Shown: positions 1 through 64,000 of the stretch, one piece after another | Layout: each line of letters opens with the position of its first letter | How positions within the stretch are numbered: position 1 is the stretch's first letter | Origin: Gemmatimonadota bacterium | GTDB lineage: Bacteria; Gemmatimonadota; Gemmatimonadetes; Gemmatimonadales; GWC2-71-9 | Assembly: GCA_039587215.1 (NCBI GenBank) | Contig: JBDHIW010000001.1 | Span: 2,371 to 66,370 of the forward strand | Direction of reading: 5' to 3' | Length of the DNA: 64,000 nt | Notes under the pieces: model-generated | Told to the model about the DNA's origin: nothing | Database searches by the model: none | Seen by the model: only the letters and a program-made list of their open reading frames with translations | Translations under genes and position numbers: made by a program

Positions 1-740
1 AGCTCGCGGCGCATGCGGCGATCGCGCTCGCGGTCGCCGGTCTTCTTCCGCGTTCCGGCGATGGGCCGCGACCGGACGGTCCGGCCGTCGGCGTCCGGGT
101 GCACCTCGACGAGCAGTTCGGGAGAGCTGCTGGCGATCTGCCAGTCACCGAAGTCCGCGAACCCCATCCACGGGGACGGGTTGGTGCGGCGCAACCGCAG
201 GTACACGTCCCACCCGCTTCCGGCGAACTGGAACCGCTGCGCGACCGCCAAGTTGACCTGATAGACGTCTCCGGCCGCGATGTGGTTCTTGATCTCCAGA
301 ACCGCGGCGGCGAACGACGACTGAGACAGCGACGACCCGACGATCGTCGCGTCCGCATTGCCGTCCGGTTCGGGCGGATCCGCGTCGGGCAGGACGTCGA
401 TGTCTCCCCCGACGACCCGGTCCGCATCGTCGTCGACGACGATCTCGTGTTCGGGCTCGAAGAAGTCCGCGAACGGCTGCTCCAGGTCGGGTCGATGCAG
501 TTGAGCGCTACTGGGCAAGCCGGCCTCATAGCCCAACAGTCCGTACACCGGCCCACGACCGGCCTCTATCCAGCGCCAGAGCTGGTCGGGATCTCCCCCC
601 CACGGTACGCGGCACCGCCGCTGAGCGCCCCAGGCGAGGCGGACGGTCCCGCCCTTGCCCGCCCCTCCCTCCAAAAAGACGAGCGGCCGCGGCAGAGCCG
701 CGACCGCCGCCAGCATCCGGTCCGAAAGCCGAGCAGGCAC
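1..740 (-). CDS. Chorismate-utilising enzyme, N-terminal part (aminodeoxychorismate synthase component I / anthranilate synthase component I family); continues beyond the window edge
   Basis: Absent from the ORF track because it has no stop inside the window. My hand translation of the minus strand from GTG at 740 (alternative ATG at 716) stays open to position 1. It reads ...GDVYQVNLAVAQRF...NPSPWMGFADFGDWQIASSSPELLVEV...RSRPIAGTRKK, which are typical chorismate-binding-enzyme motifs. It lies 7 nt downstream of gpmA on the same strand. Confidence 0.7.
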   Translation of the reverse strand, partial: MPARLSDRMLAAVAALPRPLVFLEGGAGKGGTVRLAWGAQRRCRVPWGGDPDQLWRWIEAGRGPVYGLLGYEAGLPSSAQLHRPDLEQPFADFFEPEHEIVVDDDADRVVGGDIDVLPDADPPEPDGNADATIVGSSLSQSSFAAAVLEIKNHIAAGDVYQVNLAVAQRFQFAGSGWDVYLRLRRTNPSPWMGFADFGDWQIASSSPELLVEVHPDADGRTVRSRPIAGTRKKTGDRERDRRMRRE

Positions 741-747
741 CTCTACC

Positions 748-1494
748 TCACCGGGCTTTGCCCTGCGCCGCCACTGCCGCCTGGGCGGCCTGCACAGCCT
801 CGGCGTCCCCGAGGTAGAAACTCCGAATCGGCATCAGCTCGTCCGTGAGTTCGTAGACCAGCGGGATGCCCGTAGGAATGTTGAGCCCGACGATGTCATC
901 ATCGGCGATGCCGTCCAAGTGCTTCACGAGAGCCCGCAGGCTGTTGCCGTGCGCGGCCACCAACACCCGCTGGCCATCCGCGACGGCCGGCGCGATCGTC
1001 TCGTGCCAGTAGGGAAGCATCCGAGCCACGGTGTCTTGGAGGCACTCGGCCAGCGGGAGCTCTTCCTCGCTCAGCGAGGCATAGCGGGGATCGCCGCCCG
1101 GGTAGCGGTCGTCCTCCGGCGTCAGCGCCGGCGGACGGGTCGAGTAGCTCCGTCGCCAAATCTTGACCTGGTCCTCCCCGTGCTGCTCCGCCGTTTCGGC
1201 CTTGTTGAGGCCCTGAAGCGCCCCATAGTGGCGCTCGTTGAGCCGCCAATCATTGTGAACGGGAATCCACATGAGGTCCATCTCTTCCAGAGCAAGCCAC
1301 AGCGTCTTGATCGCGCGGCGGAGCACCGACGTGTAAGCCACGTCGAACGCATAGCCCTCGTTGCGGAGCGTCCGCCCGGCTGTCCGAGCTTCATCCACCC
1401 CCCGCTCGCTCAGATCGACGTCCGTCCAGCCCGTGAACCGGTTCTCCCGGTTCCAGACGCTCTCACCGTGACGCAGCAGCACCAAACGTTTCAT
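748..1494 (-). CDS. gpmA: 2,3-bisphosphoglycerate-dependent phosphoglycerate mutase
   Basis: 248 aa. N-terminus is [29 protein letters not shown] (RHGE catalytic His motif), and the length is typical of dPGM. Confidence 0.95.
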
Positions 1495-1732
1495 AATGCA
1501 ACCTCTGGGGAGTGTTCTCGACGACCCTCTCGATCGGGTTTCTAGCGGCCTAACGGCTTGGCGATTCGAAGGTTAGTGGGCCCCTCGGGCGGCAGCAACA
1601 CCGGCGCACCCGGACGGGCAGACAACCTTTCCGGCGATCCGGGCATCTAAGGGAACGAAACCGTCGCCACTCACGTTCGTAGGGGACTGCACGCGTCGAC
1701 CTCACGGCGCCGACTGATGGAGAGCACCTACC

Positions 1733-4414
1733 ATGGACTGTCTGCGAAGCGCTACCCGGATCGCCATCGCGAGCGCAGGACTCGCGACCATCATCACCAC
1801 AGCCGCGCCGGCACAGGATGGCCGGGGCGGTTCGGCATTTGCGAGCCGTGCGATCACGCGCACCCCCGCGGCCTTTGCCGCGCGGGCGGCGGAGGGTACG
1901 CCCCGACTCGACGGGAAGCTGGATGAAGCGATCTGGCAGGAGGCTATGCCGATCTCCGATTTCACCCAGCGCGATCCCGACGAGGGGGCACCCGGGACCG
2001 AGCGGACTGAGGCACGCGTGCTGTTCACGGACGACGCGCTGTACGTCGGCATCCGCGCGTGGGACTCGCAGGCAGACGAGATCGTCGGCCACCTGACCCG
2101 ACGCGACGACATGTCGCCGTCGGACTGGCTCGGCGTCGCCATCGACTCGTACCACGACCGTCGGACCGCGTTCTACTTCAGCGTGAACGCGGCCGGGGTG
2201 AAGCGGGACATCTACTTCTACGACGACAACAACGAAGACGCGTCCTGGGACGCGGTCTGGGACGTGGCCACGTCGCGGGACCCCGACGGCTGGACCGCGG
2301 AGTTCAAGATCCCGTTCAGTCAGCTCCGTTTCGGAGCCGACGACACCCAGTTGTGGGGCTTCAACGTCTACCGCCGGATCAACCGTCTCAACGAGGAGCA
2401 GTATTGGCGCGTCCCGCCGAAAGACCAGACGGGCGTGGTCTCCCGCTTCGGCAACTTGGTGGGGCTGGACGGCATCAAGCCGCCCCGGCGGGCCGAGATC
2501 ATGCCGTACGTGTCGGGCTCGAGCGCGTGGACGCCCGGTGAAGCGGGCAACCCGTTCGCCACCGGAACCGACCGGACCGCGGCGTTGGGCGCCGACCTCA
2601 AGCTGGGCGTGACCTCCAATCTCACGTTGTCGGCGACCGTGAACCCGGACTTCGGTCAGGTCGAAGCCGACCCGGCCGTAGTGAACCTCTCGGCGTTCGA
2701 GAGCTTCTTCCCGGAGAAGCGCCCCTTCTTCAACGAGGGCCTCGACATCTTCCGGTTCCCGATCGGCTTGGGTGACGGCGACGGCTCTGCCGAGTCGCTC
2801 TTCTATACGCGACGGATCGGGCGGGCCCCGCAGGCGTGGGCCGACGCCCGCGGCGGGTACGCGGAGTCGATCGACCACACGACGATCCTCGGCGCCGCCA
2901 AGCTGTCCGGCAAGACCGCCAGCGGCTGGACGATCGGCCTGCTCGGGTCGCTCACGGCACAGGAAGAGGCGCGGGTCGTCGATATCGACGGCGGGGAGCA
3001 CCTCGATATCGTTGAGCCGCGGACCTCGTACGTCGTGGGGCGCCTGGCGCGCGACTTCAGGCGCGGACGGACGCAGGTCGGGGTGTTCGGAACGGCCATG
3101 AACCGCAACCTGCCGGACGATCTGCAGTGGCTGCGGGGCTCCGCCTACACCGGCGGCCTCAATTTCACGCATCGCTTCCTCGACGATGGCTGGGTGGCGG
3201 AGGGCTGGGTCGTCGGGAGCCACGTACGCGGTTCCGAGGAAGCGATCGACATCACACAGCGTTCGTCGGCCCGGTACTACCAGCGTCCCGACGCGACGCA
3301 CCTGACATACGACCCGACCCGCACGTCGCTGAACGGGTTCGCGGGCCAGTTCAACATCACCAAGGTGAGCGGCAACTGGCGCTTCGCCACCGGCGTGGAC
3401 ACGCGCTCGCCGGGCTTCGAAGTGAACGACATCGGCTTCCAGCGGGACGCCGACCGGACCTTCAGCTACATCTGGATCAACCGGCGCTGGCTGCAGCCCG
3501 GCGCGGTCTTCCGGAACTTCAACATCAATTTCAACGCCTGGGGCGGCTGGAACTACGGCGGGGACGTCGTGGGCCGTGGCGGGAACGTCAACTTCAACTG
3601 GCAGTTCCTGAACTACTGGCGCGGGTTCATGGGCGTGAACCGCGAGACCTCCGCGCTTTCAGACGGGTCGCTGCGCGGCGGGCCCGCCTTCATCCGGCCC
3701 GGAGCCTGGAACGCCTGGCTCGGTCTGATGACGGACCCCCGCAAGACGATCCGGTTCGGGGTGAACGTCCAGGGCAGCGTCGGGGACGAAGGGGCCAGCC
3801 GGCGGATTGGCGTGAGCCCCAACGTGTCGTGGCGGCCCGCGACCAACCTGGACTTCATGTTGGCGCCGTCCTTCATGCAGATGTCGACGGCATGGCAGTA
3901 CCTCTTCCGCACCGACGCGCTGGGTGACACCCGCTACGTGTTCGGCGAGCTGGACCAGACCATTGCCCGGATGACGCTGCGCGGCAATGTGACGTTCTCG
4001 CCCACGCTGTCGCTGCAGGTGTACGCGGAGCCCTTCGTTGCCGTGGGTGACTACACTGGATTCAAAGAGGTGGCGAATCCCAGAGCGCAGGCGTTTGACG
4101 ACCGGTTCTCCGCCTACGACGACCAGCAGCTGCTGGACAACGGGAACGGCGGGGTCGACGTCGACCTCGACGCCGACGGCTCCGCGGACTTCGGTATCGG
4201 CAATCCCGACTTCACCGCGCTGTCGTTCCGGTCCAACGTCGTGCTGCGCTGGGAGTTCAATCTGGGCTCCTCCCTGTTCGTGGTGTGGCAGCACGGCCGC
4301 CAGGACTTCACGAATGACTCCCGGTTCCAGGTCGGGTCGAGCATCGCCGACATCTTCCGGGCGCCCGCGAGCAACACGCTGCTGGTGAAGGTGAACTACT
4401 GGCTCGGGCTCTAG
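1733..4414 (+). CDS. Secreted CBM9-like / DUF5916 family protein (putative outer-membrane-associated hydrolase or barrel)
   Basis: 893 aa with a signal peptide. The N-terminal block RLDGKLDEAIWQEAMPISDFTQRDPDEGAPGTERTEARVLFTDDALYVG matches the CBM9/DUF5916 family pattern as I recall it. A long beta-rich C-terminal region follows. Confidence 0.7.
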   Translation: MDCLRSATRIAIASAGLATIITTAAPAQDGRGGSAFASRAITRTPAAFAARAAEGTPRLDGKLDEAIWQEAMPISDFTQRDPDEGAPGTERTEARVLFTDDALYVGIRAWDSQADEIVGHLTRRDDMSPSDWLGVAIDSYHDRRTAFYFSVNAAGVKRDIYFYDDNNEDASWDAVWDVATSRDPDGWTAEFKIPFSQLRFGADDTQLWGFNVYRRINRLNEEQYWRVPPKDQTGVVSRFGNLVGLDGIKPPRRAEIMPYVSGSSAWTPGEAGNPFATGTDRTAALGADLKLGVTSNLTLSATVNPDFGQVEADPAVVNLSAFESFFPEKRPFFNEGLDIFRFPIGLGDGDGSAESLFYTRRIGRAPQAWADARGGYAESIDHTTILGAAKLSGKTASGWTIGLLGSLTAQEEARVVDIDGGEHLDIVEPRTSYVVGRLARDFRRGRTQVGVFGTAMNRNLPDDLQWLRGSAYTGGLNFTHRFLDDGWVAEGWVVGSHVRGSEEAIDITQRSSARYYQRPDATHLTYDPTRTSLNGFAGQFNITKVSGNWRFATGVDTRSPGFEVNDIGFQRDADRTFSYIWINRRWLQPGAVFRNFNINFNAWGGWNYGGDVVGRGGNVNFNWQFLNYWRGFMGVNRETSALSDGSLRGGPAFIRPGAWNAWLGLMTDPRKTIRFGVNVQGSVGDEGASRRIGVSPNVSWRPATNLDFMLAPSFMQMSTAWQYLFRTDALGDTRYVFGELDQTIARMTLRGNVTFSPTLSLQVYAEPFVAVGDYTGFKEVANPRAQAFDDRFSAYDDQQLLDNGNGGVDVDLDADGSADFGIGNPDFTALSFRSNVVLRWEFNLGSSLFVVWQHGRQDFTNDSRFQVGSSIADIFRAPASNTLLVKVNYWLGL

Positions 4415-4438
4415 CGCCCGCCTAGGCAGAGGATCGAC

Positions 4439-4470
4439 GACGCCGGGGGACCGCAGGGTCTCCCGGCGTC
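4439..4470. terminator. Hairpin between convergent genes (putative bidirectional terminator)
   Basis: GACGCCGGGGGA-ccgcaggg-TCTCCCGGCGTC is a 12-bp stem with one mismatch. It sits in the 74-nt gap between the 3' ends of 1733-4414(+) and 4489-4950(-). Confidence 0.5.
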
Positions 4471-4488
4471 GCTGCGTCTACGGTCGGC

Positions 4489-4950
4489 TCAACCCTCGTC
4501 GGCCATCTCGGCGAATCCGACGATCGACCCGCAAGGAGCCCGCACGAAGGTCTCTCGCGCCCCGTAGAACGTCGTTCGCTCGTCGACGATCGCGTCCACG
4601 CCATCGAGGCGCGCCCTGATTTCGTCGAAGCCGGTGACCGAGAAGTACAGCGGGACGCCCGGCGGCGCATCGGGATTGACCAAACCGGGGATGTCCGCCT
4701 CGGCGCTCGCGTAGGTCTGGTACATGACCAGCGCATTGTCGCGCTGCAGCATGACAAATCCGAGCCGGTCGCCCATGGGCACCTCTCCCGTGCGCGTGAA
4801 CTCCAGGCGCTCCTCCCAGAACGCCAGGCACGGCTCGATCGCGTCGACCAGAATGACCGGAGACAGGCTCTTGAACTCCATGGCGGGATCTCCACTCGAA
4901 GGGGCCGCGACGAAGGCGGCGACAAGCACTGCGGCAAGGGACCGGAACAT
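4489..4950 (-). CDS. Secreted VOC (glyoxalase/bleomycin-resistance fold) family protein
   Basis: 153 aa with signal peptide MFRSLAAVLVAAFVAAPSSG. The pattern ILVDAIEPCLAFWEERLEF...GFVMLQRDNALVMY...YFSVTGFDEIRARL is typical of the VOC fold. Confidence 0.55.
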   Translation of the reverse strand: MFRSLAAVLVAAFVAAPSSGDPAMEFKSLSPVILVDAIEPCLAFWEERLEFTRTGEVPMGDRLGFVMLQRDNALVMYQTYASAEADIPGLVNPDAPPGVPLYFSVTGFDEIRARLDGVDAIVDERTTFYGARETFVRAPCGSIVGFAEMADEG

Positions 4951-5055
4951 GGCGCTCCGTCGTGTGGGAAGGCTCGGGGACTCGCTCCACCGTCAATATT
5001 CAGCCGCCGCGGCCCGCACGCTATCTTGCCCTGCACCCCCATGAAGGATTGAACG

Positions 5056-6690
5056 ATGATGAGGACGCGGAAGAGTCTTGCCCTGTACGCCGGGCTCGCG
5101 GCGACGATTGCCTGCGAACCCGCCCCCGACGTCTCCCCCATGCAGGCCAAAGTGGATCAGTACGCGACGGTTCCGCTCACGGCCGACCTGAGCGTGCTCT
5201 CGGACAACGAGCGGCAAATGATCCCGCTGCTGGTCGAGGTGGGCCAGATCATGGACGACCTGTTCTGGCATCAGGCGTACGGGAACCGCGATTCGCTCCT
5301 CGAGGCCCTCACCGACCCGGCGGCGCGGCGCTATGCGGAGATCAACTACGGGGTGTGGGACCGGCTGGCGGGCAACGAGCCCTTCCTGCCCGAGGTGGGC
5401 CCCAAACCCGCAGGCGCCAATCTCTACCCGACGGACGCGACGAAGGAGGAGGTGGAAGCCGCTGCCGCCCAGGATCCGGCTCTGCTCGACCTCTACACGA
5501 TCGTGCGGCGCGATGCCGAGGGCCGTCTCGTCGCCCTGCCGTATCACGAGGTATTCGCTGACCAGCTGACGCGCGCCGCCGCGCTGCTGGGGGAGGCGGC
5601 GGCACTGGCCGAGGATCCCGGGCTGCGCACGTATCTCGAGCTTCGGGCCGAGGCCCTGATCACCGGCGAGTACCGCGCGAGCGACATGGCCTGGATGGAC
5701 ATGAAGAACAATCGCATCGAGGTCGTGGTCGGCCCGATCGAGAGCTACGAGGACCAGTTGTTCGGCGCCAAGGCCTCGTTCGAGACGTTCGTGCTGCTCA
5801 AGGACATGGAGTGGAGCGACCGGCTGTCGCGCTTCGCCCAGTACCTGCCGGACCTCCAGCGCGGACTGCCCGTCCCCGACGCGTACAAGGCCGAGATGCC
5901 CGGGAGTGATTCCGACCTCAACGCGTACGACGCGGTCTACTACGCGGGCGACGCGAACGCGGGCTCCAAGACCATCGCGATCAACCTGCCCAACGACGAG
6001 GCGGTGCAGCTGGCCAAAGGCACACGCCGGCTGCAGCTCAAGAATTCGATGCGCGCCAAGTTCGACGAGATTCTGGTCCCCCTGAGCGACGTGCTCATCG
6101 CCGAGGATCAGCGAGAGTACGTCACGTTCGATGCGTTTTTCGCCAATACGATGTTTCACGAAGTGGCGCACGGTCTCGGCGTGAAGAACACGATCGACGG
6201 TCGCGGCACGGTGCGCGAAGCGCTGCAGGAGACGGCCTCCTCGCTCGAGGAGGGGAAGGCGGACATCCTCGGCCTCTACATGATCACGTGGCTGCGGGAG
6301 CAGGGAGCCATCGAACAAGGGAGGCTCGAGGACAACTACGTCACGTTCCTCGCCAGCATCTTCCGCTCGGTGCGCTTCGGGGCATCCAGCGCCCATGGCC
6401 GGGCGAACATGATCCGGTTCAACTTCTTCAAGGAGCGCGGCGCGTTCTCGCGCGACGACGCAACCGGGACCTACCGGGTCGACTTCGACGGAATGGCCGA
6501 CGCCATGCGGGCACTCTCGGAGCTGATCGTCACCCTCCAGGGCGACGGCAACTACGACGGCGTGCGGGAGCTGATCGACACGATGGGAGCGATCGGCCCC
6601 GATCTGCAGAGCGACCTGGACCGGCTCGCCGACGCGGGTATTCCCGTCGACATCGTCTTCGAGCAGGGGCTGGATGTGATGGACCGCTGA
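5056..6690 (+). CDS. DPP3-like (peptidase M49-related) zinc hydrolase, probable lipoprotein
   Basis: 544 aa with a lipobox-like LAATIAC. It carries the zinc motif HEVAHGLG plus a second motif EEGKADILG, the pairing seen in the DPP III-like family. Confidence 0.7.
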   Translation: MMRTRKSLALYAGLAATIACEPAPDVSPMQAKVDQYATVPLTADLSVLSDNERQMIPLLVEVGQIMDDLFWHQAYGNRDSLLEALTDPAARRYAEINYGVWDRLAGNEPFLPEVGPKPAGANLYPTDATKEEVEAAAAQDPALLDLYTIVRRDAEGRLVALPYHEVFADQLTRAAALLGEAAALAEDPGLRTYLELRAEALITGEYRASDMAWMDMKNNRIEVVVGPIESYEDQLFGAKASFETFVLLKDMEWSDRLSRFAQYLPDLQRGLPVPDAYKAEMPGSDSDLNAYDAVYYAGDANAGSKTIAINLPNDEAVQLAKGTRRLQLKNSMRAKFDEILVPLSDVLIAEDQREYVTFDAFFANTMFHEVAHGLGVKNTIDGRGTVREALQETASSLEEGKADILGLYMITWLREQGAIEQGRLEDNYVTFLASIFRSVRFGASSAHGRANMIRFNFFKERGAFSRDDATGTYRVDFDGMADAMRALSELIVTLQGDGNYDGVRELIDTMGAIGPDLQSDLDRLADAGIPVDIVFEQGLDVMDR

Positions 6691-6772
6691 CCGACTTCGG
6701 GGGGTCCGAACGCACGACGGCGGTGGCGGCCCACGTGGCCGCCACCGCCGTCGCCTTTCAGCCGGGCGCCGC

Positions 6773-7522
6773 TCAGCGGTTCTTGATCTCGACCCTCACC
6801 GACGACACCTCGTCGGCCGCGGCTTCGATCTCGATCTGCGCCTCTTCCATGGCGGCGCGCGCCTCTTCGAGCGCCTTCTGCACTTCCGCGTTGATCTTGT
6901 CCACGTCCACGTTCACCTCGATGCGCTGCCCGCGAACGCTGCGAAGCTCCCGTCGGAGGTTGGTGCGCAGCTCTTCGCGCATCGCCCGGAGCTCCGTCTT
7001 CAGATCCGAGCAGGCATCGGCGCCCGCATCACCCATGTGCCCGCAGGGCGCATGGGCCGCATCCAGGTACAGCGCCGCCTGGTGGCCGATGTTCTCGAAC
7101 ACGACCGACCCGAACCGCACGAGCCCGGCTTCCGCCGCCTCGGCGGCCGTCACACAGTGCACCGCATTCCGGTACCCCATGGGTCCGGAGCGCTCGAACG
7201 CCTCCGGATCGAACCGGAACGAGCAGCCGGCATGCTCCCCGAGCCCGTCGGCTCCGGGTTTGACCAGGACCAGCAGGCTGTCCACGGCCCCCGGTTCCGC
7301 GCGCTGGACCACGACGGTCTGGAGCTTCCCGACGTTGTGGCCGTCCACGTACATGGGCAGGAAGCCCACGTTCAGGGCAACCGGGTCTGAGCTGTGCTCG
7401 AGCTCGTACGACCAGTTCTCGATGGTGTGCTTGATGTCCCGGACCTCGCCGGCCCCCCTCGTGATCGCGAGGCCCCCGAGAACGACCAGCGGGGCGACAA
7501 TGGCGATGAATGCTCTCTTCAT
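6773..7522 (-). CDS. Hypothetical membrane-anchored/secreted protein with C-terminal coiled coil
   Basis: 249 aa with an N-terminal hydrophobic segment (MKRAFIAIVAPLVVLGGLAI), four Cys, and a charged heptad-like C-terminal third (ELRAMREELRTNLRRELR...EEARAAMEEAQIEIEAAADE). I recognise no family. Confidence 0.6.
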   Translation of the reverse strand: MKRAFIAIVAPLVVLGGLAITRGAGEVRDIKHTIENWSYELEHSSDPVALNVGFLPMYVDGHNVGKLQTVVVQRAEPGAVDSLLVLVKPGADGLGEHAGCSFRFDPEAFERSGPMGYRNAVHCVTAAEAAEAGLVRFGSVVFENIGHQAALYLDAAHAPCGHMGDAGADACSDLKTELRAMREELRTNLRRELRSVRGQRIEVNVDVDKINAEVQKALEEARAAMEEAQIEIEAAADEVSSVRVEIKNR

Positions 7523-7704
7523 GATGAACCTTCCGGAGTCGGTACGTCGTGTCTCGCCTCACTACGGACCCGGCCGCCCGAGGGTTTCGACCTGCCAACC
7601 CCTCGCACTCGCTCGCCGGGGACCATCCTGGGCCTCCACCATTCCCTAGCCGAACCGCTTGGCGGACGGCATCTTATGGCCTGTCCTCACCCCAGGAGTC
7701 GGCC

Positions 7705-8820
7705 GTGAAGCGACGGGCGTTCTTCCAAACCGGGCTCGCCGCCGGTCTCGTCGGAGCAGGCATGGGTGATCCCGCCGCGCTCCTCGCCCGCCCACGGCGG
7801 CAGGACGGCGGCATCCGGCTGCATTCCAACGAAAACCCCCTGGGCGTCGGGCCGAAAGCCCGACAGGCGGTCACGGACGAGCTGCAAACAGGCCACCAGT
7901 ACCCGCGGGCGCTTCGGGAAGCCCTGACCGGACGACTTGCCGAGCACCACGGCGTCCCGGTGGAAGCGATCGTTCTCGGCGCCGGCTCGACGGAGATTCT
8001 TCGGGTCGCCGTGCAGGCGCTGGGCATGCAGGCCGACCGGATCGTCATCGCCGAGCCGACCTTCGAGGATTCCTGGCGCTACGCGCGGATCGCCCCGACG
8101 CCGGTCCAGGCGCTCCCCCTGCGCGCCGACATGTCGCACGACGTGCCGCGGATGCGCGCGGCCGCGGACCGCGCCGACGGGCCCGTCGTGGTCTTTCTGT
8201 GCAATCCCAACAACCCCACGGGCACGATCACGCCGAGCGCCGAGATCGACGAGTGGATCGCCGCGGCACCGGACGATCACTTTTTCCTGGTCGACGAGGC
8301 CTACTTCGACTTCGTCGAGTCGCCGGCCTACCACACGGCGATCCGTTGGACGGGTGATCGCCGCAACGTGCTGGTGGTGCGGACGTTCTCCAAGGTGTAC
8401 GGCATGGCGGGACTGCGGCTCGGGTACGGCATCGCCCACCCCGAACTCGCCGCACGGTTCGAGGGATGGCTCACGCGCAACAACGGCAATCAGCTCGCGC
8501 TGGCGGCCGCGCTCGCAAGCCTCGAAGACCGGGCGTTCGTGGAGCGCAGCCTCGGCGTCAATCGGCAGGCCCGGCAGATCGCCCACGAGTGCCTGGACGA
8601 GCTCGGGTTGGCGTACCTCCCGTCGCACACCAACTTCCTGATGCACCGCATTCGGGGAGACCACGACGCATACCGCGAGCGGATGCGGACGCACGGTCTC
8701 CTCGTGGGCCGGCAGTTCCCGCCGATGACGACGTACAACCGATTATCCATGGGTCTCGCTTCGGAGATGACGCAATGGGCAGAGACGCTTCGTATGTTTC
8801 GACGCGAGGGGTGGGTATGA
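7705..8820 (+). CDS. Class I/II PLP aminotransferase (histidinol-phosphate aminotransferase family) with twin-arginine signal
   Basis: I prefer the GTG start at 7705, preceded by AGGAG 7 nt upstream. N-terminus is VKRRAFFQTGLAAGLVGAG (Tat-like). Motifs LHSNENPLG, FLCNPNNPTG and FSKVYGMAGLRLGY (PLP lysine) are present. The track ORF begins at 7549. Confidence 0.85.
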   Translation: MKRRAFFQTGLAAGLVGAGMGDPAALLARPRRQDGGIRLHSNENPLGVGPKARQAVTDELQTGHQYPRALREALTGRLAEHHGVPVEAIVLGAGSTEILRVAVQALGMQADRIVIAEPTFEDSWRYARIAPTPVQALPLRADMSHDVPRMRAAADRADGPVVVFLCNPNNPTGTITPSAEIDEWIAAAPDDHFFLVDEAYFDFVESPAYHTAIRWTGDRRNVLVVRTFSKVYGMAGLRLGYGIAHPELAARFEGWLTRNNGNQLALAAALASLEDRAFVERSLGVNRQARQIAHECLDELGLAYLPSHTNFLMHRIRGDHDAYRERMRTHGLLVGRQFPPMTTYNRLSMGLASEMTQWAETLRMFRREGWV

Positions 8821-9887
8821 GACACGCAGTCGCGCTCGTGTTGACGCTCGCGTTGGGCGTCCCGGCCGCCGCCACCGGACAGGAGTGGGATCAGGGCGAG
8901 ACGCGTCCACCGCGTCCGCTGTTCTCCTCGGACGACCTCCTCACGATCACGTTCCGGGGCGCGTTCCGCGAACTGGACCGGGACAAGAACCGCGAGAACG
9001 AGGAACGCCCCGCCGAGATGATCGTACACGGCGACGGCGATGCCGCGGACACGTTCGCGGTCGACATCCGTGCCCGTGGAAAGTTCAGGCGCAGCCACTG
9101 TCGCTTCCCTCCGATCCGGCTCGACTTCAAGACCGGTGACATGGAGGGCACCCTCTTCGAGGGCATGAACCGGGTCAAGCTCGTGACGCACTGCGATCCG
9201 CGGCGGGACGTGTACGAGGAGTATGTCCTGCAGGAGTACCTGATCTATCGGGCGTTCAACCTCGTGTCCGACCTCAGCTTCCGTGCCCGGCTCGCGCGCG
9301 TCACCTACGTCGACACGGGTGAGGACGACCGCGAGGTCACCAAGTACGCCTTCATGATCGAGCCGAAGGAGGAGCTCGCGGAACGCAACGGCTGGGACGT
9401 GGTAGAGGCGCCGGTGATCCCGCCGGGCGCCGTCGAGCCCGAGATGACGGCTCTCGTCGAGATGTTCATGTACTTCATCGCGAACACCGACTGGGATCCG
9501 TTCATGTCGGCGCCCGACGAAGATTTCTGCTGTCACAACATCCAGCCGATCGGCCGCGGCTACGGGCCGGTATTCCCGGTCCCCTACGACTTCGACTTCT
9601 CGGGCGTCATCAACACGCGCTACGCGGTCCCCGATCAGTCGCTGGATATCCGCTCGGTGCGGGACCGCCTGTACCGCGGCCTCTGCCGGCCCATCGAGGC
9701 GCTCCAGCCGGTGTTCGACCGGTTCAACGAACTCCGTCCGGAGATCGAGGCGCTCTATCGATCGCAGGAAGGCCTCGAGGAACGGACCGTCGAGCGGACG
9801 CTCGACTTCTACGAGCGCTTCTACGAGACGATCAACGACCCGCGTCGCGCCGATCGGGCGTTCGTGCGGCAGTGCCGGGGAGTCTGA
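8817..9887 (+). CDS. Secreted hypothetical protein, possibly CotH-like atypical kinase fold
   Basis: ATG at 8817 overlaps the upstream stop (ATGA). Signal peptide is MRHAVALVLTLALGVPAAATG. The motif order IRARGKFRRSHCRFPPIRLDFK / NRVKLVTHCD / YAFMIEPKEE / IANTDWD / PVPYDFDFSG resembles the CotH family profile. The CDS call is solid; the family call is tentative. Confidence 0.6.
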   Translation: MRHAVALVLTLALGVPAAATGQEWDQGETRPPRPLFSSDDLLTITFRGAFRELDRDKNRENEERPAEMIVHGDGDAADTFAVDIRARGKFRRSHCRFPPIRLDFKTGDMEGTLFEGMNRVKLVTHCDPRRDVYEEYVLQEYLIYRAFNLVSDLSFRARLARVTYVDTGEDDREVTKYAFMIEPKEELAERNGWDVVEAPVIPPGAVEPEMTALVEMFMYFIANTDWDPFMSAPDEDFCCHNIQPIGRGYGPVFPVPYDFDFSGVINTRYAVPDQSLDIRSVRDRLYRGLCRPIEALQPVFDRFNELRPEIEALYRSQEGLEERTVERTLDFYERFYETINDPRRADRAFVRQCRGV

Positions 9888-10735
9888 CGACCGTGGACCG
9901 CGACACGCGCAGATCGGTGGCCGGAGTAGCGGTCTACTACATCCTGCTGATCGGAGCGAATTGGCTCCTGAGCCGGTACGTGCCCGCGTGGGCCGAGCTT
10001 TTTGCGCAGGGCCGTCTGGAAGAGCTGTCTCGGGCGCCGCTCGACCTCTCGGCCCCGCCGACCGGGAGCCCCCTCGCCACGTCCTGGCTCTCCGCCGGCG
10101 CGGCGATGGTCGGCGCCCTGCTGCTCGTGATCCCCGTTGCCTGGGTGTACATCATCACGAAGCGCAACCTGAGCTATGACCCCTCGGTGGTGCAGACGAT
10201 CATCATTCTGCCCATCGCCGTCGCCGGCATCGTTCTGGTCGTGCAGCACAGCCTCACGCTCGCCTTCAGTCTCGCGGGGATCGTCGCGGCCGTCCGCTTC
10301 CGGAACACGCTCAAGGACACCAAGGACGCCGTGTACGTGTTCCTGGCCATCGGGGTGGGCCTCTCCGCAGGCGTGCAGGCCTTCGCCATCGCGGTCACGA
10401 TGTCGGTCGTGTTTAACCTCGTGGTGCTGGGCCTGTGGCGCTTCAACGTGGGGAACATCTATGCCACGGCGGGCACACCGAGCGATGCCGGGTCGACGTA
10501 TCACGGCACCGTGCACGTGCGGGGAGGCGACCCGACGGAGGTGGCTCCTCTCGTGGAGGGCGTGCTCACGGCCGACACCAAGAAGTGGCAGCGCGTGGAC
10601 GACGTCGATGACGGCCTCGCGTACCTCGTCCAGTTCAAGAAGAAGAAGAACCCGCCGCCGGTCGTCGTCGAGACGATCCGCATGCGCGGGGCGCGCTTCA
10701 ACGTGCACGTCGAATACGTGCCGCACGGCGGCTGA
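9872..10735 (+). CDS. DUF4956-like multi-pass membrane protein
   Basis: 287 aa from GTG 9872 (alternative GTG 9893) with several hydrophobic helices. The core SLAGIVAAVRFRNTLKDTKDAVYVFLAIGVGLSAG resembles the conserved DUF4956 segment. A soluble C-terminal tail follows. Confidence 0.65.
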   Translation: MPGSLTTVDRDTRRSVAGVAVYYILLIGANWLLSRYVPAWAELFAQGRLEELSRAPLDLSAPPTGSPLATSWLSAGAAMVGALLLVIPVAWVYIITKRNLSYDPSVVQTIIILPIAVAGIVLVVQHSLTLAFSLAGIVAAVRFRNTLKDTKDAVYVFLAIGVGLSAGVQAFAIAVTMSVVFNLVVLGLWRFNVGNIYATAGTPSDAGSTYHGTVHVRGGDPTEVAPLVEGVLTADTKKWQRVDDVDDGLAYLVQFKKKKNPPPVVVETIRMRGARFNVHVEYVPHGG

Positions 10736-10741
10736 GCGCCC

Positions 10742-13700
10742 ATGACCGACGAGATTCGCTTCGACGTTCCCGTTCGCGACACGCTGTCGCGGCTTACGGA
10801 GGAGCCCCTCCCGCTGAGCATGCGCGAGGGCGCTTCGCGCCGCGACGCCTTCCGCGACGTGTTCTACGACACGAAGACGCGGGATCTGCATGAGCGGGGG
10901 ATCACGGTCACCATCCGCCACCGCGTGGACGACACCCGCGAACTCCTGCTCGGGATCTCCGGGCTCGGGACCGCGCGGATGGAGTATCGCGCCGAAACGA
11001 CAGCCAGCGACGCCACCGCGATCTTCGCCAGCGACTCCGACCCTGCACGGCGCCTGCGCGCGCTCGTGGACCCAAGCCGGCTCGTCTCGTGTCTCGAACT
11101 CACCGTCGACCGCCAGGTTCGCGCGGCGTGGAAGGGATTCATCCCCCGCGCGCAGTTCGAAGTGACGTACGAGTCGCTCATCGCCCGTGCCGAAGAGCTC
11201 AAGTCCGAGTACTGGCAGGTCGCGGTCCGGCGCATTCGGAAGGGCGGCCCTGAGCTCGAGGCCGTCGCCGCCGCCCTGGCGGAGCCGCACGGCCTGCGCA
11301 TCGCGCAGGACAACCCCCTGGCCCGCGGCATGCACGCGCTCGACACCATCGAGAGCCAGGCCCTGGTCGACGCGGTCCAGTCGCACCACGAGGTCACGGT
11401 GCTGGCGGTCGAATCCGGCCGGATCGCGCTGCAGCGCGCCCGGGACGACCTGCGTCTGCCGTTCCGCCTGGGCAGCGGGGAGGACATGTGCCGCGAGCTG
11501 ATGCGTGAGGCCTTCGGCAGCGGTGAGGGGCAGCTCGTAAAACTGGGCGTGGTTCCGGCCACCCCCAGCCGCCCGGCGATCGACGTGTGGCTCGCCCGTC
11601 GCCTCGCCCGTTCCGTCGCGTCCGCGACGGCGGCCTATCAGTGGTTCCTCCCGTCCGAGATTCTCGAACGCGTCGGGTCCCCCGTGCTGCGCGACCCGCG
11701 CACCCTGGCGGCGCTCACGATCGCGTCGCGCTCGGAGTCGCTGCCCGAATGGTCCGACGGCGCGCGCGAGGGATGGCGCGGCGAAACCAGCCTCCCGACC
11801 GACGAGTTCGCGGTCTCGTCACGCCAGACCCTGACCGCCCTGCAGGTCCCGATGCTCCGCGAGGAGGCCCTCGACGTCAAGACGCGCGCGCCCGAGCAGT
11901 ACCTCAACGCGGAGCTGAGCTGGCTCGCCTTCAACCTGCGCGTGCTCGCGCTCGCGGAGGACCCCTCGATCCCCCTCCTCGCCCGCGTGCGGTTCCTCGC
12001 GATCTCCAACATGAACCTGGACGAGTTCTTCCAGGTGAAGATCGCCGGACTCAAGCAGGCGACCGCCCTCGGGATCACCGACCTGTCGGCGGACGGCATG
12101 ACGCCGGAAGAGCAGCTGGATGCCCTGCTGATCCGTGTGCGGGCGTTCGTCGAGCGACAGTACCGCTGCCTGGAGGAGCTGATGCAGCGCGACCTCGTCG
12201 CGGAAGGCATCCGGATCCGACAGTGGTCGGATCTCACCGACGACGAGGCCGCCGGACTGCGAACCTATTTCGAGACGCAGGCCTTCCCACTGCTGACGCC
12301 GCGCGCCATCACGCGGGCACCGGGTCACCCGTTCCCGATGATCGACGAGCAGCAGATGTCGCTTGCCGTCCTCGTGCACGACCCGGCCACTCAGCGCACC
12401 CAGCTTGCGCAGCTCAAGGTTCCCGACTCGCTCCCCCGCTTCGTCCGCCTGCCCAACACGGACGACGTCGTCGCACTGGAGGAGATCATTCAAGCCTGCG
12501 CGGGGTCCCTCTATCCAGGACGTGAGATCGAGGGGATCTATCCGTTTCGCGTCATTCGGGCGGGTGACATCGACCTCGACGAGCGGTCCGCCTCGAGCTT
12601 CGCGCAGGCGATCGAGGAACAGCTCCGGCGTCGCGCTATCGCCCCCGTCGTGCGCTTCGACGCGGTTGCGACCATGCCCGACACGGTGCGGGACACGCTG
12701 CTCCGCGAGATGCGATTCGAGGACTCGAGCCAGTCCGGGGGGCTCACCGACGCCGACGTCTACGACGTGCCGGGCATGATCGACCTGAGTGGACTCTCGG
12801 ATCTCACCAAGCTGGCGCGCCCGGAACTGGACTATCCCGCGTTCACCGCCGCGAGCCCGTTCCCCGACGACCGCTCGATCTTCGACCTGCTCGACGAGGG
12901 CGACCGCCTCGTCCATCACCCCTACGACGCGTTCGCGTCCACCTTCGAGCGGTTCGTGGTCGAGGCGGCCGACGACCCCGACGTGGTCGCCATCAAGCTC
13001 ACGCTCTACCGCCCCGGCGGCCCGTCGCTCATGGGCGACGCGATCCGGCGTGCCGCCGAGTCGGGCAAGGACGTGTCGGTGTTCGTGGAACTCAAGGCGC
13101 GCTTCGACGAGCAACGGAACATTGGGTGGGCGAAACAGCTCGAGCGTGCGGGCATCCAAGTGGTGACCGGGCTGGTGAAGTACAAGACGCACGCGAAGAT
13201 CGCCCTGGTGGTGCGCCGCGCGGGCAGCGAGCTCAAGCGCTACGTCCAGATCAGCACGGGGAACTACAACCCGCACTCGTCGAAGCTGTACACCGACTTC
13301 GGGCTCTTCACCGCGGATCCCGGCGTCACCGCGGACGTGCACACGCTCTTCAACGAACTCACCGGATCGACCCAGGCGCCGCAGGCGGAATACGCGCACC
13401 TCCTCGTCGCACCGACGAACATGCGGGACCGGTTCCTGACGATGATCGAGCGGGAGATGGAGCACGCGCGCCGCGGACGGCCCGCGAGCATCCGCGCGAA
13501 GATGAACGCGCTGGCCGACCCAACGATCATCGAGGCCCTGTACCGCGCCTCGCAGAGCGGCGTCGACATCGACCTCGTCATCCGAGGCTTCTGTGTGCTG
13601 CGACCGGGCGTTCCGAACCTCTCGGAGCGGATTCGCGTCGTCTCCCTGCTCGGGCGGTTCCTCGAGCATGCACGCGTCTTCGCCTTCCACAACGGCGGCG

Positions 13701-13966
13701 AGCCTGAGTACTACCTCGGCTCGGCCGACTGGCGGCCACGCAACCTCAAGCGGCGTGTCGAGGTGATGGCGCCGGTGCGTGACCCCGAGCTCCAGGCCCG
13801 CCTGGACTCCATGCTCCGCGCAGAAATCGACGACGCGCTGGCCTGGGAACTCGGATCGGACGGGACCTATACCCAGGTGACGGCCCCAACTGGTATGGAG
13901 CTCGTCGGCTCCCAGGAGCTGTTTCTGCGCGAAGCCGCTGAGCGGCAGGCCGCCGCCACGCCCTGA
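10742..13966 (+). CDS. ppk1: Polyphosphate kinase 1 with ~384-aa N-terminal CYTH/VTC-like extension
   Basis: 1074 aa. Residues ~385-1074 carry PPK1 hallmarks (NAELSWLAFNLRVLALAED, RFLAISNMNLDEFFQVKIAGL, KYKTHAKIALVVR, GSADWRPRNLKRRVEV). Residues 1-~195 look like CYTH (DVFYDTKTRDLHERGITVTIRH...). Normal PPK1 is ~690 aa. Confidence 0.9.
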   Translation: MTDEIRFDVPVRDTLSRLTEEPLPLSMREGASRRDAFRDVFYDTKTRDLHERGITVTIRHRVDDTRELLLGISGLGTARMEYRAETTASDATAIFASDSDPARRLRALVDPSRLVSCLELTVDRQVRAAWKGFIPRAQFEVTYESLIARAEELKSEYWQVAVRRIRKGGPELEAVAAALAEPHGLRIAQDNPLARGMHALDTIESQALVDAVQSHHEVTVLAVESGRIALQRARDDLRLPFRLGSGEDMCRELMREAFGSGEGQLVKLGVVPATPSRPAIDVWLARRLARSVASATAAYQWFLPSEILERVGSPVLRDPRTLAALTIASRSESLPEWSDGAREGWRGETSLPTDEFAVSSRQTLTALQVPMLREEALDVKTRAPEQYLNAELSWLAFNLRVLALAEDPSIPLLARVRFLAISNMNLDEFFQVKIAGLKQATALGITDLSADGMTPEEQLDALLIRVRAFVERQYRCLEELMQRDLVAEGIRIRQWSDLTDDEAAGLRTYFETQAFPLLTPRAITRAPGHPFPMIDEQQMSLAVLVHDPATQRTQLAQLKVPDSLPRFVRLPNTDDVVALEEIIQACAGSLYPGREIEGIYPFRVIRAGDIDLDERSASSFAQAIEEQLRRRAIAPVVRFDAVATMPDTVRDTLLREMRFEDSSQSGGLTDADVYDVPGMIDLSGLSDLTKLARPELDYPAFTAASPFPDDRSIFDLLDEGDRLVHHPYDAFASTFERFVVEAADDPDVVAIKLTLYRPGGPSLMGDAIRRAAESGKDVSVFVELKARFDEQRNIGWAKQLERAGIQVVTGLVKYKTHAKIALVVRRAGSELKRYVQISTGNYNPHSSKLYTDFGLFTADPGVTADVHTLFNELTGSTQAPQAEYAHLLVAPTNMRDRFLTMIEREMEHARRGRPASIRAKMNALADPTIIEALYRASQSGVDIDLVIRGFCVLRPGVPNLSERIRVVSLLGRFLEHARVFAFHNGGEPEYYLGSADWRPRNLKRRVEVMAPVRDPELQARLDSMLRAEIDDALAWELGSDGTYTQVTAPTGMELVGSQELFLREAAERQAAATP

Positions 13967-13974
13967 CCCAGGAA

Positions 13975-14006
13975 CCCCTCGCGGGACACCGGTGTACCCG
14001 CGAGAG
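13975..14006 (+). terminator. Hairpin downstream of ppk1
   Basis: CTCGCGGGACACC/GGTGTACCCGCGAG is a near-perfect inverted repeat with one bulged A. It begins ~10 nt after the ppk1 stop. There is no clear T-tract. Confidence 0.45.
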
Positions 14007-14063
14007 GACAGAATACGGCGTGTGTCAATTCCGTAAGTCGTTTTGTGGCAGCTCCTTAGATTA

Positions 14064-14079
14064 TGGCACGCATCTCGCA
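14064..14079 (+). promoter_or_regulatory. Sigma-54-like -24/-12 promoter element
   Basis: TGGCACG-catc-TCGCA compared with consensus TGGCACG-N4-TTGCW gives one mismatch. It lies in a locally AT-richer intergenic patch, 67 nt upstream of the ATG at 14146, which has a strong AGGAGG Shine-Dalgarno. Confidence 0.35.
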
Positions 14080-14145
14080 ATTCTCGAAGGGCGCGATGGC
14101 GCGCACTGCGCCACGGGCATAGCTTGGACTTAGCAGGAGGCGCCC

Positions 14146-15822
14146 ATGCAGAAAGCACTGCTCTTCGCCGCACTCGCCGGATCGACCGTGGCAGCGGCCC
14201 CGACAGCGGTCCAGGCCCGCCAGGACGATCCCGCCGTCCAGATCACGCTCAACAAGCGTCAGCCGTTCGAGCGCGGTCACCGGGTGAGAGCGTTCGTGCG
14301 GACGGAAGACGACGGTTACCTGCTCGTCCTGCATGCCGAACCCGACGGGCGCATCCGCGTGCTCTTCCCGGTCGATCCGTACCGCGACGATTACGTGCGC
14401 GGCGGCCGTCGGAACGAAATCCGCGGGCGCGGAGATCGCGAAGCTTTCCGGGTCTTCGAGCGAAGCGGAATTGGGACCGTCTTCGCGGCCTTTTCCCGCG
14501 ACCCGTTCCAGCTCGGCGCGTTCATTCGCGAGGATCACTGGGACTACCGCGCGCTGGACGAGTGGCGGCTCACCGGAGACCGAGACGCCGAAGCAGAGCT
14601 CGTCGCGCTCGCGCAAGAGATCACCGGGCGCACGTTCTTCGAATACGACGTGCTGCACTACGGTGTCGGAGCCGAGTACGTCGCCCACGGCCACACGCAC
14701 TACCGATTCTCGGTCGGGCTGGGCTACGGCTGGCCTTACTACGGCTATGGATCCGGGTGGTACAGCGGCGCGCGGGTCTCCTTCGGCCCGTTCCACGTCG
14801 GGTACTACACGCGTCCGTACCGACGGTGGCGGTCACTACACTTCTGCGACCCGTTCGTCTACGACGCGTGGGCGTGCGGCCTGGCGTACGACCCGTACTG
14901 GTATGGCCGGCACTGGGATCCGTGGGTCGACTGGCGCTGGTACGCGCTCGAGCCCTATCGGACGGTGTACTACCAAGCACCGCGCGCGAGGGTCTACTAC
15001 CGCAGCCCGCGGTTCGGCCCCACCGCCATTGGGTATGGCAAGTACGCGTTCAAGAACGACGCGCAGTCCGGCCTGACCGGCGGCATCGGCGTGCGCCGTC
15101 GAGCACCGGAAACCTACCGGGTCGCCGATGCGCGGAGACGCTCGGCCCCCACGACCGTCGCTCCTGGGGTGCGTACCACGGCCGGCCGTCGCGCGGTCGA
15201 TGAAACTCCAGCGCAACGCGCAGGCGCCACCGAGCGGGCGCGGCCGCAGGGCTGGGGCATGACCGACGGGCGACGAGTCGTCCCGTCGACTGAGACCCCG
15301 GCAGCCGACCCGACTCGGAATCGGGCCGTGCCCGGCCGGCGGGGCGTCGATACGCAGCGACCCGAAGCCGGCGGGCAGGCGGTAGACCGTCGGCCGACGC
15401 GCCGCACCGGATCGGTCGCGCCGCCGAGGACTCGGGCGGACGTCGACGCGGTCGCACCTCGGCGCTCCACGGAGGAGTCCAGCGCCGACCGGGCACCGGC
15501 CCGGACACCGCGGCGGGTCACCGTCCCCGGACGGACCAGCCCGCGGCCGCAGGCGACGACGCAGCGTGCACCGACGCGATCGACACCGTCGGTCAGGCGC
15601 ACGCCCACGCGGAGTACGCCGAGCGCCCAGCGCGCGCCGGCCCGAGGCTCCGTGTCGCGGCAGCCGGCCCGCAGTTCGGGGTCGGTCCGACAGTCGCCTC
15701 GCCCGTCAGTGCGCCAACCGAGCCGGCCGACGGTCCGATCGTCCCGGCCCGCCGTACGCCGCGCGCCGGCACGCACCACCACCCGGCGACCGCGCCCCAC
15801 CGCGCGACGGCCGAAGCCATAG
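14146..15822 (+). CDS. Secreted DUF4384-like protein with aromatic-rich core and long Arg/Pro/Thr/Ser-rich C-terminal tail
   Basis: 558 aa with signal peptide MQKALLFAALAGSTVAAAPTAVQA. The DUF4384-like block is FERGHRVRAFVRTEDDGYLLVLHAEPDGRIRVLFPVDPY. A W/Y/G-rich middle follows, and residues ~313-558 are a basic low-complexity tail. A paralog lies at 34475-35413. Confidence 0.75.
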   Translation: MQKALLFAALAGSTVAAAPTAVQARQDDPAVQITLNKRQPFERGHRVRAFVRTEDDGYLLVLHAEPDGRIRVLFPVDPYRDDYVRGGRRNEIRGRGDREAFRVFERSGIGTVFAAFSRDPFQLGAFIREDHWDYRALDEWRLTGDRDAEAELVALAQEITGRTFFEYDVLHYGVGAEYVAHGHTHYRFSVGLGYGWPYYGYGSGWYSGARVSFGPFHVGYYTRPYRRWRSLHFCDPFVYDAWACGLAYDPYWYGRHWDPWVDWRWYALEPYRTVYYQAPRARVYYRSPRFGPTAIGYGKYAFKNDAQSGLTGGIGVRRRAPETYRVADARRRSAPTTVAPGVRTTAGRRAVDETPAQRAGATERARPQGWGMTDGRRVVPSTETPAADPTRNRAVPGRRGVDTQRPEAGGQAVDRRPTRRTGSVAPPRTRADVDAVAPRRSTEESSADRAPARTPRRVTVPGRTSPRPQATTQRAPTRSTPSVRRTPTRSTPSAQRAPARGSVSRQPARSSGSVRQSPRPSVRQPSRPTVRSSRPAVRRAPARTTTRRPRPTARRPKP

Positions 15823-15847
15823 CGCGGCAGGGAACGAGCGGCCGGAC

Positions 15848-15875
15848 CGAGGGGGAGCCCCAGGGCTCCCCCTCG
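15848..15875 (+). terminator. GC-rich hairpin after 14146-15822
   Basis: CGAGGGGGAGCCC-ca-GGGCTCCCCCTCG is a 13-nt inverted repeat; the real stem is ~11 bp after opening a loop. It starts 26 nt after the stop. Confidence 0.5.
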
Positions 15876-15961
15876 TGCGTTCGGGCCTCGCGGAACGCAG
15901 ACCACCGTGCTACTATCCCGAACAGAATTCTGACACCACCGTCGCCTGAGGAGATCCGTTC

Positions 15962-16207
15962 ATGTCGGCCGTGAAGATCGAGCACTTCGTCGAAAAACTC
16001 GAAGAGCTGAAGCGGGAAATGGATGCCGGGATGTTGCGGCACGGTGAGTACGACCAGCGGCTTGCCCGGGTCATCAGTGAGCTCCGCGACCGGAAGCTCG
16101 AGGCGACTCGAGAGGAGATCCACTCGACTCTGGACGACCTGCTCAGCCGCGGCGTGATCACGCCGTCCGTCAAGATCCACCTGCAGTCGCGGCTGGGCCT
16201 GGACTAG
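15962..16207 (+). CDS. Small hypothetical protein with SHOCT-like motif
   Basis: 81 aa with GAGGAG 8 nt upstream of the ATG. The helical charged sequence KLEELKREMDAGMLRHGEYDQRLARVISEL resembles the SHOCT short-domain pattern. A strong terminator follows. Confidence 0.55.
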   Translation: MSAVKIEHFVEKLEELKREMDAGMLRHGEYDQRLARVISELRDRKLEATREEIHSTLDDLLSRGVITPSVKIHLQSRLGLD

Positions 16208-16228
16208 CACGGCCGAACCGTCGATGTG

Positions 16229-16263
16229 CGACCCGACCCGCGGCCCGCCCGCGGGTCGGGTCG
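16229..16263 (+). terminator. Rho-independent-type terminator hairpin
   Basis: A perfect 15-bp stem CGACCCGACCCGCGG / CCGCGGGTCGGGTCG with a 5-nt loop, followed by TTGCGTTCGTG. It begins 22 nt after the stop at 16207. Confidence 0.65.
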
Positions 16264-16361
16264 TTGCGTTCGTGCGCCGATGAAGCGCTGCGTCGCGCGT
16301 TGTCCCACGAGTCGGTAGCTTGCATCATCCCCTGCAGGAACACCTCAATCGGGAGAGGACC

Positions 16362-17018
16362 ATGCGGAAGCTCGTGTTGACCGCGGCATGTGTCGCTTTG
16401 TGCAGCTCGACCGCGTTCGCGCAGACGGTGGGAATCGGCATCAAGGGAGGGACCCTCGGCGTCGGCGGCGATCTCGCCGTGCAGCTGCACGAGCGCGTCG
16501 GCGTGCGCGCCGGCATCGGCATCTTCCCGCTCACCCCGAAGTTCAACGTCTCGGACATCAGGTGGGCGATCGACCTACCGTCGCCTCAGTACTCGGCGAT
16601 GCTCGACCTGTTCTTACTGGGCCCCCTGCGGCTGACCGGCGGTGTCATGCTCTCGCCCGACGACATCATCGTGGACGCCGACCTCAGCGGCGTCACGACC
16701 ACAGTCGACATCGGCGGTACGGCCTACCAGGTGTCCGACGTCGGCACGCTCACGGGCGTGATCGTCAACAAGGATATCGCCCCGTACGCCGGGATCGGGC
16801 TTGGGCGCGTCGGCGGTCGGGGGCTCGGGTTCTTCCTGGACGCCGGGGTGGCATTCCAGGGAGCGCCCACGGTGACGCTGTCGTCCAGCGGCGGCACGCT
16901 CTCGGGCAATGCGGTGCTCAACACGGCGCTGAACACGGAGTCCGGACAGATCGAGGACGCGGTCGATCTCATCAAGTACTACCCCGTGCTCCAGCTGGGC
17001 ATCCGGTACGGCTTCTAA
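16362..17018 (+). CDS. Small outer-membrane beta-barrel protein
   Basis: I chose the ATG at 16362, preceded by GGGAGAGG (track ORF starts at 16320). Signal peptide is MRKLVLTAACVALCSSTAFA. Gly-rich alternating strands are present, and the C-terminal LQLGIRYGF ends in Phe, the typical OMP beta-signal. Confidence 0.65.
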   Translation: MRKLVLTAACVALCSSTAFAQTVGIGIKGGTLGVGGDLAVQLHERVGVRAGIGIFPLTPKFNVSDIRWAIDLPSPQYSAMLDLFLLGPLRLTGGVMLSPDDIIVDADLSGVTTTVDIGGTAYQVSDVGTLTGVIVNKDIAPYAGIGLGRVGGRGLGFFLDAGVAFQGAPTVTLSSSGGTLSGNAVLNTALNTESGQIEDAVDLIKYYPVLQLGIRYGF

Positions 17019-17051
17019 CGCGTCGGGCCGGCGGCACGCCGCCGGCCCGGT

Positions 17052-17717
17052 TCACCGCCCCAGTGAGACGTGGAGGTGGTCGGCCGTCCCGACGTGACGC
17101 AGCGTATCGAACCCCATCATCTCGAAGTACCACTGCGTGAGTGCGTTGCGGAGGCCGCTGCGCCCGTTCGTCCGAAGGTCCATGGCGTGGGCAAACCCGT
17201 CGTCTTGCACGAAGTGCCGCGACGATGTCAGAACGTCGAGTCCCATCGCGGCGTAGTCCTGCGGAACGCGATCGAAATCCGTCGCCACAAGATCCCGATC
17301 CACGACGAGCCAGGTCGACAACCCCAGTCGGAGAAGCGGGTGAATCGTCCGGTATTCGGTGCGCACGGCCTCCGTCTTGGCATTGGCCGCCGACAGGTGC
17401 ACGAGCCCGAGGCCGCAGTAGACGAGCACCGTCGGTGCCGCGACCCACTGCAGGACGAAGCGCCATCGCGCGCGGCCCGTCAGCCGACGAACGAGGATCG
17501 CCCCGTACACCGAGAGCACCACCGCCGCGCCGACGGCGGCCGCCGCGATCGCCGCGGCAGTGGGCCATGCCCGCTCGACATAGAGATAGGTGGCGCCGCG
17601 CACGAGGGTGACGAAGGGAAGCGCCACCAGCGCGAGCGCTGTCAGGAGCCGCACGCCGAGGCGAAACAGCAGCCCCACCGCCGAGCGGCGCCGGGTGACG
17701 GGTCGGTCGAGGTCCAT
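17052..17717 (-). CDS. Membrane protein with C-terminal LAS/M15-like zinc-peptidase-like domain
   Basis: Start chosen at MDLDRPV (track ORF extends to 17810). There are 3-4 hydrophobic helices. The C-terminus SSRHFVQDDGFAHAMDL...TADHLHVSLGR resembles the H..(G)xAxD ... DHxH arrangement of the VanY/M15 family. The family call is tentative. Confidence 0.55.
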   Translation of the reverse strand: MDLDRPVTRRRSAVGLLFRLGVRLLTALALVALPFVTLVRGATYLYVERAWPTAAAIAAAAVGAAVVLSVYGAILVRRLTGRARWRFVLQWVAAPTVLVYCGLGLVHLSAANAKTEAVRTEYRTIHPLLRLGLSTWLVVDRDLVATDFDRVPQDYAAMGLDVLTSSRHFVQDDGFAHAMDLRTNGRSGLRNALTQWYFEMMGFDTLRHVGTADHLHVSLGR

Positions 17718-17843
17718 GATCCCTCTACGTTCGCGGTCCCGCGACGGTTGCACCAGCAGGCGGACACGCGGCACGTCCTGCCGCACGTGGGGTACCGCAC
17801 CGAGTCGCACGCGCTGCAGATCATCGAAGACCGGAGTCCCTCC

Positions 17844-18536
17844 ATGGCACCCGACCGTCGCCCTTCGCCGCGTTCACACCGTCCGCCGGGGACGAAATGG
17901 TGGACACTGATCGCACTGCTCCCCGCGACGCTCGCCGCGCAGGAAGCGTCCCCCGGCACCCAGCCGCTGGCGGCTCGGCTCGAGGCTGGGATCGTGCGAG
18001 AGCACAATCTGGTGCGACAGAATCCGCGGGCGTACGCACAGCATCTTCGCGCGCTGCTTCCGTACTTCGACGGACGACTCCTGCGCGTGCCCGGCGCGAT
18101 CCCCTTGGAGACGATCGAGGGCGCTCGCGCCGTGCGGGAGGCGATCGCCGTTCTCGAAGACGCGCTGCCCCAGCCACCGTTGGGCTCCGCCGGGGGCCTC
18201 CAGCGCGGTGCCCGCGATCACGTCCGGGACCAGGGTCCGCGTGGCGGGCTGGACCATGCCGGGTCGGACGGCAGCCAAGCCGACGACCGCGTCAGTCGAT
18301 ACGGCACGTGGATGCGCACGATCGGCGAGAACCTCGCCTTCGGGCAGTTCGGGCCAGATGACGCGCGGGACGTGGTCATGAGCCTCCTGATCGACGACGG
18401 GGTTCCCTCGCGCGGCCACCGGGGCACCATCCTCAACGGCGAGTTTCGCTCGGTCGGCGTCGCCTGTGGCGAGCACGCCGGGTACGGCACGATGTGCGCG
18501 ATCGTCTACGCCGGCGGTTACGACGAGGACCGGTGA
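17844..18536 (+). CDS. CAP (SCP/PR-1-like) domain secreted protein
   Basis: ATG at 17844 lies within the longer track ORF 17070-18536. A hydrophobic signal segment WWTLIALLPATLAAQ is present. IVREHNLVRQNPRAYA ... ENLAFGQ ... GHRGTILNGEFRSVGVACG is the typical CAP-domain pattern. Confidence 0.8.
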   Translation: MAPDRRPSPRSHRPPGTKWWTLIALLPATLAAQEASPGTQPLAARLEAGIVREHNLVRQNPRAYAQHLRALLPYFDGRLLRVPGAIPLETIEGARAVREAIAVLEDALPQPPLGSAGGLQRGARDHVRDQGPRGGLDHAGSDGSQADDRVSRYGTWMRTIGENLAFGQFGPDDARDVVMSLLIDDGVPSRGHRGTILNGEFRSVGVACGEHAGYGTMCAIVYAGGYDEDR

Positions 18537-18666
18537 TCCCGAGCGGGGGGAGTCAACCATCTGGGCGGATGCCGTGTCCAACTAGAGCCGGCTGGAACCA
18601 AACGGGGCGTGGACTCGTTGATCCGGCAATGCCATCTGAATGCACCGCCAATCTCCCGAGGTACCT

Positions 18667-20052
18667 ATGAAGACCGCGAACGGCTCCCGACGCTCGCACG
18701 CTCGCACCGCGACGATGCTCGGGCTCATCCTCACCGCGCTCGCTGCAGCGACCCGACCCGGTGAGACACAGACGCCGCCTCCCGATCCCCTGACCGCGTC
18801 GCAGATGCGGGAGGACCTCGACGTCTTCCACCGGGAGTTCTTCGCCGCGGACCGCGCGTACAGCCCGGCGGCACGCACGCGAGCGGAGGCGATGCTCGCG
18901 GATCTCGCCGGGACGCTCGAGACGACGACACGGGCGCAGTTCGAACTCACCCTTGCCAAGGCGGTGGCGCTCGCCGACAACGGCCACACGACCTCATTCG
19001 GCGGGCCGCGGGCGCGGCGGTTCAACCGCGTGCCAGTTCGCCTCACCCCGTTCGGTGAGCAGTTCCACGTCCTGTGGGCGCGACCCGCGCACGCCGACCT
19101 CCTCGGCGCTCGCCTCATCGGCATCGGTGCCCGACCGATCGCGGAGCTGCGGGACTCCGCCCGGACGCTTACGGGCGGCACGCCGGCCTGGCGGGATCGG
19201 AGCGCCAGCTTCTTCCTCGAGAGTCCCGAGCAGCTTGCCGCTGCGGGACTGCTCGAGACCGGCGATGCCGCCGGGTACGTCTTCGAGACGCTCGCGGGCG
19301 ACACGGTCGAACGGCGCTTCGTGGCCGAACCGCCGGCGGCGCGGCGCGCAGACGCCGGAGCCAGGCGATGGCTCTTCGCCGCCGACGAGACGACGGAGTG
19401 GCGGAGTCTCCAGTCAGCCGGCTCGGTGCCGTGGTCGTTCCAGGACGGGAGTGTACCGTTTCGGTGGACCATGCTGCCGGAGCTCGACGCGGCGATCGTC
19501 GATTTGCGCCAGAACCACGACGCCCCCGATCTCCCGATCCGACGGGTCGTGCGCGCATTCGCCGATTCCATCCGCGACGCCGCACCCCGGCATCTCGTGC
19601 TCGACATGCGCCTGAACGGGGGCGGCGATCTCAACACGACGCGGGACTTCATGCGCGGCCTGCCCGACCTCGTGCCCGGGCACATCTTCGTGCTGATGAG
19701 TCCGTGGACCTTCTCGGCCGCCATCTCGAGCATCGGCTATCTCGAGCAGACGGCACCCGAGCGGGTCACGCTCGTGGGCGAAGGCCCCGGCGACCGTCTC
19801 GAGTTCTTCGCGGAAGGCGGGGTCGTCCGCCTCCCGAACTCCGGCGTGGTCCTCCTGCCGGCGACCGAACGGCACGACTACCGCACGGGTTGCCGGGACA
19901 AGCCGGACTGCCACGGCTCCGTCGTGCGGCATCCCATCGCCGTTCCGTCGTTGACCGCAGACCTGCCGGCCCCCTGGACCATCGCCGCCTACGCCGCTGG
20001 GCGGGATCCCGCGATGGAGGCCGTGGCCGCGGCACTCGACGACGGGCGCTAG
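18667..20052 (+). CDS. S41-family (tail-specific protease-like) peptidase
   Basis: ATG at 18667 is preceded by GAGG. The N-terminal signal contains MLGLILTALAAA. LVLDMRLNGGGDLNTTRDFM and FVLMSPWTFSAA resemble the S41 catalytic-domain segments. Confidence 0.7.
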   Translation: MKTANGSRRSHARTATMLGLILTALAAATRPGETQTPPPDPLTASQMREDLDVFHREFFAADRAYSPAARTRAEAMLADLAGTLETTTRAQFELTLAKAVALADNGHTTSFGGPRARRFNRVPVRLTPFGEQFHVLWARPAHADLLGARLIGIGARPIAELRDSARTLTGGTPAWRDRSASFFLESPEQLAAAGLLETGDAAGYVFETLAGDTVERRFVAEPPAARRADAGARRWLFAADETTEWRSLQSAGSVPWSFQDGSVPFRWTMLPELDAAIVDLRQNHDAPDLPIRRVVRAFADSIRDAAPRHLVLDMRLNGGGDLNTTRDFMRGLPDLVPGHIFVLMSPWTFSAAISSIGYLEQTAPERVTLVGEGPGDRLEFFAEGGVVRLPNSGVVLLPATERHDYRTGCRDKPDCHGSVVRHPIAVPSLTADLPAPWTIAAYAAGRDPAMEAVAAALDDGR

Positions 20053-20064
20053 CGGACCGAACGC

Positions 20065-20103
20065 ACGACGACCCGGCGGAGCATCGCCCCGCCGGGTCGT
20101 CGT
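20065..20103. terminator. Bidirectional terminator hairpin between S41 peptidase gene and tRNA-Ile
   Basis: A perfect 15-bp stem ACGACGACCCGGCGG / CCGCCGGGTCGTCGT with a 9-nt loop, located between convergent 3' ends. Confidence 0.6.
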
Positions 20104-20114
20104 ATCGGCTGCCA

Positions 20115-20188
<74 letters not shown>

Positions 20189-20263
20189 GCCGCCAAAGGA
20201 GCAGTAAGGTAGACACGCGGGGCCTCCCGCTCCACCCCTCCCCGCGCGACCGCGGACTTCCGG

Positions 20264-20473
20264 TCAGTCCCACTCGCCGTCGCCACCTCGACCCGACCGC
20301 CGATCACCATCGTCGAGATCGTCCGCATAGTCGTCGTACTCCTCGTACTCGTCTCCGTCGTCATCCAGCTCTTCGTCTTCTTCGAAATCGTCGAAGTCCG
20401 ACTCGAATCCGTCGTCGTCGTCGTCATGCGCGAGGCCCAGCGGGGACGACGCCGACGCATACCAGGGCAGCAT
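20264..20473 (-). CDS. Hyper-acidic small protein (hypothetical)
   Basis: 69 aa, of which 31 are D/E by my count. GGAGG lies 5 nt upstream of the ATG. It is 37 nt downstream of typA on the same strand. No family recognised. Confidence 0.5.
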   Translation of the reverse strand: MLPWYASASSPLGLAHDDDDDGFESDFDDFEEDEELDDDGDEYEEYDDYADDLDDGDRRSGRGGDGEWD

Positions 20474-20510
20474 GGTTCCTCCATCACTCCTTGAAAGCGG
20501 TTGACCTCCC

Positions 20511-22361
20511 CTAGGATCCGTTCACCGCGCGCGCGCGGCGGGCGGCCTTCTTGCGCTCGATCGCCGCCAGGTCCCGCTTGCGGAGCCGGATGGCGTCGGG
20601 CGTAATCTCGATCAGTTCGTCGTCCTCGATGTACTCCAGGGCCAACTCCAACGTCACCGCCCGCGGCGGCTCCAACTGCACCGTGCCGTCGGAGGCGGTC
20701 GTGCGCATGTTCGTGAGCTTCTTCCCCTTGGTCACGTTGACGTCGAGGTCGCCGGGACGCACGTGCTCGCCGACGATCATGCCCTCGTAGACCCGGGTGC
20801 CCGGCCCCACGAACATGGTGGCCCGCTCCTCCAGGTTCCATAGCGCATAAGCTACGGCGTCACCTTCGCGGTCCGCCACCAGGACTCCCCGGCTTCGGCC
20901 CTCGAGCGGCCCAGCCCAGAGGCCGTACTCGAGGAAGCGGTGGTGCATGATCCCCTCCCCCCGGGTGTCGGTCAAAAACTCCGAGCGGTACCCGAAGAGC
21001 CCGCGCGCCGGAACACGGAAACGAATGCGGGCCCGGCCCTTCCCGGGGTTGCGCATGTCGATCATCTCGGCGCGCCGGGGACCGAGCTTCTCCATCACGA
21101 CGCCGATAATGCCTTCCGGGACGTCCACGACGAGTTCCTCGTACGGCTCGAGCCGGCTGCCGTCGTCGCCCTCGCGCGTGATGACGCGCGGCCGGCTCAC
21201 CTGGAACTCGTATCCCTCGCGGCGCATCGTCTCCATCAGAATCGCGAGGTGAAGCTCACCGCGGCCGGACACCGTGAGCACGTCGGGCTTGTCCGTGTCC
21301 TGCACGCTCATCGCGACGTTCCGCTCGAGCTCTCGGTACAGACGGTCCCGCACCTGCCGCGTGGTGACGTACTTCCCGACCTGTCCCGCGAACGGGGAGT
21401 TGTTCACCATGAAGTCGACCGAGATCGTCGGCTCCTCGACGGCGATGCCGCGCAGCCGCTCCGGCGTCTCGGGGTCCGTGAGCGTCGTGCCGATCTCGAC
21501 GTCGTCGAGTCCCGCCAGCGCCACGATGTCGCCCGCCGTCGCCGACTCGATTTCGGTTCGGCCCAACCCCTCGAACCCGTAGAGACGCACGACGCGCCCG
21601 CGCTGGGCACCGTCCACGTGCCCGGGCTCCCCGAGCGGAAGCAGCGCGACCTCGTCGCCGACGTGGACGGCTCCCCGCTCGATTCGGCCGATGCCCAGCC
21701 GACCGACGTACGTCGAGTAGTCGATCGTCGAGATCAGCATCTGAAGCGGACCGTCGCTGTCGGCCCGCGGTGCCGGCACCGACGCGAGGATCGTATCGAA
21801 CAACGGCCGGAGGTCGCCCCCGTCCGGTGCCACCGCCTCCGGATCGTGCGCCGCAACGCCGAGCTTGGCGGACGCGTACAGAAAAGGCGCGTCGAGCTGT
21901 TCGTCGGAGGCTTCCAGTTCGATGAGCAGGTCGAGTACTTCGTCGTGCACCTCGTGCGACCGGGCGTCCGGCCGGTCCACCTTGTTGATCACGACGATGG
22001 GGTGCAGGCCGAGCGCCAGGGCTTTGCGGGTCACGAAACGCGTCTGCGGCATCGGCCCCTCGGCCGCATCCACGAGCAGCAGCACCCCGTCGACCATTCG
22101 CAGGATGCGCTCGACCTCGCCGCCGAAGTCGGCATGGCCCGGGGTATCGACCAGGTTGATCTTGACGTCGCCCCAGCGGATCGATGCGTTCTTGGACAGG
22201 ATCGTGATGCCGCGCTCGCGCTCCAGCGGGTTGGAGTCGAGCACGCGCTCCTCCACCTGCTGGTTGTCACGGAATACGCCGGCTTGACGCAGCATCTTGT
22301 CCACGAGCGTCGTCTTGCCGTGATCGACGTGCGCGATGATCGCGATGTTTCGTAATGGCAA
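20511..22361 (-). CDS. typA: Translational GTPase TypA/BipA
   Basis: 616 aa with an apparent TTG start. Motifs [32 protein letters not shown] and NKVDR, plus full-length similarity to the BipA architecture. Confidence 0.95.
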
Positions 22362-22444
22362 GGGAATGGTCCCTGGAAAGTCGGTCCTTCGAGTGTGCGG
22401 CGCGGTGGGCCAGTATAGACAGGGCCCATCTCCCCGCGCAACCG

Positions 22445-23362
22445 TCAGTCGTCGACCACCGTCGGGCAGCGCGGACCGCGCTCGAGCTGGACCGTCACAT
22501 GGTGGATTCCCAGGTCGGCCATGCGGGCGTGCACCGTCCCCAGAACTTCGTGCCCGCTGACGCCGTCATCCACGACCGCGTGGGCGCTCATCGCCACGAC
22601 GCCGCTCGTCAGCGTCCACACGTGCAGATCGTGGACATCGCCCACGCCGGACACATCCGTGAGACTGCGCTCGACCTCGCCGAGGGAGATGTGCTTGGGC
22701 GCCGCTTCCAGCAAAACGTCGACCGCCTCCCGCACGAGACGCCACGCCCCCACGAGGATGAGCGCCGCGATGCCGACGGAAATGAGCGGATCCGCGAGAG
22801 TCCAGCCGGTAAGGACGATGATGCCGCCGGCGACGAGCGTCCCGACCGACCCGAGCAAGTCTCCCAGAACGTGCAGGTATGCCCCGCGGACGTTCAGGGA
22901 TTCGGTGTGGTCCGCGTGAAGCAGGCGGGCGGCAATGACGTTGACGAGCAGGCCTGCGGACGCCACCACCAGCAACAGACCGCCCCGCACCTCCGGCGGC
23001 TCGGCAAACCGTCCCACGGCATCGTAGAGGATGAAGCCAACGAGGACGAACAGCGCCGACCCGTTGACCAGCGCCGCCAGGATCTCGAGCCGCAGGTAGC
23101 CGAACGTCTTTTCGGGCGTCGCCGGACGCTGGGCAATCCACGAGGCGAACAGTGCCAGTCCGATCGCCGCGGTGTCCGTCAGCATGTGTCCGGCGTCCGC
23201 GATCAGCGCGAGCGAGTTGGCGATCGCCCCGCCGACGAACTCCACGACCATGAACACCCCGGTCATCGTGAAGACGAACAGCAATCGTCGGCGCGGACGC
23301 CGGATGCTCGGCGTCGGATGGGCGCACTCGAGCGCGCGGTCGGACGGCCCCGCAACGGTCAT
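22445..23362 (-). CDS. Cation diffusion facilitator (CzcD/ZitB-type) metal efflux transporter
   Basis: Start chosen at MTVAGPSD (23362). The track ORF runs to 23701 but would overlap the divergent neighbour. Motifs SLALIADAGHMLTDTAAIGLAL, six TM helices and a C-terminal cytoplasmic domain ending HHVTVQLE. Confidence 0.85.
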   Translation of the reverse strand: MTVAGPSDRALECAHPTPSIRRPRRRLLFVFTMTGVFMVVEFVGGAIANSLALIADAGHMLTDTAAIGLALFASWIAQRPATPEKTFGYLRLEILAALVNGSALFVLVGFILYDAVGRFAEPPEVRGGLLLVVASAGLLVNVIAARLLHADHTESLNVRGAYLHVLGDLLGSVGTLVAGGIIVLTGWTLADPLISVGIAALILVGAWRLVREAVDVLLEAAPKHISLGEVERSLTDVSGVGDVHDLHVWTLTSGVVAMSAHAVVDDGVSGHEVLGTVHARMADLGIHHVTVQLERGPRCPTVVDD

Positions 23363-23395
23363 CGCAGCCCCCGCTGACCGGGAGGCGCACCGCGG

Positions 23396-24754
23396 GTGTA
23401 CCTTTCTCGTCGACCACCCATGGACGACATCACCCTCTCGTCGTTCCTCCTGCGGCTCGCCGCCGTCATCGTGCTCGTTGCCGTGAACGCGTTCTTCGTC
23501 GCGGCCGAGTTCGCGCTGGTTGCTGCCCGCAAGACGCGACTCGACACGCTCGCACAGACCGGCGACAACAAAGCTAGGCTCGCACGGAAGATCGTACAAT
23601 CGATCGACCGATACATCTCCGCCACGCAGCTCGGCATCACTGCGGCGAGCCTCGGCCTCGGATGGATTGGCGAGCCGGCGCTCGCCGGCGGAATCGAGCA
23701 CGCGTTCAGCGCCCTGCCGTCACCGTTCGACGTGATTGCCACGCACACCGTCGCGAGTTCGATCGCGTTCCTCATCATCACGTTCCTCCATATCGTGCTC
23801 GGAGAGCTGGCGCCGAAAGCGTTGGCGCTGCTCCGCCCCGAGGACACGAGCCGATGGGTGGCGGCACCGCTCATCGTGTTCACGGTCGCGACGAACCCGT
23901 TCATCTGGGCGCTCAACGGCACGGCCAACGCGTTGCTCCGGCTGTTCGGCATGGAGGCGCCGACTGAGGCGGAGCGCGTGCACCAGCCCGAGGAAATCGT
24001 CATGCTGGTGCGACAGAGTCAGCGCGCCGGGGGCCTCGACCGGGGAGACGCCCGGATGATCGAGGGGGTATTCGAGGTCACGGAGAAGAACGCGCGCGAC
24101 GTGATGACGCCGCGCACGGAGGTGCGCGGACTCGCGAGCGACCTCACGGTCGAGGACGCCGCACGCCGCGCGGCGGAGATCGGCCGGTCCCGCTATCCCA
24201 TGTACGAGGAGACGATCGACAACGTCGTCGGCATCGTCCACGTGAAACAGATCCTCGGCGCACTACGCGGCCGACCGGACGAGCCGCTCACGGCGCTGGC
24301 CCGCACGCCCCTCTTCGTCCCGGGCACGCGCGAGGTGGAGGACGTGCTTGCCGACATGAAGCGCCTCAAGTACCAGATGGCCATCGTGCTCGACGAGTAC
24401 GGCGGTACCGCCGGCGTCGTCACGATGGAGGATCTGATCGAGGAGATCGTCGGCGAGATCTACGACGAGTACGACCACGCCGATCCGATCCCGCAGCCGA
24501 CGGCCGACGGCATCACGGTCCCCGGAGAGACCGAGGTCGAGGACGTGAACCGGATGTACGGACTCACGCTCAGCGAGTCGGAGTACCAGACCATCGGCGG
24601 GCTCGTGTTCGGCGCCGTCGGCCGACTGCCGAGTGTCGGTGACCGCGTGACCGTGGGTACGGTCCGCTTCGAGGTCCTGGCGATGGAGGGACGGCGGGTC
24701 GACAGCGTGCGGATGATCGTGCCCCCCCCCGACCCGTCGGAGTCGGCGGACTAG
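23396..24754 (+). CDS. CNNM/TlyC-family protein (DUF21-CBS pair-CorC_HlyC; hemolysin-family transporter)
   Basis: 452 aa from GTG 23396 (alternative ATG 23420). VNAFFVAAEFALVAARKTRL is the DUF21 opening. CBS region DVMTPRTEV... and C-terminal transporter-associated domain are present. Confidence 0.85.
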   Translation: MYLSRRPPMDDITLSSFLLRLAAVIVLVAVNAFFVAAEFALVAARKTRLDTLAQTGDNKARLARKIVQSIDRYISATQLGITAASLGLGWIGEPALAGGIEHAFSALPSPFDVIATHTVASSIAFLIITFLHIVLGELAPKALALLRPEDTSRWVAAPLIVFTVATNPFIWALNGTANALLRLFGMEAPTEAERVHQPEEIVMLVRQSQRAGGLDRGDARMIEGVFEVTEKNARDVMTPRTEVRGLASDLTVEDAARRAAEIGRSRYPMYEETIDNVVGIVHVKQILGALRGRPDEPLTALARTPLFVPGTREVEDVLADMKRLKYQMAIVLDEYGGTAGVVTMEDLIEEIVGEIYDEYDHADPIPQPTADGITVPGETEVEDVNRMYGLTLSESEYQTIGGLVFGAVGRLPSVGDRVTVGTVRFEVLAMEGRRVDSVRMIVPPPDPSESAD

Positions 24755-25662
24755 CCGGCGCGTCCACCCGCGGCGAGCGTGCCCGCCAGTTCGAGCGCCG
24801 CCCGCATCGACCCGGCATCCGCCCGTCCGGTTCCCGCAATGTCGAACGCGGTGCCGTGGTCCGGCGCCGTCCGCACAAACGGCAGGCCGAGCGTCACGTT
24901 CACGCCGGTTCCGAATCCCGCCACCTTCACCGCCGTCATCCCCACGTCGTGCACGGGGGTGAGCACGCAATCGAACTCGCCGCGCAGCGCGCGAACGAAT
25001 ACCGTATCGGCGGGGAGCGGACCGACGGCCCCAAGGGCCTGCGCAGCCGGCGCCAGAATCCGATCGTCTTCGTCGCCGAAGAGGCCGCCCTCGCCCGCAT
25101 GCGGATTGAGGGCGCACAGCGCGAGGCGCGGCGTCGCGATCCCCCACCACTCCCGCAGGGCGGCGAGCGCGATGCGGCCCGTGTGCTCCACCGACGACAC
25201 TGTGAGCCGCTCGGGCACGTCACGCAGCGGCAGGTGCGTGGTGAGGAGTACGACGCGGAGCGCCCCCGTCTGCAGCAACATGGCCACCTCGGCGCCCGCC
25301 AGATGCCCGAGCCACTCCGTCTGGCCCGGATAGCGGAACCCCGCCTCATGGAGGGCCCGCTTCTCGACCGGACCGGTGACGATCGCATCGACGGCGCCGT
25401 CCAGTGCCATGGCCGCGGCCCGCTCGATAGCCCGGCCGGCGAGCCGTCCCGCGACCTCGGGAGGCGCCGTGGCCGGGTCCATAACGGGCTCGGGATCCAC
25501 GGCGATGGTGTGAAAACGTCCGAAGGGCGTCAGCTGATGCGCCGGGCCGATGACCGTGATTGCGTCGGCGTCGAGTTCATCCTGCAGCGCGGCGGCCACC
25601 ACCTCGGGTCCGATCCCCCGAGGATCACCCAGCGTGACCGCAAGCCGGCGGCGCACCGGCAC
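24751..25662 (-). CDS. pdxA: 4-hydroxythreonine-4-phosphate dehydrogenase
   Basis: 303 aa. Motifs LAVTLGDPRGIGPEV, LNPHAGEGG and TAPDHGTAFDIAG. It lies immediately downstream of a surA-like gene, the conserved surA-pdxA synteny. Confidence 0.9.
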   Translation of the reverse strand: MPVRRRLAVTLGDPRGIGPEVVAAALQDELDADAITVIGPAHQLTPFGRFHTIAVDPEPVMDPATAPPEVAGRLAGRAIERAAAMALDGAVDAIVTGPVEKRALHEAGFRYPGQTEWLGHLAGAEVAMLLQTGALRVVLLTTHLPLRDVPERLTVSSVEHTGRIALAALREWWGIATPRLALCALNPHAGEGGLFGDEDDRILAPAAQALGAVGPLPADTVFVRALRGEFDCVLTPVHDVGMTAVKVAGFGTGVNVTLGLPFVRTAPDHGTAFDIAGTGRADAGSMRAALELAGTLAAGGRAG

Positions 25663-25663
25663 C

Positions 25664-26974
25664 TCAGAGTCGGACGTCGACGAACGTGGCGCGCCGGAGC
25701 GAGTCGAGAAACCGCCTCAGGCCGTTTTGCTGGGACAGGGTTTCGCGCAGCACGTCGCGCACGTCCTCGAACGTGAAGTCGCCGCCGGGGCGCATCTCCT
25801 CGAACAGCACCACGGCGAACTTGGGACGGCCGTCGCCTCGGTCCAGTTCGATCGGCCCGAGAATAGTGTTCGGGGCCGCCATCCCCAACTCCTGGGCGTA
25901 CACCTGCGGAAGATCCTGCACCGACGCGTCCTCGATCACGCGCTGCTCCAGCGGGTCGTGATGCACGCGCGCCAACGCGTCGAACGAGAAGCCGGCCTGC
26001 AGCGAATCGCGAATCTCCATCGCCTGCTGCAGGGCCGCCGCCTTGTCGAGATCGGTGATCTCCGGAGCGATGAGAATGTGACGGACGAGTGCTTCGGCAG
26101 GCTGCGCCCGCAGAACCTCGATGAGGTGGAACCCGAACGCCGTCAACACCGGCGGCGAGACGAACCCGGGCCGCAGACGAAAAACGGCGTCCTCGAACTC
26201 CCTCACCAGACCCTGCCCGCGCCGGACCCACCCCATCTCGCCGCCCTGTTCCGCCGAGCCCGGATCCTGGGAAAACCGCCGCGCCACCGTTCCGAAGTCT
26301 GCTGTGCGCGCGCGGAGCACGACGCCCAGACTGTCGGCCAGGAGGAACGCGCGCTCCATCTCCGCCGAGTCCGGTCTGGAGCGGACGACGATCTGACGGA
26401 ACGACATCGTCGGCGGCCGCTGCGGACGCTGTTCGCGGGTCTCGTCGAAGTACTCCCGCAGCTCGCGCTCTGTCGGCGGAAGGGGCGCGATGTCGCCGCG
26501 CTGGGTGAGGAGACTGATGAACTGATCGCGCAGCAGCTCCCGTCGCTTCTGGTCCGTCATCCAGCGGCGGTAGTCGTCCGGCGAGGCAAACCCGGCCGAG
26601 CGCAGATTGCGCTCGTACTCAATCTCCGAAGCGAACTGGCTGCGGACCTGCCGCAGCACGGGCTCGACGGCGGCCTGCAACTCCTGCTCGCTCACCACGA
26701 TCAGCGTGTCGCGCTCCGCCGCCTGCACCAGCAACTCTTCATCGACCATCCGGTCGAGGATTTCGCGGCGGAACGCCGCGTACGCCTCGGGCTCGGTCGG
26801 GACCTCCCCGCCCTGCTGCCGAAAGACGTTGAGCTCTTCCAGCAAGCGTGTTTCGGTGATCACCTGGCGACCGACGATGGCGAGGATACGGTCGACCGGC
26901 TCGTACACCGGCTGCTGGGCCACCGCCGGCAGCGCGGCGACGACGAGCGTGATCGAGATGAACAAGGTGCGCAT
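25664..26974 (-). CDS. surA: SurA-like periplasmic chaperone / parvulin peptidyl-prolyl isomerase
   Basis: Start at MRTLFISITLVVAALPAVAQ (26974). A SurA N-terminal-like region is followed by parvulin motifs (GGEMGWVRRGQ...FGFHLIEV). Confidence 0.75.
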   Translation of the reverse strand: MRTLFISITLVVAALPAVAQQPVYEPVDRILAIVGRQVITETRLLEELNVFRQQGGEVPTEPEAYAAFRREILDRMVDEELLVQAAERDTLIVVSEQELQAAVEPVLRQVRSQFASEIEYERNLRSAGFASPDDYRRWMTDQKRRELLRDQFISLLTQRGDIAPLPPTERELREYFDETREQRPQRPPTMSFRQIVVRSRPDSAEMERAFLLADSLGVVLRARTADFGTVARRFSQDPGSAEQGGEMGWVRRGQGLVREFEDAVFRLRPGFVSPPVLTAFGFHLIEVLRAQPAEALVRHILIAPEITDLDKAAALQQAMEIRDSLQAGFSFDALARVHHDPLEQRVIEDASVQDLPQVYAQELGMAAPNTILGPIELDRGDGRPKFAVVLFEEMRPGGDFTFEDVRDVLRETLSQQNGLRRFLDSLRRATFVDVRL

Positions 26975-26978
26975 GCGA

Positions 26979-28355
26979 CTACCGATCCTCTTCTTCCGGG
27001 GTCGTCCGTCGTTCCAGCGACATCGCAAGCCGAGCCTCCTGGGCCCGGGCCACGACCCGATCCAATCCGCGCTCCGACACGGTCCACGCGTCCTGCAGGC
27101 GCAGCGCCGAACCGAGGAACGCCGGCACGACCACTACGTCTTCGAGATTGTTGACGATCTCCTGCAAATAGGCAAGCACGGCGTCGTCGGCCTGCGATGC
27201 CGTTCCGCCGCCCGCTGCGGCTCTCAGCCCGAGGGCCGCCTGCACGCGGGCGACATCCCCCGCGTACAACCGGCGCACGTCTTCCATTGCCTCGTCCCCG
27301 ATGGACACGCCCGCACGCCGGGCTTCGATCAACAGCACCTCGTTGCGGATCATCGATCGCGCCATGCGTTCGAGTGCGTCGTCCCCCGCCGAGCCTACGC
27401 GCGCCTGCTGCTGCAACGGCAACACCTGCAGCCATCGCACGAAATCGGCAACCGTGAACGTCCCTTCGCGATGATGACCGATCACCTCGGGGGAATCGAG
27501 CACGCGCAACGGGGCCCCTGCAGCCGTCCGCATCACCGACGGTGCGTCCTCCTCGAGGGCCACGTCCCAATCGGCCATGAGCTGATCGAGGAACCCCACC
27601 GTGAAGTCCTGCTCGAGGGCGACGCGCACGCCCGCCGCGAAATCGTCGCGACCCGCGCGAAGCGTTCGGCGGCGCACGACATGGAAGCCGAACGAACTCT
27701 CCACAACCGGCGAGATCGTCCCCGGATCCAGGGCGAATGCAACCGCCTCGAAATCCTCGGCCATCTGCCCGCGACTGATGACCCCGAGTGTGCCGCCATT
27801 GCGACGCGCGCCGGGGTCGTCGCTCTGCTCGTTGAGGCGGCTCCACGGCACGCCCGCCACGGCTTGCGCGCGGATCCGCTCCGCCCGCGCCTTCGCCTCA
27901 GCCCGCGACGATGCACCCGCGTCGTCCTCCACCCCCACGAGGATGTGGTCGATCAACCGGTGCTCGCCGGCATCGTACAGACTGTCGACCATGGAGTCGT
28001 CGAACCGGACGTTCTCCGCAATGATCTGCTGATGAAAGCCCTCGACGAGCGCTTGCTCGATCTCCGGCCACATCGTCTGCTCCACGAGTGCCGGGGCCAT
28101 CATCGAATCCCCGCCCACGACCCGGTGCGCGAAGAGCGTGTACTCGACCCAACGGTGCGCGAGACGTTCGACGATGTCCCGCGTCACCGGCAGGCCCTCG
28201 GCCTCGGCCACGATGGACGCCAGCACTTCGCTCGGCAGTGCGGCCTCGCCCGCTTCGGCGACAACCGTCCCCCGGTCGAACAGGCCGCCCGGTCCGCACG
28301 CGGCGAACACGGCCGTCCCGAGCACCAGCATCACACCCGTCTTCGTTCGGATCAT
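26979..28355 (-). CDS. Second periplasmic parvulin-type PPIase / SurA-family protein, probable lipoprotein
   Basis: 458 aa. N-terminus is MIRTKTGVMLVLGTAVFAAC (lipobox-like). The parvulin block is GGTLGVISRGQMAEDFEAVAFAL..SSFGFHVVRR. Confidence 0.7.
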   Translation of the reverse strand: MIRTKTGVMLVLGTAVFAACGPGGLFDRGTVVAEAGEAALPSEVLASIVAEAEGLPVTRDIVERLAHRWVEYTLFAHRVVGGDSMMAPALVEQTMWPEIEQALVEGFHQQIIAENVRFDDSMVDSLYDAGEHRLIDHILVGVEDDAGASSRAEAKARAERIRAQAVAGVPWSRLNEQSDDPGARRNGGTLGVISRGQMAEDFEAVAFALDPGTISPVVESSFGFHVVRRRTLRAGRDDFAAGVRVALEQDFTVGFLDQLMADWDVALEEDAPSVMRTAAGAPLRVLDSPEVIGHHREGTFTVADFVRWLQVLPLQQQARVGSAGDDALERMARSMIRNEVLLIEARRAGVSIGDEAMEDVRRLYAGDVARVQAALGLRAAAGGGTASQADDAVLAYLQEIVNNLEDVVVVPAFLGSALRLQDAWTVSERGLDRVVARAQEARLAMSLERRTTPEEEDR

Positions 28356-31300
28356 GTCCTCTCGTCTACCACGACTGCCGACAGCGCCCGGACCAGCCCG
28401 GCCCCCATCGCGACCCCGCCCAAGCGGCGCAGTCGCAGGCTCAGCGGCACGGTTTGCCGGACGTCGGCCTCGAACTGCACGCCGTCCAGCGCGGCGTGCA
28501 GGGCGACCAGCCGGGGCGCCGCGCCCGTCCGAAACCGGATACGGGCCACGTCCCCGTGGACCGCGATCGCCTCCAGCCCCACCACCGATCCCACCAGGCG
28601 GAGCTCCGACACCAGCAGGAGTCCCTCGGCTTCGTCAGGCAGCGGACCAAATCGGTCCCGCAACTCCTGGCGGAGCGCCGCAATCTCGTCACGGGACTCC
28701 ACCCGCGCCAGGCGCCGGTATACGTCGAGTTTCGCGTCCTCGTCCGGCACGAACTCGTCGGGCAGGTACGCGGACCCGTCGAGGACCACGTCGGTCGGCG
28801 GGCGCTCCACGACCGCGTCGGCCTCCTGAAGCGCCCGGACCGCGTCGGCCAGCCATCGGAGGTACAGGTCCACGCCCACCGCCTGCGCGTGGCCCGACTG
28901 CTCGGCTCCCAAGAGATTACCCGCCCCCCGCAGCTGGAGGTCCCGAAGCGCGATCCGGTACCCGGAACCCAGCTCCGTGTGATGCTCGAGCACCTTGAGC
29001 CGCTCCTCCGCCTCGTCGTCCACGACGTCCGGCACTAGGAGATAGCAATAGGCCCGGCGGTGGCCCCGTCCCACGCGTCCCCGCAGTTGGTAGAGCTGCG
29101 CCAGGCCGATGTGATGCGCGTTGTGCACGATCATCGTGTTGGCGTTCGTGACGTCGAGACCACTCTCCACGATCATCGTCGACACCAGGACGTCGTGCCC
29201 GCCGGCCACGAACTCGCGCATCACGTGATCGAGGTCCCGCTCGGGCATCTGTCCGTGCGCCACCGCGACCGACGCCCGAGGCGCCAGCCGGCGCACCCGT
29301 TCCGCCACCGACTCGATCGTCTCGATGCGGTTGTGCACGAAGTACACCTGACCACCCCGGTCCAACTCCCGGGCGACGGCCTCCTCGATCAGTGCGTCGT
29401 CCCACGGCTCGATGAAGGTCAGCACCGGCGACCGGTCCCGGGGCGGCGTCTCGATCAGCGTGAGATCCCGTAGTCCCGACAGCGCCTGATGCAGGGTGCG
29501 CGGGATCGGGGTGGCCGTGAGCGTGAGGACGTCCACCTGAAGCCGCAGCGCCTTGAGCCGTTCCTTATGCCGCACGCCGAACCGGTGTTCTTCGTCGACG
29601 ATGAGCAGTCCGAGATCGTGGAACGTCACGTCCTTGGACAGCAGCCGGTGCGTGCCGATCACGATGTCCGTGGTCCCCTCGACGAGCGACGCCACGGCGG
29701 CACGCTGCTCGGACGCCGAGCGGAAGCGGGACAGGACCTCCACGCGGACCGGAAAGTCGGCGAAGCGCTCCCGAAACGTGCGCCCGTGCTGTTCGGCGAG
29801 AATCGTGGTGGGCACGAGCACCGCCGCCTGTTTGCCGGCCTGGATCGCCTTGAACGCCGCGCGCACCGCGATCTCGGTCTTCCCGTACCCCACGTCGCCC
29901 ACGATCAGGCGATCCATCGGATGGGGGCGCTCCATGTCGCGCTTGGTCTCGTCGCTCGCCAGCCGTTGGTCCGGCGTGTCGTCGTACAGGAACGACGACT
30001 CGAGCTCGCGCTGCCAACGCGTGTCCGGAGGAAACGCGAACCCCGGCGCCATCGCGCGGCGCGCGTAGAGGTCCAGGAGTTCCGCCGCCAGCTGGCGAAT
30101 CGCAGCCTCGGCACGTTGACGCTGGCGCTGCCACCGCGTCCCCCCGAGGCGGTGCAGCTTCGGCGGCTCGGTGCTGTCCGCGTCGGCCGACGTGCGATAC
30201 GGTTCGAGCTGATCCAGGCGGTACATCGGCACGTTGAGGCGGTCGCCCCCCTCGTACTCGAGCACCGCAACCTCCACCGTCGTGCCCTCGCCGACCGCAA
30301 TCGTCTCAACGCCGCGGTAGATGCCGATCCCGTGCTCGAGGTGCACCACGAAGTCGCCCGACCGCAGCGCGCCGGCGACGGCGGCCGCCACGGCCTGTCG
30401 GTAGCGTCGCGGCCGCCGCAGCCGGCGCGCCCGCTGGAAGATCTCGTGGTCGGTGAGGACCAGCAGATCGGTCATGCGGAAGCCGCCGCTCAGCGAGCCG
30501 AGCGCGAGCGTCACGCCACCCGGGACATCGGCACCCGGCCTGTCGCCGACGAGCAGCTCCTCCAACCGCTCGAGTTGCCCCTCGTTGTCGCACAGCACGA
30601 GGGTCTGGACCGAGGCGGCCACCGCCGCGATCTCCGCGACGCGGCGCGCGATGACCGGCGGCGGCGCGCATCCGAAGTCCACCGGGTCCTCATGGTCGTC
30701 GACGACCACCCGCGGAAACGCGCGAATCCTGCGGCGGCACGTGTCCGGGTCGAGAAAGACCTCCTCGCGTCCTTCCACGTCCTCTCCACGGCGCTGCGCG
30801 AGCGTCACGTGTCGGGCAGCCTCGTCCCACAGCCGGTCGAGGTCCGCCTCGTCCACGCCCGGCTGCACCCACAGCAGGGCGTCCGGCGGCAAAAGATCGA
30901 TCAGCGAGCGGCGCTCGAGCGGCGCATCGGCGGGCGCCTCGACCGCCCGTACGGGCAGGACCGTCACCGAGTCGACTTCGTCCGAGGATCGCTGCGTGTC
31001 GAGGTCGAACGCACGAATGGACGACACCTCGTCACCCCACCACTCGATGCGCATGGGGTCGGCCATCCCGAAGCCGTAGACGTCCACGATCCCGCCGCGG
31101 ACCGCGACCTGGCCGACGTCGGTCACCGAGGGAACGCGCTCGTATCCCATCCGACCGAGCCGCTGCACCGTCTCCGTGAGGGTGCGGGTGTCCCCGCGGT
31201 GCAGCCGCAGCTGGCGCGCCAGGACCGCGCTGGACATTCGCGTCCGCTCGGCAAGCGCGCGCTGGGTGGTCACCACGACGCGGACATTCCCGCGCCCGAC

Positions 31301-31627
31301 GGCCGCGATGGTCTCCGCCCGCTCACCCGCGATCTCGTAGTGGGGCTCTTCTTCCCCCAGGGCCTCGCGCTGCGGATAGAGCCGCACGCCGTCGTCCCGG
31401 AGGACGCCGAGGTCCGCGAACCACCGCTCGGCCTCCTGCGGCGCCTCCGTGACCACCACCACGACGTGCTCCCGCAACTCGCCGATCAGCGCGGCCACGA
31501 CCACCGCATCCCCGGCACCGTGCACCCCGGTGACACCGACGGTCTCCGCCCGGCCCGGGAGATGACGAAGCAGCCCGCGGAACGCGGGGGTCCGGCGGAC
31601 CGCTTCGACGATCGTGGGGAGCGTCAT
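28352..31627 (-). CDS. mfd: Transcription-repair coupling factor
   Basis: Start chosen at MTLPTIVEAV (31627, ATGA overlap with the upstream gene); the track ORF extends to 32104. Motifs DVGYGKTEIA, LIVDEEHRFGV, LTLTATPIPRTL and QLRGRVGR. Confidence 0.92.
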   Translation of the reverse strand: MTLPTIVEAVRRTPAFRGLLRHLPGRAETVGVTGVHGAGDAVVVAALIGELREHVVVVVTEAPQEAERWFADLGVLRDDGVRLYPQREALGEEEPHYEIAGERAETIAAVGRGNVRVVVTTQRALAERTRMSSAVLARQLRLHRGDTRTLTETVQRLGRMGYERVPSVTDVGQVAVRGGIVDVYGFGMADPMRIEWWGDEVSSIRAFDLDTQRSSDEVDSVTVLPVRAVEAPADAPLERRSLIDLLPPDALLWVQPGVDEADLDRLWDEAARHVTLAQRRGEDVEGREEVFLDPDTCRRRIRAFPRVVVDDHEDPVDFGCAPPPVIARRVAEIAAVAASVQTLVLCDNEGQLERLEELLVGDRPGADVPGGVTLALGSLSGGFRMTDLLVLTDHEIFQRARRLRRPRRYRQAVAAAVAGALRSGDFVVHLEHGIGIYRGVETIAVGEGTTVEVAVLEYEGGDRLNVPMYRLDQLEPYRTSADADSTEPPKLHRLGGTRWQRQRQRAEAAIRQLAAELLDLYARRAMAPGFAFPPDTRWQRELESSFLYDDTPDQRLASDETKRDMERPHPMDRLIVGDVGYGKTEIAVRAAFKAIQAGKQAAVLVPTTILAEQHGRTFRERFADFPVRVEVLSRFRSASEQRAAVASLVEGTTDIVIGTHRLLSKDVTFHDLGLLIVDEEHRFGVRHKERLKALRLQVDVLTLTATPIPRTLHQALSGLRDLTLIETPPRDRSPVLTFIEPWDDALIEEAVARELDRGGQVYFVHNRIETIESVAERVRRLAPRASVAVAHGQMPERDLDHVMREFVAGGHDVLVSTMIVESGLDVTNANTMIVHNAHHIGLAQLYQLRGRVGRGHRRAYCYLLVPDVVDDEAEERLKVLEHHTELGSGYRIALRDLQLRGAGNLLGAEQSGHAQAVGVDLYLRWLADAVRALQEADAVVERPPTDVVLDGSAYLPDEFVPDEDAKLDVYRRLARVESRDEIAALRQELRDRFGPLPDEAEGLLLVSELRLVGSVVGLEAIAVHGDVARIRFRTGAAPRLVALHAALDGVQFEADVRQTVPLSLRLRRLGGVAMGAGLVRALSAVVVDERT

Positions 31628-33414
31628 GGGGCGCGAGACCGTCCAACCAGCGTCGCAACCGCCAGCTCGGCAATCCCGGCCAGCAGCGCGGCGATCAAGA
31701 GCGCCGTCGCCAACTCCGCGCGCCGCGCGCCGCTGAAGAGGTCGCGGTCGAGCGCGCCGGCACCGACGAGCCGCGCCTCCGACCCGAGGCTGCCGCGCAC
31801 CGTGGCGCGAGCGACGACGTCGACGGCGGACTCGCGCGGATCGGGGCTCACGCGAATCGCTCCCACGGTATCTCCCGTCGGCCCGAGGACGAACGCGACC
31901 CCCGCATCGGTGAGTCCGCCGACCCGCCGATCCGCCGGCACCGGACGCGCGTCCCCGTCGAGCAGGAGCGTGACGCCGTTGGCCGGCAGACGCACGAACG
32001 CGCCGGGATGCCCGCGCACGATCCACCCCCGGCGTCTTCCCAGGCGGTTCACGATCCCGTCGAGAAACGGCAGAAACCCCGCCCGCACCGGCAGATCGGT
32101 CCACTCGGGCTGCAGCCGGCTCGCGACGATCGCGACCTCGCCGTCATGCACGAGCCACGGCATGCCGGCAATCGACGCGAGCACGGTTCCCGACCCGGTG
32201 AGCGCATGTCGGCGGTACACGGGCGTCCCCGCGAGCCCGAAGGCGTCTCCGTCTACGACCCACGCGCCCGACAACGGGGACCCGAACTGCCACGGGACCC
32301 CGCGGGCGGCGAGGTCGCGGTTGAGGGCCCCCGTCATGGCCGGGTCGCTGGGGGGCAGCACCAGCACCGCGGCCCCGGTGACGCCGCTACCAACCACGAC
32401 CTCGTCTCCCGCGGCGAGCCGTCCCGACGCCGTGAGCACGGCCAACGCATCGCGAACGAACGGGCCGGGGTCGTCCCCTGCGGTCGCGGGCGCCGCCGGA
32501 CTCATGTGCATGACCACCCACTGTCGGTCGTCCACCCGTAGCTCGTCCGGATCGACCTCGACCCGAAGGGCATGCCACCCGGGAGCGAGGCGCGCCTCGA
32601 GCACCGCCGTCTCGCCGGGTCCGGCGACGGCCCGCGCCAGCGTTCGATCGCCCTGCCGCAGCACGACGGCGGAGCGGTCGCCCTGGCCCCCGACGCTCAC
32701 CGCGACGCGCGCGAGGTCGGAACCGGCCACACGTTCGATCCGCACCGAATCGATGCCGCGGTTGGCCACCGAGGGCGCCGGCTCGAGCACGAGTACGACC
32801 GCCTCCGTGCGCTGGAGCGCGCCCGCGAACGCCGAGGCCTGACCATCACTGAGCACCACGATCTCCCGCCGCGCCTGCGGCGCTTGCGCGAGCATCGCGT
32901 CGAGCCGGCGCACGGTCTCCACGACGTCCATGCGGATCGCACTCGTGCCGAGGGTGTCGAGAAGATCCCGCGCGTCGGCAGCCGATAGGCGGTCGAGCGC
33001 TCCGGACGCCGTCGCCACCCAAAGAGCGTCGTCTCCCGTGACGCGCGCGACGATGCCGCGGGCGACGGACACGAGCCGGTCCCAGTGCGGCTCGCCCTCG
33101 AAGACCGCTCCGGCCGAGGGAGAGTTGTCGAGCACGAGACCCACGGCGGTCGGTTCGTGACCCCGCCCGCGCGCCCACGGCACCACCGGACGCGCCGCCG
33201 CCAGCACGATGCAGACGATCACGAGCATCCGCAGAAGCAGCACCAGGAGATTGCGCAGCCGGAGACGGCGACTGTGCTCGCGCTCGGTGGCCACCACGTA
33301 GCGGATCGCGGGAAAGGGGACCACGGGCGGGCGGCGGCGGTCGAGCAGGTGAAGCAGCGGCGGGATGCCCACCGCCGCCAATCCAAGCAACGCGAGCGGC
33401 TGCAGGAATCCCAT
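31624..33414 (-). CDS. BatA-N/VWA-like membrane protein
   Basis: Start chosen at MGFLQPLALLGLAAVGIPPLLHLL (the BatA aerotolerance N-terminal pattern). A second TM is followed by a VWA-like region with LDNSPS (DxSxS-like). There is a C-terminal TM. Confidence 0.7.
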   Translation of the reverse strand: MGFLQPLALLGLAAVGIPPLLHLLDRRRPPVVPFPAIRYVVATEREHSRRLRLRNLLVLLLRMLVIVCIVLAAARPVVPWARGRGHEPTAVGLVLDNSPSAGAVFEGEPHWDRLVSVARGIVARVTGDDALWVATASGALDRLSAADARDLLDTLGTSAIRMDVVETVRRLDAMLAQAPQARREIVVLSDGQASAFAGALQRTEAVVLVLEPAPSVANRGIDSVRIERVAGSDLARVAVSVGGQGDRSAVVLRQGDRTLARAVAGPGETAVLEARLAPGWHALRVEVDPDELRVDDRQWVVMHMSPAAPATAGDDPGPFVRDALAVLTASGRLAAGDEVVVGSGVTGAAVLVLPPSDPAMTGALNRDLAARGVPWQFGSPLSGAWVVDGDAFGLAGTPVYRRHALTGSGTVLASIAGMPWLVHDGEVAIVASRLQPEWTDLPVRAGFLPFLDGIVNRLGRRRGWIVRGHPGAFVRLPANGVTLLLDGDARPVPADRRVGGLTDAGVAFVLGPTGDTVGAIRVSPDPRESAVDVVARATVRGSLGSEARLVGAGALDRDLFSGARRAELATALLIAALLAGIAELAVATLVGRSRAP

Positions 33415-34316
33415 CAGCCCAGTCGCGATCGTGTCGCGGCGGCGCGCCGCAATACGGCTCCGAACGGCGTATCGGTGGTGACGTGGTGGTACTGCATGCC
33501 GCCGCCACGGCACGCCGCACGCCAAGCTTCCACTGCCTGCCGCACGGTGTCCTCATACACTCCGCGGAGCTCCCTCGGCCGCGCGACCACGTGGCCACCC
33601 GTTTCTGGATCCTCGAAGCGCGCCTCGGCAGGCCCCTCGAGCTGCAGCTCTCCCGGGTCCATGATGTGAAACACGGCAACCTGGTGTCCGCGGTGGCGCA
33701 GATACTGGAACGCCCGCAGCGCGAGGTCTCGATCCAGCAGCAGATCCGATACGACGATGACGAGTCCGCGGCGTGGCAGCAGGCTCACGACCCGCTCGAG
33801 GGCGGGCTCGGCCGCGGTCCCCCGTCCCGGCGTGAGCGCCATCAACGACCGCAAGAGCTCGCGCCACTGGATGGAGCGGGCACGCGGCCGCACGATGGCC
33901 CGAATCGCGTCATCGAATGCGATCATCCCGGTGGCGTCCCGCTGACGCAGCATCACGAGCGTGAGCGCCGCGACGAGCCGCTTGGCGTACTCGAGTTTGG
34001 TGAGTCGTCGATCCGCACCGCTCCAGTCCATCGACGCCGACGTGTCGAGCACGACCATCGAGCGGAGGTTGGTTTCTTCTTCGAACTGTTTGACGAACAG
34101 CCGATCCGACCGCGCCAGCATCCGCCAGTCGAGATAGCGCAGCTCGTCCCCCGGCTGGTAGGGACGATGTTCCGCAAACTCGACCGAGAACCCGTGGAAC
34201 GGCGATCGATGCAGCCCGGAGAGGTACCCCTCCACGACGCCCTCGGCGACGAACTCGATACCGCCCAGCTGAGCGACATCGTATGGATCGAGCAGGTCGA
34301 GGCGTTGGTCAGGCAT
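33414..34316 (-). CDS. DUF58 family protein
   Basis: Start chosen at MPDQRLD. The sequence GLHRSPFHGFSVEFAEHRPYQPGDELRYLDWR is the hallmark DUF58 segment. There is a 1-nt stop/start overlap with the BatA-like gene. Confidence 0.8.
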   Translation of the reverse strand: MPDQRLDLLDPYDVAQLGGIEFVAEGVVEGYLSGLHRSPFHGFSVEFAEHRPYQPGDELRYLDWRMLARSDRLFVKQFEEETNLRSMVVLDTSASMDWSGADRRLTKLEYAKRLVAALTLVMLRQRDATGMIAFDDAIRAIVRPRARSIQWRELLRSLMALTPGRGTAAEPALERVVSLLPRRGLVIVVSDLLLDRDLALRAFQYLRHRGHQVAVFHIMDPGELQLEGPAEARFEDPETGGHVVARPRELRGVYEDTVRQAVEAWRAACRGGGMQYHHVTTDTPFGAVLRRAAATRSRLG

Positions 34317-34474
34317 CGGGCGAACCGCGTAGTGACCTCGGGCGGAACGCGGCGCGTCTCCTCTCGGGGACGACACCGCGTTCTACAGGGACGAAGGGGC
34401 TTCCTAAACTACTGTCAGACAACAATATAGCAGACGGTTCGCACACGGCACATCCTATGCAGCGATAATCCTTC

Positions 34475-35413
34475 ATGGACGGAATGACACTGCGGCAGCG
34501 AGCCTGGTGCCTGATCGTGGCCGCCGCCCTGGCGGCACCCGGCGCTGCTCGCACGCAGGAGGGCCCGCGGCCCGCCATCACGCTCGCCCTCGACGCGCCC
34601 GACGTCATCGTCGGCGAGACTTCGGTCCGTCTCGCCTTCACGCTGTCGACGGACGCCCACGTCCTCGTTCTCCGTCTCGACACCGACGGACGCGTGCACT
34701 TCGTCTTTCCCGCGACGCCCGCCGCCGACACGCTGCTTCCCGGCGGCACTCCGATCCGCGTGGCGGCCGCCACGCCGGCGCGCGGCGCCACATCGTTCGT
34801 GATCGACGAATACCCCGGGGTCGGGTACCTGTTCGCCATCGCCAGCCGCGCACCGCTCCGGCTCGAACCGTACCAGCACCGGGGCCGCTGGAACCGGCAC
34901 GCCCTGATGCCGGCGGGTCGCGTCCGGGGTGATCCCTACGTGGCATTCGCCGACTTGCTGGATCAACTGCATCCCGACGACGCCGGAGCTTACGGGTTCG
35001 ACGTCCTCCCGTACGCCGTCGGGTCACGGTTCGACGTGCCGCGGTTCTCATGCTACGGGTGCCACGACGACGTCGGATACCCGTGGCGCGACAGCTACCA
35101 GGCCTGGTGCGGCACGTTCCGGATCGACGTGCTCGCCGGCCTCTGGACCCGATCGCTGCTGCCCCCAACGCTGGCGTTGCCGGCGGCGCAGGGCTCGGCG
35201 CTCCCCGCCGCGATCTTCGTCTACGCGCGCCGGTCCGGAAGCACGGTGCCACCCGCCATGGCACCCGACGGGTTTGGTGCGGCCGCCGGCGCCCTGCTCG
35301 AAGGCATGCTCCGCGAGCTCGCCGAGCGCGCGGCGAACCCGCCCCCGAGCGAGGGCCCGCTGCCGACCGACACGCCCTGGCCGAAGGGAAAGCGACGACA
35401 AGGCTCGCACTGA
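34475..35413 (+). CDS. Secreted DUF4384-like protein (paralog of 14146-15822)
   Basis: 312 aa with a signal peptide. The block VRLAFTLSTDAHVLVLRLDTDGRVHFVFPATP parallels the first paralog. A Cys/aromatic segment SCYGCHDDVGYPWRDSYQAWCGTF follows. Confidence 0.7.
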   Translation: MDGMTLRQRAWCLIVAAALAAPGAARTQEGPRPAITLALDAPDVIVGETSVRLAFTLSTDAHVLVLRLDTDGRVHFVFPATPAADTLLPGGTPIRVAAATPARGATSFVIDEYPGVGYLFAIASRAPLRLEPYQHRGRWNRHALMPAGRVRGDPYVAFADLLDQLHPDDAGAYGFDVLPYAVGSRFDVPRFSCYGCHDDVGYPWRDSYQAWCGTFRIDVLAGLWTRSLLPPTLALPAAQGSALPAAIFVYARRSGSTVPPAMAPDGFGAAAGALLEGMLRELAERAANPPPSEGPLPTDTPWPKGKRRQGSH

Positions 35414-35454
35414 AGGGGTTGCCGCCCCCTGCGCCCCGCGCGCAACGTGTGGGT

Positions 35455-36612
35455 ATGACGGCAACACTCACCAATCGCGAGCTGCTCGACCGCCTGGTCG
35501 CGTTCGACACGAGCAGTGACCGCAGCAACATCCCGTTCATCGACTTCATCGCGGCCTATCTCGACGCCCCGGGGATCACCATCGCCAGGCATCCCAACGA
35601 CGACGGCTCCAAGGCCTCGCTCGTGGCGTGGGCCGGGCCACCGGTGGATCCCGACCGGCGTGACGGCCTGCTGCTCTGCGGCCACTCGGACGTCGTGCCG
35701 GCCGACCCCGAGCAGTGGCAGTCCGATCCCTTCCGGCTGACCGAGCGTGACGGGAAGCTCCTCGGCCGCGGGACCTGCGACATGAAGGGGTTCCTTGCGC
35801 TCGCGGTCAACGCCATGCGTCAGGCCGCACATGATCGGCTCGCTGCCCCTCTCGTCCTCCTCGTGACCTACGACGAGGAGCGCAATACCCAGGGGGCACG
35901 GGCGTTCGTGAACACGTGGCCCAGCGAGCGACCGCTCCCGCGCGACGTGATCGTCGGCGAACCCACCGAGCTGGAAGTCGTGCACATGCACAAGGGGATG
36001 GTCAGCATGACCCTCCGCGTGGACGGCGTCTCGGCGCACAGCGGATACCCGGCGCTCGGACGGAGCGCGATCGCGCCCGCGGCCCGCGCCGTGACCGCGA
36101 TCGCCGACTGGGGGGACGCGCTGCGGGACCGAACCCCGCCCACCTCGGCCTTCACCGAGGTTCCGTACGCCGTCGTCAACATCGGGACGATCCGCGGGGG
36201 ACGCGCGGTCAACATCGTGCCCGACCGCTGTACCCTCGGGATCAGTCTGCGCGTGCTCCCCGGCATGGATCGCTCGGCCCTCGTGGCGGAACTCGAAGAA
36301 ACGGCGGCCGCCGCGCTCGGCGACACTCCTCATGCGTTCCGCGTCGAGAGCGAGAGCCCGCCGATGGCCACCGAGGCGGACGACCCGTTCATCCGTGAGC
36401 TGCTCCAGGTGTGCGGCCGCACCACGCCGCGCGCCGTGTCGTACTCCACGGACGCCGGCTGGCTGCAAACGGTCGGGCACCGGTGCGCGATCTTCGGACC
36501 CGGATCGATCGGGGTCGCGCACGCGCCGAACGAGTACCTTCCCTCGGGAGAATTCGCGACCGCAGCGACGAGCCTGACGCGCATCATCGCGCACCGCTGC
36601 CACGCCGACTGA
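35455..36612 (+). CDS. M20-family deacylase (acetylornithine deacetylase ArgE-like)
   Basis: ATG at 35455 lies within the longer track ORF. Motifs LLLCGHSDVVPA, GRGTCDMKG and DEERNTQGA. Confidence 0.8.
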   Translation: MTATLTNRELLDRLVAFDTSSDRSNIPFIDFIAAYLDAPGITIARHPNDDGSKASLVAWAGPPVDPDRRDGLLLCGHSDVVPADPEQWQSDPFRLTERDGKLLGRGTCDMKGFLALAVNAMRQAAHDRLAAPLVLLVTYDEERNTQGARAFVNTWPSERPLPRDVIVGEPTELEVVHMHKGMVSMTLRVDGVSAHSGYPALGRSAIAPAARAVTAIADWGDALRDRTPPTSAFTEVPYAVVNIGTIRGGRAVNIVPDRCTLGISLRVLPGMDRSALVAELEETAAAALGDTPHAFRVESESPPMATEADDPFIRELLQVCGRTTPRAVSYSTDAGWLQTVGHRCAIFGPGSIGVAHAPNEYLPSGEFATAATSLTRIIAHRCHAD

Positions 36613-36646
36613 CGACGCCTTCACGTTTCACCGCGAGCACCCAACG

Positions 36647-38332
36647 ATGACTCAGCCGCTCCTCGAGTGCGTTCCCAACTTCAGCGAGGGCCGCGACCGC
36701 GCGACCATCGAACGGATCACCGACGCCATCGCCGCGGTCGACGGAGTGACGTTGCTGGACGTCGATCCGGGACAGGCCACCAACCGCACCGTGGTCACGT
36801 TCGTCGGGGCGCCCGAACCGGTGATGACCGCCGCAGTTCGGGCGGCCGCGGCGGCGCGCGATGCGATCGACATGCGCACCCATCAGGGGGAGCACCCACG
36901 CTTCGGCGCTATGGACGTCTGCCCGCTGATCCCGGTAGCCGGCGTCACCATGGACGAAGCCGCCGCGTACGCGCGCGAGCTGGGGAAGCGACTCGGCGAG
37001 GAGCTCGGCATCACCGTGTTCTGCTACGAGCACGCCGCGACGCGGCCCGAGCGTCGCAACCTCGCCGCGGTCCGGGCGGGTGAATACGAAGGCCTGCCGG
37101 ACAAGCTTGCCCGACCCGAGTGGGCTCCGGACTTCGGCCCCGCGACGTTCGACCCCGGGTTTGGGGCCGTGGCGGTGGGCGCCCGAGATTTTCTCATCGC
37201 GTACAACGTGAACCTGAACACGACGTCGACCCGGCGGGCCAACGCGATCGCGTTCGATGTGCGCGAGAAGGGCCGCATGAAGCGCTCGGGACACCCGCTC
37301 ACCGGGGAGATCGTCCGCGGAGACGACGGCGAGCCCGTGTGGATCGCGGGCAGCTTGCAATCGGTGAAGGCGATCGGGTGGTACATCGAGGAGTACGGGA
37401 TCGCCCAGATCTCGATGAACCTCACGGACATCGCGACCACGCCGCTGCACGTCGCGTTCGACGAGGTGTGCCGGAAAGCCGATGCCCGCGGGATACGGGT
37501 CACCGGTTCCGAAATCGTCGGTCTCGTGCCGCTGCGCGCCCTCGTGGAGGCCGGCGAGTACTTCCTGACCAAGCAGCAGCGGTCGTTGGGGGTCTCCGAG
37601 CGCGAGCTGATCAAAATCGCCGTGCGGTCGATGGGGTTGGACGACCTCGCCCCGTTCGAGCCCGACGAGAAGATCATCGAGTATCGGCTGCGCGACCGGG
37701 ACGCGCGCCGTCTGGTGGACCAGACCGTGCAGGCGTTCGTCGAGACCACCGCGTCCGAGGCTCCCGCGCCCGGGGGCGGGTCGGTCGCGGCGCTGGCGGG
37801 CGCGCTGGGCGCGGCGCTCGCCACCATGGTCGCCAACCTCTCGTCTCACAAGCGAGGATGGGACGACCGGTGGGAGCAGTACTCGCAGGCCGCCGTCGAG
37901 GGCAAGCGCTACGCTGAACGGCTCTTGGCGCTCGTCGACGAGGACACCGCCGCCTTCGATGCCGTCCTGGCCGCGATGCGGCTTCCCAAGGACTCGCCCG
38001 CCGACCAAGAGGCCCGGGCGGCGGCCATCGAAGCAGCGACGCAGGAGGCCACCCGCGTACCCTTCCGCGTAATGGAGGCCGCGGTGGGCTCCATGGACGT
38101 CATTCACCGCATGGCCGAATCGGGCCTGGCCTCGTCGGCCTCCGACGCCGGCGTGGGCGCCATCTGCGCGCGCGCCGCCGTGCGCGGCGCCTATCTCAAC
38201 GTCCAGATCAACGCCGCGACCCTCGCGGACCGCGCGGTGGCCGACGATCTGGTCGCGCGCGGCGCGGCCCTGACGCATGACGCGGAAGCCCGCGAACGGG
38301 CGACGCTGGCGGTGGTCGAGGGACGCATGTAG
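36647..38332 (+). CDS. ftcD: Bifunctional glutamate formimidoyltransferase / formimidoyltetrahydrofolate cyclodeaminase
   Basis: 561 aa. The N-terminus [12 protein letters not shown] is the formiminotransferase signature. The C-terminal ~200 aa form a helical cyclodeaminase-like domain ([24 protein letters not shown]). Confidence 0.85.
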
Positions 38333-38373
38333 CGGCCCCCCTCGGCCGCTCGGGGCGCCGTGTATATTCTGCC

Positions 38374-40173
38374 ATGCGTCGAGAGTACATCCGCAACTTC
38401 TGCATCGTTGCCCACATCGATCACGGCAAGTCCACCCTTGCCGATCGTCTGCTCGAGGTCACCCAGACCCTCGATCAGCGGCGCATGCGTGAACAGGTTC
38501 TCGACACCATGGACCTGGAGCGGGAGCGCGGCATTACGATCAAGCTGAACGCCGTGCGCATGGACTACGCCGCCCACGACGGACAGCGCTACGAACTCAA
38601 TCTCATCGACACGCCGGGACACGTGGACTTCACGTACGAGGTCTCCCGGTCGCTCAACGCCTGTGAGGGCGCCGTGCTCGTGGTCGACGCCGCGCAGGGC
38701 ATCGAGGCGCAGACCGTGAGCAACGTACTCCTCGCCCTCGATGCGGGGCTCGAGGTGATCCCGGTCGTGAACAAGGTCGACCTGCCCGCGGCGGAACCCG
38801 ACCGGCGTGCCGAAGAGCTGGCGGAGCTGCTCGGCGTGGACCCGACGACCGTCCTGCAGGTCTCGGCCAAGCAGGGCGTGGGCGTGGCGGAACTGCTGGA
38901 GACGATCGTCCGGCAGATTCCCGCGCCGCCCGGAGACTCGGACGCCCCCCTGCGCGCCCTGATCTTCGACTCCTATTACGACCGGTACCGCGGGGCCATC
39001 CCCTCGATCCGTGTGGTCGACGGGCGGTTGGAAGCCGGCATGACCATCGCCTTCGGCACGCACCCGGAGGACCGCTACGAGGTCGACGAAGTGGGATACC
39101 TGCAGCTCGGGCAGCAGCGCGCGGACGCCCTCGAGGCCGGCGAGGTCGGCTACGTGATCGCCAACGTGCGCGGCGTGCGGGAGACCCGGCCGGGCGATAC
39201 CGTGATCGACGCCGACCGACGGGCGGCTGAGATGCTGCCGGGGTACCGGGACGTCCACCCGATGGTGTTCGCGGGCCTGTACCCCACCGACACCGATCAG
39301 TTCGAGGAGCTACGCGACGCGCTGGAGCGTCTGCAGCTCAACGACGCCGCGCTCAAGTACGAGCCGGAGACCTCCGTCGCGCTGGGATTCGGTTTTCGGT
39401 GCGGCTTCCTCGGCCTCCTCCATATGGAGATCGTTCGGGAGCGGCTCGAGCGGGAGTTCGGTCTCGGACTCATCACGACCGTACCAAACGTGGAATACCA
39501 CGTGTACCGGACCGACGGCGAGATGCAGATCATCGAGAACCCGACGAAGATGCCGACCGGCTCGGCCGTGGATCGCATCGAGGAGCCCTACGTCACGGCG
39601 CGGATCACGGTGCCGTCGGACTACATCGGCCCGATCATGACGCTGGGACAGGAACGGCGCGGCGAGTACCACGACATGCAGTACCTCGACCCGACGCGTG
39701 TCCAGCTCGACTGGTCGTTCCCGCTCGCCGAGATCATCCTGGACTTCTTCGATCGCCTGAAGACGGTCACGCGCGGCTACGCCGCGATGGACTACGAGCC
39801 CGCGGGCTACCGGGCAAGCCAGCTCGTGAAGCTCGACATGCTCATCAACGGCGATCCGGTCGACGCGTTCTCGGTCATCATCCACCGAGACAAGGCGCAG
39901 GAGTGGGGCCGGAAGATCGCCACGAAGCTCAAAGACCTCATCCCGCGCCAGTTGTTCGAAGTCGTCATCCAGGCGGCGATCGGGACCAAGATCATCTCCC
40001 GCGAAACGGTCCGTCCATTGCGGAAGAACGTCACCGCGAAGTGTTATGGTGGTGACATCACGCGGAAGCGGAAGCTCCTCGAGAAGCAAAAAGAGGGGAA
40101 ACGCCGCATGAAGCAGGTCGGGACGGTGGAAATCCCTCAAGAGGCCTTCTTGGCCGTACTACAGGTGGACTGA
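38374..40173 (+). CDS. lepA: Elongation factor 4
   Basis: 599 aa. Motifs [32 protein letters not shown] and NKVDL, plus the conserved LepA C-terminus. Confidence 0.95.
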
Positions 40174-40175
40174 GC

Positions 40176-41177
40176 ATGGGTACGCGATACATCGTGGGCG
40201 TGGACGTCGGCGGCACGAACGTGGTCGTCGGAACGGTATCGGAGGACGGCCAGGTCATCGCCGGGATCGTCCGGGAGCCGACGCGGGTGGACGAGGGAGC
40301 CGACGCGGTGGTCGATCAGGTCGCGGCGATGGTCGCGCAGTCGATCACGGATGCCAAGGCCGAGCTCGGCGGTGACACGCTCGACGTCGTCGGCGTGGGA
40401 ATCGGCGCGCCGGGTCCGCTCGACACCGACCGGGGCATCGTGATCCTCACGCCCAACCTCGGTTGGAAGAACTTTCCTCTCCGCGACCGCGTCTCCGACG
40501 CCACCGGGCTGCCGGCGGTCCTCGACAACGACGCCAACTGCGCCGTGCTCGGCGAGTGGTGGCAGGGGGCGGCCCAGGGCGCCTCCAACGTCATCGGTCT
40601 CACGATCGGGACGGGCATCGGGGGCGGCATCGTGATCGGCGGCATGCTCTATCGCGGGGCGAGCGACGTCGCGGGCGAGTTCGGCCACATGACCATCGAT
40701 TCCACCGGGCGCCGGTGCAACTGCGGGAACTACGGCTGCATCGAAGCGTACGCGTCCGGCACGGCGATCGCGGCGCGGGCGGTGGAAGGCATCGACGCCG
40801 GTGCCGACACGAATCTCCCCGACCTGGTCGACGGCGACACGTCGAAGATCACGGCCGGGACGGTCTATCACGCCGCCAGCGACGGGGACGAGTTCGCCCG
40901 GGAGGTCATCCGGGATACGGCACGGTTCCTCGGTGCGGCGGTCGCCAACCTCGTGAACATCTTCAATCCCGACATCGTCGTGATCTGCGGCGGGGTGACG
41001 GCGGCGGGCGACAAGCTCTTCACGCCGCTCGAGGCCGAGGTGGCTCGGCGGGCCTTCCGCCCGGCCGTGGCCGCCTGCCGCATCATTCCCGGAACGCTCC
41101 ACGGGACGGCCGGCGTGTTCGGCGCCGCCGCCGTCTTTCGGCGGCGGGCCGCAGGCAGATTCACCAACCCCGAGTGA
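40176..41177 (+). CDS. ROK-family glucokinase
   Basis: 333 aa. VGVDVGGTNVVVG is the ATP-binding motif, and GRRCNCGNYGCIEAYASG is the ROK zinc motif. Confidence 0.85.
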   Translation: MGTRYIVGVDVGGTNVVVGTVSEDGQVIAGIVREPTRVDEGADAVVDQVAAMVAQSITDAKAELGGDTLDVVGVGIGAPGPLDTDRGIVILTPNLGWKNFPLRDRVSDATGLPAVLDNDANCAVLGEWWQGAAQGASNVIGLTIGTGIGGGIVIGGMLYRGASDVAGEFGHMTIDSTGRRCNCGNYGCIEAYASGTAIAARAVEGIDAGADTNLPDLVDGDTSKITAGTVYHAASDGDEFAREVIRDTARFLGAAVANLVNIFNPDIVVICGGVTAAGDKLFTPLEAEVARRAFRPAVAACRIIPGTLHGTAGVFGAAAVFRRRAAGRFTNPE

Positions 41178-42121
41178 AGCGGCTGGGCGTCATCGGTACG
41201 ATGGTGTGGGACACCATCTACCGGGTGGGACGCGACGAGCCGGTCGAGGAGTGGGGCGGCATCGCGTACGCGATCGCGGCACTCGACGCCGCACTTCCCC
41301 CCGAGTGGGAGATCGTCCCGCTCGTGAAGGTGGGTCGCGATCTAGCACCCGAAGCCAACCAGTTCCTGTCCGCCATGCAGCGTCCGGTGTCGGGCGCGCG
41401 CTTCATCGAGGTGCCGGAGCCGACCAACCGCGTCACGCTGCGCTACCGGTCGCTGGAGCGCCGCACCGAGCACCTCGCAGGCGGCGTGCCCGGATGGCAG
41501 TGGACGGAGCTCGGCCCGCTCGTCCACGATCTCGACGCCATCTACTGCAACCTCATCTCCGGGTTCGAGCTCGACCTTCCGACGGCGATCCACCTCCGGC
41601 ACGGGTTCGACGGACCTGTGTATGCCGACCTCCACTCGCTACTCCTCGGCCTGCGGGCCGACGGCACCCGTGTGCCCCGCGCCCTGCCCGACGTGGATGA
41701 GTGGTTCGGCTGCTTCGACGTCGTCCAACTGAACGAGGGGGAGATGGCGCTGCTCGGCGCCGACCCGCTGGCCGTCGCGGCGGACGCCTTCGGCGCCGGC
41801 GTGCGTCTCATGGTCGTGACCCTGGCCGCCCAGGGGGCCGCCTACTTCGTGCACGGCGACCTCGACCTGCACGCCGACCGCACCCTGCCGGTGGGAGCGC
41901 CCCTGCGGACCGCGCGGCTCCCCGCACACGACGCCCGCGACGTCCTCGACCCCACAGGGTGCGGCGATGTCTTCGGCGCGACGCTCATGGCGGCCCTGCT
42001 CCAGCGGGCGGACGTGGAAGCCGGCATCGACGTCGCCCAGCGAGCCGCCGCCCGCAACGCGGGGCACCTCGGAGCCACGCACTTGCGCGCACATCTACGC
42101 GGCGAGATTCTGCATCGGTGA
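41174..42121 (+). CDS. PfkB-family carbohydrate/nucleoside kinase
   Basis: GTG at 41174 overlaps the ROK stop (GTGA). The C-terminal motif DPTGCGDVFGATLMAALL is the PfkB DTxGAGD-type signature. Confidence 0.75.
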   Translation: MKRLGVIGTMVWDTIYRVGRDEPVEEWGGIAYAIAALDAALPPEWEIVPLVKVGRDLAPEANQFLSAMQRPVSGARFIEVPEPTNRVTLRYRSLERRTEHLAGGVPGWQWTELGPLVHDLDAIYCNLISGFELDLPTAIHLRHGFDGPVYADLHSLLLGLRADGTRVPRALPDVDEWFGCFDVVQLNEGEMALLGADPLAVAADAFGAGVRLMVVTLAAQGAAYFVHGDLDLHADRTLPVGAPLRTARLPAHDARDVLDPTGCGDVFGATLMAALLQRADVEAGIDVAQRAAARNAGHLGATHLRAHLRGEILHR

Positions 42122-43005
42122 CCCAAGTCGTAGAAGTCCCCAGTTCCTTCGACGATCGGACGTTCGACCAGTTCGCGCGCGGCATCGCCTCGTGGGACGA
42201 GAAGCTCCTGTTCGACGCCCACGCCACCCAGTGGGCGTCGCCGTTCGGGCTGGTGGGACTGCTGACCGCGGGCCAGCACGCGACCGAGCGGGCGCAGCAG
42301 CGGCCTCTGCTTACGATCCCGGCGGATCGGGACGTCGCGCATTACTGGGCCAAGGCGGGGTTCTTCCGCTATGCGGGGGATTGGTTCGAGCTCCACGGCA
42401 AGGTCCCGCGCGTCGCCGCGTCCGAGACCTCCGACGTTCTCCTCGGGGTCACACCCGTCCGCGGCACGGACGACGTGCACTCCGTCGTGGAGACCATTCA
42501 AGAGCGCGCAGCAGCCATTCTGGGGGATCTGGGGCTCGAGGCTACGGCGACAATGGGATTCGCTATGGCATTGTCGGAGGCGTGTCAGAATATTGTAGAA
42601 CACGCGGGCACGTCGGGCTGGGTCGCCGTGCAGACCTACCACTGGCGAAGACGACTCGGTCGCAAGGTCGTGGTGATCGCCGTCGCCGATGCCGGCGTCG
42701 GGTTCCGGCACTCCCTCGCGGCCACACAGGCATCGCGCTTCGGTGATCGGTGGAGCGACGCGACTGCCCTCGAATCCGCGTTGTTTCACGGCGCGAGCCG
42801 CTTCCGTGACCCCGGTCGAGGCCAGGGACTGGCCGGGATCACGCGCTACGCCAATCGGTGGGGCGGTAAGGTGAGTATGCGGTCCGGTACCGCACGGATT
42901 GCGATTGTCCCAGAGTGGGACGACGACGCGCCGCTGACCGATGGCGTGCCGGCGTTCCCGGGAGCCCAAGTGCTGATCATCATTCCCGCACAGGACGCCG
43001 AGTGA
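42118..43005 (+). CDS. GHKL (HATPase_c, RsbW/SpoIIAB-like) ATP-binding protein with extra N-terminal domain
   Basis: GTG at 42118 overlaps the PfkB stop (GTGA). 295 aa. N-box-like LSEACQNIVEHA, G1-like VADAGVGF, G2-like GRGQGLAGI. There is no DHp/His-phosphotransfer helix. The N-terminal ~125 aa are unassigned. Confidence 0.7.
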   Translation: MTQVVEVPSSFDDRTFDQFARGIASWDEKLLFDAHATQWASPFGLVGLLTAGQHATERAQQRPLLTIPADRDVAHYWAKAGFFRYAGDWFELHGKVPRVAASETSDVLLGVTPVRGTDDVHSVVETIQERAAAILGDLGLEATATMGFAMALSEACQNIVEHAGTSGWVAVQTYHWRRRLGRKVVVIAVADAGVGFRHSLAATQASRFGDRWSDATALESALFHGASRFRDPGRGQGLAGITRYANRWGGKVSMRSGTARIAIVPEWDDDAPLTDGVPAFPGAQVLIIIPAQDAE

Positions 43006-43009
43006 GCCA

Positions 43010-43540
43010 ATGACGACGATCGATGTAAAGCAGGTGTTGGCTCGCACGGTCTCACCCACCTATCCCGACCTCGTTACTCGCCCAACCGGCAAAGCCGTCC
43101 GCCACGGCATCGTCGACGAACTCGACGACGCTGCCGCCGTGGAGGATGTGGCCCTGATCGACTTCGGCACCGTGCGCGTACTCGATATTTCGTGCGCCGA
43201 CGAGATCGTGGCGCGCCTGCTCCGGGAGAACAATGCGCGGTACTTCGTGCTCTGTGGCCTCACCGAGGCGCATCGCTACTCGATCGAGCAGGTGCTGGAA
43301 CGCCACCAGCTGGCGGTCGTCGGACGCGACCGGGACGGCCGGGTCCAGGTGCTCGGCACGGTCACCGACACGGTGCGGCGGGCGTTCGGACTGCTCGCGG
43401 ACCGCGGACGGGCCGCCCCGCACGAGATCGCCGCGCATCTCGGCGTGCCGCAGGACGCCGCCCTCGAGACCATTCAGGAGATGGTGACGCTTCGAATCGC
43501 GCACCCGGTTGACGACCTCGTGGCGATTCCAGCCTCATGA
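43010..43540 (+). CDS. STAS-like (DUF4325-like) protein with C-terminal winged-helix-like segment
   Basis: 176 aa starting 4 nt after the upstream stop. TRPTGKAVRHGIVDELDDAAAVEDVALIDFGTVRVLDISCADEIVARLL follows the DUF4325 pattern (xLDFxGVxxxSxSFxDE). The C-terminal APHEIAAHLGVPQDAALETIQEMV looks like HTH. Confidence 0.6.
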   Translation: MTTIDVKQVLARTVSPTYPDLVTRPTGKAVRHGIVDELDDAAAVEDVALIDFGTVRVLDISCADEIVARLLRENNARYFVLCGLTEAHRYSIEQVLERHQLAVVGRDRDGRVQVLGTVTDTVRRAFGLLADRGRAAPHEIAAHLGVPQDAALETIQEMVTLRIAHPVDDLVAIPAS

Positions 43541-44697
43541 CGTCGCGATCGAGCGGGCCATCGACCCGAGCCGTGCACGGGCCGGTCCACCCGCGGACCG
43601 ACCATGAGCCGGTGGCGACGCCCCTGAGCCAAAGCAGCACGTTCGTACACCCGATCGGCTCGAGCGCCGAGGTGATGTACACCCGGTACGGCAACAACCC
43701 GAACCAGGTGATTCTCGCCGAGAAGCTGGCGCTGCTGGAGGGCGCGGAACGCGCCCTGTTCGTCGCGAGCGGCATGGGCGCGACCGCCCTCGCGCACCTC
43801 GCGGTCCTACGGCCGGGCGACCACCTGCTCGCGAGCAGCTGGATCTACGGAGGAACCCACCGGCTCTTCACCGACGAGTTCGGGCGGATCGGCATCGACG
43901 TCACGTTCGTCAACCCCGACAAGCACCGCGACTGGCGCCGCATGGTGCGCAAGAACACTCGGGCGCTCTTCGTCGAGTCCCCGACCAACCCCCTCATGCG
44001 CGTGATCGACCTCGAACCGCTGGCCGAGCTGTGCCGCGAGCGGGGCATGGTCATGATCGTGGACTCCACCTTCGCGTCCCCGATCAACCTGCGTCCCCTC
44101 GAGCACGGGGCCGATGTCGTCATCCACTCCGCCACCAAGTACCTGAACGGGCACTCCGATGTGATCGGCGGCAGCGTGGCGGGCAGCGCCGCCATCGTCG
44201 AGGAAGTCCGTTCCCTCATGCAGGTCTGGGGGCAGTCCGCCGACCCCCATGCCGCCTGGCTCACGGAGCGGGGACTCAAGACGCTCGCCGTGCGTATGGA
44301 ACGGCACAATGCCAACGGGCAGGCCTTCGCCGAATGGGCCGAGGCCCAGCCCGCCATCACCAAGGTGGATTATCCCGGACTCCCGAGTCATCCCGACCAC
44401 GCGCTGGCCACGAAGATGCTCGATGGGATGAGCGGCATGGTCGGTATCCATCTCCCCAGCGCGATCGCGGCCGAGAAGTTCCTGCAACGGCTGCAGCTGG
44501 TGACGCACGCACCGAGTTTGGGCGGGGTCGAGACGCTGATCTCCGAGCCGCGCCTCACGTCGCATGCGGGGCTGACGCCCGACGAGCGGGCCAGCGCCGG
44601 CATGCCCGACGGTTTCGTGCGGGTCAGTCTCGGCATCGAGGACATCGACGACGTGATCGCCGACTGCGACGCGGCGCTCCGCTCTCTCACCGCGTGA
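43537..44697 (+). CDS. Cys/Met-metabolism PLP enzyme (cystathionine gamma-synthase / beta-lyase / methionine gamma-lyase family)
   Basis: 386 aa with ATGA overlap to the upstream gene. HSATKYLNGHSDVIGG contains the PLP lysine motif. The subfamily cannot be decided by eye. Confidence 0.88.
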   Translation: MTSRSSGPSTRAVHGPVHPRTDHEPVATPLSQSSTFVHPIGSSAEVMYTRYGNNPNQVILAEKLALLEGAERALFVASGMGATALAHLAVLRPGDHLLASSWIYGGTHRLFTDEFGRIGIDVTFVNPDKHRDWRRMVRKNTRALFVESPTNPLMRVIDLEPLAELCRERGMVMIVDSTFASPINLRPLEHGADVVIHSATKYLNGHSDVIGGSVAGSAAIVEEVRSLMQVWGQSADPHAAWLTERGLKTLAVRMERHNANGQAFAEWAEAQPAITKVDYPGLPSHPDHALATKMLDGMSGMVGIHLPSAIAAEKFLQRLQLVTHAPSLGGVETLISEPRLTSHAGLTPDERASAGMPDGFVRVSLGIEDIDDVIADCDAALRSLTA

Positions 44698-45383
44698 TCC
44701 AGTTCCGCAAAGTCTTCAAAGCGTACCCCAAGGGTTCCATCGCCCTGAAGGACGTGTCGTTCCGCATGGAGAAGAGTGAGTTCCTTTTCCTGACGGGTCA
44801 CTCGGGCGCGGGCAAGTCCACCGTCCTCCGGCTCGTCTACGCAGACGAATCGCCGAGCGACGGCGACGTGCTCGTCGCGGGGCGGCTCCTCTCGCATCTC
44901 AAGCACAGCGAGATCCCGCAGCTGCGCCGGCGCCTGGGCATCGTCTTCCAGGATTTCCGGCTCCTGGAAGACCGTACGGCGGAGGAGAACGTCGCGTTCG
45001 CCCTCGAGGTGACCGGTACGCGCCCAAGTATCGTGGCGTCCAAGGTGATGCGGGTGCTGACGCAGGTCGGTCTCGCGGCCAAGACGCACCTCTACCCTCA
45101 GGAGATGTCGGGTGGCGAGCAGCAGCGCGTCGCCATCGCGCGGGCGCTGGTCAACGACCCCGTCGTACTCCTCGCCGACGAACCGACCGGGAACCTGGAC
45201 GAACGGGCGACGCGCGGCGTCTTCCGCCTGCTGCGGGACATCAACGCGACCGGGACCGCCGTGGTGATGGCAACGCATGACCTGGATCTCGTGCGCTCGA
45301 CGTCGTATCGGACGATCGAACTCCGCGACGGCGCCGTGGTGCACGATTCGGGCGCCAGGGACTCGCTCGGGGAGGCCTCGTGA
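44694..45383 (+). CDS. ftsE: Cell-division ABC transporter ATP-binding protein FtsE
   Basis: GTG at 44694 (GTGA overlap). Walker A GHSGAGKST, signature MSGGEQQRVAIARAL, Walker B VLLADEPTGNLD. ftsX follows. Confidence 0.92.
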   Translation: MIQFRKVFKAYPKGSIALKDVSFRMEKSEFLFLTGHSGAGKSTVLRLVYADESPSDGDVLVAGRLLSHLKHSEIPQLRRRLGIVFQDFRLLEDRTAEENVAFALEVTGTRPSIVASKVMRVLTQVGLAAKTHLYPQEMSGGEQQRVAIARALVNDPVVLLADEPTGNLDERATRGVFRLLRDINATGTAVVMATHDLDLVRSTSYRTIELRDGAVVHDSGARDSLGEAS

Positions 45384-46237
45384 GGCTGACGATCCGCGAG
45401 ACCATCCTCGCCATCACCCGGACCCCGGTCCTGTCCGCGCTCGCGAGCATCACCATCGGCTTCGCGCTCTTCGTGCTCGGACTGTTCGCGCTGGTCGCGC
45501 TGAACCTGCGGGAGGCGCTGACGACCATCGAGGAACGCGTGGAGATCGTGGCGTACCTCACGCGGGGCACGCCGATCGAGGTGATCACCCTCGCGATCGG
45601 AGACATCCAGGCCTTCCCGGAGGTCGCCTCGGTTCGGCACGTGTCGGCGGACGAGGCGCTCGATCGTGCCCGCGGGCAGCTGACCGAGTTTCAGGGCGTG
45701 TTCGAAGACCTGGCAATGAACCCGCTGCCGGCCTCGTTGGAGCTTCGCCTCCAGCCCGGGTCGCGCGACGCGGGCGTCGTCGCCATCGTCGCCGAGCGCC
45801 TCGAGGGATTCCGGTTCGTCGAGGACGTGCGCTTCGGACGAGAATGGATCGAAAAGCTCGACGATCTCCGCAACATCGCCGCCGTGGTGGGTCTCGCGAT
45901 CGGCGGTGCGTTCATGGCCGCCGCCACGATCATCATCGGCACGACGGTTCGCATGACCGTGCTCGCGCGCGCGCGCGAAATCCAGATCATGCGGCTCGTT
46001 GGGGCCACCGACGGATTCGTCAGGCGTCCGTTCCTGCTCGACGGAGCCATCAAGGGCGCCCTAGGCGGGCTGTTCGCGCTCGCGCTGAACTACCTCGCGT
46101 TCCTCATGGTGCAGAATTCCCTCTTCGAAGCCCGGTTCTTCGCCATGACGCACGCGTCGGCCTTCGTGCTCTTCGGCCTCGGGGTCGGCCTCGCGGCGAG
46201 CGCCCTCAGCGTCGGGCGGCACCTCTCGAAGATCTGA
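45380..46237 (+). CDS. ftsX: Cell-division permease-like protein FtsX
   Basis: 285 aa with GTGA overlap to ftsE. One TM, a periplasmic domain and three C-terminal TMs. The sequence MRLVGATDGFVRRPFLLDG is conserved in FtsX. Confidence 0.85.
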   Translation: MRLTIRETILAITRTPVLSALASITIGFALFVLGLFALVALNLREALTTIEERVEIVAYLTRGTPIEVITLAIGDIQAFPEVASVRHVSADEALDRARGQLTEFQGVFEDLAMNPLPASLELRLQPGSRDAGVVAIVAERLEGFRFVEDVRFGREWIEKLDDLRNIAAVVGLAIGGAFMAAATIIIGTTVRMTVLARAREIQIMRLVGATDGFVRRPFLLDGAIKGALGGLFALALNYLAFLMVQNSLFEARFFAMTHASAFVLFGLGVGLAASALSVGRHLSKI

Positions 46238-47442
46238 TGCGCTGGCGCGGCTGGCTGGTCGTCGTGCTGCTCACCGCGACGGGAGCGGCGGAGGCGCAGC
46301 AGGGGCCGTCCGTCGTGCGGCAGATCCGCGAGAACCAACAGCGCCTCGATTCGATACGGAGAGAACGCGAGGGTCTCGAGGGAGAGCTCCAGCAGCTGCG
46401 CTCTCGGATGTCGACGCTGTCCAGCGAGCTCGACAACATCGAGCGGCAGAAGACGATCACGGCCCGCATCGTGAACGAGCTCGACCGTCAGACACTGGGG
46501 ATGCGCAGCCAGGTCGACACCGTGACCCTGCAGCTTCTCGTGGCCACGGACGCCCTCGCGGAATCCCAGGCCGTACTGCGGGGCCGGCTCGTGGGGATCT
46601 ACAAGCGAGGGCCCCTCTACGCGTTTCAGGTACTCCTGGCGGCCGAGAGCTTCGGCGATCTCCTGAGTCGGTATAAGTACCTCTACCTCGTCTCCCGACA
46701 GGACCGCGCGCTGGTGCAGGAAGTCGTCGACCTCCGCGATCGCATCGGCAGCAATCGCCGGCAGCTCGTGAGCATCGAGCGCACCATCGAGAGCCAGCGG
46801 GACCAGCGATCACGGGAACTGCGACGTTACGAATCGCTGGAGCGGTCGTCGTCCCGCGCGCTGCAGCAGGCGCAGGCCACGCAGCGGCAGACGTCGTCGC
46901 GCATCGCCAATCTGTCCGCGGCGGAAGAGGAACTGGTCGGCCTGCTCGCAGCGCTCGAGCGCGCCCGGCGCGCCGCGCTCGCGCGCGGAGACCTTCGCGT
47001 GCCCGAAGCTAGCATCACGGGCGCCGACCTCGGCCAGCTCGACTGGCCCGTCGACGGTGGCCGAGTGGTCTACAGCTTCGGATCCGCGCGCGGCCCCGAC
47101 GGCACGGAGATCATCTACCAGGGCATCGGCATCGGCGTGCCGGTCGGTACCGCGGTCACGGCAGTCGCGGACGGCCTCGTGGAGATCGCGAGCCCACTCA
47201 ACACCTACGGCCCCTCGGTCTTGCTCAACCACGGCGGGGGCGTGTACACGCTCTACTCCTACCTGTCGACGATCGCCGTCACGCCTGGCCAACTCGTGAG
47301 CGTCGGCCAAACCCTCGGGCAGTCCGGGGGCGAGTCGTCCGACCACGGCCCTCACATCGAGTTCCAGTTGCGACAGGCCTCCGGCGAGAGCAACAACCCC
47401 ATTGCGCTCGACCCGGAGAACTGGCTCAGACGCCGACGGTAG
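46237..47442 (+). CDS. envC: EnvC-like murein hydrolase activator (coiled coil + degenerate LytM/M23 domain)
   Basis: ATG at 46237 overlaps the ftsX stop (TGATG). Signal peptide, a ~250-aa coiled coil, and a C-terminal M23 fold. The usual HxH reads PHIEFQL, with the second His replaced, as in non-catalytic EnvC-type activators. Confidence 0.85.
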   Translation: MRWRGWLVVVLLTATGAAEAQQGPSVVRQIRENQQRLDSIRREREGLEGELQQLRSRMSTLSSELDNIERQKTITARIVNELDRQTLGMRSQVDTVTLQLLVATDALAESQAVLRGRLVGIYKRGPLYAFQVLLAAESFGDLLSRYKYLYLVSRQDRALVQEVVDLRDRIGSNRRQLVSIERTIESQRDQRSRELRRYESLERSSSRALQQAQATQRQTSSRIANLSAAEEELVGLLAALERARRAALARGDLRVPEASITGADLGQLDWPVDGGRVVYSFGSARGPDGTEIIYQGIGIGVPVGTAVTAVADGLVEIASPLNTYGPSVLLNHGGGVYTLYSYLSTIAVTPGQLVSVGQTLGQSGGESSDHGPHIEFQLRQASGESNNPIALDPENWLRRRR

Positions 47443-47480
47443 CTCCACCAGTCAAACTCCTGTCGTTGCTTGCCGTTTTC

Positions 47481-47508
47481 ATACGATCGTATTACATACA
47501 AACGTATG
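47481..47508. promoter_or_regulatory. Two ATAC-N4-GTAT palindromes (putative TetR operator pair)
   Basis: ATACGATCGTAT (47481-47492) is a perfect 12-bp palindrome. cATACAAACGTATg (47495-47508) has the same half-sites and spacing, 15 bp centre to centre. Both lie in an AT-rich patch, and the second overlaps the tetR ATG (47506). Confidence 0.4.
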
Positions 47509-48117
47509 AATGATTCCGAGACGAAGACCCGCCTCATCCAGGCCGCCATCCGGCTGTTCGCGGTCCACGGCTACGAGGGAACCTCGATCCGCGCCATCAC
47601 CCGCGAGGCCAACGCCAACCTCGGGGCCGTGACGTACCACTTCGGTTCCAAGGCCGCGCTGTTCGAAGCCGCGCTCGCCGAGGTCGTTGGGCCGTTCCGC
47701 GAACGGATCGCAGCCGAGGCGAACCAAGCGGGGCCGCCGCTCGATCGCGTCGCCGGCATCGTCCGAACGTTCTTCGAGCACTTCGCCGAGCACCCCGTAA
47801 TCCCGCAGCTCATCCTGCACGTCCTGGCATCGCCGCAGCACATGCCGGAACCGGTGCGGTCCGGGCTCGCGGCCAACCACGCTGCACTCGCCCGCGTGAT
47901 CGCGGAGGGGCAGCAGGGGGGCACGATTCGCCCTGGGGACGCCCGGCTCATGGCGCTCAGCATCGCGGCGCAACCCGTCATGCTGGCCCTCATGCGGCAC
48001 GTCCTGAGCCAGGCCATCGGGCTGGATCAGGACGACCGCGCGACCCGCACCGCACTCACCGAGAGCGTCGCAGCGTTCGCCCGCGCCGGACTGGCGGCCA
48101 CCGGAGACCCGTCATGA
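47506..48117 (+). CDS. TetR/AcrR-family transcriptional regulator
   Basis: Start at MNDSETKTRLIQAAIRLFAVHGYEGTSIRAITREANANLGAVTYHFGSK, the canonical TetR HTH. The track ORF starts at TTG 47470. Confidence 0.88.
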   Translation: MNDSETKTRLIQAAIRLFAVHGYEGTSIRAITREANANLGAVTYHFGSKAALFEAALAEVVGPFRERIAAEANQAGPPLDRVAGIVRTFFEHFAEHPVIPQLILHVLASPQHMPEPVRSGLAANHAALARVIAEGQQGGTIRPGDARLMALSIAAQPVMLALMRHVLSQAIGLDQDDRATRTALTESVAAFARAGLAATGDPS

Positions 48118-49454
48118 CCCCGACACACTCGACCGTTGCGTGGCTCTGCCTCGTGTTGGGTTCCTCTGCGACCCCCCTCGGGGCACAGGCCCCACCCGTC
48201 TCGATCGCCGACGCGGCGCGGGCGGCGCTCGCCACCCATCCGGAGGCGCGGGCGGCGCAGGCGGCGCAGGCGGCCGCCGATGCAGGCGTTCGCGTTGCCA
48301 CGGCCGAGCGTTGGCCGGCCCTCCAGGCCGAGGGGTCGGTCTTCCGGTTTCAGGAGCCCATGGTCGTCTTCCCGCTCCACGCGTTCGATCCGTCGCAGCT
48401 CACCTTCGACCGCACACTCGTCCAAGGTGCGCTCACGCTCGGCTATACCGTGTTCGACGGAGGCGCGCGGGGCGCGGCAGTACGCGGGGCACGGGCGAAC
48501 GCCGATGGGGTCACCGCCCGACGGGCCTCCGCCGACGCGCGTCTCATCACCGAGGTGGCGCACACGTATCTCCGCGCCCTCACGGCCCGGGAGGAACTCG
48601 ATGCGCTTGCACAGCGCCTCGACGCCGTCGAAGCGGAGCGCGAACGCGCGGCCCTCCTCGCCGCCGAAGGGGCGGCGGCCCAGGTGGACGCGCTGCGTGC
48701 CGAGGCCGCGCGCGAACAGACCATGGCCGAGCGGGCCCGCGCCACGGCCGACCTCGACGCCGCGCTGCGGGACCTCGCCCGCCTGATGGGCGCCGAGGGT
48801 ACCGCGATCGGGCCGGGCGCCCTTCGCCGGCCGAACACACCCCCCGACACGCCCGACCGCGCCGCCCTGCTGCAACGGTTGGCGGCTGCCAACCCGGACC
48901 TGCTCCGCGCGGAGCAACGCTCGAACGCCGCGGCATGGCGCAGCCGCGCCGCACGGGGCGCGTGGTTCCCCACGATCGACGTGCTCGGCCGGTACACGCT
49001 CTACGGCAGCGGGAGTAGTGGTTTCACCGGAGAGTGGCAAGGGGGCCTCAAGGTTTCGTACCCGCTCTTCGCCGGCGGCCGCCGCCCACGCGCCATCGAC
49101 CGGGCGCAGGCCGAGGCTCAGGCGGCCGCGGCCGAGGCCGACGCGGTTCACCTCGGTATCGCCCGCGCGCTCGACCGGACCTACGCGGCGCTCGCGGAAA
49201 CCGGCCCACGCATTCGGGCGCTGGAATCGGCTGAACGCCATCTGATGGAGATCACCCGCATCGAACGCCTGACGCTCGAGGAAGGGGCGGGCACCCAAGC
49301 CGAGTACCTGCGGGCCGAAGCCGATCTCGGGGAGGCACGCGCCGCGCTTGCCCGCGCGCGCTACACACAGCTCCGACTGCACGTCGAACTCGCCGCGCTC
49401 ACGGGCCGACTCACCGTCGAGTGGCTCGCGGCGTTAGCAGACACGGACCGATGA
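48114..49454 (+). CDS. TolC-family outer-membrane efflux protein
   Basis: 446 aa with ATGA overlap to tetR. Signal peptide and two repeated helical/beta halves rich in Ala/Arg/Glu heptads, typical of OEP/TolC. Confidence 0.85.
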   Translation: MTPTHSTVAWLCLVLGSSATPLGAQAPPVSIADAARAALATHPEARAAQAAQAAADAGVRVATAERWPALQAEGSVFRFQEPMVVFPLHAFDPSQLTFDRTLVQGALTLGYTVFDGGARGAAVRGARANADGVTARRASADARLITEVAHTYLRALTAREELDALAQRLDAVEAERERAALLAAEGAAAQVDALRAEAAREQTMAERARATADLDAALRDLARLMGAEGTAIGPGALRRPNTPPDTPDRAALLQRLAAANPDLLRAEQRSNAAAWRSRAARGAWFPTIDVLGRYTLYGSGSSGFTGEWQGGLKVSYPLFAGGRRPRAIDRAQAEAQAAAAEADAVHLGIARALDRTYAALAETGPRIRALESAERHLMEITRIERLTLEEGAGTQAEYLRAEADLGEARAALARARYTQLRLHVELAALTGRLTVEWLAALADTDR

Positions 49455-50443
49455 AACGTTCACCGAGACTTCTGCTGATCCCTCTGCTGGTCATTGTCGT
49501 CGCCGGGCTGTGGCTCGTCCTCCGCTCGACGGACCGGTCGGACGCGCTCGAGGTCTCCGGCACCATCGAGGCCACGGAGGCAGCGCTCGCGTTTCCGCTC
49601 GCTGGACGCATCCAGGACGTCCTGGTGATGGAGGGCGATCGGGTCGTGCGCGGGGAGGTCCTGGCGACGGCGGATCGCGCGGAGATCGAGGCCCAGATGC
49701 GGTCCGCCGAAGCTCAGGCGGCTGCGGCCACCGCACGGCTACGCGAGCTCCAAGCGGGGTTCCGCTCGGAGGAGGTCGCGCAGGGCGAGGCCGCGGTTCG
49801 TGCGGCCGTGCAGCGCGCAGACGGAGCTTCCCGCGAGGCCGCGCGGGCAGAGCGGCTGTACGATGGCGGCGCGATCAGCGTGCGGCAGCGCGATCAGGCG
49901 GCCACCGCACTCGAGGTCGCCCGCGCCGACCTCGACGCCGCCGATGAGCGGCTGGGGCTGCTGCGAGCGGGGGCCCGCACCGAGCAGATCGCCGCACAGC
50001 GCGCCGCGGTCCAGCACGCCGAGGCACTGGTTGCCCAGCTCGTCGCGGTACTGGATCGCGCGGTCATCCGTGCCCCGTTCGACGGCACCGTCGCGATTCG
50101 ACACCGCGAACCCGGGGAGACCATCGCGCCCGGCGTGCCCGTCGTGACACTCCGGAGTCTCGCCGAGCGATGGGTGCGGGTCTACGTCCCCGAGGCCGAC
50201 TTCGGGCGGCTCGAGATCGGCACGGGAGCGGAGATTCGCGCCGACCCCTTCCCCAACCAGGTCTTCCGCGGGTCGGTGACTTTCATGGCCGATGCGGCGG
50301 AGTTCACGCCGCGGACGATTCAAACACCCGACGAGCGCGTCAAACTCGTGTTTCGGGTGAAGGTCCGCATCGCCGGAGACAGCCTCCGGCTGCTGAAGCC
50401 CGGCCTGCCTGCCGACGTCCGGCTGTTGCTCACGCAGTCCTGA
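49451..50443 (+). CDS. HlyD-family periplasmic adaptor (YbhG-like)
   Basis: Start at MKRSPRLLLIPLLVIVVAG (ATGA overlap with the tolC stop). Lipoyl-like halves flank a coiled-coil hairpin. The C-terminal FTPRTIQTPDERVKLVFRVKV is characteristic of the YbhG-type family. Confidence 0.85.
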   Translation: MKRSPRLLLIPLLVIVVAGLWLVLRSTDRSDALEVSGTIEATEAALAFPLAGRIQDVLVMEGDRVVRGEVLATADRAEIEAQMRSAEAQAAAATARLRELQAGFRSEEVAQGEAAVRAAVQRADGASREAARAERLYDGGAISVRQRDQAATALEVARADLDAADERLGLLRAGARTEQIAAQRAAVQHAEALVAQLVAVLDRAVIRAPFDGTVAIRHREPGETIAPGVPVVTLRSLAERWVRVYVPEADFGRLEIGTGAEIRADPFPNQVFRGSVTFMADAAEFTPRTIQTPDERVKLVFRVKVRIAGDSLRLLKPGLPADVRLLLTQS

Positions 50444-51376
50444 ATGACCGCCACGGCCATTCGGGCGCGGGCGCTCACCCGGGCGTTCGGGGAGACGCGC
50501 GCCGTCGACGGCGTCTCCTTCGACGTGGAACGCGGAGAGCTGTTCGGCCTCGTCGGTCCCGACGGCGCCGGCAAGACGACGACGCTGCGCATGCTGGCAG
50601 GCGTGATGCGCCCCTCGTCCGGTGACGCCGAGGTCTTCGGCGAGAGCGTCGTGGCCGACCCGGCACGCGTGCAGCCGCGTCTGGCCTACGTGGCACAGCG
50701 GTTCGGGCTCTACGGCGACCTCACCGTCCGGGAGAACATCACGTTCTACGCCGATCTCTACGGCGTCGCGGACGCCGATCGTCCCGCCCGATTCGCCCGC
50801 CTCTACGAGTTCTCGGGACTGGGCCCATTCGAACACCGGCTCGCCGCCGCGCTCTCCGGAGGCATGAAGCAGAAACTGGCGCTCTGCGCCGCCCTCGTGC
50901 ACGCGCCCGAGCTCCTGATCCTCGACGAGCCGACGTTCGGGGTCGATCCGATCTCCCGCCGCGATCTCTGGCTGATCATTCACGAAATGGTCGCCGGCGG
51001 CATGACCGTGTTCGTCTCGACGGCGTACATGGACGAAGCGGAGCGCTGCGACCGTCTCGCCATGCTGCATGAGGGGTCGCTCGTCGCCATCGACACCCCC
51101 GCCGCCCTGCAGGCGCGCCTGGCCGGCCGGCTGTACCGGGTACGCGCGGACGACCCCCGGGCGGCGCGCGACCGGCTGCGGACCACCCCGGGCGTTGTCC
51201 GCGCGAACCTTTTTGGCGATGCGGTCCACGTCACGGTGGCCGACCCGCCGCCGCCCTGGGACCGCGTCATCCGGCACCTCACCGACGGCGGCGTGTCGGT
51301 CCTCGAAGAGGGCCCCGCCGATGCGTCGCTCGAGGACATCTTCATGGACCTCGGCCCCACGGAGCCGGCTCGTTGA
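50444..51376 (+). CDS. ABC transporter ATP-binding protein (first of two)
   Basis: Walker A GPDGAGKTT, signature LSGGMKQKLALCAAL, Walker B LLILDEPTFGVD. Confidence 0.9.
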   Translation: MTATAIRARALTRAFGETRAVDGVSFDVERGELFGLVGPDGAGKTTTLRMLAGVMRPSSGDAEVFGESVVADPARVQPRLAYVAQRFGLYGDLTVRENITFYADLYGVADADRPARFARLYEFSGLGPFEHRLAAALSGGMKQKLALCAALVHAPELLILDEPTFGVDPISRRDLWLIIHEMVAGGMTVFVSTAYMDEAERCDRLAMLHEGSLVAIDTPAALQARLAGRLYRVRADDPRAARDRLRTTPGVVRANLFGDAVHVTVADPPPPWDRVIRHLTDGGVSVLEEGPADASLEDIFMDLGPTEPAR

Positions 51377-52311
51377 CCCCCGCCGTCGACGTGCGCGGAC
51401 TGTCGCGCGCCTTCGGGTCGTTCGTCGCGGTCGACGCCGTGACGTTCCGCGTCGAGCGCGGCGAGATCTTCGGTTTCCTGGGCCCGAACGGCGCCGGCAA
51501 GACGACGACCATCAAGATGCTCGCGGGCCTGCTGGCACCGACGAGCGGCCTGGCCACGGTCGCCGGATACGACGTGACCGGCGACACCGGCCCGCTGAAG
51601 CAGCGGATCGGGTACATGTCGCAGCTGTTCTCGCTCTACGCCGACCTCACCGTGACGGAGAATATCCGGCTGTTTGCCGGCCTCTACGGCGTCCGGGGGG
51701 AGCGATTCGACGCGCGCCGCGACTGGGTGCTCGAGATGGCCGGACTGGACGCCCAGCGTGACCGGCTCACCGGAGAGCTGCCGTTGGGATGGAAGCAGCG
51801 GCTCGCCCTCGGATGTGCCGTACTGCACGAGCCCGAGATCCTGTTCCTCGACGAGCCCACCTCGGGCGTCGACCCAGTGTCCCGGCGAAGGTTCTGGGAC
51901 CTGATCGACCGTCTGGCTGTGGCTGGCACGACCATCCTCGTGAGCACCCACTACATGGAGGAGGCCGAGTACTGCCACCGGCTGGCCCTGATGCACCAGG
52001 CACAACTCATCGCGCTGGATACGCCGGCCGGCCTGCGCGCCTCCATGGACGCGCCCCTCTACCGCGTGACGACCGACGCACCCGCTCAGGCCGTTCCGGC
52101 ACTGCGCGTGCTGCCCGTGGTCGCGGACGCGGCGATGTTCGGACGCGCGCTTCACGTCACCCTGCACGACGAGCGCAACGCCGAACGTCTGATCCGCACC
52201 GCGCTCGGCGACGCGGGCCAGGCGTGCGGTGAGGTCACGCGCATCCGACCTTCCCTCGAGGACGTGTTCGTGCACCTCGTACGCGCACACGCGCCGGCCG
52301 GCGCCGCATGA
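51373..52311 (+). CDS. ABC transporter ATP-binding protein (second of two)
   Basis: TTG start overlaps the upstream stop. Walker A GPNGAGKTT, signature-like LPLGWKQRLALGCAV (degenerate LSGG), Walker B ILFLDEPTSGVD. Confidence 0.9.
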   Translation: MTPAVDVRGLSRAFGSFVAVDAVTFRVERGEIFGFLGPNGAGKTTTIKMLAGLLAPTSGLATVAGYDVTGDTGPLKQRIGYMSQLFSLYADLTVTENIRLFAGLYGVRGERFDARRDWVLEMAGLDAQRDRLTGELPLGWKQRLALGCAVLHEPEILFLDEPTSGVDPVSRRRFWDLIDRLAVAGTTILVSTHYMEEAEYCHRLALMHQAQLIALDTPAGLRASMDAPLYRVTTDAPAQAVPALRVLPVVADAAMFGRALHVTLHDERNAERLIRTALGDAGQACGEVTRIRPSLEDVFVHLVRAHAPAGAA

Positions 52312-53414
52312 ACCTCCGACGCACCATGGCGCTCGCCCGCAAGGAGGCGCTCCAGTTGCGAAGGGATTCGCGCAGTCTCGCGCTCGCGTTTCTCCTCCCC
52401 GTGTTTCTGATCGTGTTCTTCGGCTACGCGATCTCGTTCGACGTGCGGAACCTCGAACTCGCCGTCCTCGACCAGGACCGCTCGTCCGCAAGCCGCGCGC
52501 TGGTCAGCGCGTTCGAGAGTTCGGGTTACTTCACCATCGTCGAGCGGCTCGAACGGTACGGCGACGTCGAACCGCTGCTCGAGCGGGGCGGCGCCCGCCT
52601 CGTGCTGGCGGTCCCGCCGGACTTTTCCGCCCGACTCGGCGGTGGCCGCACGGCGTCGCTGCAGATGCTGCTGGACGGCGGCGACGCCAATACCGCGACC
52701 ATCGCGCAGAACTACGCCGAGGTGATCGTCAACCGGTTTGCGCTGTCCCGGGGGCCGACGCGGGCGGCCGCGGTGGACGTGCGGACGCGCGTGTGGTTCA
52801 ACGAGACGCTCGAATCCCGCAACATGATCGTCCCCGGACTGGTCGCGGTCATCATGTCGATCATCGCGGCGATGCTGACCGCCCTCACGATCGCACGGGA
52901 GTGGGAACGAGGCACGATGGAGCAGCTCGTGGCGACCCCCGTCCGTCGCAGCGAGGTGATCGTCGGCAAGCTGATCCCCTACGCCGCCATCGGCGCGCTG
53001 GACGTCGCGATCGCCGCCGTCGCGGGCATCGTCCTGTTCGACGTTCCCTTTCGCGGCTCCGTGGCGCTCCTCGCGGCACTGACGTTGCTGTTCCTCTTCG
53101 GCGCGCTGGGGCTCGGCGTGTTCATCTCAGCCGCGGTGAAGAGTCAGGTGCTGGCAACGCAAGCCGCCATCATGGCGACGTACCTGCCCGCGCTCCTGCT
53201 GTCGGGGTTCATCTTCTCCATCTCGGCGATGCCGCTCGTGCTCCGCGTCCTCACGCACGTCGTGCCGGCTCGCTACTACGTCACGGTGACGAAGGGGATC
53301 TTTCTCAAGGGCGTCGGCATGTCGGTGCTGTGGCCGGACGCGTTGGCGATGCTGCTGTTCGCGAGCGTCGGCCTCGGGCTCGCCTACCGCGCGTTTCACA
53401 AGGAGATCGCCTGA
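52308..53414 (+). CDS. ABC-2 type permease (YbhS-like)
   Basis: 368 aa with ATGA overlap. One N-terminal TM, a large periplasmic loop and five C-terminal TMs. ALARKEALQLRRD is the typical opening. Confidence 0.85.
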   Translation: MNLRRTMALARKEALQLRRDSRSLALAFLLPVFLIVFFGYAISFDVRNLELAVLDQDRSSASRALVSAFESSGYFTIVERLERYGDVEPLLERGGARLVLAVPPDFSARLGGGRTASLQMLLDGGDANTATIAQNYAEVIVNRFALSRGPTRAAAVDVRTRVWFNETLESRNMIVPGLVAVIMSIIAAMLTALTIAREWERGTMEQLVATPVRRSEVIVGKLIPYAAIGALDVAIAAVAGIVLFDVPFRGSVALLAALTLLFLFGALGLGVFISAAVKSQVLATQAAIMATYLPALLLSGFIFSISAMPLVLRVLTHVVPARYYVTVTKGIFLKGVGMSVLWPDALAMLLFASVGLGLAYRAFHKEIA

Positions 53415-53415
53415 C

Positions 53416-54528
53416 ATGGCAGTGAACGTGCGGCGGATCGCCGAGATGGTGCGCAAGGAAGCCCGCCAGCTCCTGCGCGACCCGCGGACCCGCGTGGCGA
53501 TGTTCGTGGCCCCGATGGTGCAGCTCGTGGTCTTCGGGTACGCCGTCAACACCGACATCCCGAACACGTCCATGGTGGTCGTGGACCATGACCGCTCCGC
53601 CGCGTCGCGTAGGCTGATCGACGCCTTCGAACGCACCGGGTACTTCGCCGTCGTCGCGCGCCCGCCACGGTCGGCCGACCTCGTCACCGCACTGGACGAC
53701 GGCACGGCCATCGTGGGACTCGAGATCCCCGACGGGTTCGCTCGCGACCTCGGGCGGGCGGACGGCACGGCGATCCAGGTCGTCGTGGACGGCACGCATT
53801 CGAACACGGCCACGGTCGCCGTCGGCTACGCACAGCGCATCGTTCAAGCGTTCGGCGCGGCGGAACGCGCTGGACCGCCACCGCCCGTCCGCGCCGAAAC
53901 GCGCGCCTGGTTCAACCCGGCGCTCCAGAGTCAGACCTACAACGTGCCCGGGGTGATCGGCGTGCTGGTGCTGCTGATGTGCCTCCTGCTCACCGCGCTC
54001 GGCGTCGTACGTGAGCGCGAGCTCGGCACGTTGGACCAGCTCATGGTCAGCCCGCTGACGCCGCCGGAGCTCATGCTGGGCAAGACGATTCCGGTCGCAG
54101 CCGTCGCCGTGATCGATGCGGTACTCATCTCGGTGATCGCGGTGACGTGGTTCGACATTCCCCTGCGCGGCTCGCCACCGGAGCTGCTCGTGGCGGTCCT
54201 GCTTTTCATCGCCGCCGGTATCGCGGTCGGTCTCCTGATCTCCACGATCTCACGCACCCAACAGGAAGCCTTCATGGCCATGTTCCTCTTCCTGCTGCCC
54301 GCCATCATCCTCTCCGGGTTCTTCTTCCCGATCTCGAGCATGCCGCGGGGATTTCAGTGGCTCACCCTCGTGAACCCGGTGCGGCACTTTCTGGAGATCG
54401 TTCGCGCCTCGTTCCTGCGCGGCGCAGGAATCGCGACGCTTTGGCCCCAGTACGTCGCACTGGCGCTCCTCGCGGGGACCGCCCTCGCCGCGGCCGTCAT
54501 CCGGTTCCCGAAGGCCCTGCGCGCCTGA
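53416..54528 (+). CDS. ABC-2 type permease (YbhR-like)
   Basis: 370 aa. It is a paralog of the previous gene (EMVRKEARQLLRD opening) with the same topology. Confidence 0.85.
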   Translation: MAVNVRRIAEMVRKEARQLLRDPRTRVAMFVAPMVQLVVFGYAVNTDIPNTSMVVVDHDRSAASRRLIDAFERTGYFAVVARPPRSADLVTALDDGTAIVGLEIPDGFARDLGRADGTAIQVVVDGTHSNTATVAVGYAQRIVQAFGAAERAGPPPPVRAETRAWFNPALQSQTYNVPGVIGVLVLLMCLLLTALGVVRERELGTLDQLMVSPLTPPELMLGKTIPVAAVAVIDAVLISVIAVTWFDIPLRGSPPELLVAVLLFIAAGIAVGLLISTISRTQQEAFMAMFLFLLPAIILSGFFFPISSMPRGFQWLTLVNPVRHFLEIVRASFLRGAGIATLWPQYVALALLAGTALAAAVIRFPKALRA

Positions 54529-54566
54529 CGGGCTCCCCCCGTCGACCTACCTTTCGTCGAAGCGCC

Positions 54567-55226
54567 ATGAATCCATTCTGGCAGCGCAGCGACCGCCGAG
54601 AGCTTCGCCGGATGGTCCGCACCCAACTCGCGGCCCGCGACGTCCGGGACCGCAGGGTGCTCGCCACCATGGCGCGGATCCCCCGGGGAGCGTTCGTTCC
54701 GACCCGCCTCCACCCCCGCGCGTACGAAGACGGCCCCCTGCCGATCGGACACGGCCAGACCATCTCGCAACCGTACATCGTCGGGCTCATGACGCAGCTG
54801 GCCCGTCTCTCCCGGCGCCATCGCGTGCTGGAGGTCGGCACGGGCTGCGGGTACCAGACCGCCGTCCTCGCCGGGATCGCGGCACACGTGTGGACGATCG
54901 AACGAATCGACGATCTGTCGCGGCAGGCCGCCGCACGGCTTGGGCGTCTGGGCATCGAGAACGTGACGTTCGTGACCGGAGACGGGGCGCTGGGCTACGA
55001 GCCCGCTGCCCCGTACGACGCGATCGTCGTCACGGCAGCCGCCCCGGCGCCCCCAGACCGGCTGCTGGCGCAGCTCGCCGTCGGGGCGCGGGTGGTCATC
55101 CCAATCGGCTCCCGGGAGGTGCAGACGCTTCAGGTGCTCGAGCGCCGGGCCGACGGCGTCCGGACGACCGAGTCGTGCGCCGTACGGTTCGTGCCTCTCG
55201 TCTCACCGTCCGCTTTTCCGGACTGA
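54567..55226 (+). CDS. pcm: Protein-L-isoaspartate O-methyltransferase
   Basis: ATG at 54567 lies within the longer track ORF. GHGQTISQPYIVGLMTQ and VLEVGTGCGYQTAVLA are the SAM-binding motifs. Confidence 0.9.
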   Translation: MNPFWQRSDRRELRRMVRTQLAARDVRDRRVLATMARIPRGAFVPTRLHPRAYEDGPLPIGHGQTISQPYIVGLMTQLARLSRRHRVLEVGTGCGYQTAVLAGIAAHVWTIERIDDLSRQAAARLGRLGIENVTFVTGDGALGYEPAAPYDAIVVTAAAPAPPDRLLAQLAVGARVVIPIGSREVQTLQVLERRADGVRTTESCAVRFVPLVSPSAFPD

Positions 55227-55352
55227 GCTGGGGCGGGGGCGCGCGATCCCGCCGAACCCGGACGCCCGGTGCGTGACCACCGTTTCCTCGGTATCATCTA
55301 CGGCAGTGCTACAGCGGAGGGCGACACCCTCCCCCCACACCGGCTGACACCG

Positions 55353-56504
55353 ATGACACGACTCGCACGCTACGCCGCCCTACTCGCCGCCCTCGCGATC
55401 CCGACCCAGGGTCTCGCCCAGCACGACCCGCCGCCGCGGATCATCCTCTTCATCGGGGATGGGGTCGGCGTGAGTTACTGGACCGCCGCCGCATTCGCCG
55501 CCGACGATCTCGCGGTGTACCGGTTCCCAGTCGTCGGCCTGGTCGACACCCGCGCGTCGGACAGCAAGGTCACGGACAGCGCTGCAGGTGCGACCGCCTA
55601 CGCCACGGGCGTGCAGACCTACAACGGAGCGATCGGCGTAGCTCCCGACTCGTCCGCCGTCCCCACGATCCTCGAGATGGCCACCGAGCGCGGCATGGCC
55701 ACGGGACTCGTGGCGACGTCCCGCATCACGCACGCTACGCCGGCGTCGTTCGCGGCCCACGTGCCGAGCCGCGGCATGGAGGTGGAGATCGCTCGGCAGA
55801 TGGTACAGGAACACGACATCACCGTGATCATCGGCGGGGGCAGCGACTGGTTCGATCGCACCCGACGTCCGGACGGGATCGACCTCCTGACGCAAGCCGG
55901 CCGGGGGGCGACCGTCGTGCAATCCCCGGAGGAGTTCGCTGCGCTCGACCTCGCGCACGTGGACCGGCTCTTTGCCCTGCTTGCCGAGAGCCATCTGCCC
56001 GCTGCGGTGCAGCCTGCACCGCCTCCCATCACACACCAAGGGATCGAGGAGCACGCCGGCGACGCCGATACGACCTGGACGCCCTGGCGCGAGCCGTCGC
56101 TTGCCGACATGACCACCACGGCTCTGACTGTGCTCGACAAGGACCCCGATGGGTTCTTTCTGATGGTCGAGGCGTCGCAGCCCGATTGGCGGGGGCACGG
56201 AAACGAGCCGTTGCCGACGGTAGAAGCGGAGATGCTCGACTTCGACCGGGCCTTGGGCGCAGCACTGACGTACCAGGATCGGCAGCCGGAGACGCTCGTG
56301 GTGGTCGTGGCCGATCACGAGACCGGCGGGCTCGCCCTCCAGCTCGATCCGGAGGGGCGCGTCGTCGCGCGCTACACCACCGACAATCACACGGGGGAAA
56401 TGATCCCGCTGTTCGCGGCGGGCCCCGGAGCCGAGCGGTTCGGGGGCATCCTGACGAATCACGAGATCGGGCGACGGCTGATCGCCGTGCTCACGGGCGA
56501 CTGA
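55353..56504 (+). CDS. Alkaline phosphatase (PhoA family)
   Basis: Start at MTRLARYAALLAALAIPTQGLA (signal peptide). FIGDGVGVS and VTDSAAGATAYATG contain the active-site Ser motif. C-terminal motifs are VVADHETGG and NHTGEMIPLFA. Confidence 0.85.
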   Translation: MTRLARYAALLAALAIPTQGLAQHDPPPRIILFIGDGVGVSYWTAAAFAADDLAVYRFPVVGLVDTRASDSKVTDSAAGATAYATGVQTYNGAIGVAPDSSAVPTILEMATERGMATGLVATSRITHATPASFAAHVPSRGMEVEIARQMVQEHDITVIIGGGSDWFDRTRRPDGIDLLTQAGRGATVVQSPEEFAALDLAHVDRLFALLAESHLPAAVQPAPPPITHQGIEEHAGDADTTWTPWREPSLADMTTTALTVLDKDPDGFFLMVEASQPDWRGHGNEPLPTVEAEMLDFDRALGAALTYQDRQPETLVVVVADHETGGLALQLDPEGRVVARYTTDNHTGEMIPLFAAGPGAERFGGILTNHEIGRRLIAVLTGD

Positions 56505-56549
56505 CCCGGTACTGGAACTCCCTGGGGCGCCGCCCGTATACTTTCGGAG

Positions 56550-56876
56550 ATGCGCACTCGACTCCATCGCCGTCTTGCCACGGCACTGCTCGGCATCATG
56601 CTGGTCTCGACCACCGCGGCCCCGATCGCCCATGCGGCGACCGAGGTGCTGGTGGCTCAGCCGGCATGGGAGAGCGGTCACTCCGACGCCTGCGTCGAAC
56701 TCCACGTCGAGTCGCGGTGTCTCAAGGGTGGCGGGGTCTACACGGACCACTCGGCTGGCGGCTCCCTGCTCTCTGAACGGGTGGTGCCGCTCGACGTCGT
56801 TCCCCACGGCGTCGGGGTCGTTCCTGACCGTCCCTCCCCATCCCAGCGCTTCTCCCGCGCACCTCCCCACCGATAG
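56550..56876 (+). CDS. Small secreted hypothetical protein (His/Cys-containing)
   Basis: 108 aa with signal peptide ending AHA-AT. Third-position GC fits the genome. Two Cys and six His occur in the mature part. No family recognised, so this is a weak call. Confidence 0.4.
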   Translation: MRTRLHRRLATALLGIMLVSTTAAPIAHAATEVLVAQPAWESGHSDACVELHVESRCLKGGGVYTDHSAGGSLLSERVVPLDVVPHGVGVVPDRPSPSQRFSRAPPHR

Positions 56877-56941
56877 TCGCTGAGAGTGCCGCGGAACTCG
56901 TCCGCGGTGGATGCCATCTACTATCGAATGAGGAAACACGC

Positions 56942-58222
56942 ATGCGTGGAAAGCACGTGTTGCTTGTCTTGTTTGCCGTCACGGTTGCCGTGGCCCCGGC
57001 AGGGGCGCAGGAACCCGCGGACTCACTGGTTGCCGAACTCGCACGCCTCAGGGCGCGCCTCGATTCGCTCGAGCAGCTGATCGACCGGCTCTCGCGGGAG
57101 GGCCGGGACACCACCGGCACCGGGGGTGAACTCGCCGCACTCCGCGCGGCCGCACAGCGGGCGGCGGCCGGTCAGGCGCCCCCAGCGCCCCAGGCGAGCC
57201 GCACCAGCAGCCTCTCGATCCTGAACCCCGAAATCAGCGTGACCGGCGACTTCGTCGGCGCCTACGTGGATCCTGCGGGAGAGTCCGGCGCCGCCTCGGC
57301 CACGCCCCGCGAGTTCGAGTTCTCCTTCCAGTCGGCGCTCGATCCCTACACGCGCACCAAGATCTTCCTGACGCGGGAGGCGGATTTCCCGATCGCCGGA
57401 GCGGAAGAAGAGGAGGAGGAAGAGGAGGAGCACGGCAGCGGCGTCGAGGTCGAAGAGGCCTACCTGTACTGGGTCGGCCTCCCCGGCGGGATCGGACTCA
57501 AACTCGGCAAGTTCCGGCAGGAGGTGGGTCTCTACAACCGGTGGCACACGCACGCGCTCTTCGAGGTCGAACGCCCGCTCGCCGTGCGGGAGCTTCTGGG
57601 TGAGGATGGCCTGATTCAGACGGGGGCCTCGGTGCAGCTGCCGGCCGTCCGCACCGGCCGCGGAACGCACACGCTGACGCTCGAGACGACCACGGCCTCG
57701 AACGAGGCCCTGTTCGACGCCAGCGGGCAGCTCAGCCACCTCGGGCGCTTCACGACCTTCTGGGACGCCGGGCGGAGCGTGTACTTCCAGCTCGGCGCCA
57801 CGGGCGTCATCGGGCGCAACACCGAGGCGGACTTCGTCTCGCGGCTCGTCGGGATCGACGCGCAGTTCCGCTGGGCGCCGCCCAACCGCCGGATGGATAC
57901 CGACCTGCAGCTCAAGGGCGAGTGGTACTTCGCCGAACGCGAGACCGCCGGCGTGCCCGTCCGCGCCAAGGGCGGGTACGGGCAGGCCAACTTCCGCTTC
58001 GCGCGGCAGTGGGTGATCGGGACGAGGGTGGACTGGGTGGATCCGTACGACCCCGCACCCAATCTCCTGCAGGTCGCTCCCAGCATCTCCTGGTGGCAGA
58101 GCGAGTGGGTGCGCCTGCGGCTGCAGTACATGGCTCTGAGGCCCGAGGGCGGCGCACTGAACCACACGCTGCTGTTCCAGGTCGTCTGGGCCATGGGACC
58201 GCACAAACATGAGACCTACTGA
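56942..58222 (+). CDS. Predicted outer-membrane beta-barrel/porin-like protein with N-terminal coiled coil and poly-Glu loop
   Basis: 426 aa. Signal peptide, then coiled coil LVAELARLRARLDSLEQLIDRL. LSILNPEISVTGDF opens the barrel. An EEEEEEEEEH loop, alternating beta-strand pattern and C-terminal His-rich end MGPHKHETY follow. It lies directly upstream of znuA/znuB-like genes. Confidence 0.7.
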   Translation: MRGKHVLLVLFAVTVAVAPAGAQEPADSLVAELARLRARLDSLEQLIDRLSREGRDTTGTGGELAALRAAAQRAAAGQAPPAPQASRTSSLSILNPEISVTGDFVGAYVDPAGESGAASATPREFEFSFQSALDPYTRTKIFLTREADFPIAGAEEEEEEEEEHGSGVEVEEAYLYWVGLPGGIGLKLGKFRQEVGLYNRWHTHALFEVERPLAVRELLGEDGLIQTGASVQLPAVRTGRGTHTLTLETTTASNEALFDASGQLSHLGRFTTFWDAGRSVYFQLGATGVIGRNTEADFVSRLVGIDAQFRWAPPNRRMDTDLQLKGEWYFAERETAGVPVRAKGGYGQANFRFARQWVIGTRVDWVDPYDPAPNLLQVAPSISWWQSEWVRLRLQYMALRPEGGALNHTLLFQVVWAMGPHKHETY

Positions 58223-58238
58223 CCTGGGGGGGGACCCG

Positions 58239-59294
58239 ATGCTCGCTCGGAACGTATCGTGGCGCCGCTGGGCGGCGGCCTTGGCGGTCGCCGTCGCCGG
58301 CCCCGCGCAGGCGCAGGACCGGCTGACGGTGGTGACGACGCTGCCGACGTTTGCGTCGATCGCTCGCGAGGTCACCGGCGATGCCGCCGACGTGAGCGCC
58401 ATCGCCCGTGGGGACGAGGATCCCCACTTCGTCACACCACGGCCCAGCTTCGCCGCCACCCTGCGGCGCGCCGATCTCTTCGTGACGACGGGGCTGGACC
58501 TCGAGCTCTGGGTACCGACGCTGCTCGACCGCGCCCATAACCGCCGGATCGTGGAGGGGGCTCCGGGCCATGTCGTGGCATACGCTGGCGTGCGGCTGCT
58601 CGACATACCGGCCAATGTGTCCCGCGTGGGCGGCGACGTGCACGCCTACGGCAACCCGCACATCCACACCGACCCGGTCAATGCCGTCATCGTGGCTCGC
58701 AACATCCTGGCGGGACTGGAGCGCATCGACCGGGGCCGCGCCGAGCTGTACCGCGAGAACACCGTCCGGTTCGAGGACCGCGTCATGCGCCGGCTGTTCG
58801 GCGACCAGCTCGTCGACATGCTCGGTGCGGACGCGCTGTTCGACCTCGCGCGGGGCGGGACCTTCTGGCAGTTCGCCGCGAGCAACGCGTTCGGTGGCCG
58901 CCCCCTGACCGAGTACGTCGGCGGATGGCTGGCCGCGGCACGGCCGTTCCGCGGGCGCGCCGTCGTCTGCTATCACAAGAATTGGGCGTACTTCAGCGCC
59001 CGTTTCGACGTTCCCTGCGCGATGTTCGTGGAGCCCAAGCCGGGCATTCCACCCTCGCCGGGGCACGTGCGCGACGTGATCGACTTCATTCGGACGAATC
59101 GGATCCCCGCGCTGCTCGCGGCGAACTACTTCGCCGCCTCCCGCGTGCGTCGCGTGGCCGACCGGGCCGAGACCGCCGCGGTCGTCGTGCCCGAACACGT
59201 CGAGGGCGCCGAGGGGGTCGACGACTACTTCACGCTGGTCGACACCTGGATCGACGGCCTCGCCGCCGCGTTTGCGGACGGGCGCTCGCGGTGA
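58239..59294 (+). CDS. Metal (Zn/Mn-type) ABC transporter substrate-binding protein, ZnuA/TroA family
   Basis: Start at MLARNVSWRRWAAALAVAVAGPAQA (track ORF starts at 58209). Family-typical segments are LTVVTTLPTFASIAREVTGD, DPHFVTPRPS, and GDVHAYGNPHIHTDP containing metal-ligand His residues. Confidence 0.8.
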   Translation: MLARNVSWRRWAAALAVAVAGPAQAQDRLTVVTTLPTFASIAREVTGDAADVSAIARGDEDPHFVTPRPSFAATLRRADLFVTTGLDLELWVPTLLDRAHNRRIVEGAPGHVVAYAGVRLLDIPANVSRVGGDVHAYGNPHIHTDPVNAVIVARNILAGLERIDRGRAELYRENTVRFEDRVMRRLFGDQLVDMLGADALFDLARGGTFWQFAASNAFGGRPLTEYVGGWLAAARPFRGRAVVCYHKNWAYFSARFDVPCAMFVEPKPGIPPSPGHVRDVIDFIRTNRIPALLAANYFAASRVRRVADRAETAAVVVPEHVEGAEGVDDYFTLVDTWIDGLAAAFADGRSR

Positions 59295-59338
59295 GAAGTT
59301 AGCGTGTCCTCGACGGGTGGTGTGCCGGGCATGACGAG

Positions 59339-60223
59339 GTGTGCGTGCTGGAGCTGATGTTCCCCGCCTTCGTGGCGGCCTTGATCCTCATCGGGATTCA
59401 CGGCTACCTCGGCATCCACATCATTGCCCGAGGGGTGATCTTCGTTGATTTGGCCCTCGCCCAGGTGGCGGCGATGGGATGGGCAATCGCCGAACTCGGG
59501 CTGGCCGGTTACCTGAGCGGTCTCACCGGTTTACCCGAGGACGTCGCGGGCTATCTGGTGGGTCTCGCCGCCACGTTCCTCGCCGCCGCGCTTTTCAGCG
59601 TTTCGCGCGTGGACTCCCACCGCATCCCCCAGGAAGCCATCATCGGCATTGTCTACGTGATGGCATCGGCCATGACGATTCTCCTGGCGGCGCAGGCGCC
59701 GCGGGGAGCCGAGCACGTCGAGCAGCTGCTGACCGGTACGCTCCTCTGGGTCACGTGGCCCACGATCGTCAAGACCGCCGTGATTTACACCCTCCTCGGA
59801 GCGATTCACTGGTTCTTTCGCGAGCGGTTCCTGCTCATCTCGATGCATCCCGAGGACGCCGCAGCCCAGGGCGTCCCCATCCAGCGGTGGGACTTCGCGT
59901 TCTACGCCCTGTTCGGCGTCGTCGTAACGTCATCCGTGGCCATCGCCGGGGTATTGCTGGTCTTCAGCTTCCTCGTCGTGCCGGCCGTGATCGCCTTTCT
60001 GTTCGCCGAACGGCCCGGCCCCCTCACGGCCATCGCGTGGTCGACCGGGACGGGGGCGACCGTCCTCGGCCTCGTCGTGTCCTACCAAACCGACCTGCCG
60101 ACGGGGCCCGTCGTCGTCGTGGCCTTCGGCTTCGTGCTGGCGGTCGCGTTCCTGGTGCGCTGGATCCAGCGAACCGTTCGCCGGCGGCGAGCCGCTCCGG
60201 GCGCGGACGCGGCCGCTCTCTGA
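59339..60223 (+). CDS. Metal ABC transporter permease, ZnuB/TroC family
   Basis: 294 aa from GTG 59339 (alternative ATG 59357), with 8-9 TM helices. FVDLALAQVAAMG and LVFSFLVVPAVIA are typical of the ABC-3 permease family. Confidence 0.8.
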   Translation: MCVLELMFPAFVAALILIGIHGYLGIHIIARGVIFVDLALAQVAAMGWAIAELGLAGYLSGLTGLPEDVAGYLVGLAATFLAAALFSVSRVDSHRIPQEAIIGIVYVMASAMTILLAAQAPRGAEHVEQLLTGTLLWVTWPTIVKTAVIYTLLGAIHWFFRERFLLISMHPEDAAAQGVPIQRWDFAFYALFGVVVTSSVAIAGVLLVFSFLVVPAVIAFLFAERPGPLTAIAWSTGTGATVLGLVVSYQTDLPTGPVVVVAFGFVLAVAFLVRWIQRTVRRRRAAPGADAAAL

Positions 60224-60344
60224 AGCCAATGTGAAGACCCGTACGGAGGCGGTTTCCTCCCTCTCCGCGGGTTATCTTTGAGTACTTCGATCTTTCGACA
60301 TTCTGGCCGTCGCGCGGACTCTGCCGCGCCCCGGCCGTCTCCAC

Positions 60345-61976
60345 TTGGATGACGAGTACGCCATGACAGCGAGCAGTCAGGGACCGGCATCGGTCAGCGG
60401 TGCGCATCCCGTCGCCGACGGGATCGCGCCCCAGGGAACGGTCTACTGGAATCTTTCGCCGGCCGCCCTCTACGAGCACGCCATCCGGCGCAACGAGGGC
60501 CATGTGGCGGCCCGCGGCCCGTTCGCGGCCAATACCACCCCACATACGGGGCGTTCGCCAAAAGACAAGTTCGTTGTCCGCGAGCCCACGACCGAAGACG
60601 ACATCTGGTGGGGCAACGTCAATCAGCCCCTGGCGCCCGAGCAGTTCGCGCAGCTCCGTAACGACGTGCGCCAGTACCTGCAGGGACAGGGCGAGCTGTT
60701 CGTCAAAGACCTCTACGCCGGCGCGGATCCGGCCCATCGCGTGCGCGTTCGGTTCGTCACGACCAACGCATGGCACGCATTGTTCGTCCACAACATGTTC
60801 CTCCGTCCCCCGCCCGAAGACCTCGCGACGTTCGAGCCGGACTTCACGGTGCTCCACGCTCCCGAGATGCAGGCGGACCCCGAGAAGCACGGGACGCGCA
60901 CAGGGACGTTCGTGACGCTGAGTTTCGACCAGCACCTCGCCTGCATCGGCGGCACGCGCTATGCCGGCGAAATGAAGAAGTCGATGTTCACCGTTTTGAA
61001 CTTCCTCTACCCGCGCCGCGGCATCCTCTCGATGCACTGCTCCGCGAACGTGGGTGCGTCCGGCGACGTGGCCCTCTTCTTCGGTCTGTCGGGAACGGGC
61101 AAGACGACCCTGTCGGCCGATGCGGCGCGCGGCCTCATCGGCGACGACGAACACGGGTGGAGCGACGACGGGATCTTCAATTTCGAGGGCGGGTGCTACG
61201 CCAAGGTCATCCGCCTTCCCCCGTCGGGCGAGCCCGAGATCTACGCGACGACCCGAATGTTCGGCACCATCCTCGAGAACGTCGTCTTGGACCCCGACAC
61301 ACGGATCATCGACCTCGACAACGACAGCATCACCGAGAATACCCGCGCCTCGTATCCCATCGACTACATCCCGAACCATGTCGTCGAGGGCCGGGCCGGA
61401 CACCCGCAGAACGTCGTGTTCCTCACCGCGGACGCCTTCGGCGTGCTGCCGCCCGTCGCCAAGCTCACCCCCGAGCAGGCCATGTACCATTTCCTGTCCG
61501 GGTACACCGCCAAGGTGGCGGGGACGGAACGCGGCGTCACCGAGCCGCAGGCGACGTTCAGCACCTGCTTCGGCGCGCCGTTCCTTCCCCTTCGGCCGGG
61601 CGTGTACGCCAAGATGCTGGGTGAAAAGCTGGCCGCGCACGGTGCGCAGTGCTGGCTCATCAACACGGGCTGGACGGGCGGACCGCACGGTGAGGGATCG
61701 CGGATGGACCTTGGTCACACGCGCGCCATGGTCACGGCCGTGCTCGACGGCAGTCTCGACGACGTGCCGACACGCCGGGATCCGGTGTTCGGCGTCGAGG
61801 TCCCCACCGCCGTCCCGGGCGTCCCGTCGAACGTCCTCGACCCCCGCTCGACGTGGAGCGACGGTGCGCGATACGACGCAGCCGCGGCGAAGCTCGCCGG
61901 GATGTTCCGCGAGAACTTCACCACGTTCGAGACCGAAGTGCCCGACGGGGTGACGAGGGCGGGACCGCAAGGCTGA
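60345..61976 (+). CDS. pckA: Phosphoenolpyruvate carboxykinase (ATP)
   Basis: 543 aa (alternative start ATG 60363). Motifs [22 protein letters not shown] (kinase-1a), GDDEHGW and INTGWTGG. Confidence 0.93.
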
Positions 61977-61978
61977 CC

Positions 61979-63262
61979 GTGTCGAGGGCGGGCGCTTTCG
62001 AGGTCATTCGCGACCCGCTCTGGAACAACATCAGGGTGGACCGTGAGGCGCTGGCCGTCCTGGACAGCGGGCCATTCCAGCGCCTGCGCTTCATTCGCCA
62101 ACTCGGGCACGCGTTCCTCGTGTACCCGGGCGCGACGCACAGCCGCTTCGAGCACGCCCTCGGGACCTACCATCTCGCCCGGCGCGCCTTGGCGCTGTTC
62201 GCCGACCGCGGCGAGCTCGACGGCATCTCGTCCGACGAGCACGCGACCGTACGGCTCGCCGCACTGCTGCACGACATCGGGCATTATCCATTTTCCCACG
62301 CACTGGAAGAGGCCGGCCTGGCCTCGCACGAGCAGCTTGCGCTCGAACATTTCACGCGACCGGAGCTGCACGAGGCCCTCGCACAGACGGGCATCCCCGA
62401 TCTGCACGAGCGGCTCGGCACGCTGATCGGAGGACGGAGCGCCAGTCCGCTACAGGGGCTCGTCTCGGGCTCGCTCGATCTGGACAAGATCGAGTACCTG
62501 ACACGCGACGCGAGGATGTGCGGCGTGCCCTACGGCACCGTCGACGTCGACCGATTGCTGAACTCCCTGACGATCGTCACCACGCCGGACGGCAAACAGC
62601 GCGTGGGGGTGCACGCCAAGGGGCTCAGCGCCCTGGAGTCACTGCTGTTCGCCAAGTACCAGATGTACCGGAACGTGTACTGGCACCACGCGGTCCGCAG
62701 CGCGACGGCGATGTTCAAGCGGCTCGTCCGTACGGCGATTGCCGACGGCACGGTCGATCCGTCGTGGATCCCCTTCACGACGGATGAGCAGCTGATGGAG
62801 CGGCTCCGTACACCCGACGAGCCCGCGCTCGCCGGACGGCTGCGGCGGCGCCAACTCTTCAAGCGAGCGCTCGACATCCCTGCCGAGGATCTCCCGGCGG
62901 ATGCTGGAGACTGGATTGCGGCCGACCCCGATCTCGTGGCGTCGGTCGAGGACGAACTGGCGGGACGCGTGGGACTCCAGCCCGGTCAGCTGCTCGTGGA
63001 CTACCCGGCCAAGCCGGCGATGCTCGCCGTCGATCTGCCGGTTCTGGCGCGCGACGGGTCCGTCGAACGCCTGTCGGGAACGCGGGCCGCCTCGATGCTG
63101 GGCATCCAGCGGGTCGCCGATGAACTGCACACGCTCGCCCGCCGGCTTCGCGTTTTCGTCGCTGCCCCGGTCAGTCTTGCGGCAGAGGATGTCCTGGAAC
63201 TCGTGGCGCGGCCCGCCGAGGAACTCCGACGCCGGTTCGCTCCGGCCGGAATCGCGCGCTAG
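61979..63262 (+). CDS. HD-domain phosphohydrolase (SAMHD1/dNTP triphosphohydrolase-like family)
   Basis: GTG at 61979, 2 nt after the pckA stop. Motifs FQRLRFIRQLG, HSRFEHALGTYHLA, AALLHDIGHYPFSHALE and DLDKIEYLTRDA. Confidence 0.8.
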   Translation: MSRAGAFEVIRDPLWNNIRVDREALAVLDSGPFQRLRFIRQLGHAFLVYPGATHSRFEHALGTYHLARRALALFADRGELDGISSDEHATVRLAALLHDIGHYPFSHALEEAGLASHEQLALEHFTRPELHEALAQTGIPDLHERLGTLIGGRSASPLQGLVSGSLDLDKIEYLTRDARMCGVPYGTVDVDRLLNSLTIVTTPDGKQRVGVHAKGLSALESLLFAKYQMYRNVYWHHAVRSATAMFKRLVRTAIADGTVDPSWIPFTTDEQLMERLRTPDEPALAGRLRRRQLFKRALDIPAEDLPADAGDWIAADPDLVASVEDELAGRVGLQPGQLLVDYPAKPAMLAVDLPVLARDGSVERLSGTRAASMLGIQRVADELHTLARRLRVFVAAPVSLAAEDVLELVARPAEELRRRFAPAGIAR

Positions 63263-63459
63263 CGCGCGCCTGCCGCGCGGGACAGCAGCGCCCCGAGCTC
63301 CCGGTAATAGCGGGCGTCCTCCTCACGATCTTCCTGCTCCATCGCGAGGGCCGTACGCTCGAGCGCGTAGAGAATGGGAACGAGGTGCTCGGACGCGACC
63401 GACGCGAGCGGAGCGTCGTCGGGCGCCGACTCCGTCTCAGCCGGTCGGTTGGCCGCCAT
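63259..63459 (-). CDS. Small hypothetical protein downstream of the PP2C gene
   Basis: 66 aa. It overlaps the PP2C 3' end by 23 nt and the convergent HD gene by 4 nt (CTAG). GC3-rich codons, acidic/helical sequence. No family recognised, so this is a weak call. Confidence 0.35.
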   Translation of the reverse strand: MAANRPAETESAPDDAPLASVASEHLVPILYALERTALAMEQEDREEDARYYRELGALLSRAAGAR

Positions 63460-64000
63460 CGCTGACCTCGACGGTGTCGATGCGAACGACGATGACGGTC
63501 ACGTTGTCCAAACCGCCGCGGCGGTTTGCCTCGGCCACCAATGCATCGACCAGTGCACCCGGCGAGGGCTGAGCCACCATGATCGACAGCACTTCGTCGT
63601 CCTCGAGCATACCCGTGAGGCCATCGGACGCCAGGAGGAACACGTCCCCCTCATGCAGCGTCCCGATGTACGTGTCGGGAGCCACATCGGCGTTGGCGCC
63701 GACGCAGCGGGTGATCACGTTGCTGTACGGATGCGTGCGGGCCTGCTGGGGCGTGAGGTATCCCGCGTCCACCTGCTCCTGCACGTAGGAGTGGTCCTTC
63801 GTCAGCTGAAGCAGTTGGTCTTCCCGCAGCACGTACGCGCGGCTGTCACCAACCTGCCCGATGATGTAGTGGGGTCCGTTGACGATCATCGCGGTCGTCG
63901 TGGTCCCCATGCCGCGCTTCTCTTCTTCGACCAGCGTGCGGCGGAAGATCTCGCCGTTCGCCTCGATGATGGCGTCACGGATCACGACGGCTGCTTCATC
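63437..64000 (-). CDS. PP2C-family Ser/Thr protein phosphatase, C-terminal part (N-terminus beyond window)
   Basis: The frame stays open to position 64000. Motifs MGTTTTAMIV, IGQVGDSRAY, LLASDGLTGML and GGLDNVTVIVV are the classic PP2C motifs. Confidence 0.85.
   Translation of the reverse strand, partial: DEAAVVIRDAIIEANGEIFRRTLVEEEKRGMGTTTTAMIVNGPHYIIGQVGDSRAYVLREDQLLQLTKDHSYVQEQVDAGYLTPQQARTHPYSNVITRCVGANADVAPDTYIGTLHEGDVFLLASDGLTGMLEDDEVLSIMVAQPSPGALVDALVAEANRRGGLDNVTVIVVRIDTVEVSDGGQPTG

Follow-up and report, generated by a model that had tools for sequence, protein, structure and literature searches.

What is the function of the 384-residue extension at the N terminus of PPK1 in this Gemmatimonadota bacterium? 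PPK1 is the main bacterial polyphosphate (polyP) synthase and is normally viewed as a stand-alone enzyme of ~690 aa. To our knowledge, no dedicated regulatory domains are ordinarily ascribed to it. Gemmatimonadota are common in soils and are related to the polyphosphate-accumulating Gemmatimonas. In the window, meaning the whole 64,000-nucleotide stretch of DNA that was analyzed, the PPK1-fusion open reading frame (ORF) spans 10742-13966 on the + strand and encodes 1074 aa. A longer N terminus is impossible because the start is the first start codon after a stop. The extension consists of a CYTH/triphosphate-tunnel (TTM) domain (residues 1-213), a Nudix fold (214-335), and a linker (336-384), and it is followed by the PPK1 core (residues ~385-1071). 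A first-pass annotation had suggested that the extension may hold two catalytically dead domains that bind ligands or regulate and that gate PPK1. The features of the locus are as follows.

8817..9887, + strand: ORFX, ~356 aa, with a signal-peptide-like N terminus, weakly CotH-like (homology, synteny, Pfam)

9872..10735, + strand: DUF4956 membrane protein, 287 aa (Pfam DUF4956)

10742..11380, + strand: CYTH/TTM domain, including the C-terminal plug helix at residues 192-213 (AF2, Foldseek, family profile, hhalign, Pfam CYTH)

10745..10759, + strand: beta1 remnant of ExExK, T2-D3-E4-I5-R6 (column counts over 78 non-redundant members)

11210..11236, + strand: strand matching E158-L-E160-L-E162 of YgiF, reading Y157-W-Q159-V-A161-V-R163-R-I in the window (HMMER and hhalign alignments)

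11381..11746, + strand: Nudix-fold domain, residues 214-335, apparently without a functional Nudix box (AF2, Foldseek, column counts)

11471..11521, + strand: Nudix-box remnant, residues 244-260, G-S-G-E-D-M-C-R-E-L-M-R-E-A-F-G-S (profile alignment to the Thermus ADPRase, column counts)

11747..11893, + strand: linker, residues 336-384, disordered and poorly conserved (pLDDT, pairwise identity)

11894..13966, + strand: complete PPK1 with N, head, C1, and C2 domains (Pfam, NCBIfam, phmmer)

The PPK1 core is complete and intact. Residues 386-1071 matched all four Pfam PPK1 domains with E values of 8.6e-32 to 6.3e-64, and TIGR03705 scored 736.9 bits against a cutoff of 465.85. The catalytic His motifs are KTHAK at residues 815-819 (13184-13198) and FLEHAR at residues 973-978 (13658-13675). 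In EcPPK1, the catalytic residues are H435 and H592 (PMC6537752). A phmmer comparison with solved PPK1 structures gave an E value of 3.7e-106 with HAK and LEH aligned, a motif-level correspondence taken from the alignment to 9uuh and not to E. coli 1xdo. Compared with canonical PPK1 (E. coli 1xdo/1xdp, ~690 aa), residues 385-1071 match end to end and include both His motifs. However, the canonical enzyme has no N-terminal extension, while the fusion measures ~1050-1090 aa, or ~1317 aa when DUF4956 is fused as well.

Metagenome assemblies can, as a general possibility, generate such a protein through a mis-called start, a frameshift, or a chimera that joins separate CYTH, Nudix, and ppk1 genes. 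That general possibility is all that speaks for an artifact here, and the idea is refuted because the protein recurs as one uninterrupted ORF of ~1030-1100 aa, both at 78 independent loci and among >120 protein clusters (NCBI, JGI, ENA, Logan). An identical protein is also on record (P0193, on a 67-kb contig), although an exact look-up of the window protein returned no contig. We therefore give the artifact explanation practically no credence. The fusion was present in every complete ORF of the 78 loci, which come from 73 species-level genomes, all Gemmatimonadota, and in all of the best 120 full-length relatives. No cultured, named species was among the relatives found. A word-index search with the extension yielded 11 relatives, one with a profile of the second domain 4, and an exhaustive representative search 685; the patterns for the genome scan were built from a tight alignment of 7 sequences. 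Public annotation calls the fusion only "polyphosphate kinase" and ignores the two putative pseudoenzyme domains of this phylum-wide PPK1, of which the Nudix-like one is unseen by Pfam.

The first part of the extension had been read as a CYTH-like domain, and this fold was borne out by the family profile, hhalign, and Foldseek. Since a PDB search with the single window sequence returned no matches, family profiles were needed for the comparison. The family profile matched YgiF (5a60) with an E value of 3e-6 and an hhalign probability of 92%. An AF2 model of the window protein had a pLDDT of ~90 over residues 1-200. When compared with the PDB using Foldseek, its closest match was again YgiF 5a60 (E = 2.8e-9), and dozens of TTMs followed at E < 1e-5. 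The model shows the predicted eight-stranded antiparallel beta-tunnel with a C-terminal plug helix that characterizes the TTM fold. Pfam CYTH (PF01928) gave 18.5-20.5 bits on the window protein alone, below the cutoff of 23.2; it was found at E <= 1 in 37 of 39 family members (best E = 1.2e-11), and ~40% of full-length relatives have a precomputed match. The CYTH-like elements FRDVFYDT and EVTYES do lie at residues 37-44 and 140-145. A VTC-family polymerase (PF09359) was also considered for the tunnel domain and rejected, as Pfam VTC was found in 0 of 39 members. Vtc4 (3g3r) was a weaker fold match than YgiF (Foldseek E = 1.2e-6 versus 2.8e-9).

YgiF, the CYTH-CHAD inorganic triphosphatase of E. 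coli (5a60/5a61), was the best profile and fold match for residues 1-213. In both proteins, an N-terminal TTM tunnel precedes a second domain, and the context is polyP-related. Among the basic residues of the tunnel, R58, R126, and K148 of YgiF correspond to R59, R127, and R149 of the fusion. The two differ in that YgiF stands alone while the fusion continues into PPK1, and in that the second domain of YgiF is CHAD (two four-helix bundles), whereas a mixed alpha/beta Nudix domain occupies this place in the fusion. They also differ in their metal ligands, as E4, E6, E160, and E162 of YgiF are not conserved in the fusion.

Using the residue roles defined experimentally for YgiF (PMC4641920), we examined which functional positions the family has kept. 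The N terminus reads MTDEIRFDV (residues 1-9), as had been noted, and beta1 in the window is T2-x-E4-x-R6. The consensus of 78 non-redundant members is x-x-[E 36%]-x-[R/K 85%]-[FLWC]-[D/E 68%]-V-P. The register of beta1 relative to ExExK cannot be fixed because hhalign leaves residues 1-36 unaligned. ExExK, which supplies the ligands of metal site 2 and the Lys, was intact in 1 of 83 members when one register was used and in 0 of 83 with the other. The claim that the motif is missing held up: realignment recovered an intact copy in neither the window nor 82 of 83 relatives. The site-1 Glu (YgiF E160 or AtTTM3 E169), which is invariant in characterized TTMs (PMC4641920), aligns with A161 of the window, and 10 of 83 members have Glu there. 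The position of E162 is R163 in the window, acidic in 3 of 83 members, and Arg or His in 59%. Catalytic R56 of YgiF aligns with T57, although 73 of 83 relatives have Arg or Lys there.

The tunnel still has a conserved cluster of Arg. The triphosphate-binding basic residues R56, R58, R126, and K148 of YgiF correspond to R57 (85%), R59 (92%), R127 (92%), and R149 (74%) in the family; of these, the window lacks the catalytic Arg, which is T57 there, and keeps the other three. R38 (99%), R124 (94%), and R195 (88%) are likewise conserved. D43 is invariant (100%), and D/E144 (97%) and E159 (68%) are other acidic residues that have been kept. On beta5, a row of acidic residues, E119-x-[E/D]121-x-[E/D]123, has at least two of its three positions acidic in 71 of 83 members. 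None of the 83 members compared carries the full canonical TTM residue set. The domain is not globally basic (net charge of -3 in the window and a family median of +3), and the charge therefore lends no support to the binding of long-chain polyP.

These residues bear on a different explanation, that enzymatic activity persists in one or both accessory domains through non-canonical active sites. The CYTH domain might, for example, act as a tripolyphosphatase or polyphosphatase through the beta5 acidic row, in which case one bifunctional protein would both synthesize polyP and trim it, clearing short-chain products or making primers. The beta5 row, invariant D43, D/E144, and E159 could in principle form a relocated metal site and hence sustain residual activity. 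In AtTTM3, a mid-sequence Glu (E90) adds to the acidic patch (PMC4641920), the Arg cluster is kept in the fusion family, including the equivalent of R56 in 73 of 83 members, and genes for Nudix and TTM hydrolases are typical neighbors of ppk (PMC12995831, PMC6537752). Against this, the invariant site-1 Glu survives in few members, ExExK is essentially missing, no member has the complete set, and the window also lacks the catalytic Arg. The glutamates of the second domain, considered below, weigh against it too. We regard retained hydrolysis as unlikely.

For the second domain, the earlier reading was a Nudix-like layout at residues ~215-295. The fold proved right, but the extent did not, since the domain is longer and covers residues 214-335. 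An AF2 model of this domain alone had a pLDDT of 91.1 and a pTM of 0.84. Foldseek returned 222 PDB matches at E <= 1e-3, and the top ones were all Nudix proteins. The best was the Thermus ADPRase 3x0j (E = 4.5e-7, TM 0.63), followed by YmfB, AraR, NUDT12, and GDPMH. The model has the predicted alpha/beta/alpha sandwich of the Nudix fold. A CHAD domain, which the analogy with YgiF would have placed here, was ruled out by the Nudix fold found with Foldseek and by the lack of a Pfam CHAD match. Residues 200-384 were found to be neither CHAD nor another unrelated fold, as they comprise the Nudix fold and the disordered linker. The linker has a pLDDT of <50 over residues 338-384 in the AF2 model.

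The Nudix box itself is corrupted. GSGED (residues 244-248) and RELMREAFG (251-259) are where they had been described, and both column counts and register tests agreed with the earlier view that the latter is a degenerate box. Full REx2EE was found in 0-1 of 73 members across the three registers tried; in the window, it is absent in all three, and at most two of the three Glu are present. With the register anchored on the C-cap glycine of the helix, hydrophobic or variable residues take the places of the catalytic Glu, which speaks against a remaining hydrolase site. Pfam NUDIX (PF00293) was not found in the window, was found in 1 of 55 members (E = 0.041), and was absent from the precomputed matches of the best 120 full-length relatives. 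What is conserved in the remnant is G244 (99%), G246 (99%), E247 (85%), R251 (93%), L/M254 (96%), and G259 (88%). Beyond it are W283 (100%), W301 (99%), and a C-terminal helical motif, G312-S-P-x-L-R317-D-P-x-T321-L-A-A-L...R330-S.

Nudix hydrolases such as the Thermus thermophilus ADP-ribose pyrophosphatase Ndx4, E. coli YmfB, and GDP-mannose hydrolase share the fold with this domain over ~130 residues (TM 0.63-0.69, E values down to 4.5e-7). They also share a loop-helix-loop where the Nudix box lies, and its C-cap Gly is retained (G259 here). Unlike them, the fusion lacks the REx2EE glutamates (at most 1 of 73 members), is invisible to Pfam NUDIX, and has its own GSGE..R motif and a C-terminal helical extension. 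The effector domains of NrtR and AraR (5deq, 5bs6), which were among the top fold matches, also combine a Nudix fold with a degenerate box and are precedents for non-catalytic Nudix effector domains (PMC2330246, PMC4666351). In those proteins, the degenerate box serves ligand binding, whereas a ligand role for the fusion domain is only putative. They are joined to DNA-binding domains and regulate transcription, while the domain in the fusion sits between a TTM and a kinase. By analogy, AraR, which was among the Foldseek matches, and NrtR lend precedent to the putative sensing of (poly)phosphate or nucleotides and gating of PPK1 that the first-pass annotation proposed.

Taken together, the canonical catalytic sets are missing from both accessory domains, in the window and family-wide. 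The first-pass annotation suggested that the two domains may be catalytically dead. The loss of canonical residues (A161, R163, T57, and no full REx2EE), as judged by alignment, supports this as a probable reading, although the beta5 acidic row could in principle rebuild a metal site.

The extension might instead be a purely structural relic, a former neighboring pair of YgiF-like and MutT-like genes that became fused to ppk1 and now serves folding, oligomerization, or localization to granules or the membrane without specific ligand binding. CHAD/TTM and Nudix genes are common near ppk, which makes a fusion of neighbors plausible (PMC6537752, PMC12995831). Mean pairwise identity is also lower in the CYTH and Nudix domains (30-32%) than in the PPK1 catalytic domains (55-57%), and it falls to 14% in the linker. 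However, the inward-facing tunnel Arg and GSGE..R..G are kept at 85-100% among members that are <50% identical overall, more than upkeep of the fold would demand. We consider a mere relic distinctly unlikely.

The explanation we prefer, with about even chances of being correct, is a Gemmatimonadota-specific PPK1 whose two pseudoenzyme-fold domains act as a non-catalytic ligand-binding and tethering module. Both domains keep the folds of phosphoanhydride hydrolases without the canonical catalytic residues, and a flexible linker of ~45 residues connects them to PPK1. Judging from sequence, most likely neither hydrolyzes a substrate, and together they may bind and tether. The conserved Arg cluster of the tunnel would suit a phosphate chain, which could be PPPi, the end of a polyP molecule, or a nucleotide triphosphate. 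The conserved surface of the Nudix-like domain (GSGE..R..G, W283, W301, and GSPxLRDPxTLAAL) would suit a ligand or another protein as partner. In this way, the module could modulate or localize PPK1 and link it to the products of the neighboring genes, the DUF4956 protein in the membrane and the CotH-like one that is secreted. Should its ligand turn out to be a phosphate or a nucleotide, PPK1 would gain its first described internal unit for allosteric control or substrate handling.

The genes upstream of the fusion provide the context for such coupling. In the window, the ATG of ORFX overlaps the stop of an upstream aminotransferase gene (ATGA), the stop of ORFX overlaps the start of the DUF4956 gene, and the latter ends 6 nt before the PPK1 start. 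The DUF4956 protein of the window scored 39.4 bits with Pfam against a cutoff of 30.6. A scan for promoters and terminators over 7000-15000 found nothing above shuffled expectation. At 56 of 65 loci (86%), the gene immediately upstream of the fusion is ORFX. DUF4956 is adjacent to or fused with the PPK1 fusion in 25 of 65 loci (38%) and is missing from the immediate neighborhood in 62%. Thus, DUF4956 is not an obligatory partner encoded next door. In three protein clusters (P0013, P0210, and P0211), it is fused to the N terminus of the CYTH domain. The fusion and the operon together suggest an undescribed form of polyP control or routing.

A contiguous unit of cotH, a VTC-type polyP polymerase, and DUF4956 is recognized in Streptococci, Clostridia, and Bifidobacteria (10.1101/768473; 10.1101/2024.04.20.589940), although this Gram-positive module is itself uncharacterized (10.1101/2024.04.20.589940). 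The arrangement of ORFX, DUF4956, and the PPK1 fusion appears to parallel that set. Three neighboring genes fill matching roles in the pel loci of Gram-positives and in the locus described here: one encodes a secreted protein that is CotH-like (weakly so here), one a membrane protein of the DUF4956 family, and one a cytoplasmic polyP synthase that bears a TTM. In the Gram-positive set, synthesis falls to a VTC-family TTM with catalytic residues, whereas the locus here combines a degenerate CYTH-type TTM with PPK1 as the synthase. The Gram-positive set also has a pel context, which this one does not, and only 38% of the loci have DUF4956 here.

The parallel invites a more specific mechanism, a VTC-like hand-off in which PPK1 would feed its polyP through the degenerate TTM tunnel to DUF4956 for translocation, and the chain would then be used or modified by the CotH-like protein outside. 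We hold this route to be a long shot. The matching evolutionary statement is also quite improbable: the locus would be the Gemmatimonadota counterpart of the Gram-positive set, with PPK1 having replaced the TTM as synthase and the TTM kept as an adaptor. The co-operonic ORFX, DUF4956, and TTM-bearing synthase, and the three clusters with DUF4956 joined directly to the TTM N terminus, are consistent with a hand-off. In Vtc4p, basic residues that guide the growing chain take the place of the acidic patch of hydrolytic TTMs (PMC4641920), and in the fusion, 59% of members have Arg or His at the E162 equivalent, and a conserved Arg lies on beta1. However, the tunnel is CYTH-type and not VTC-type, as seen above in the Pfam VTC result (0/39) and the better Foldseek match of YgiF than of Vtc4, and the domain is not globally basic. 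DUF4956 is missing beside the fusion in most loci and has no known transport function, the CotH match is sub-threshold, the ORFX of the window has no Pfam match, and the Gram-positive module offers no characterized precedent.

Extending the hand-off across phyla leads to a conjecture with a slim chance of being right, that of a common envelope module of polyP synthase, DUF4956, and CotH-like protein in which the synthase has been non-orthologously displaced, being a VTC-type TTM in Gram-positives and PPK1 in Gemmatimonadota. The degenerate TTM, with the dead Nudix domain as a spacer, would be the adaptor that passes the nascent chain to DUF4956, for use beyond the cytoplasmic membrane by the CotH-like protein. 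If true, bacteria would have in this envelope module a counterpart of the eukaryotic VTC complex, which couples translocation to synthesis. The operon ties PPK1 to an uncharacterized gene set that holds a VTC-type polyP polymerase in Gram-positives, and what DUF4956 and these CotH-like proteins do can thus be approached independently from two sides.

The first-pass annotation had been made without this genomic context, that is, without the Gemmatimonadota-wide occurrence of the fusion or the conserved operon that it shares with DUF4956 and a secreted protein resembling CotH. The CotH label for ORFX comes from the family: CotH was the top Pfam model but remained sub-threshold, matching 8 of 47 members with a best E value of 2.6e-4, and the window's own copy had no Pfam match. 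Searches of ORFX profiles against PDB sequences gave nothing meaningful. The ORFX of the window is 43% identical to the ORFX neighbor at another locus (L002). Within the family, N241-x-D243, H258-N259, and Y275-D-x-D278-x-x-G281 are invariant, numbered on the first sequence of the family alignment, which starts at window position 8763.

The polyphosphate kinase gene of the window encodes a fusion protein in which 384 residues precede PPK1.

10742-13966, + strand: fusion ORF, 1074 aa
10742-11893, + strand: N-terminal extension, 384 residues before PPK1

No start codon lies between the ORF start and the preceding in-frame stop, which makes a longer N-terminus impossible. Residues 386-1071 matched NCBIfam TIGR03705 at 736.9 bits (cutoff, 465.85) as well as each of the four PPK1 domains in Pfam, and solved PPK1 structures aligned along the whole of the PPK1 part (E=3.7e-106). 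Both catalytic histidine motifs are present, KTHAK (815-819) and FLEHAR (973-978); the catalytic roles of H435 and H592 in EcPPK1 are described in PMC6537752. The PPK1 of the fusion is intact.

The first-pass annotation, whose quoted peptide strings were all located where it had placed them, had read the extension as a CYTH domain lacking ExExK plus a degenerate Nudix domain, possibly catalytically dead sensors. By itself, the window sequence of the first domain scored 18.5-20.5 bits against Pfam CYTH, under the threshold of 23.2, and had no match in the PDB. A profile of relatives matched E. coli YgiF (5a60; E=3e-4 to 3e-6), hhalign of the family against YgiF gave 92% probability, and 37/39 relatives matched Pfam CYTH (best E=1.2e-11), while 0/39 matched Pfam VTC. 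The AF2 model was confident for residues 1-335 (pLDDT mostly 80-94), and its closest PDB folds were YgiF (E=2.8e-9) and then many TTM enzymes, with Vtc4p a weaker match (1.2e-6) than YgiF. The family profile, hhalign, Pfam matches of relatives, and model agree with the earlier assignment, and domain 1 is a CYTH/TTM tunnel.

As a reference we used the YgiF residue set of Martinez et al. 2015 (PMC4641920), in which E4, E6, and E162 are the ligands of metal 2, the catalytic residue is R56, and K69 helps bind substrate. Two HMMER alignments and hhalign agreed in mapping YgiF E158, E160, and E162 to window Q159, A161, and R163; R56 and R58 to T57 and R59; and R126, D143, and K148 to R127, E144, and R149. 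Counted over 78-83 relatives, no family member had the complete YgiF catalytic set. The E160 position was Glu in 10/83 relatives and the E162 position acidic in 3/83 (Arg or His in 59%), and the R56 position was basic in 73/83. Strand beta1 has the consensus x-x-[E 36%]-x-[R/K 85%]-[FLWC]-[D/E 68%]-V-P. From the alignments we favor the register in which R6 corresponds to YgiF K8, because R-F-x-V then lines up with K-F-x-V; it is not settled, because residues 1-36 stay unaligned in hhalign. The proposed loss of ExExK held in either register, with the intact motif in 1/83 relatives in one and 0/83 in the other.

Conserved CYTH residues include R38 (99%), R59 (92%), R124 (94%), R127 (92%), R149 (74%), and R195 (88%), along with D43 (100%) and D/E144 (97%). 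At positions 119, 121, and 123 of beta5, at least two residues are acidic in 71/83 members, so the domain may have a metal site relocated to this row. Such a site leaves room for residual, noncanonical catalysis by the accessory domains, which we consider unlikely. The window copy of the CYTH domain has degenerated further than the family consensus, at three residues, and its net charge is -3 versus a family median of +3.

10910-10912, + strand: T57, replacing the Arg of 85% of members at the position of YgiF catalytic R56
10952-10954, + strand: G71
11216-11218, + strand: Q159, replacing the Glu of 68% of members

For the second domain, Pfam NUDIX had no match in the window and matched 1/55 relatives (E=0.041). 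The best PDB sequence match of the domain profile, Thermus ADP-ribose pyrophosphatase (ADPRase), was weak (E=0.13) and covered the whole domain. An AF2 model of this domain only (55 sequences) was of high confidence (pLDDT, 91.1; pTM, 0.84) and retrieved 222 PDB matches at E<=1e-3, the top ones all Nudix proteins. The best was Thermus ADPRase (E=4.5e-7, TM 0.63); others were YmfB, NUDT12, GDP-mannose hydrolase, and AraR, a noncatalytic Nudix-like regulator. As modeled, domain 2 is a Nudix fold, as had been proposed. Residues 338-384 are predicted to be disordered (AF2 pLDDT <50). The Nudix fold matches and this disordered linker rule out CHAD or another unrelated fold for residues 200-384.

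We counted the Nudix box, REx2EE, in 73 members under three registers. The first, anchored on the helix C-cap glycine with G259 as the box Gly, equals the HMMER alignment to ADPRase and agrees with predicted helix 246-258; the second, that of the first-pass annotation, has R251 as the box Arg; and the third is anchored on the pair G246-E247. The full motif occurred in 0/73, 1/73, and 0/73 members, respectively, and the box is indeed corrupted, with all three Nudix glutamates missing in most members. Conserved in this region instead are G244 (99%), G246 (99%), E247 (85%), R251 (93%), L/M254 (96%), and G259 (88%). Elsewhere the domain conserves E281-V-W283 (W, 100%), W301 (99%), and a C-terminal helical motif, G312-S-P-x-L-R-D-P-x-T-L-A-A-L...R330-S.

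Among representatives <50% identical overall, mean pairwise identity was 30-32% in the accessory domains, 14% in the linker, and 39-57% in the PPK1 domains. By these values, the CYTH and Nudix-like domains evolve under constraint. That the extension is a purely structural relic appears distinctly unlikely.

An exhaustive profile search returned 685 cluster representatives, of which 158 had E<1e-30; many of the 685 measured ~1040-1080 aa. The full-length query found 1540 relatives at E<=1e-50. The best 120 of the 1540 were all full length (at least 89% query coverage), with precomputed matches to CYTH in ~40% and to NUDIX in none; the named ones were annotated only as "polyphosphate kinase (1)." A protein identical to the window fusion (cluster P0193) lies on a 67-kb metagenome contig. 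Organism names of relatives were Gemmatimonadota, Gemmatimonadales, or Gemmatimonadaceae, with two exceptions, a "bacterium HR33" and an "uncultured bacterium." When a single genome of each GTDB species was scanned with two short peptide patterns, 73 genomes were found, all MAGs named Gemmatimonadota except the "uncultured bacterium." Every complete ORF in 78 loci had the order CYTH, Nudix-like, PPK1, which excludes an assembly or gene-calling artifact; we regard the chance of an artifactual fusion as negligible. The architecture is phylum-wide, and our literature search found no paper describing a CYTH-Nudix-PPK1 fusion.

The fusion gene is the last of four window genes arranged head to tail, including ORFX, a conserved secreted, weakly CotH-like ORF.

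7549-8820, + strand: aminotransferase, class I/II (Pfam E=8.9e-43)
8817-9887, + strand: ORFX, its ATG overlapping the aminotransferase stop (ATGA)
9872-10735, + strand: DUF4956 membrane protein (Pfam 39.4 bits; cutoff, 30.6), ending 6 nt before the fusion start

Since its stop overlaps the ORFX start, the aminotransferase may be cotranscribed with ORFX-DUF4956-ppk1. ORFX was the most constant neighbor: of the 65 loci whose upstream sequence reached at least 2.3 kb, 56 (86%) had it directly upstream; DUF4956 lay between ORFX and the fusion gene, or was fused, in 25 (38%), and neither was present in 8. Three protein clusters (~1317 aa), P0013 (L002:2453-6406), P0210, and P0211, carry DUF4956 as an in-frame fusion to the N-terminus of the CYTH domain.

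The N-terminus of ORFX (~356 aa; other copies at L002:1404-2465, L004:5045-6124, and 53 more loci) resembles a signal peptide; several Cys residues are invariant, as are the motifs N-x-D, H-N, and Y-D-x-D-x-x-G. ORFX matched no PDB sequence, and the commonest Pfam family among members was CotH (8/47; best E=2.6e-4, subthreshold). The motif order resembles that of the CotH active site, a lead rather than a test. Longer homologues of 420-775 aa (L003:1-1263, L040:3609-5936, and L064:2916-4661) could be N-terminal fusions or overextended ORF calls. In an alignment of window ORFX with L002, L004, and L003 (A5), one of the four matched Pfam Metallophos (E=7.8e-6).

In Streptococci, Clostridia, and Bifidobacteria, a contiguous gene set has been described that encodes a CotH-like kinase, which is secreted, a VTC-type polyP polymerase (TTM) of the cytoplasm, and a membrane protein with DUF4956 (10.1101/768473; 10.1101/2024.04.20.589940). 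Typical ppk neighbors are Nudix (MutT/YjhB) and CHAD/TTM genes (PMC12995831; PMC6537752). New here is the unannotated module of a pseudo-CYTH and a pseudo-Nudix domain on a PPK1 whose operon also holds CotH-like and DUF4956 genes. A VTC-like hand-off, in which nascent polyP would pass to DUF4956, seems improbable enough that we give it little weight.

Taken together, two hydrolase folds precede PPK1, both without canonical catalytic sets across the family. They show purifying constraint, alternative conserved motifs, and a flexible tether to an intact PPK1, and the operon around them is conserved. The first-pass interpretation is supported in part, for the folds and the motif loss; sensing of (poly)phosphate or nucleotides and gating of PPK1 are hypothetical. 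The best-supported reading, to which we give about an even chance, is a noncatalytic binding and tethering module. The CYTH tunnel would hold a phosphate chain; binding of a ligand or partner would fall to the Nudix-like domain, as in the effector domains of NrtR and AraR. Together the two would modulate or localize PPK1 and link it with the CotH-like and DUF4956 proteins. Against this count the CYTH charge, which is not globally basic in the window, and most loci, where no DUF4956 adjoins the fusion gene.

Large Omp85-family outer membrane protein genes adjoin the fusion gene in 2 of the first 5 related contigs, and two further ORFs were noted downstream of ppk1 in the window.

L001:5243-7981: Omp85-family gene, between DUF4956 and ppk1
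L005:11075-13651: Omp85-family gene, downstream of the fusion gene
14146-15822, + strand: 558-aa ORF ~180 nt downstream of ppk1, with N-terminal DUF4384 (E=8.4e-9); its C-terminal tail is long and rich in Arg, Pro, Thr, and Ser
15962-16207, + strand: 81-aa ORF, weakly matching a SHOCT-like domain (DUF1707; E=4.5e-5, under the Pfam cutoff)

Follow-up and report, generated by a model that had tools for sequence, protein, structure and literature searches.

A STAS-GHKL kinase-like protein and its STAS-winged-helix partner in a Gemmatimonadota gene string: putative distant relatives of the CapK/CapS system

Within a string of overlapping housekeeping genes of a Gemmatimonadota bacterium, an ATPase of the GHKL type is encoded immediately ahead of a protein combining a STAS-like domain with a winged helix, which raises the question of what kind of regulatory switch this pair may constitute and upon what it would act. 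The pair is located on the forward strand of the window (the whole stretch of DNA that was analysed, being 64 kb in length), where positions 42118-43005 specify a 295-aa protein from a GTG start codon and positions 43010-43540 a 176-aa protein, its predicted substrate, the stop codon of the former and the start codon of the latter being spaced by 4 nt. Both open reading frames are genuine: the GTG start of the first is backed by an N-terminal sequence, MT(R/Q)VVEVP, that is kept in orthologs, and the 4-nt overlaps with adjoining genes, claimed in an earlier sequence-only reading of this DNA, were located. Upstream and on the same strand, a ROK kinase gene (40176-41177, assigned by Pfam) overlaps a PfkB-family kinase gene (41174-42121, assigned by Pfam) through GTGA at 41174-41177, and the latter overlaps the ATPase gene through GTGA at 42118-42121. 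Downstream, the partner gene shares ATGA (43537-43540) with the gene for a Cys/Met PLP enzyme (43537-44697), followed, equally on the forward strand, by those for FtsE (44694-45383; GTGA overlap at 44694-44697), FtsX (45380-46237; overlap at 45380-45383) and an EnvC-like M23 protein (~46234-47442; overlap at about 46234).

The arrangement is conserved within the phylum. The window was compared with three other Gemmatimonadota loci, L001, L002 and the Longimicrobiales-like L088, and the order ROK-PfkB-kinase-partner is kept in all of these, being common to Gemmatimonadales and a Longimicrobiales-like contig; the kinase precedes its partner in 4/4 loci. The pair is not absent from relatives, as would have been expected of the recent insertion that the sequence-only reading had considered, and the downstream order PLP-FtsE-FtsX-EnvC is kept in L001 and L002, though not in L088.

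The RsbW/SpoIIAB-like ATPase core attributed to the 295-aa protein was recovered by a Pfam search, with scores of 30.8 bits for HATPase_c_2 (cut-off 27.4) and 30.1 bits for HATPase_c (cut-off 26.4), and the same search found no HisKA domain. This SpoIIAB/RsbW-type ATP-binding domain extends over positions 42460-43005 (forward strand) according to Pfam, the ortholog alignment and Foldseek. It carries an N-box with E154 and N158 (codon 42589-42591), a G1 motif D191xGxG (D191-G195) and a G2 motif G233xGxGL (G233-L238), all of which are invariant in orthologs, as well as a basic hairpin (H175-K183), and its structural matches include SpoIIAB (1tid) and RsbW/RsbV complexes. GHKL folds include ATPases other than kinases, and the protein might on that basis be an ATP-driven clamp or chaperone-type ATPase acting with the winged-helix protein on nucleic acid. 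In agreement with such a role, low-probability Foldseek matches include GyrB and Hsp90, and the PADLOC DrmA model PDLC02567 matches residues 100-264, PADLOC returning no system beyond this domain-level match. However, the GyrB and Hsp90 matches have a probability of 0.5 or less and a high rmsd, the protein resembles the SpoIIAB, RsbW and CapK kinases in its lid motif, GxSRF..GRGxGL, and in its overall profile, and the putative acceptor Ser of the partner is invariant, which together make a non-kinase function extremely improbable.

The region preceding the ATPase domain, left unassigned in the sequence-only reading, is a second STAS domain that had been missed (residues ~1-100, positions 42118-42420, forward strand), and the protein consists of a STAS domain followed by the SpoIIAB/RsbW-type GHKL domain. 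A profile of the ATPase family (A3) matches the SpoIIAA-like STAS chain 4hyl over positions 4-97 with an E value of 2.4e-6, and Foldseek superimposes the N-terminus on the RsbV chains of 6m36 and 6m37 with an rmsd of 2-2.7 A and a TM score of 0.6. An N-terminal HTH is not present, the protein opening directly with STAS strand 1. The domain contains F11, W39 (codon 42232-42234), S41-P42 and a YWAKAGFF motif; W39 is invariant in orthologs, and details differ across the wider ATPase family, which has Asp in place of S41 and Phe in place of W39.

For the 176-aa partner, the proposed DUF4325 (STAS-like) pattern was found at the level of the family and not in the window sequence itself, which has no match to Pfam DUF4325 (PF14213) at E<=1. 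Among its Gemmatimonadota orthologs, 35/40 match this family below threshold (best 1.2e-4), and cross-phylum orthologs from a Clostridia-type MAG and from Nitrospirota reach the cut-off of 23 bits (26.4, 24.0 and 23.1 bits); the partner family has in common with DUF4325 the pattern LVTRxxG..R ... DF..V...D.S.ADE. An AF2 model of the partner (pLDDT 94.4) adopts a STAS plus winged-helix fold, and the winged helix that had been suspected at the C-terminus (residues ~119-176, positions 43364-43537, forward strand) is corroborated by MarR-type Foldseek matches at an rmsd of about 1.4 A. In the same model a helix begins at residue 60, which places Ser61 of the D-I-S-C-A-D-E motif (codon 43190-43192, forward strand) at the N-terminus of STAS helix 2. 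This Ser, already singled out as a candidate phospho-acceptor, does not vary among 34 cross-phylum sequences and lines up with the proven acceptor Ser54 of CapS and with Ser58 of V. cholerae CapS.

Although the sequence-only reading knew of no characterised example of this architecture, CapK/CapS and VapK/VapS, two systems built on exactly this logic, have since been described (Chambers, Rani, Min, Villa, Corbett, EMBO J 2026;45:5079; PMC13373217). CapK/CapS (PDB 9Z71-9Z73) was described as the controller of mobile anti-phage operons, in which CapK, requiring both ATP and ssDNA, phosphorylates S54 of CapS, a DNA-binding repressor that is under phosphorylation control and whose S54E variant is monomeric with its DNA binding abolished (PMC13373217). 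K237 and K239 of CapK are predicted ssDNA contacts, deletion of the CapK HTH is without effect and VapK is devoid of an HTH, while in VapK/VapS/VapC (PDB 9Z7O) the STAS surface of VapS binds VapC, and the acceptor Ser is hidden within the contact area (PMC13373217).

On profile-profile comparison, both proteins of the window pair are distant relatives of the CapK/CapS system. The ATPase profile A3 aligns with CapK across STAS and GHKL domains (hhalign probability 98.3%, E 1.3e-14, 266 columns, CapK residues 67-361) and with VapK (probability 95.8%, E 6.7e-9, 244 columns). A cross-phylum partner profile (A8) aligns over both domains with a CapS-family profile (A7; probability 98.45%, E 3.9e-15) and matches the CapS chains of 9Z72 (E 5e-10) and 9Z71 (E 1.9e-8), its match to VapS being weak (probability 23%), and an HMM built from non-Gemmatimonadota partners scores the window partner at 96 bits. 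Membership of the window partner in this family is transitive and family-level, because an HMM of CapS only fails to detect it (0.4 bits) and a profile of Gemmatimonadota sequences only (A1) reaches just 26.6% probability against the single CapS sequence; CapS itself likewise has no DUF4325 match. At the residue level, N158 aligns with the catalytic N218 of CapK, the hairpin residues H175, R177, R182 and K183 with CapK K237, K239, R240 and R241, and W39 and P42 with VapK F54, a predicted ssDNA contact, and P57, respectively. The equivalence of the ssDNA-stacking residue rests on VapK F54, as in the hhalign alignment CapK W68 lands opposite the non-aromatic residue 10, beside F11.

The parallel with CapK/CapS extends to the organisation of two genes, that of a kinase (STAS and GHKL) followed by that of a substrate (STAS and winged helix), to an acceptor Ser with which STAS helix 2 begins and, apparently, to a basic hairpin at the predicted ssDNA site. 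It differs in that CapK has an N-terminal HTH missing from the window kinase, the alignment starting at CapK residue 67, and in that CapK/CapS lies upstream of an anti-phage immune operon and is sporadic, whereas the window pair is chromosomal, lies inside the overlapping ROK-PfkB-...-PLP-FtsEX-EnvC string and recurs in the three further Gemmatimonadota loci compared. In the lack of an HTH, the STAS-GHKL architecture of the window kinase is identical to that of VapK, with which it also shares an aromatic residue preceding the Pro of STAS helix 2. VapS, too, is a STAS protein of the DUF4325-like kind and carries an acceptor Ser, and its motif FAS48PFF resembles the window kinase's own STAS motif, WAS41PFG; however, VapS ends in a short C-terminal helix where the window partner has a 58-residue winged-helix domain, and the third gene of that system encodes a PIN/VapC toxin rather than a Cys/Met PLP enzyme, no such toxin gene being present in the window. 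The CapK/CapS kinase-substrate logic would accordingly exist also as a core chromosomal gene pair, and the annotations could be revised from 'ATP-binding protein / anti-sigma regulatory factor' to CapK/VapK-like kinase and from 'hypothetical protein' to CapS-like substrate.

From these alignments it is probable, though by no means assured, that the pair belongs to the CapK/CapS (VapK/VapS) family as a chromosomal member devoid of an HTH, in which a ligand-activated STAS-GHKL kinase phosphorylates Ser61 of its partner. A nucleic-acid ligand, most likely ssDNA, would bind in the groove between the STAS and GHKL domains of the kinase, being contacted by W39 and possibly F11 on the STAS side and by the basic hairpin H175-K183 on the GHKL side. 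The activated kinase would then phosphorylate the partner on Ser61, where helix 2 of its STAS-like domain begins, and this modification may change the partner's binding state. The catalytic activity of the kinase, its ssDNA signal and the effect of phosphorylation are predicted here by analogy with the characterised relatives, where phosphorylation splits the CapS repressor dimer, which then leaves the DNA, and makes VapS let go of the protein that it binds (PMC13373217).

The same domains also recall classical partner switching, with SpoIIAB/SpoIIAA and RsbW/RsbV employing a Ser kinase of the HATPase_c_2 type which acts on a STAS protein carrying its acceptor Ser at the N-terminus of helix 2, and 1tid, 6m36, 6m37 and 6jhk being structural matches to the window pair. 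The GHKL protein could therefore be an anti-sigma factor for a sigma factor encoded elsewhere, with the STAS protein as its antagonist, and the best Pfam family, the structural matches to SpoIIAB and RsbW/RsbV complexes and weak NCBIfam matches to RsbA and RsbW agree with such a scheme. The latter, at 21.6 and 15.7 bits, are nevertheless far under the respective cut-offs (210 and 145), CapK and VapK, the nearest relatives to have been characterised, work without a sigma factor, and no sigma-factor gene adjoins the pair in about 90 loci examined, which renders an anti-sigma role very unlikely. The window kinase moreover has a STAS domain of its own and its substrate a winged helix, unlike SpoIIAB/RsbW modules. 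Neither in the window nor in related loci does a gene for a sigma factor or a PP2C phosphatase adjoin the pair, and no phosphatase gene is present near it, a putative PP2C-like fragment (63437-64000; translated motif GMGTT...) being located 20 kb away on the opposite strand. The minimal two-gene module of a GHKL kinase-like and a STAS-winged-helix protein, without a sigma factor, that the sequence-only reading proposed is upheld, whereas its term orphan is wrong as regards the distribution of the pair, which occurs in the three other Gemmatimonadota loci and in Nitrospirota, Clostridia and other phyla.

Output in Gemmatimonadota is the weakest step of the proposed phospho-switch. A DNA-binding output, as put forward in the sequence-only reading, holds for the family and is doubtful for the window partner, whose recognition helix, VPQDAALETIQEMVTLR, has a net charge of -2 and whose whole winged-helix domain has a net charge of -3. 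The recognition-helix motif N-T-S-x-T-R-L, common to CapS and the Nitrospirota and Clostridia relatives, is missing from it, and the C-terminus of the partner is degenerate in some Gemmatimonadota orthologs, where the STAS motifs are invariant whereas the winged helix varies. The Gemmatimonadota winged helix is, judging from these features, probably degenerate for DNA binding, and, in contrast to CapK/CapS, no candidate operator accompanies it: there are no intergenic regions or promoter-like sites between 36000 and 48500, neither TTAA-type nor other palindromes are present in the gene string, and the whole 64-kb window lacks the TTCAATTGAA-type palindrome. Because the winged helix is acidic, the recognition motif lost and an operator region absent, it is more probable that the partner works via its STAS surface, or on a target located elsewhere, than that it represses locally.

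This bears on the further suggestion that the STAS-winged-helix protein is a DNA-binding regulator, controlled by its kinase according to sugar or energy status and targeting the neighbouring genes for sugar kinases, envelope and division. That CapS is a phosphorylation-controlled DNA-binding repressor (PMC13373217), that a winged-helix fold is present in the partner (AF2, Foldseek) and that the pair is kept beside ROK-PfkB are all consistent with it. The acidic recognition helix, the loss of the family motif and a gene string without intergenic, promoter-like or palindromic sites argue against it, as do the residues at the sensor positions of the kinase, which align with predicted ssDNA contacts of CapK and VapK; nothing ties the kinase to sugars. 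Regulation of the flanking genes by sugar status is thus clearly unlikely, and the sensing of sugar or energy found no support, the characterised relatives sensing ssDNA.

A doubtful though more serious alternative retains the kinase step of the favoured reading and differs only in output: the partner's STAS domain would hold a protein, in the manner of VapS and VapC (PMC13373217), and phosphorylation of Ser61 would release it. Candidates for the held protein are the products of the coupled genes, namely PfkB, ROK, the Cys/Met PLP enzyme and FtsE. Gene overlaps of 4 nt on either side would suit proteins that are translated together, retention of ROK-PfkB-kinase-partner from Gemmatimonadales to the Longimicrobiales-like contig is in line with this, and so is an acidic, variable and sometimes degenerate winged helix next to invariant STAS motifs. 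Against it, the winged-helix fold is still predicted with a pLDDT of about 97, implying that the domain is under some constraint, and the downstream PLP-FtsEX genes are not kept in L088.

Related pairs recur in Nitrospirota, Clostridia and further phyla, the partner gene being located downstream on the same strand in 27/27 of the non-Gemmatimonadota loci in which a partner was found. The genes 3' of the partner are there recA-recX, cinA-ligT-recA, rmuC, a dinG-like helicase gene, uvrD or ribonucleotide reductase, and a DNA-damage signal would fit because the partner precedes recA, rmuC and uvrD-type genes; no DNA-repair gene was found in the window. In Nitrospirota and Planctomycetota relatives a conserved promoter, overlapped by a 19-bp palindrome, lies ahead of the repair genes (in the Nitrospirota type, CTTGACA-N17-TATGAT overlapping TTCAATTGAWTCAATTGAA), a palindrome that Clostridia-type loci do not have. 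This gene context suggests an undescribed SOS-like regulator in those phyla. The analogy with LexA/RecA, applicable to the non-Gemmatimonadota relatives only, lies in a repressor-like gene directly upstream of recA, recX, rmuC, dinG-like and uvrD genes and in ssDNA, the SOS signal, being sensed also by a related kinase, while the relatives differ in having no autocleaving repressor of the LexA type, phosphorylation being the putative switch.

Tentatively, and with appreciably less confidence than the family assignment, the pair may belong to an old, chromosomal and undescribed housekeeping branch of CapK/CapS, which in other phyla would act as an ssDNA-sensing, LexA-independent SOS-like switch and in Gemmatimonadota would have had its substrate rewired. 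The Nitrospirota/Clostridia-type switch would drive recA, cinA-recA, rmuC, dinG-like and uvrD genes and sometimes also inserted restriction-modification cassettes. In Gemmatimonadota, an almost unchanged kinase would act on a substrate without DNA binding, coupling an ssDNA or DNA-damage signal to a protein target of the ROK-PfkB or PLP-FtsEX-EnvC genes, for example in cell separation. If true, the regulators of immune operons would either descend from a general regulator of the DNA-damage response or be sister to it, and for little-studied phyla there would be a candidate for SOS-type control that is open to testing; Gemmatimonadota, in turn, would provide a natural example of a phospho-switch with an output domain that has acquired a different function. 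The kinase is 71-94% identical to its best 120 database matches, of which the labelled ones are from Gemmatimonadota.

The gene pair under study is part of a gap-free string of forward-strand genes which spans positions 36647-47442 of the window (GC content about 69%) and extends from an FTCD-like gene and LepA to EnvC, with 4-nt overlaps at most junctions. In this string, the genes specifying LepA (38374-40173), ROK (40176-41177) and PfkB (41174-42121) are followed by that of the 295-aa ATPase (42118-43005, GTG start; here referred to as the kinase) and that of its 176-aa partner (43010-43540), and then by genes for a Cys/Met PLP enzyme (43537-44697), FtsE (44694-45383), FtsX (45380-46237) and an EnvC-like M23 protein (about 46234-47442), all on the + strand. 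The LepA/ROK junction is a 2-nt gap, and from ROK to EnvC every junction is a 4-nt overlap except that of kinase and partner, where a 4-nt spacer is present. Both ORFs and this spacer are exactly as placed by the sequence-only reading, whose observation is confirmed. A search of the interval 36000-48500 detected neither a sigma-70-like promoter nor a terminator on the + strand. A TetR-family regulator gene is located 3' of EnvC (47470-48117), and its equivalent in a second Gemmatimonadota contig (L002) precedes OEP, membrane-fusion protein and ABC efflux genes. The sole RNA gene found in the window is a tRNA-Ile (GAT) at 20115-20188 (- strand).

The pair had been regarded as an orphan, which is not tenable in view of its conserved gene order and of its relatives in other phyla. 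Two long Gemmatimonadota contigs (L001 and L002) keep the window order LepA-ROK-PfkB-ATPase-partner-PLP-FtsE-FtsX-M23, and in a Longimicrobiales-like locus (L088) the retained segment is ROK-PfkB-ATPase-partner, with a convergent gene next to it; the ATPase of the latter locus is 51% identical to that of the window, and its 90%-identity cluster is labelled Longimicrobiales by NCBI. Because this segment is retained in all three loci, ROK-PfkB-kinase-partner represents the core in Gemmatimonadota, and PLP-FtsEX-EnvC is joined to it in some members of the phylum only. At E<=1e-3 the ATPase retrieved 4298 database matches; the 120 best share 71-94% identity with it and, where named, are from Gemmatimonadota MAGs. 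For the partner 342 matches were retrieved, with identities of 50-60% and often from contigs that also carry an ATPase match, and the named matches to both proteins are from Gemmatimonadota MAGs only.

With regard to domain composition, the ATPase exceeds the Pfam thresholds of HATPase_c_2 (30.8 bits, threshold 27.4) and HATPase_c (30.1 bits, threshold 26.4), no HisKA domain being detected in it by Pfam, and its AF2 model (pLDDT 84.7) matches the structures of CheA P4, SpoIIAB and RsbW. The N-terminal domain of approximately 125 aa, previously left unassigned, can now be designated a STAS domain, because it matches the RsbV chains of 6m36/6m37 in structure comparison (84 columns, rmsd 2-2.7 A, TM about 0.6), because a profile of diverse ATPase family members (A3) matches the SpoIIAA-like STAS protein 4hyl (E 2.4e-6, positions 4-97), and because a truncated family member is named ‘STAS domain-containing protein’ by NCBI. 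A PADLOC match of the ATPase to DrmA of the DISARM system was rejected as a domain-level GHKL match (residues 100-264 versus 95-248 of a 1750-position model).

The AF2 model of the partner (pLDDT 94.4, pTM 0.89) predicts an alpha/beta domain (residues 1-116), which matches the STAS protein RsbS at TM 0.51, followed by a three-helix winged helix (residues 120-172) modelled to within about 1.4 A rmsd of MarR-type regulators. The window partner gave no Pfam DUF4325 match at E<=1 and only weak HTH matches, and no NCBIfam or PADLOC match; DUF4325 is matched below threshold by 35 of 40 partner orthologs, and its gathering score is reached by cross-phylum partner orthologs. Csa3 (CARF plus wHTH), the top Foldseek match of the partner, has a similar two-domain layout, yet at TM 0.3 and 10.6 A rmsd the relationship is not credible.

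The pair is not without characterised precedent, as had been supposed, since the kinase/substrate pairs CapK/CapS and VapK/VapS have been described (Chambers et al., EMBO J 2026; PMC13373217). CapK (HTH-STAS-GHKL) is switched on by ssDNA of about 20 nt, for which W68 is needed, K237 and K239 being predicted contacts, and once switched on it phosphorylates Ser54 of CapS, a STAS-wHTH repressor, upon which the CapS dimer dissociates and the downstream immune operon is de-repressed (PMC13373217). VapK is a STAS-GHKL protein without the HTH, with F54 as key residue, and together with VapS (Ser48) controls the toxin VapC in a similar manner (PMC13373217). Gemmatimonadota, recA-linked loci and DUF4325 are not mentioned in that study (PMC13373217).

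Using CapK, CapS and VapK sequences from the source data of PMC13373217, the ATPase family was found to align with CapK across STAS and GHKL (hhalign probability 98.3%, E 1.3e-14, 266 columns) and with VapK (probability 95.8%). A cross-phylum partner alignment (A8) matches the CapS family alignment over both domains (probability 98.45%, E 3.9e-15) and, among solved structures of CapS, chains 9Z72/9Z73 (E 5e-10) and 9Z71 (E 1.9e-8), whereas a PDB search with a Gemmatimonadota-only profile retrieved 9Z71 only at E 0.71, so that the cross-phylum alignment is needed for the CapS match. The window partner is indeed a remote member, scoring 0.4 bits against a CapS-only HMM but 96 bits against an HMM of non-Gemmatimonadota partners, whose own scores with CapS reach 62.8 bits; its link to CapS is therefore transitive. 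Homology of the pair to the CapK/CapS family is very probable.

At the residue level, S61 of the window partner aligns with S54 of CapS and S58 of Vibrio cholerae CapS, and D59 and E65 with CapS D52 and E58, while in the window kinase N158 aligns with CapK N218, W39 and P42 with VapK F54 and P57, and H175, R177, R182 and K183 with CapK K237, K239, R240 and R241. The proposed kinase-substrate logic is borne out, and so is the choice of the Ser in DISCADE as candidate acceptor. The pair would best be placed in the CapK/CapS (VapK-like) family as a housekeeping variant, in which the kinase would phosphorylate Ser61 of the partner, probably upon an ssDNA trigger, a mechanism which we favour with moderate confidence. 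A further Ser of the kinase, Ser41 (window 42238-42240, WAS41PFG), sits at the position of the VapS acceptor Ser (FAS48PFF); this position is Ser in Gemmatimonadota, Asp (F-x-D-P-x-G) in most non-Gemmatimonadota relatives and Arg in VapK. S41 might thus serve for autophosphorylation, mark a phosphomimic position or be a plain helix N-cap, and autophosphorylation was set aside as the Ser/Asp/Arg pattern fits N-capping equally well.

When 1.84 billion cluster representatives were searched for distribution outside Gemmatimonadota, 1241 ATPase clusters were returned at E<=1e-3; members retain their full length (about 290-310 aa) at identities as low as about 29%, and some are from Deltaproteobacteria and Clostridia MAGs. 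A search for related loci with a 7-sequence alignment (A6) as query confirmed at least 554 relatives among GTDB species genomes, including Nitrospirota, anammox Planctomycetota, Clostridia, Thermodesulfobacteriota, Nitrospinota and further lineages; in the published vapKSC dataset, Nitrospira and Kuenenia are likewise represented by a few entries (PMC13373217). An HMM built from Gemmatimonadota partners only identified a partner homologue in 27 of 80 fetched non-Gemmatimonadota loci, in all 27 cases 3' of the ATPase gene and in its orientation (gap 69-3675 nt); where the full 4 kb of downstream sequence was available, 23 of 53 loci carry a partner (counted by hand). The partner HMMs found none within 4 kb in the remaining 53 of the 80 loci, among them all anammox Planctomycetota loci, and in these the partner may be farther away or absent. 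In one locus (L003) it lies 4.5 kb downstream of the ATPase, and in another (L004) the gene next to that of the ATPase specifies a zinc-ribbon protein instead of a partner.

In these related loci, the genes located 3' of the partner and sharing its strand were surveyed. The partner is followed by recA-recX in Clostridia-type MAGs (gap 19-25 nt), with SbcD/SbcC-like genes coming next in L006 at least. Six Nitrospirota loci have (pgpA-)cinA-ligT-recA at this place, five loci (sixA-)rmuC, two a DinG-like helicase, and one each uvrD, a class II ribonucleotide reductase or a PHP-domain gene; in L003 an AddA-like helicase-nuclease is encoded two genes 3' of the partner, behind an ABC_ATPase gene. 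Such repair, recombination and replication genes directly 3' of the CapS-like gene (e.g., L006:9509-13445, L044:5752-8828, L073:6549-7847, L026:6126-8513, L074:4631-6193 and L024:5786-8119) suggest an SOS-like regulon in other phyla. A Nitrospiraceae locus (L043:6335-6778) carries a PIN (VapC-like) gene directly 3' of a full-length STAS-wHTH partner, a layout which looks intermediate between CapKS and VapKSC.

Shortly 3' of the ATPase gene, 61 of 79 scanned non-Gemmatimonadota loci contain a promoter-like unit, CTTGACAAA-N13-TATGA, directly followed by a 19-bp palindrome, TTCAATTGA-W-TCAATTGAA (scanned were L008-L087 except L011, plus L003 and L004; two of them were too close to the end of their contig to hold the consensus). 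The unit is distributed across Nitrospirota, Planctomycetota and other phyla (e.g., L026:5230-5298, L079:4163-4231 and L013:4871-4939), and the palindrome is placed as would be expected for an operator overlapping a -10 element, as reported for the ‘wide palindrome’ of CapS (PMC13373217). The unit is a candidate operator of the CapS-like repressor. Restriction-modification (RM) genes are located 3' of the unit in many Planctomycetota and Nitrospirota loci, echoing the RM systems that adjoin capKS (PMC13373217). They follow kinase gene and palindrome in L013, L014, L018, L028, L050, L059 and L072, being positioned between kinase and partner in L028 and L050. Among their products are a type IIG enzyme resembling Eco57I, N4/N6 methyltransferases and a TdeIII endonuclease.

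In the window, no TTCAATTGAA palindrome with <=1 mismatch was found, and searches of the window and of L001/L002 for recA, cinA, rmuC, dinG-like, recX and lexA genes returned none. CapS and the Nitrospirota/Clostridia partners have in common the motif N-[TA]-S-x-T-R-L...L in the recognition helix and a wing of the form GG..[FW].Y, both of which have been lost in Gemmatimonadota partners. The window recognition helix, VPQDAALETIQEMVTLR, has a net charge of -2 and the C-terminal domain one of -3, compared to +1 to +4 and -2 to +8 (all domains but one positive), respectively, in other chromosomal members, and to averages of +1.8 and +1.0 in CapS. Several Gemmatimonadota partner orthologs have a degenerate C-terminus; the kinase and the partner STAS motifs DLVTRPTG, IDF and D.SCADE are invariant. 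Therefore, while a winged-helix fold is predicted as proposed, the loss of motif and wing, the acidic helix, the degenerate C-termini and the lack of intergenic DNA make local repression by DNA binding unlikely in the window, and the proposed DNA-binding output is doubtful here. Alternatively, the partner might act elsewhere in the genome, or its output might proceed in the manner of VapS, via the surface of the STAS domain. The suggested sugar or energy signal found no support.

A fragment resembling a PP2C-like Ser/Thr phosphatase (63437-64000, - strand, motif ...RGMGTTTTAMIV...), truncated by the window end, is encoded on the opposite strand at a distance of 20 kb from the pair, and in the related loci no link of such a gene to the pair was found. 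Finally, putative lysS-lolC/E-lolD genes, so named by sequence resemblance only, are located directly 5' of the kinase gene in Thermodesulfovibrionia (L019, L023, L026, L042, L043, L056, L063, L073 and L086), and in the window ftsE-ftsX begin three genes downstream of it; both neighbourhoods comprise FtsX/MacB-type ABC systems, which may be coincidence.
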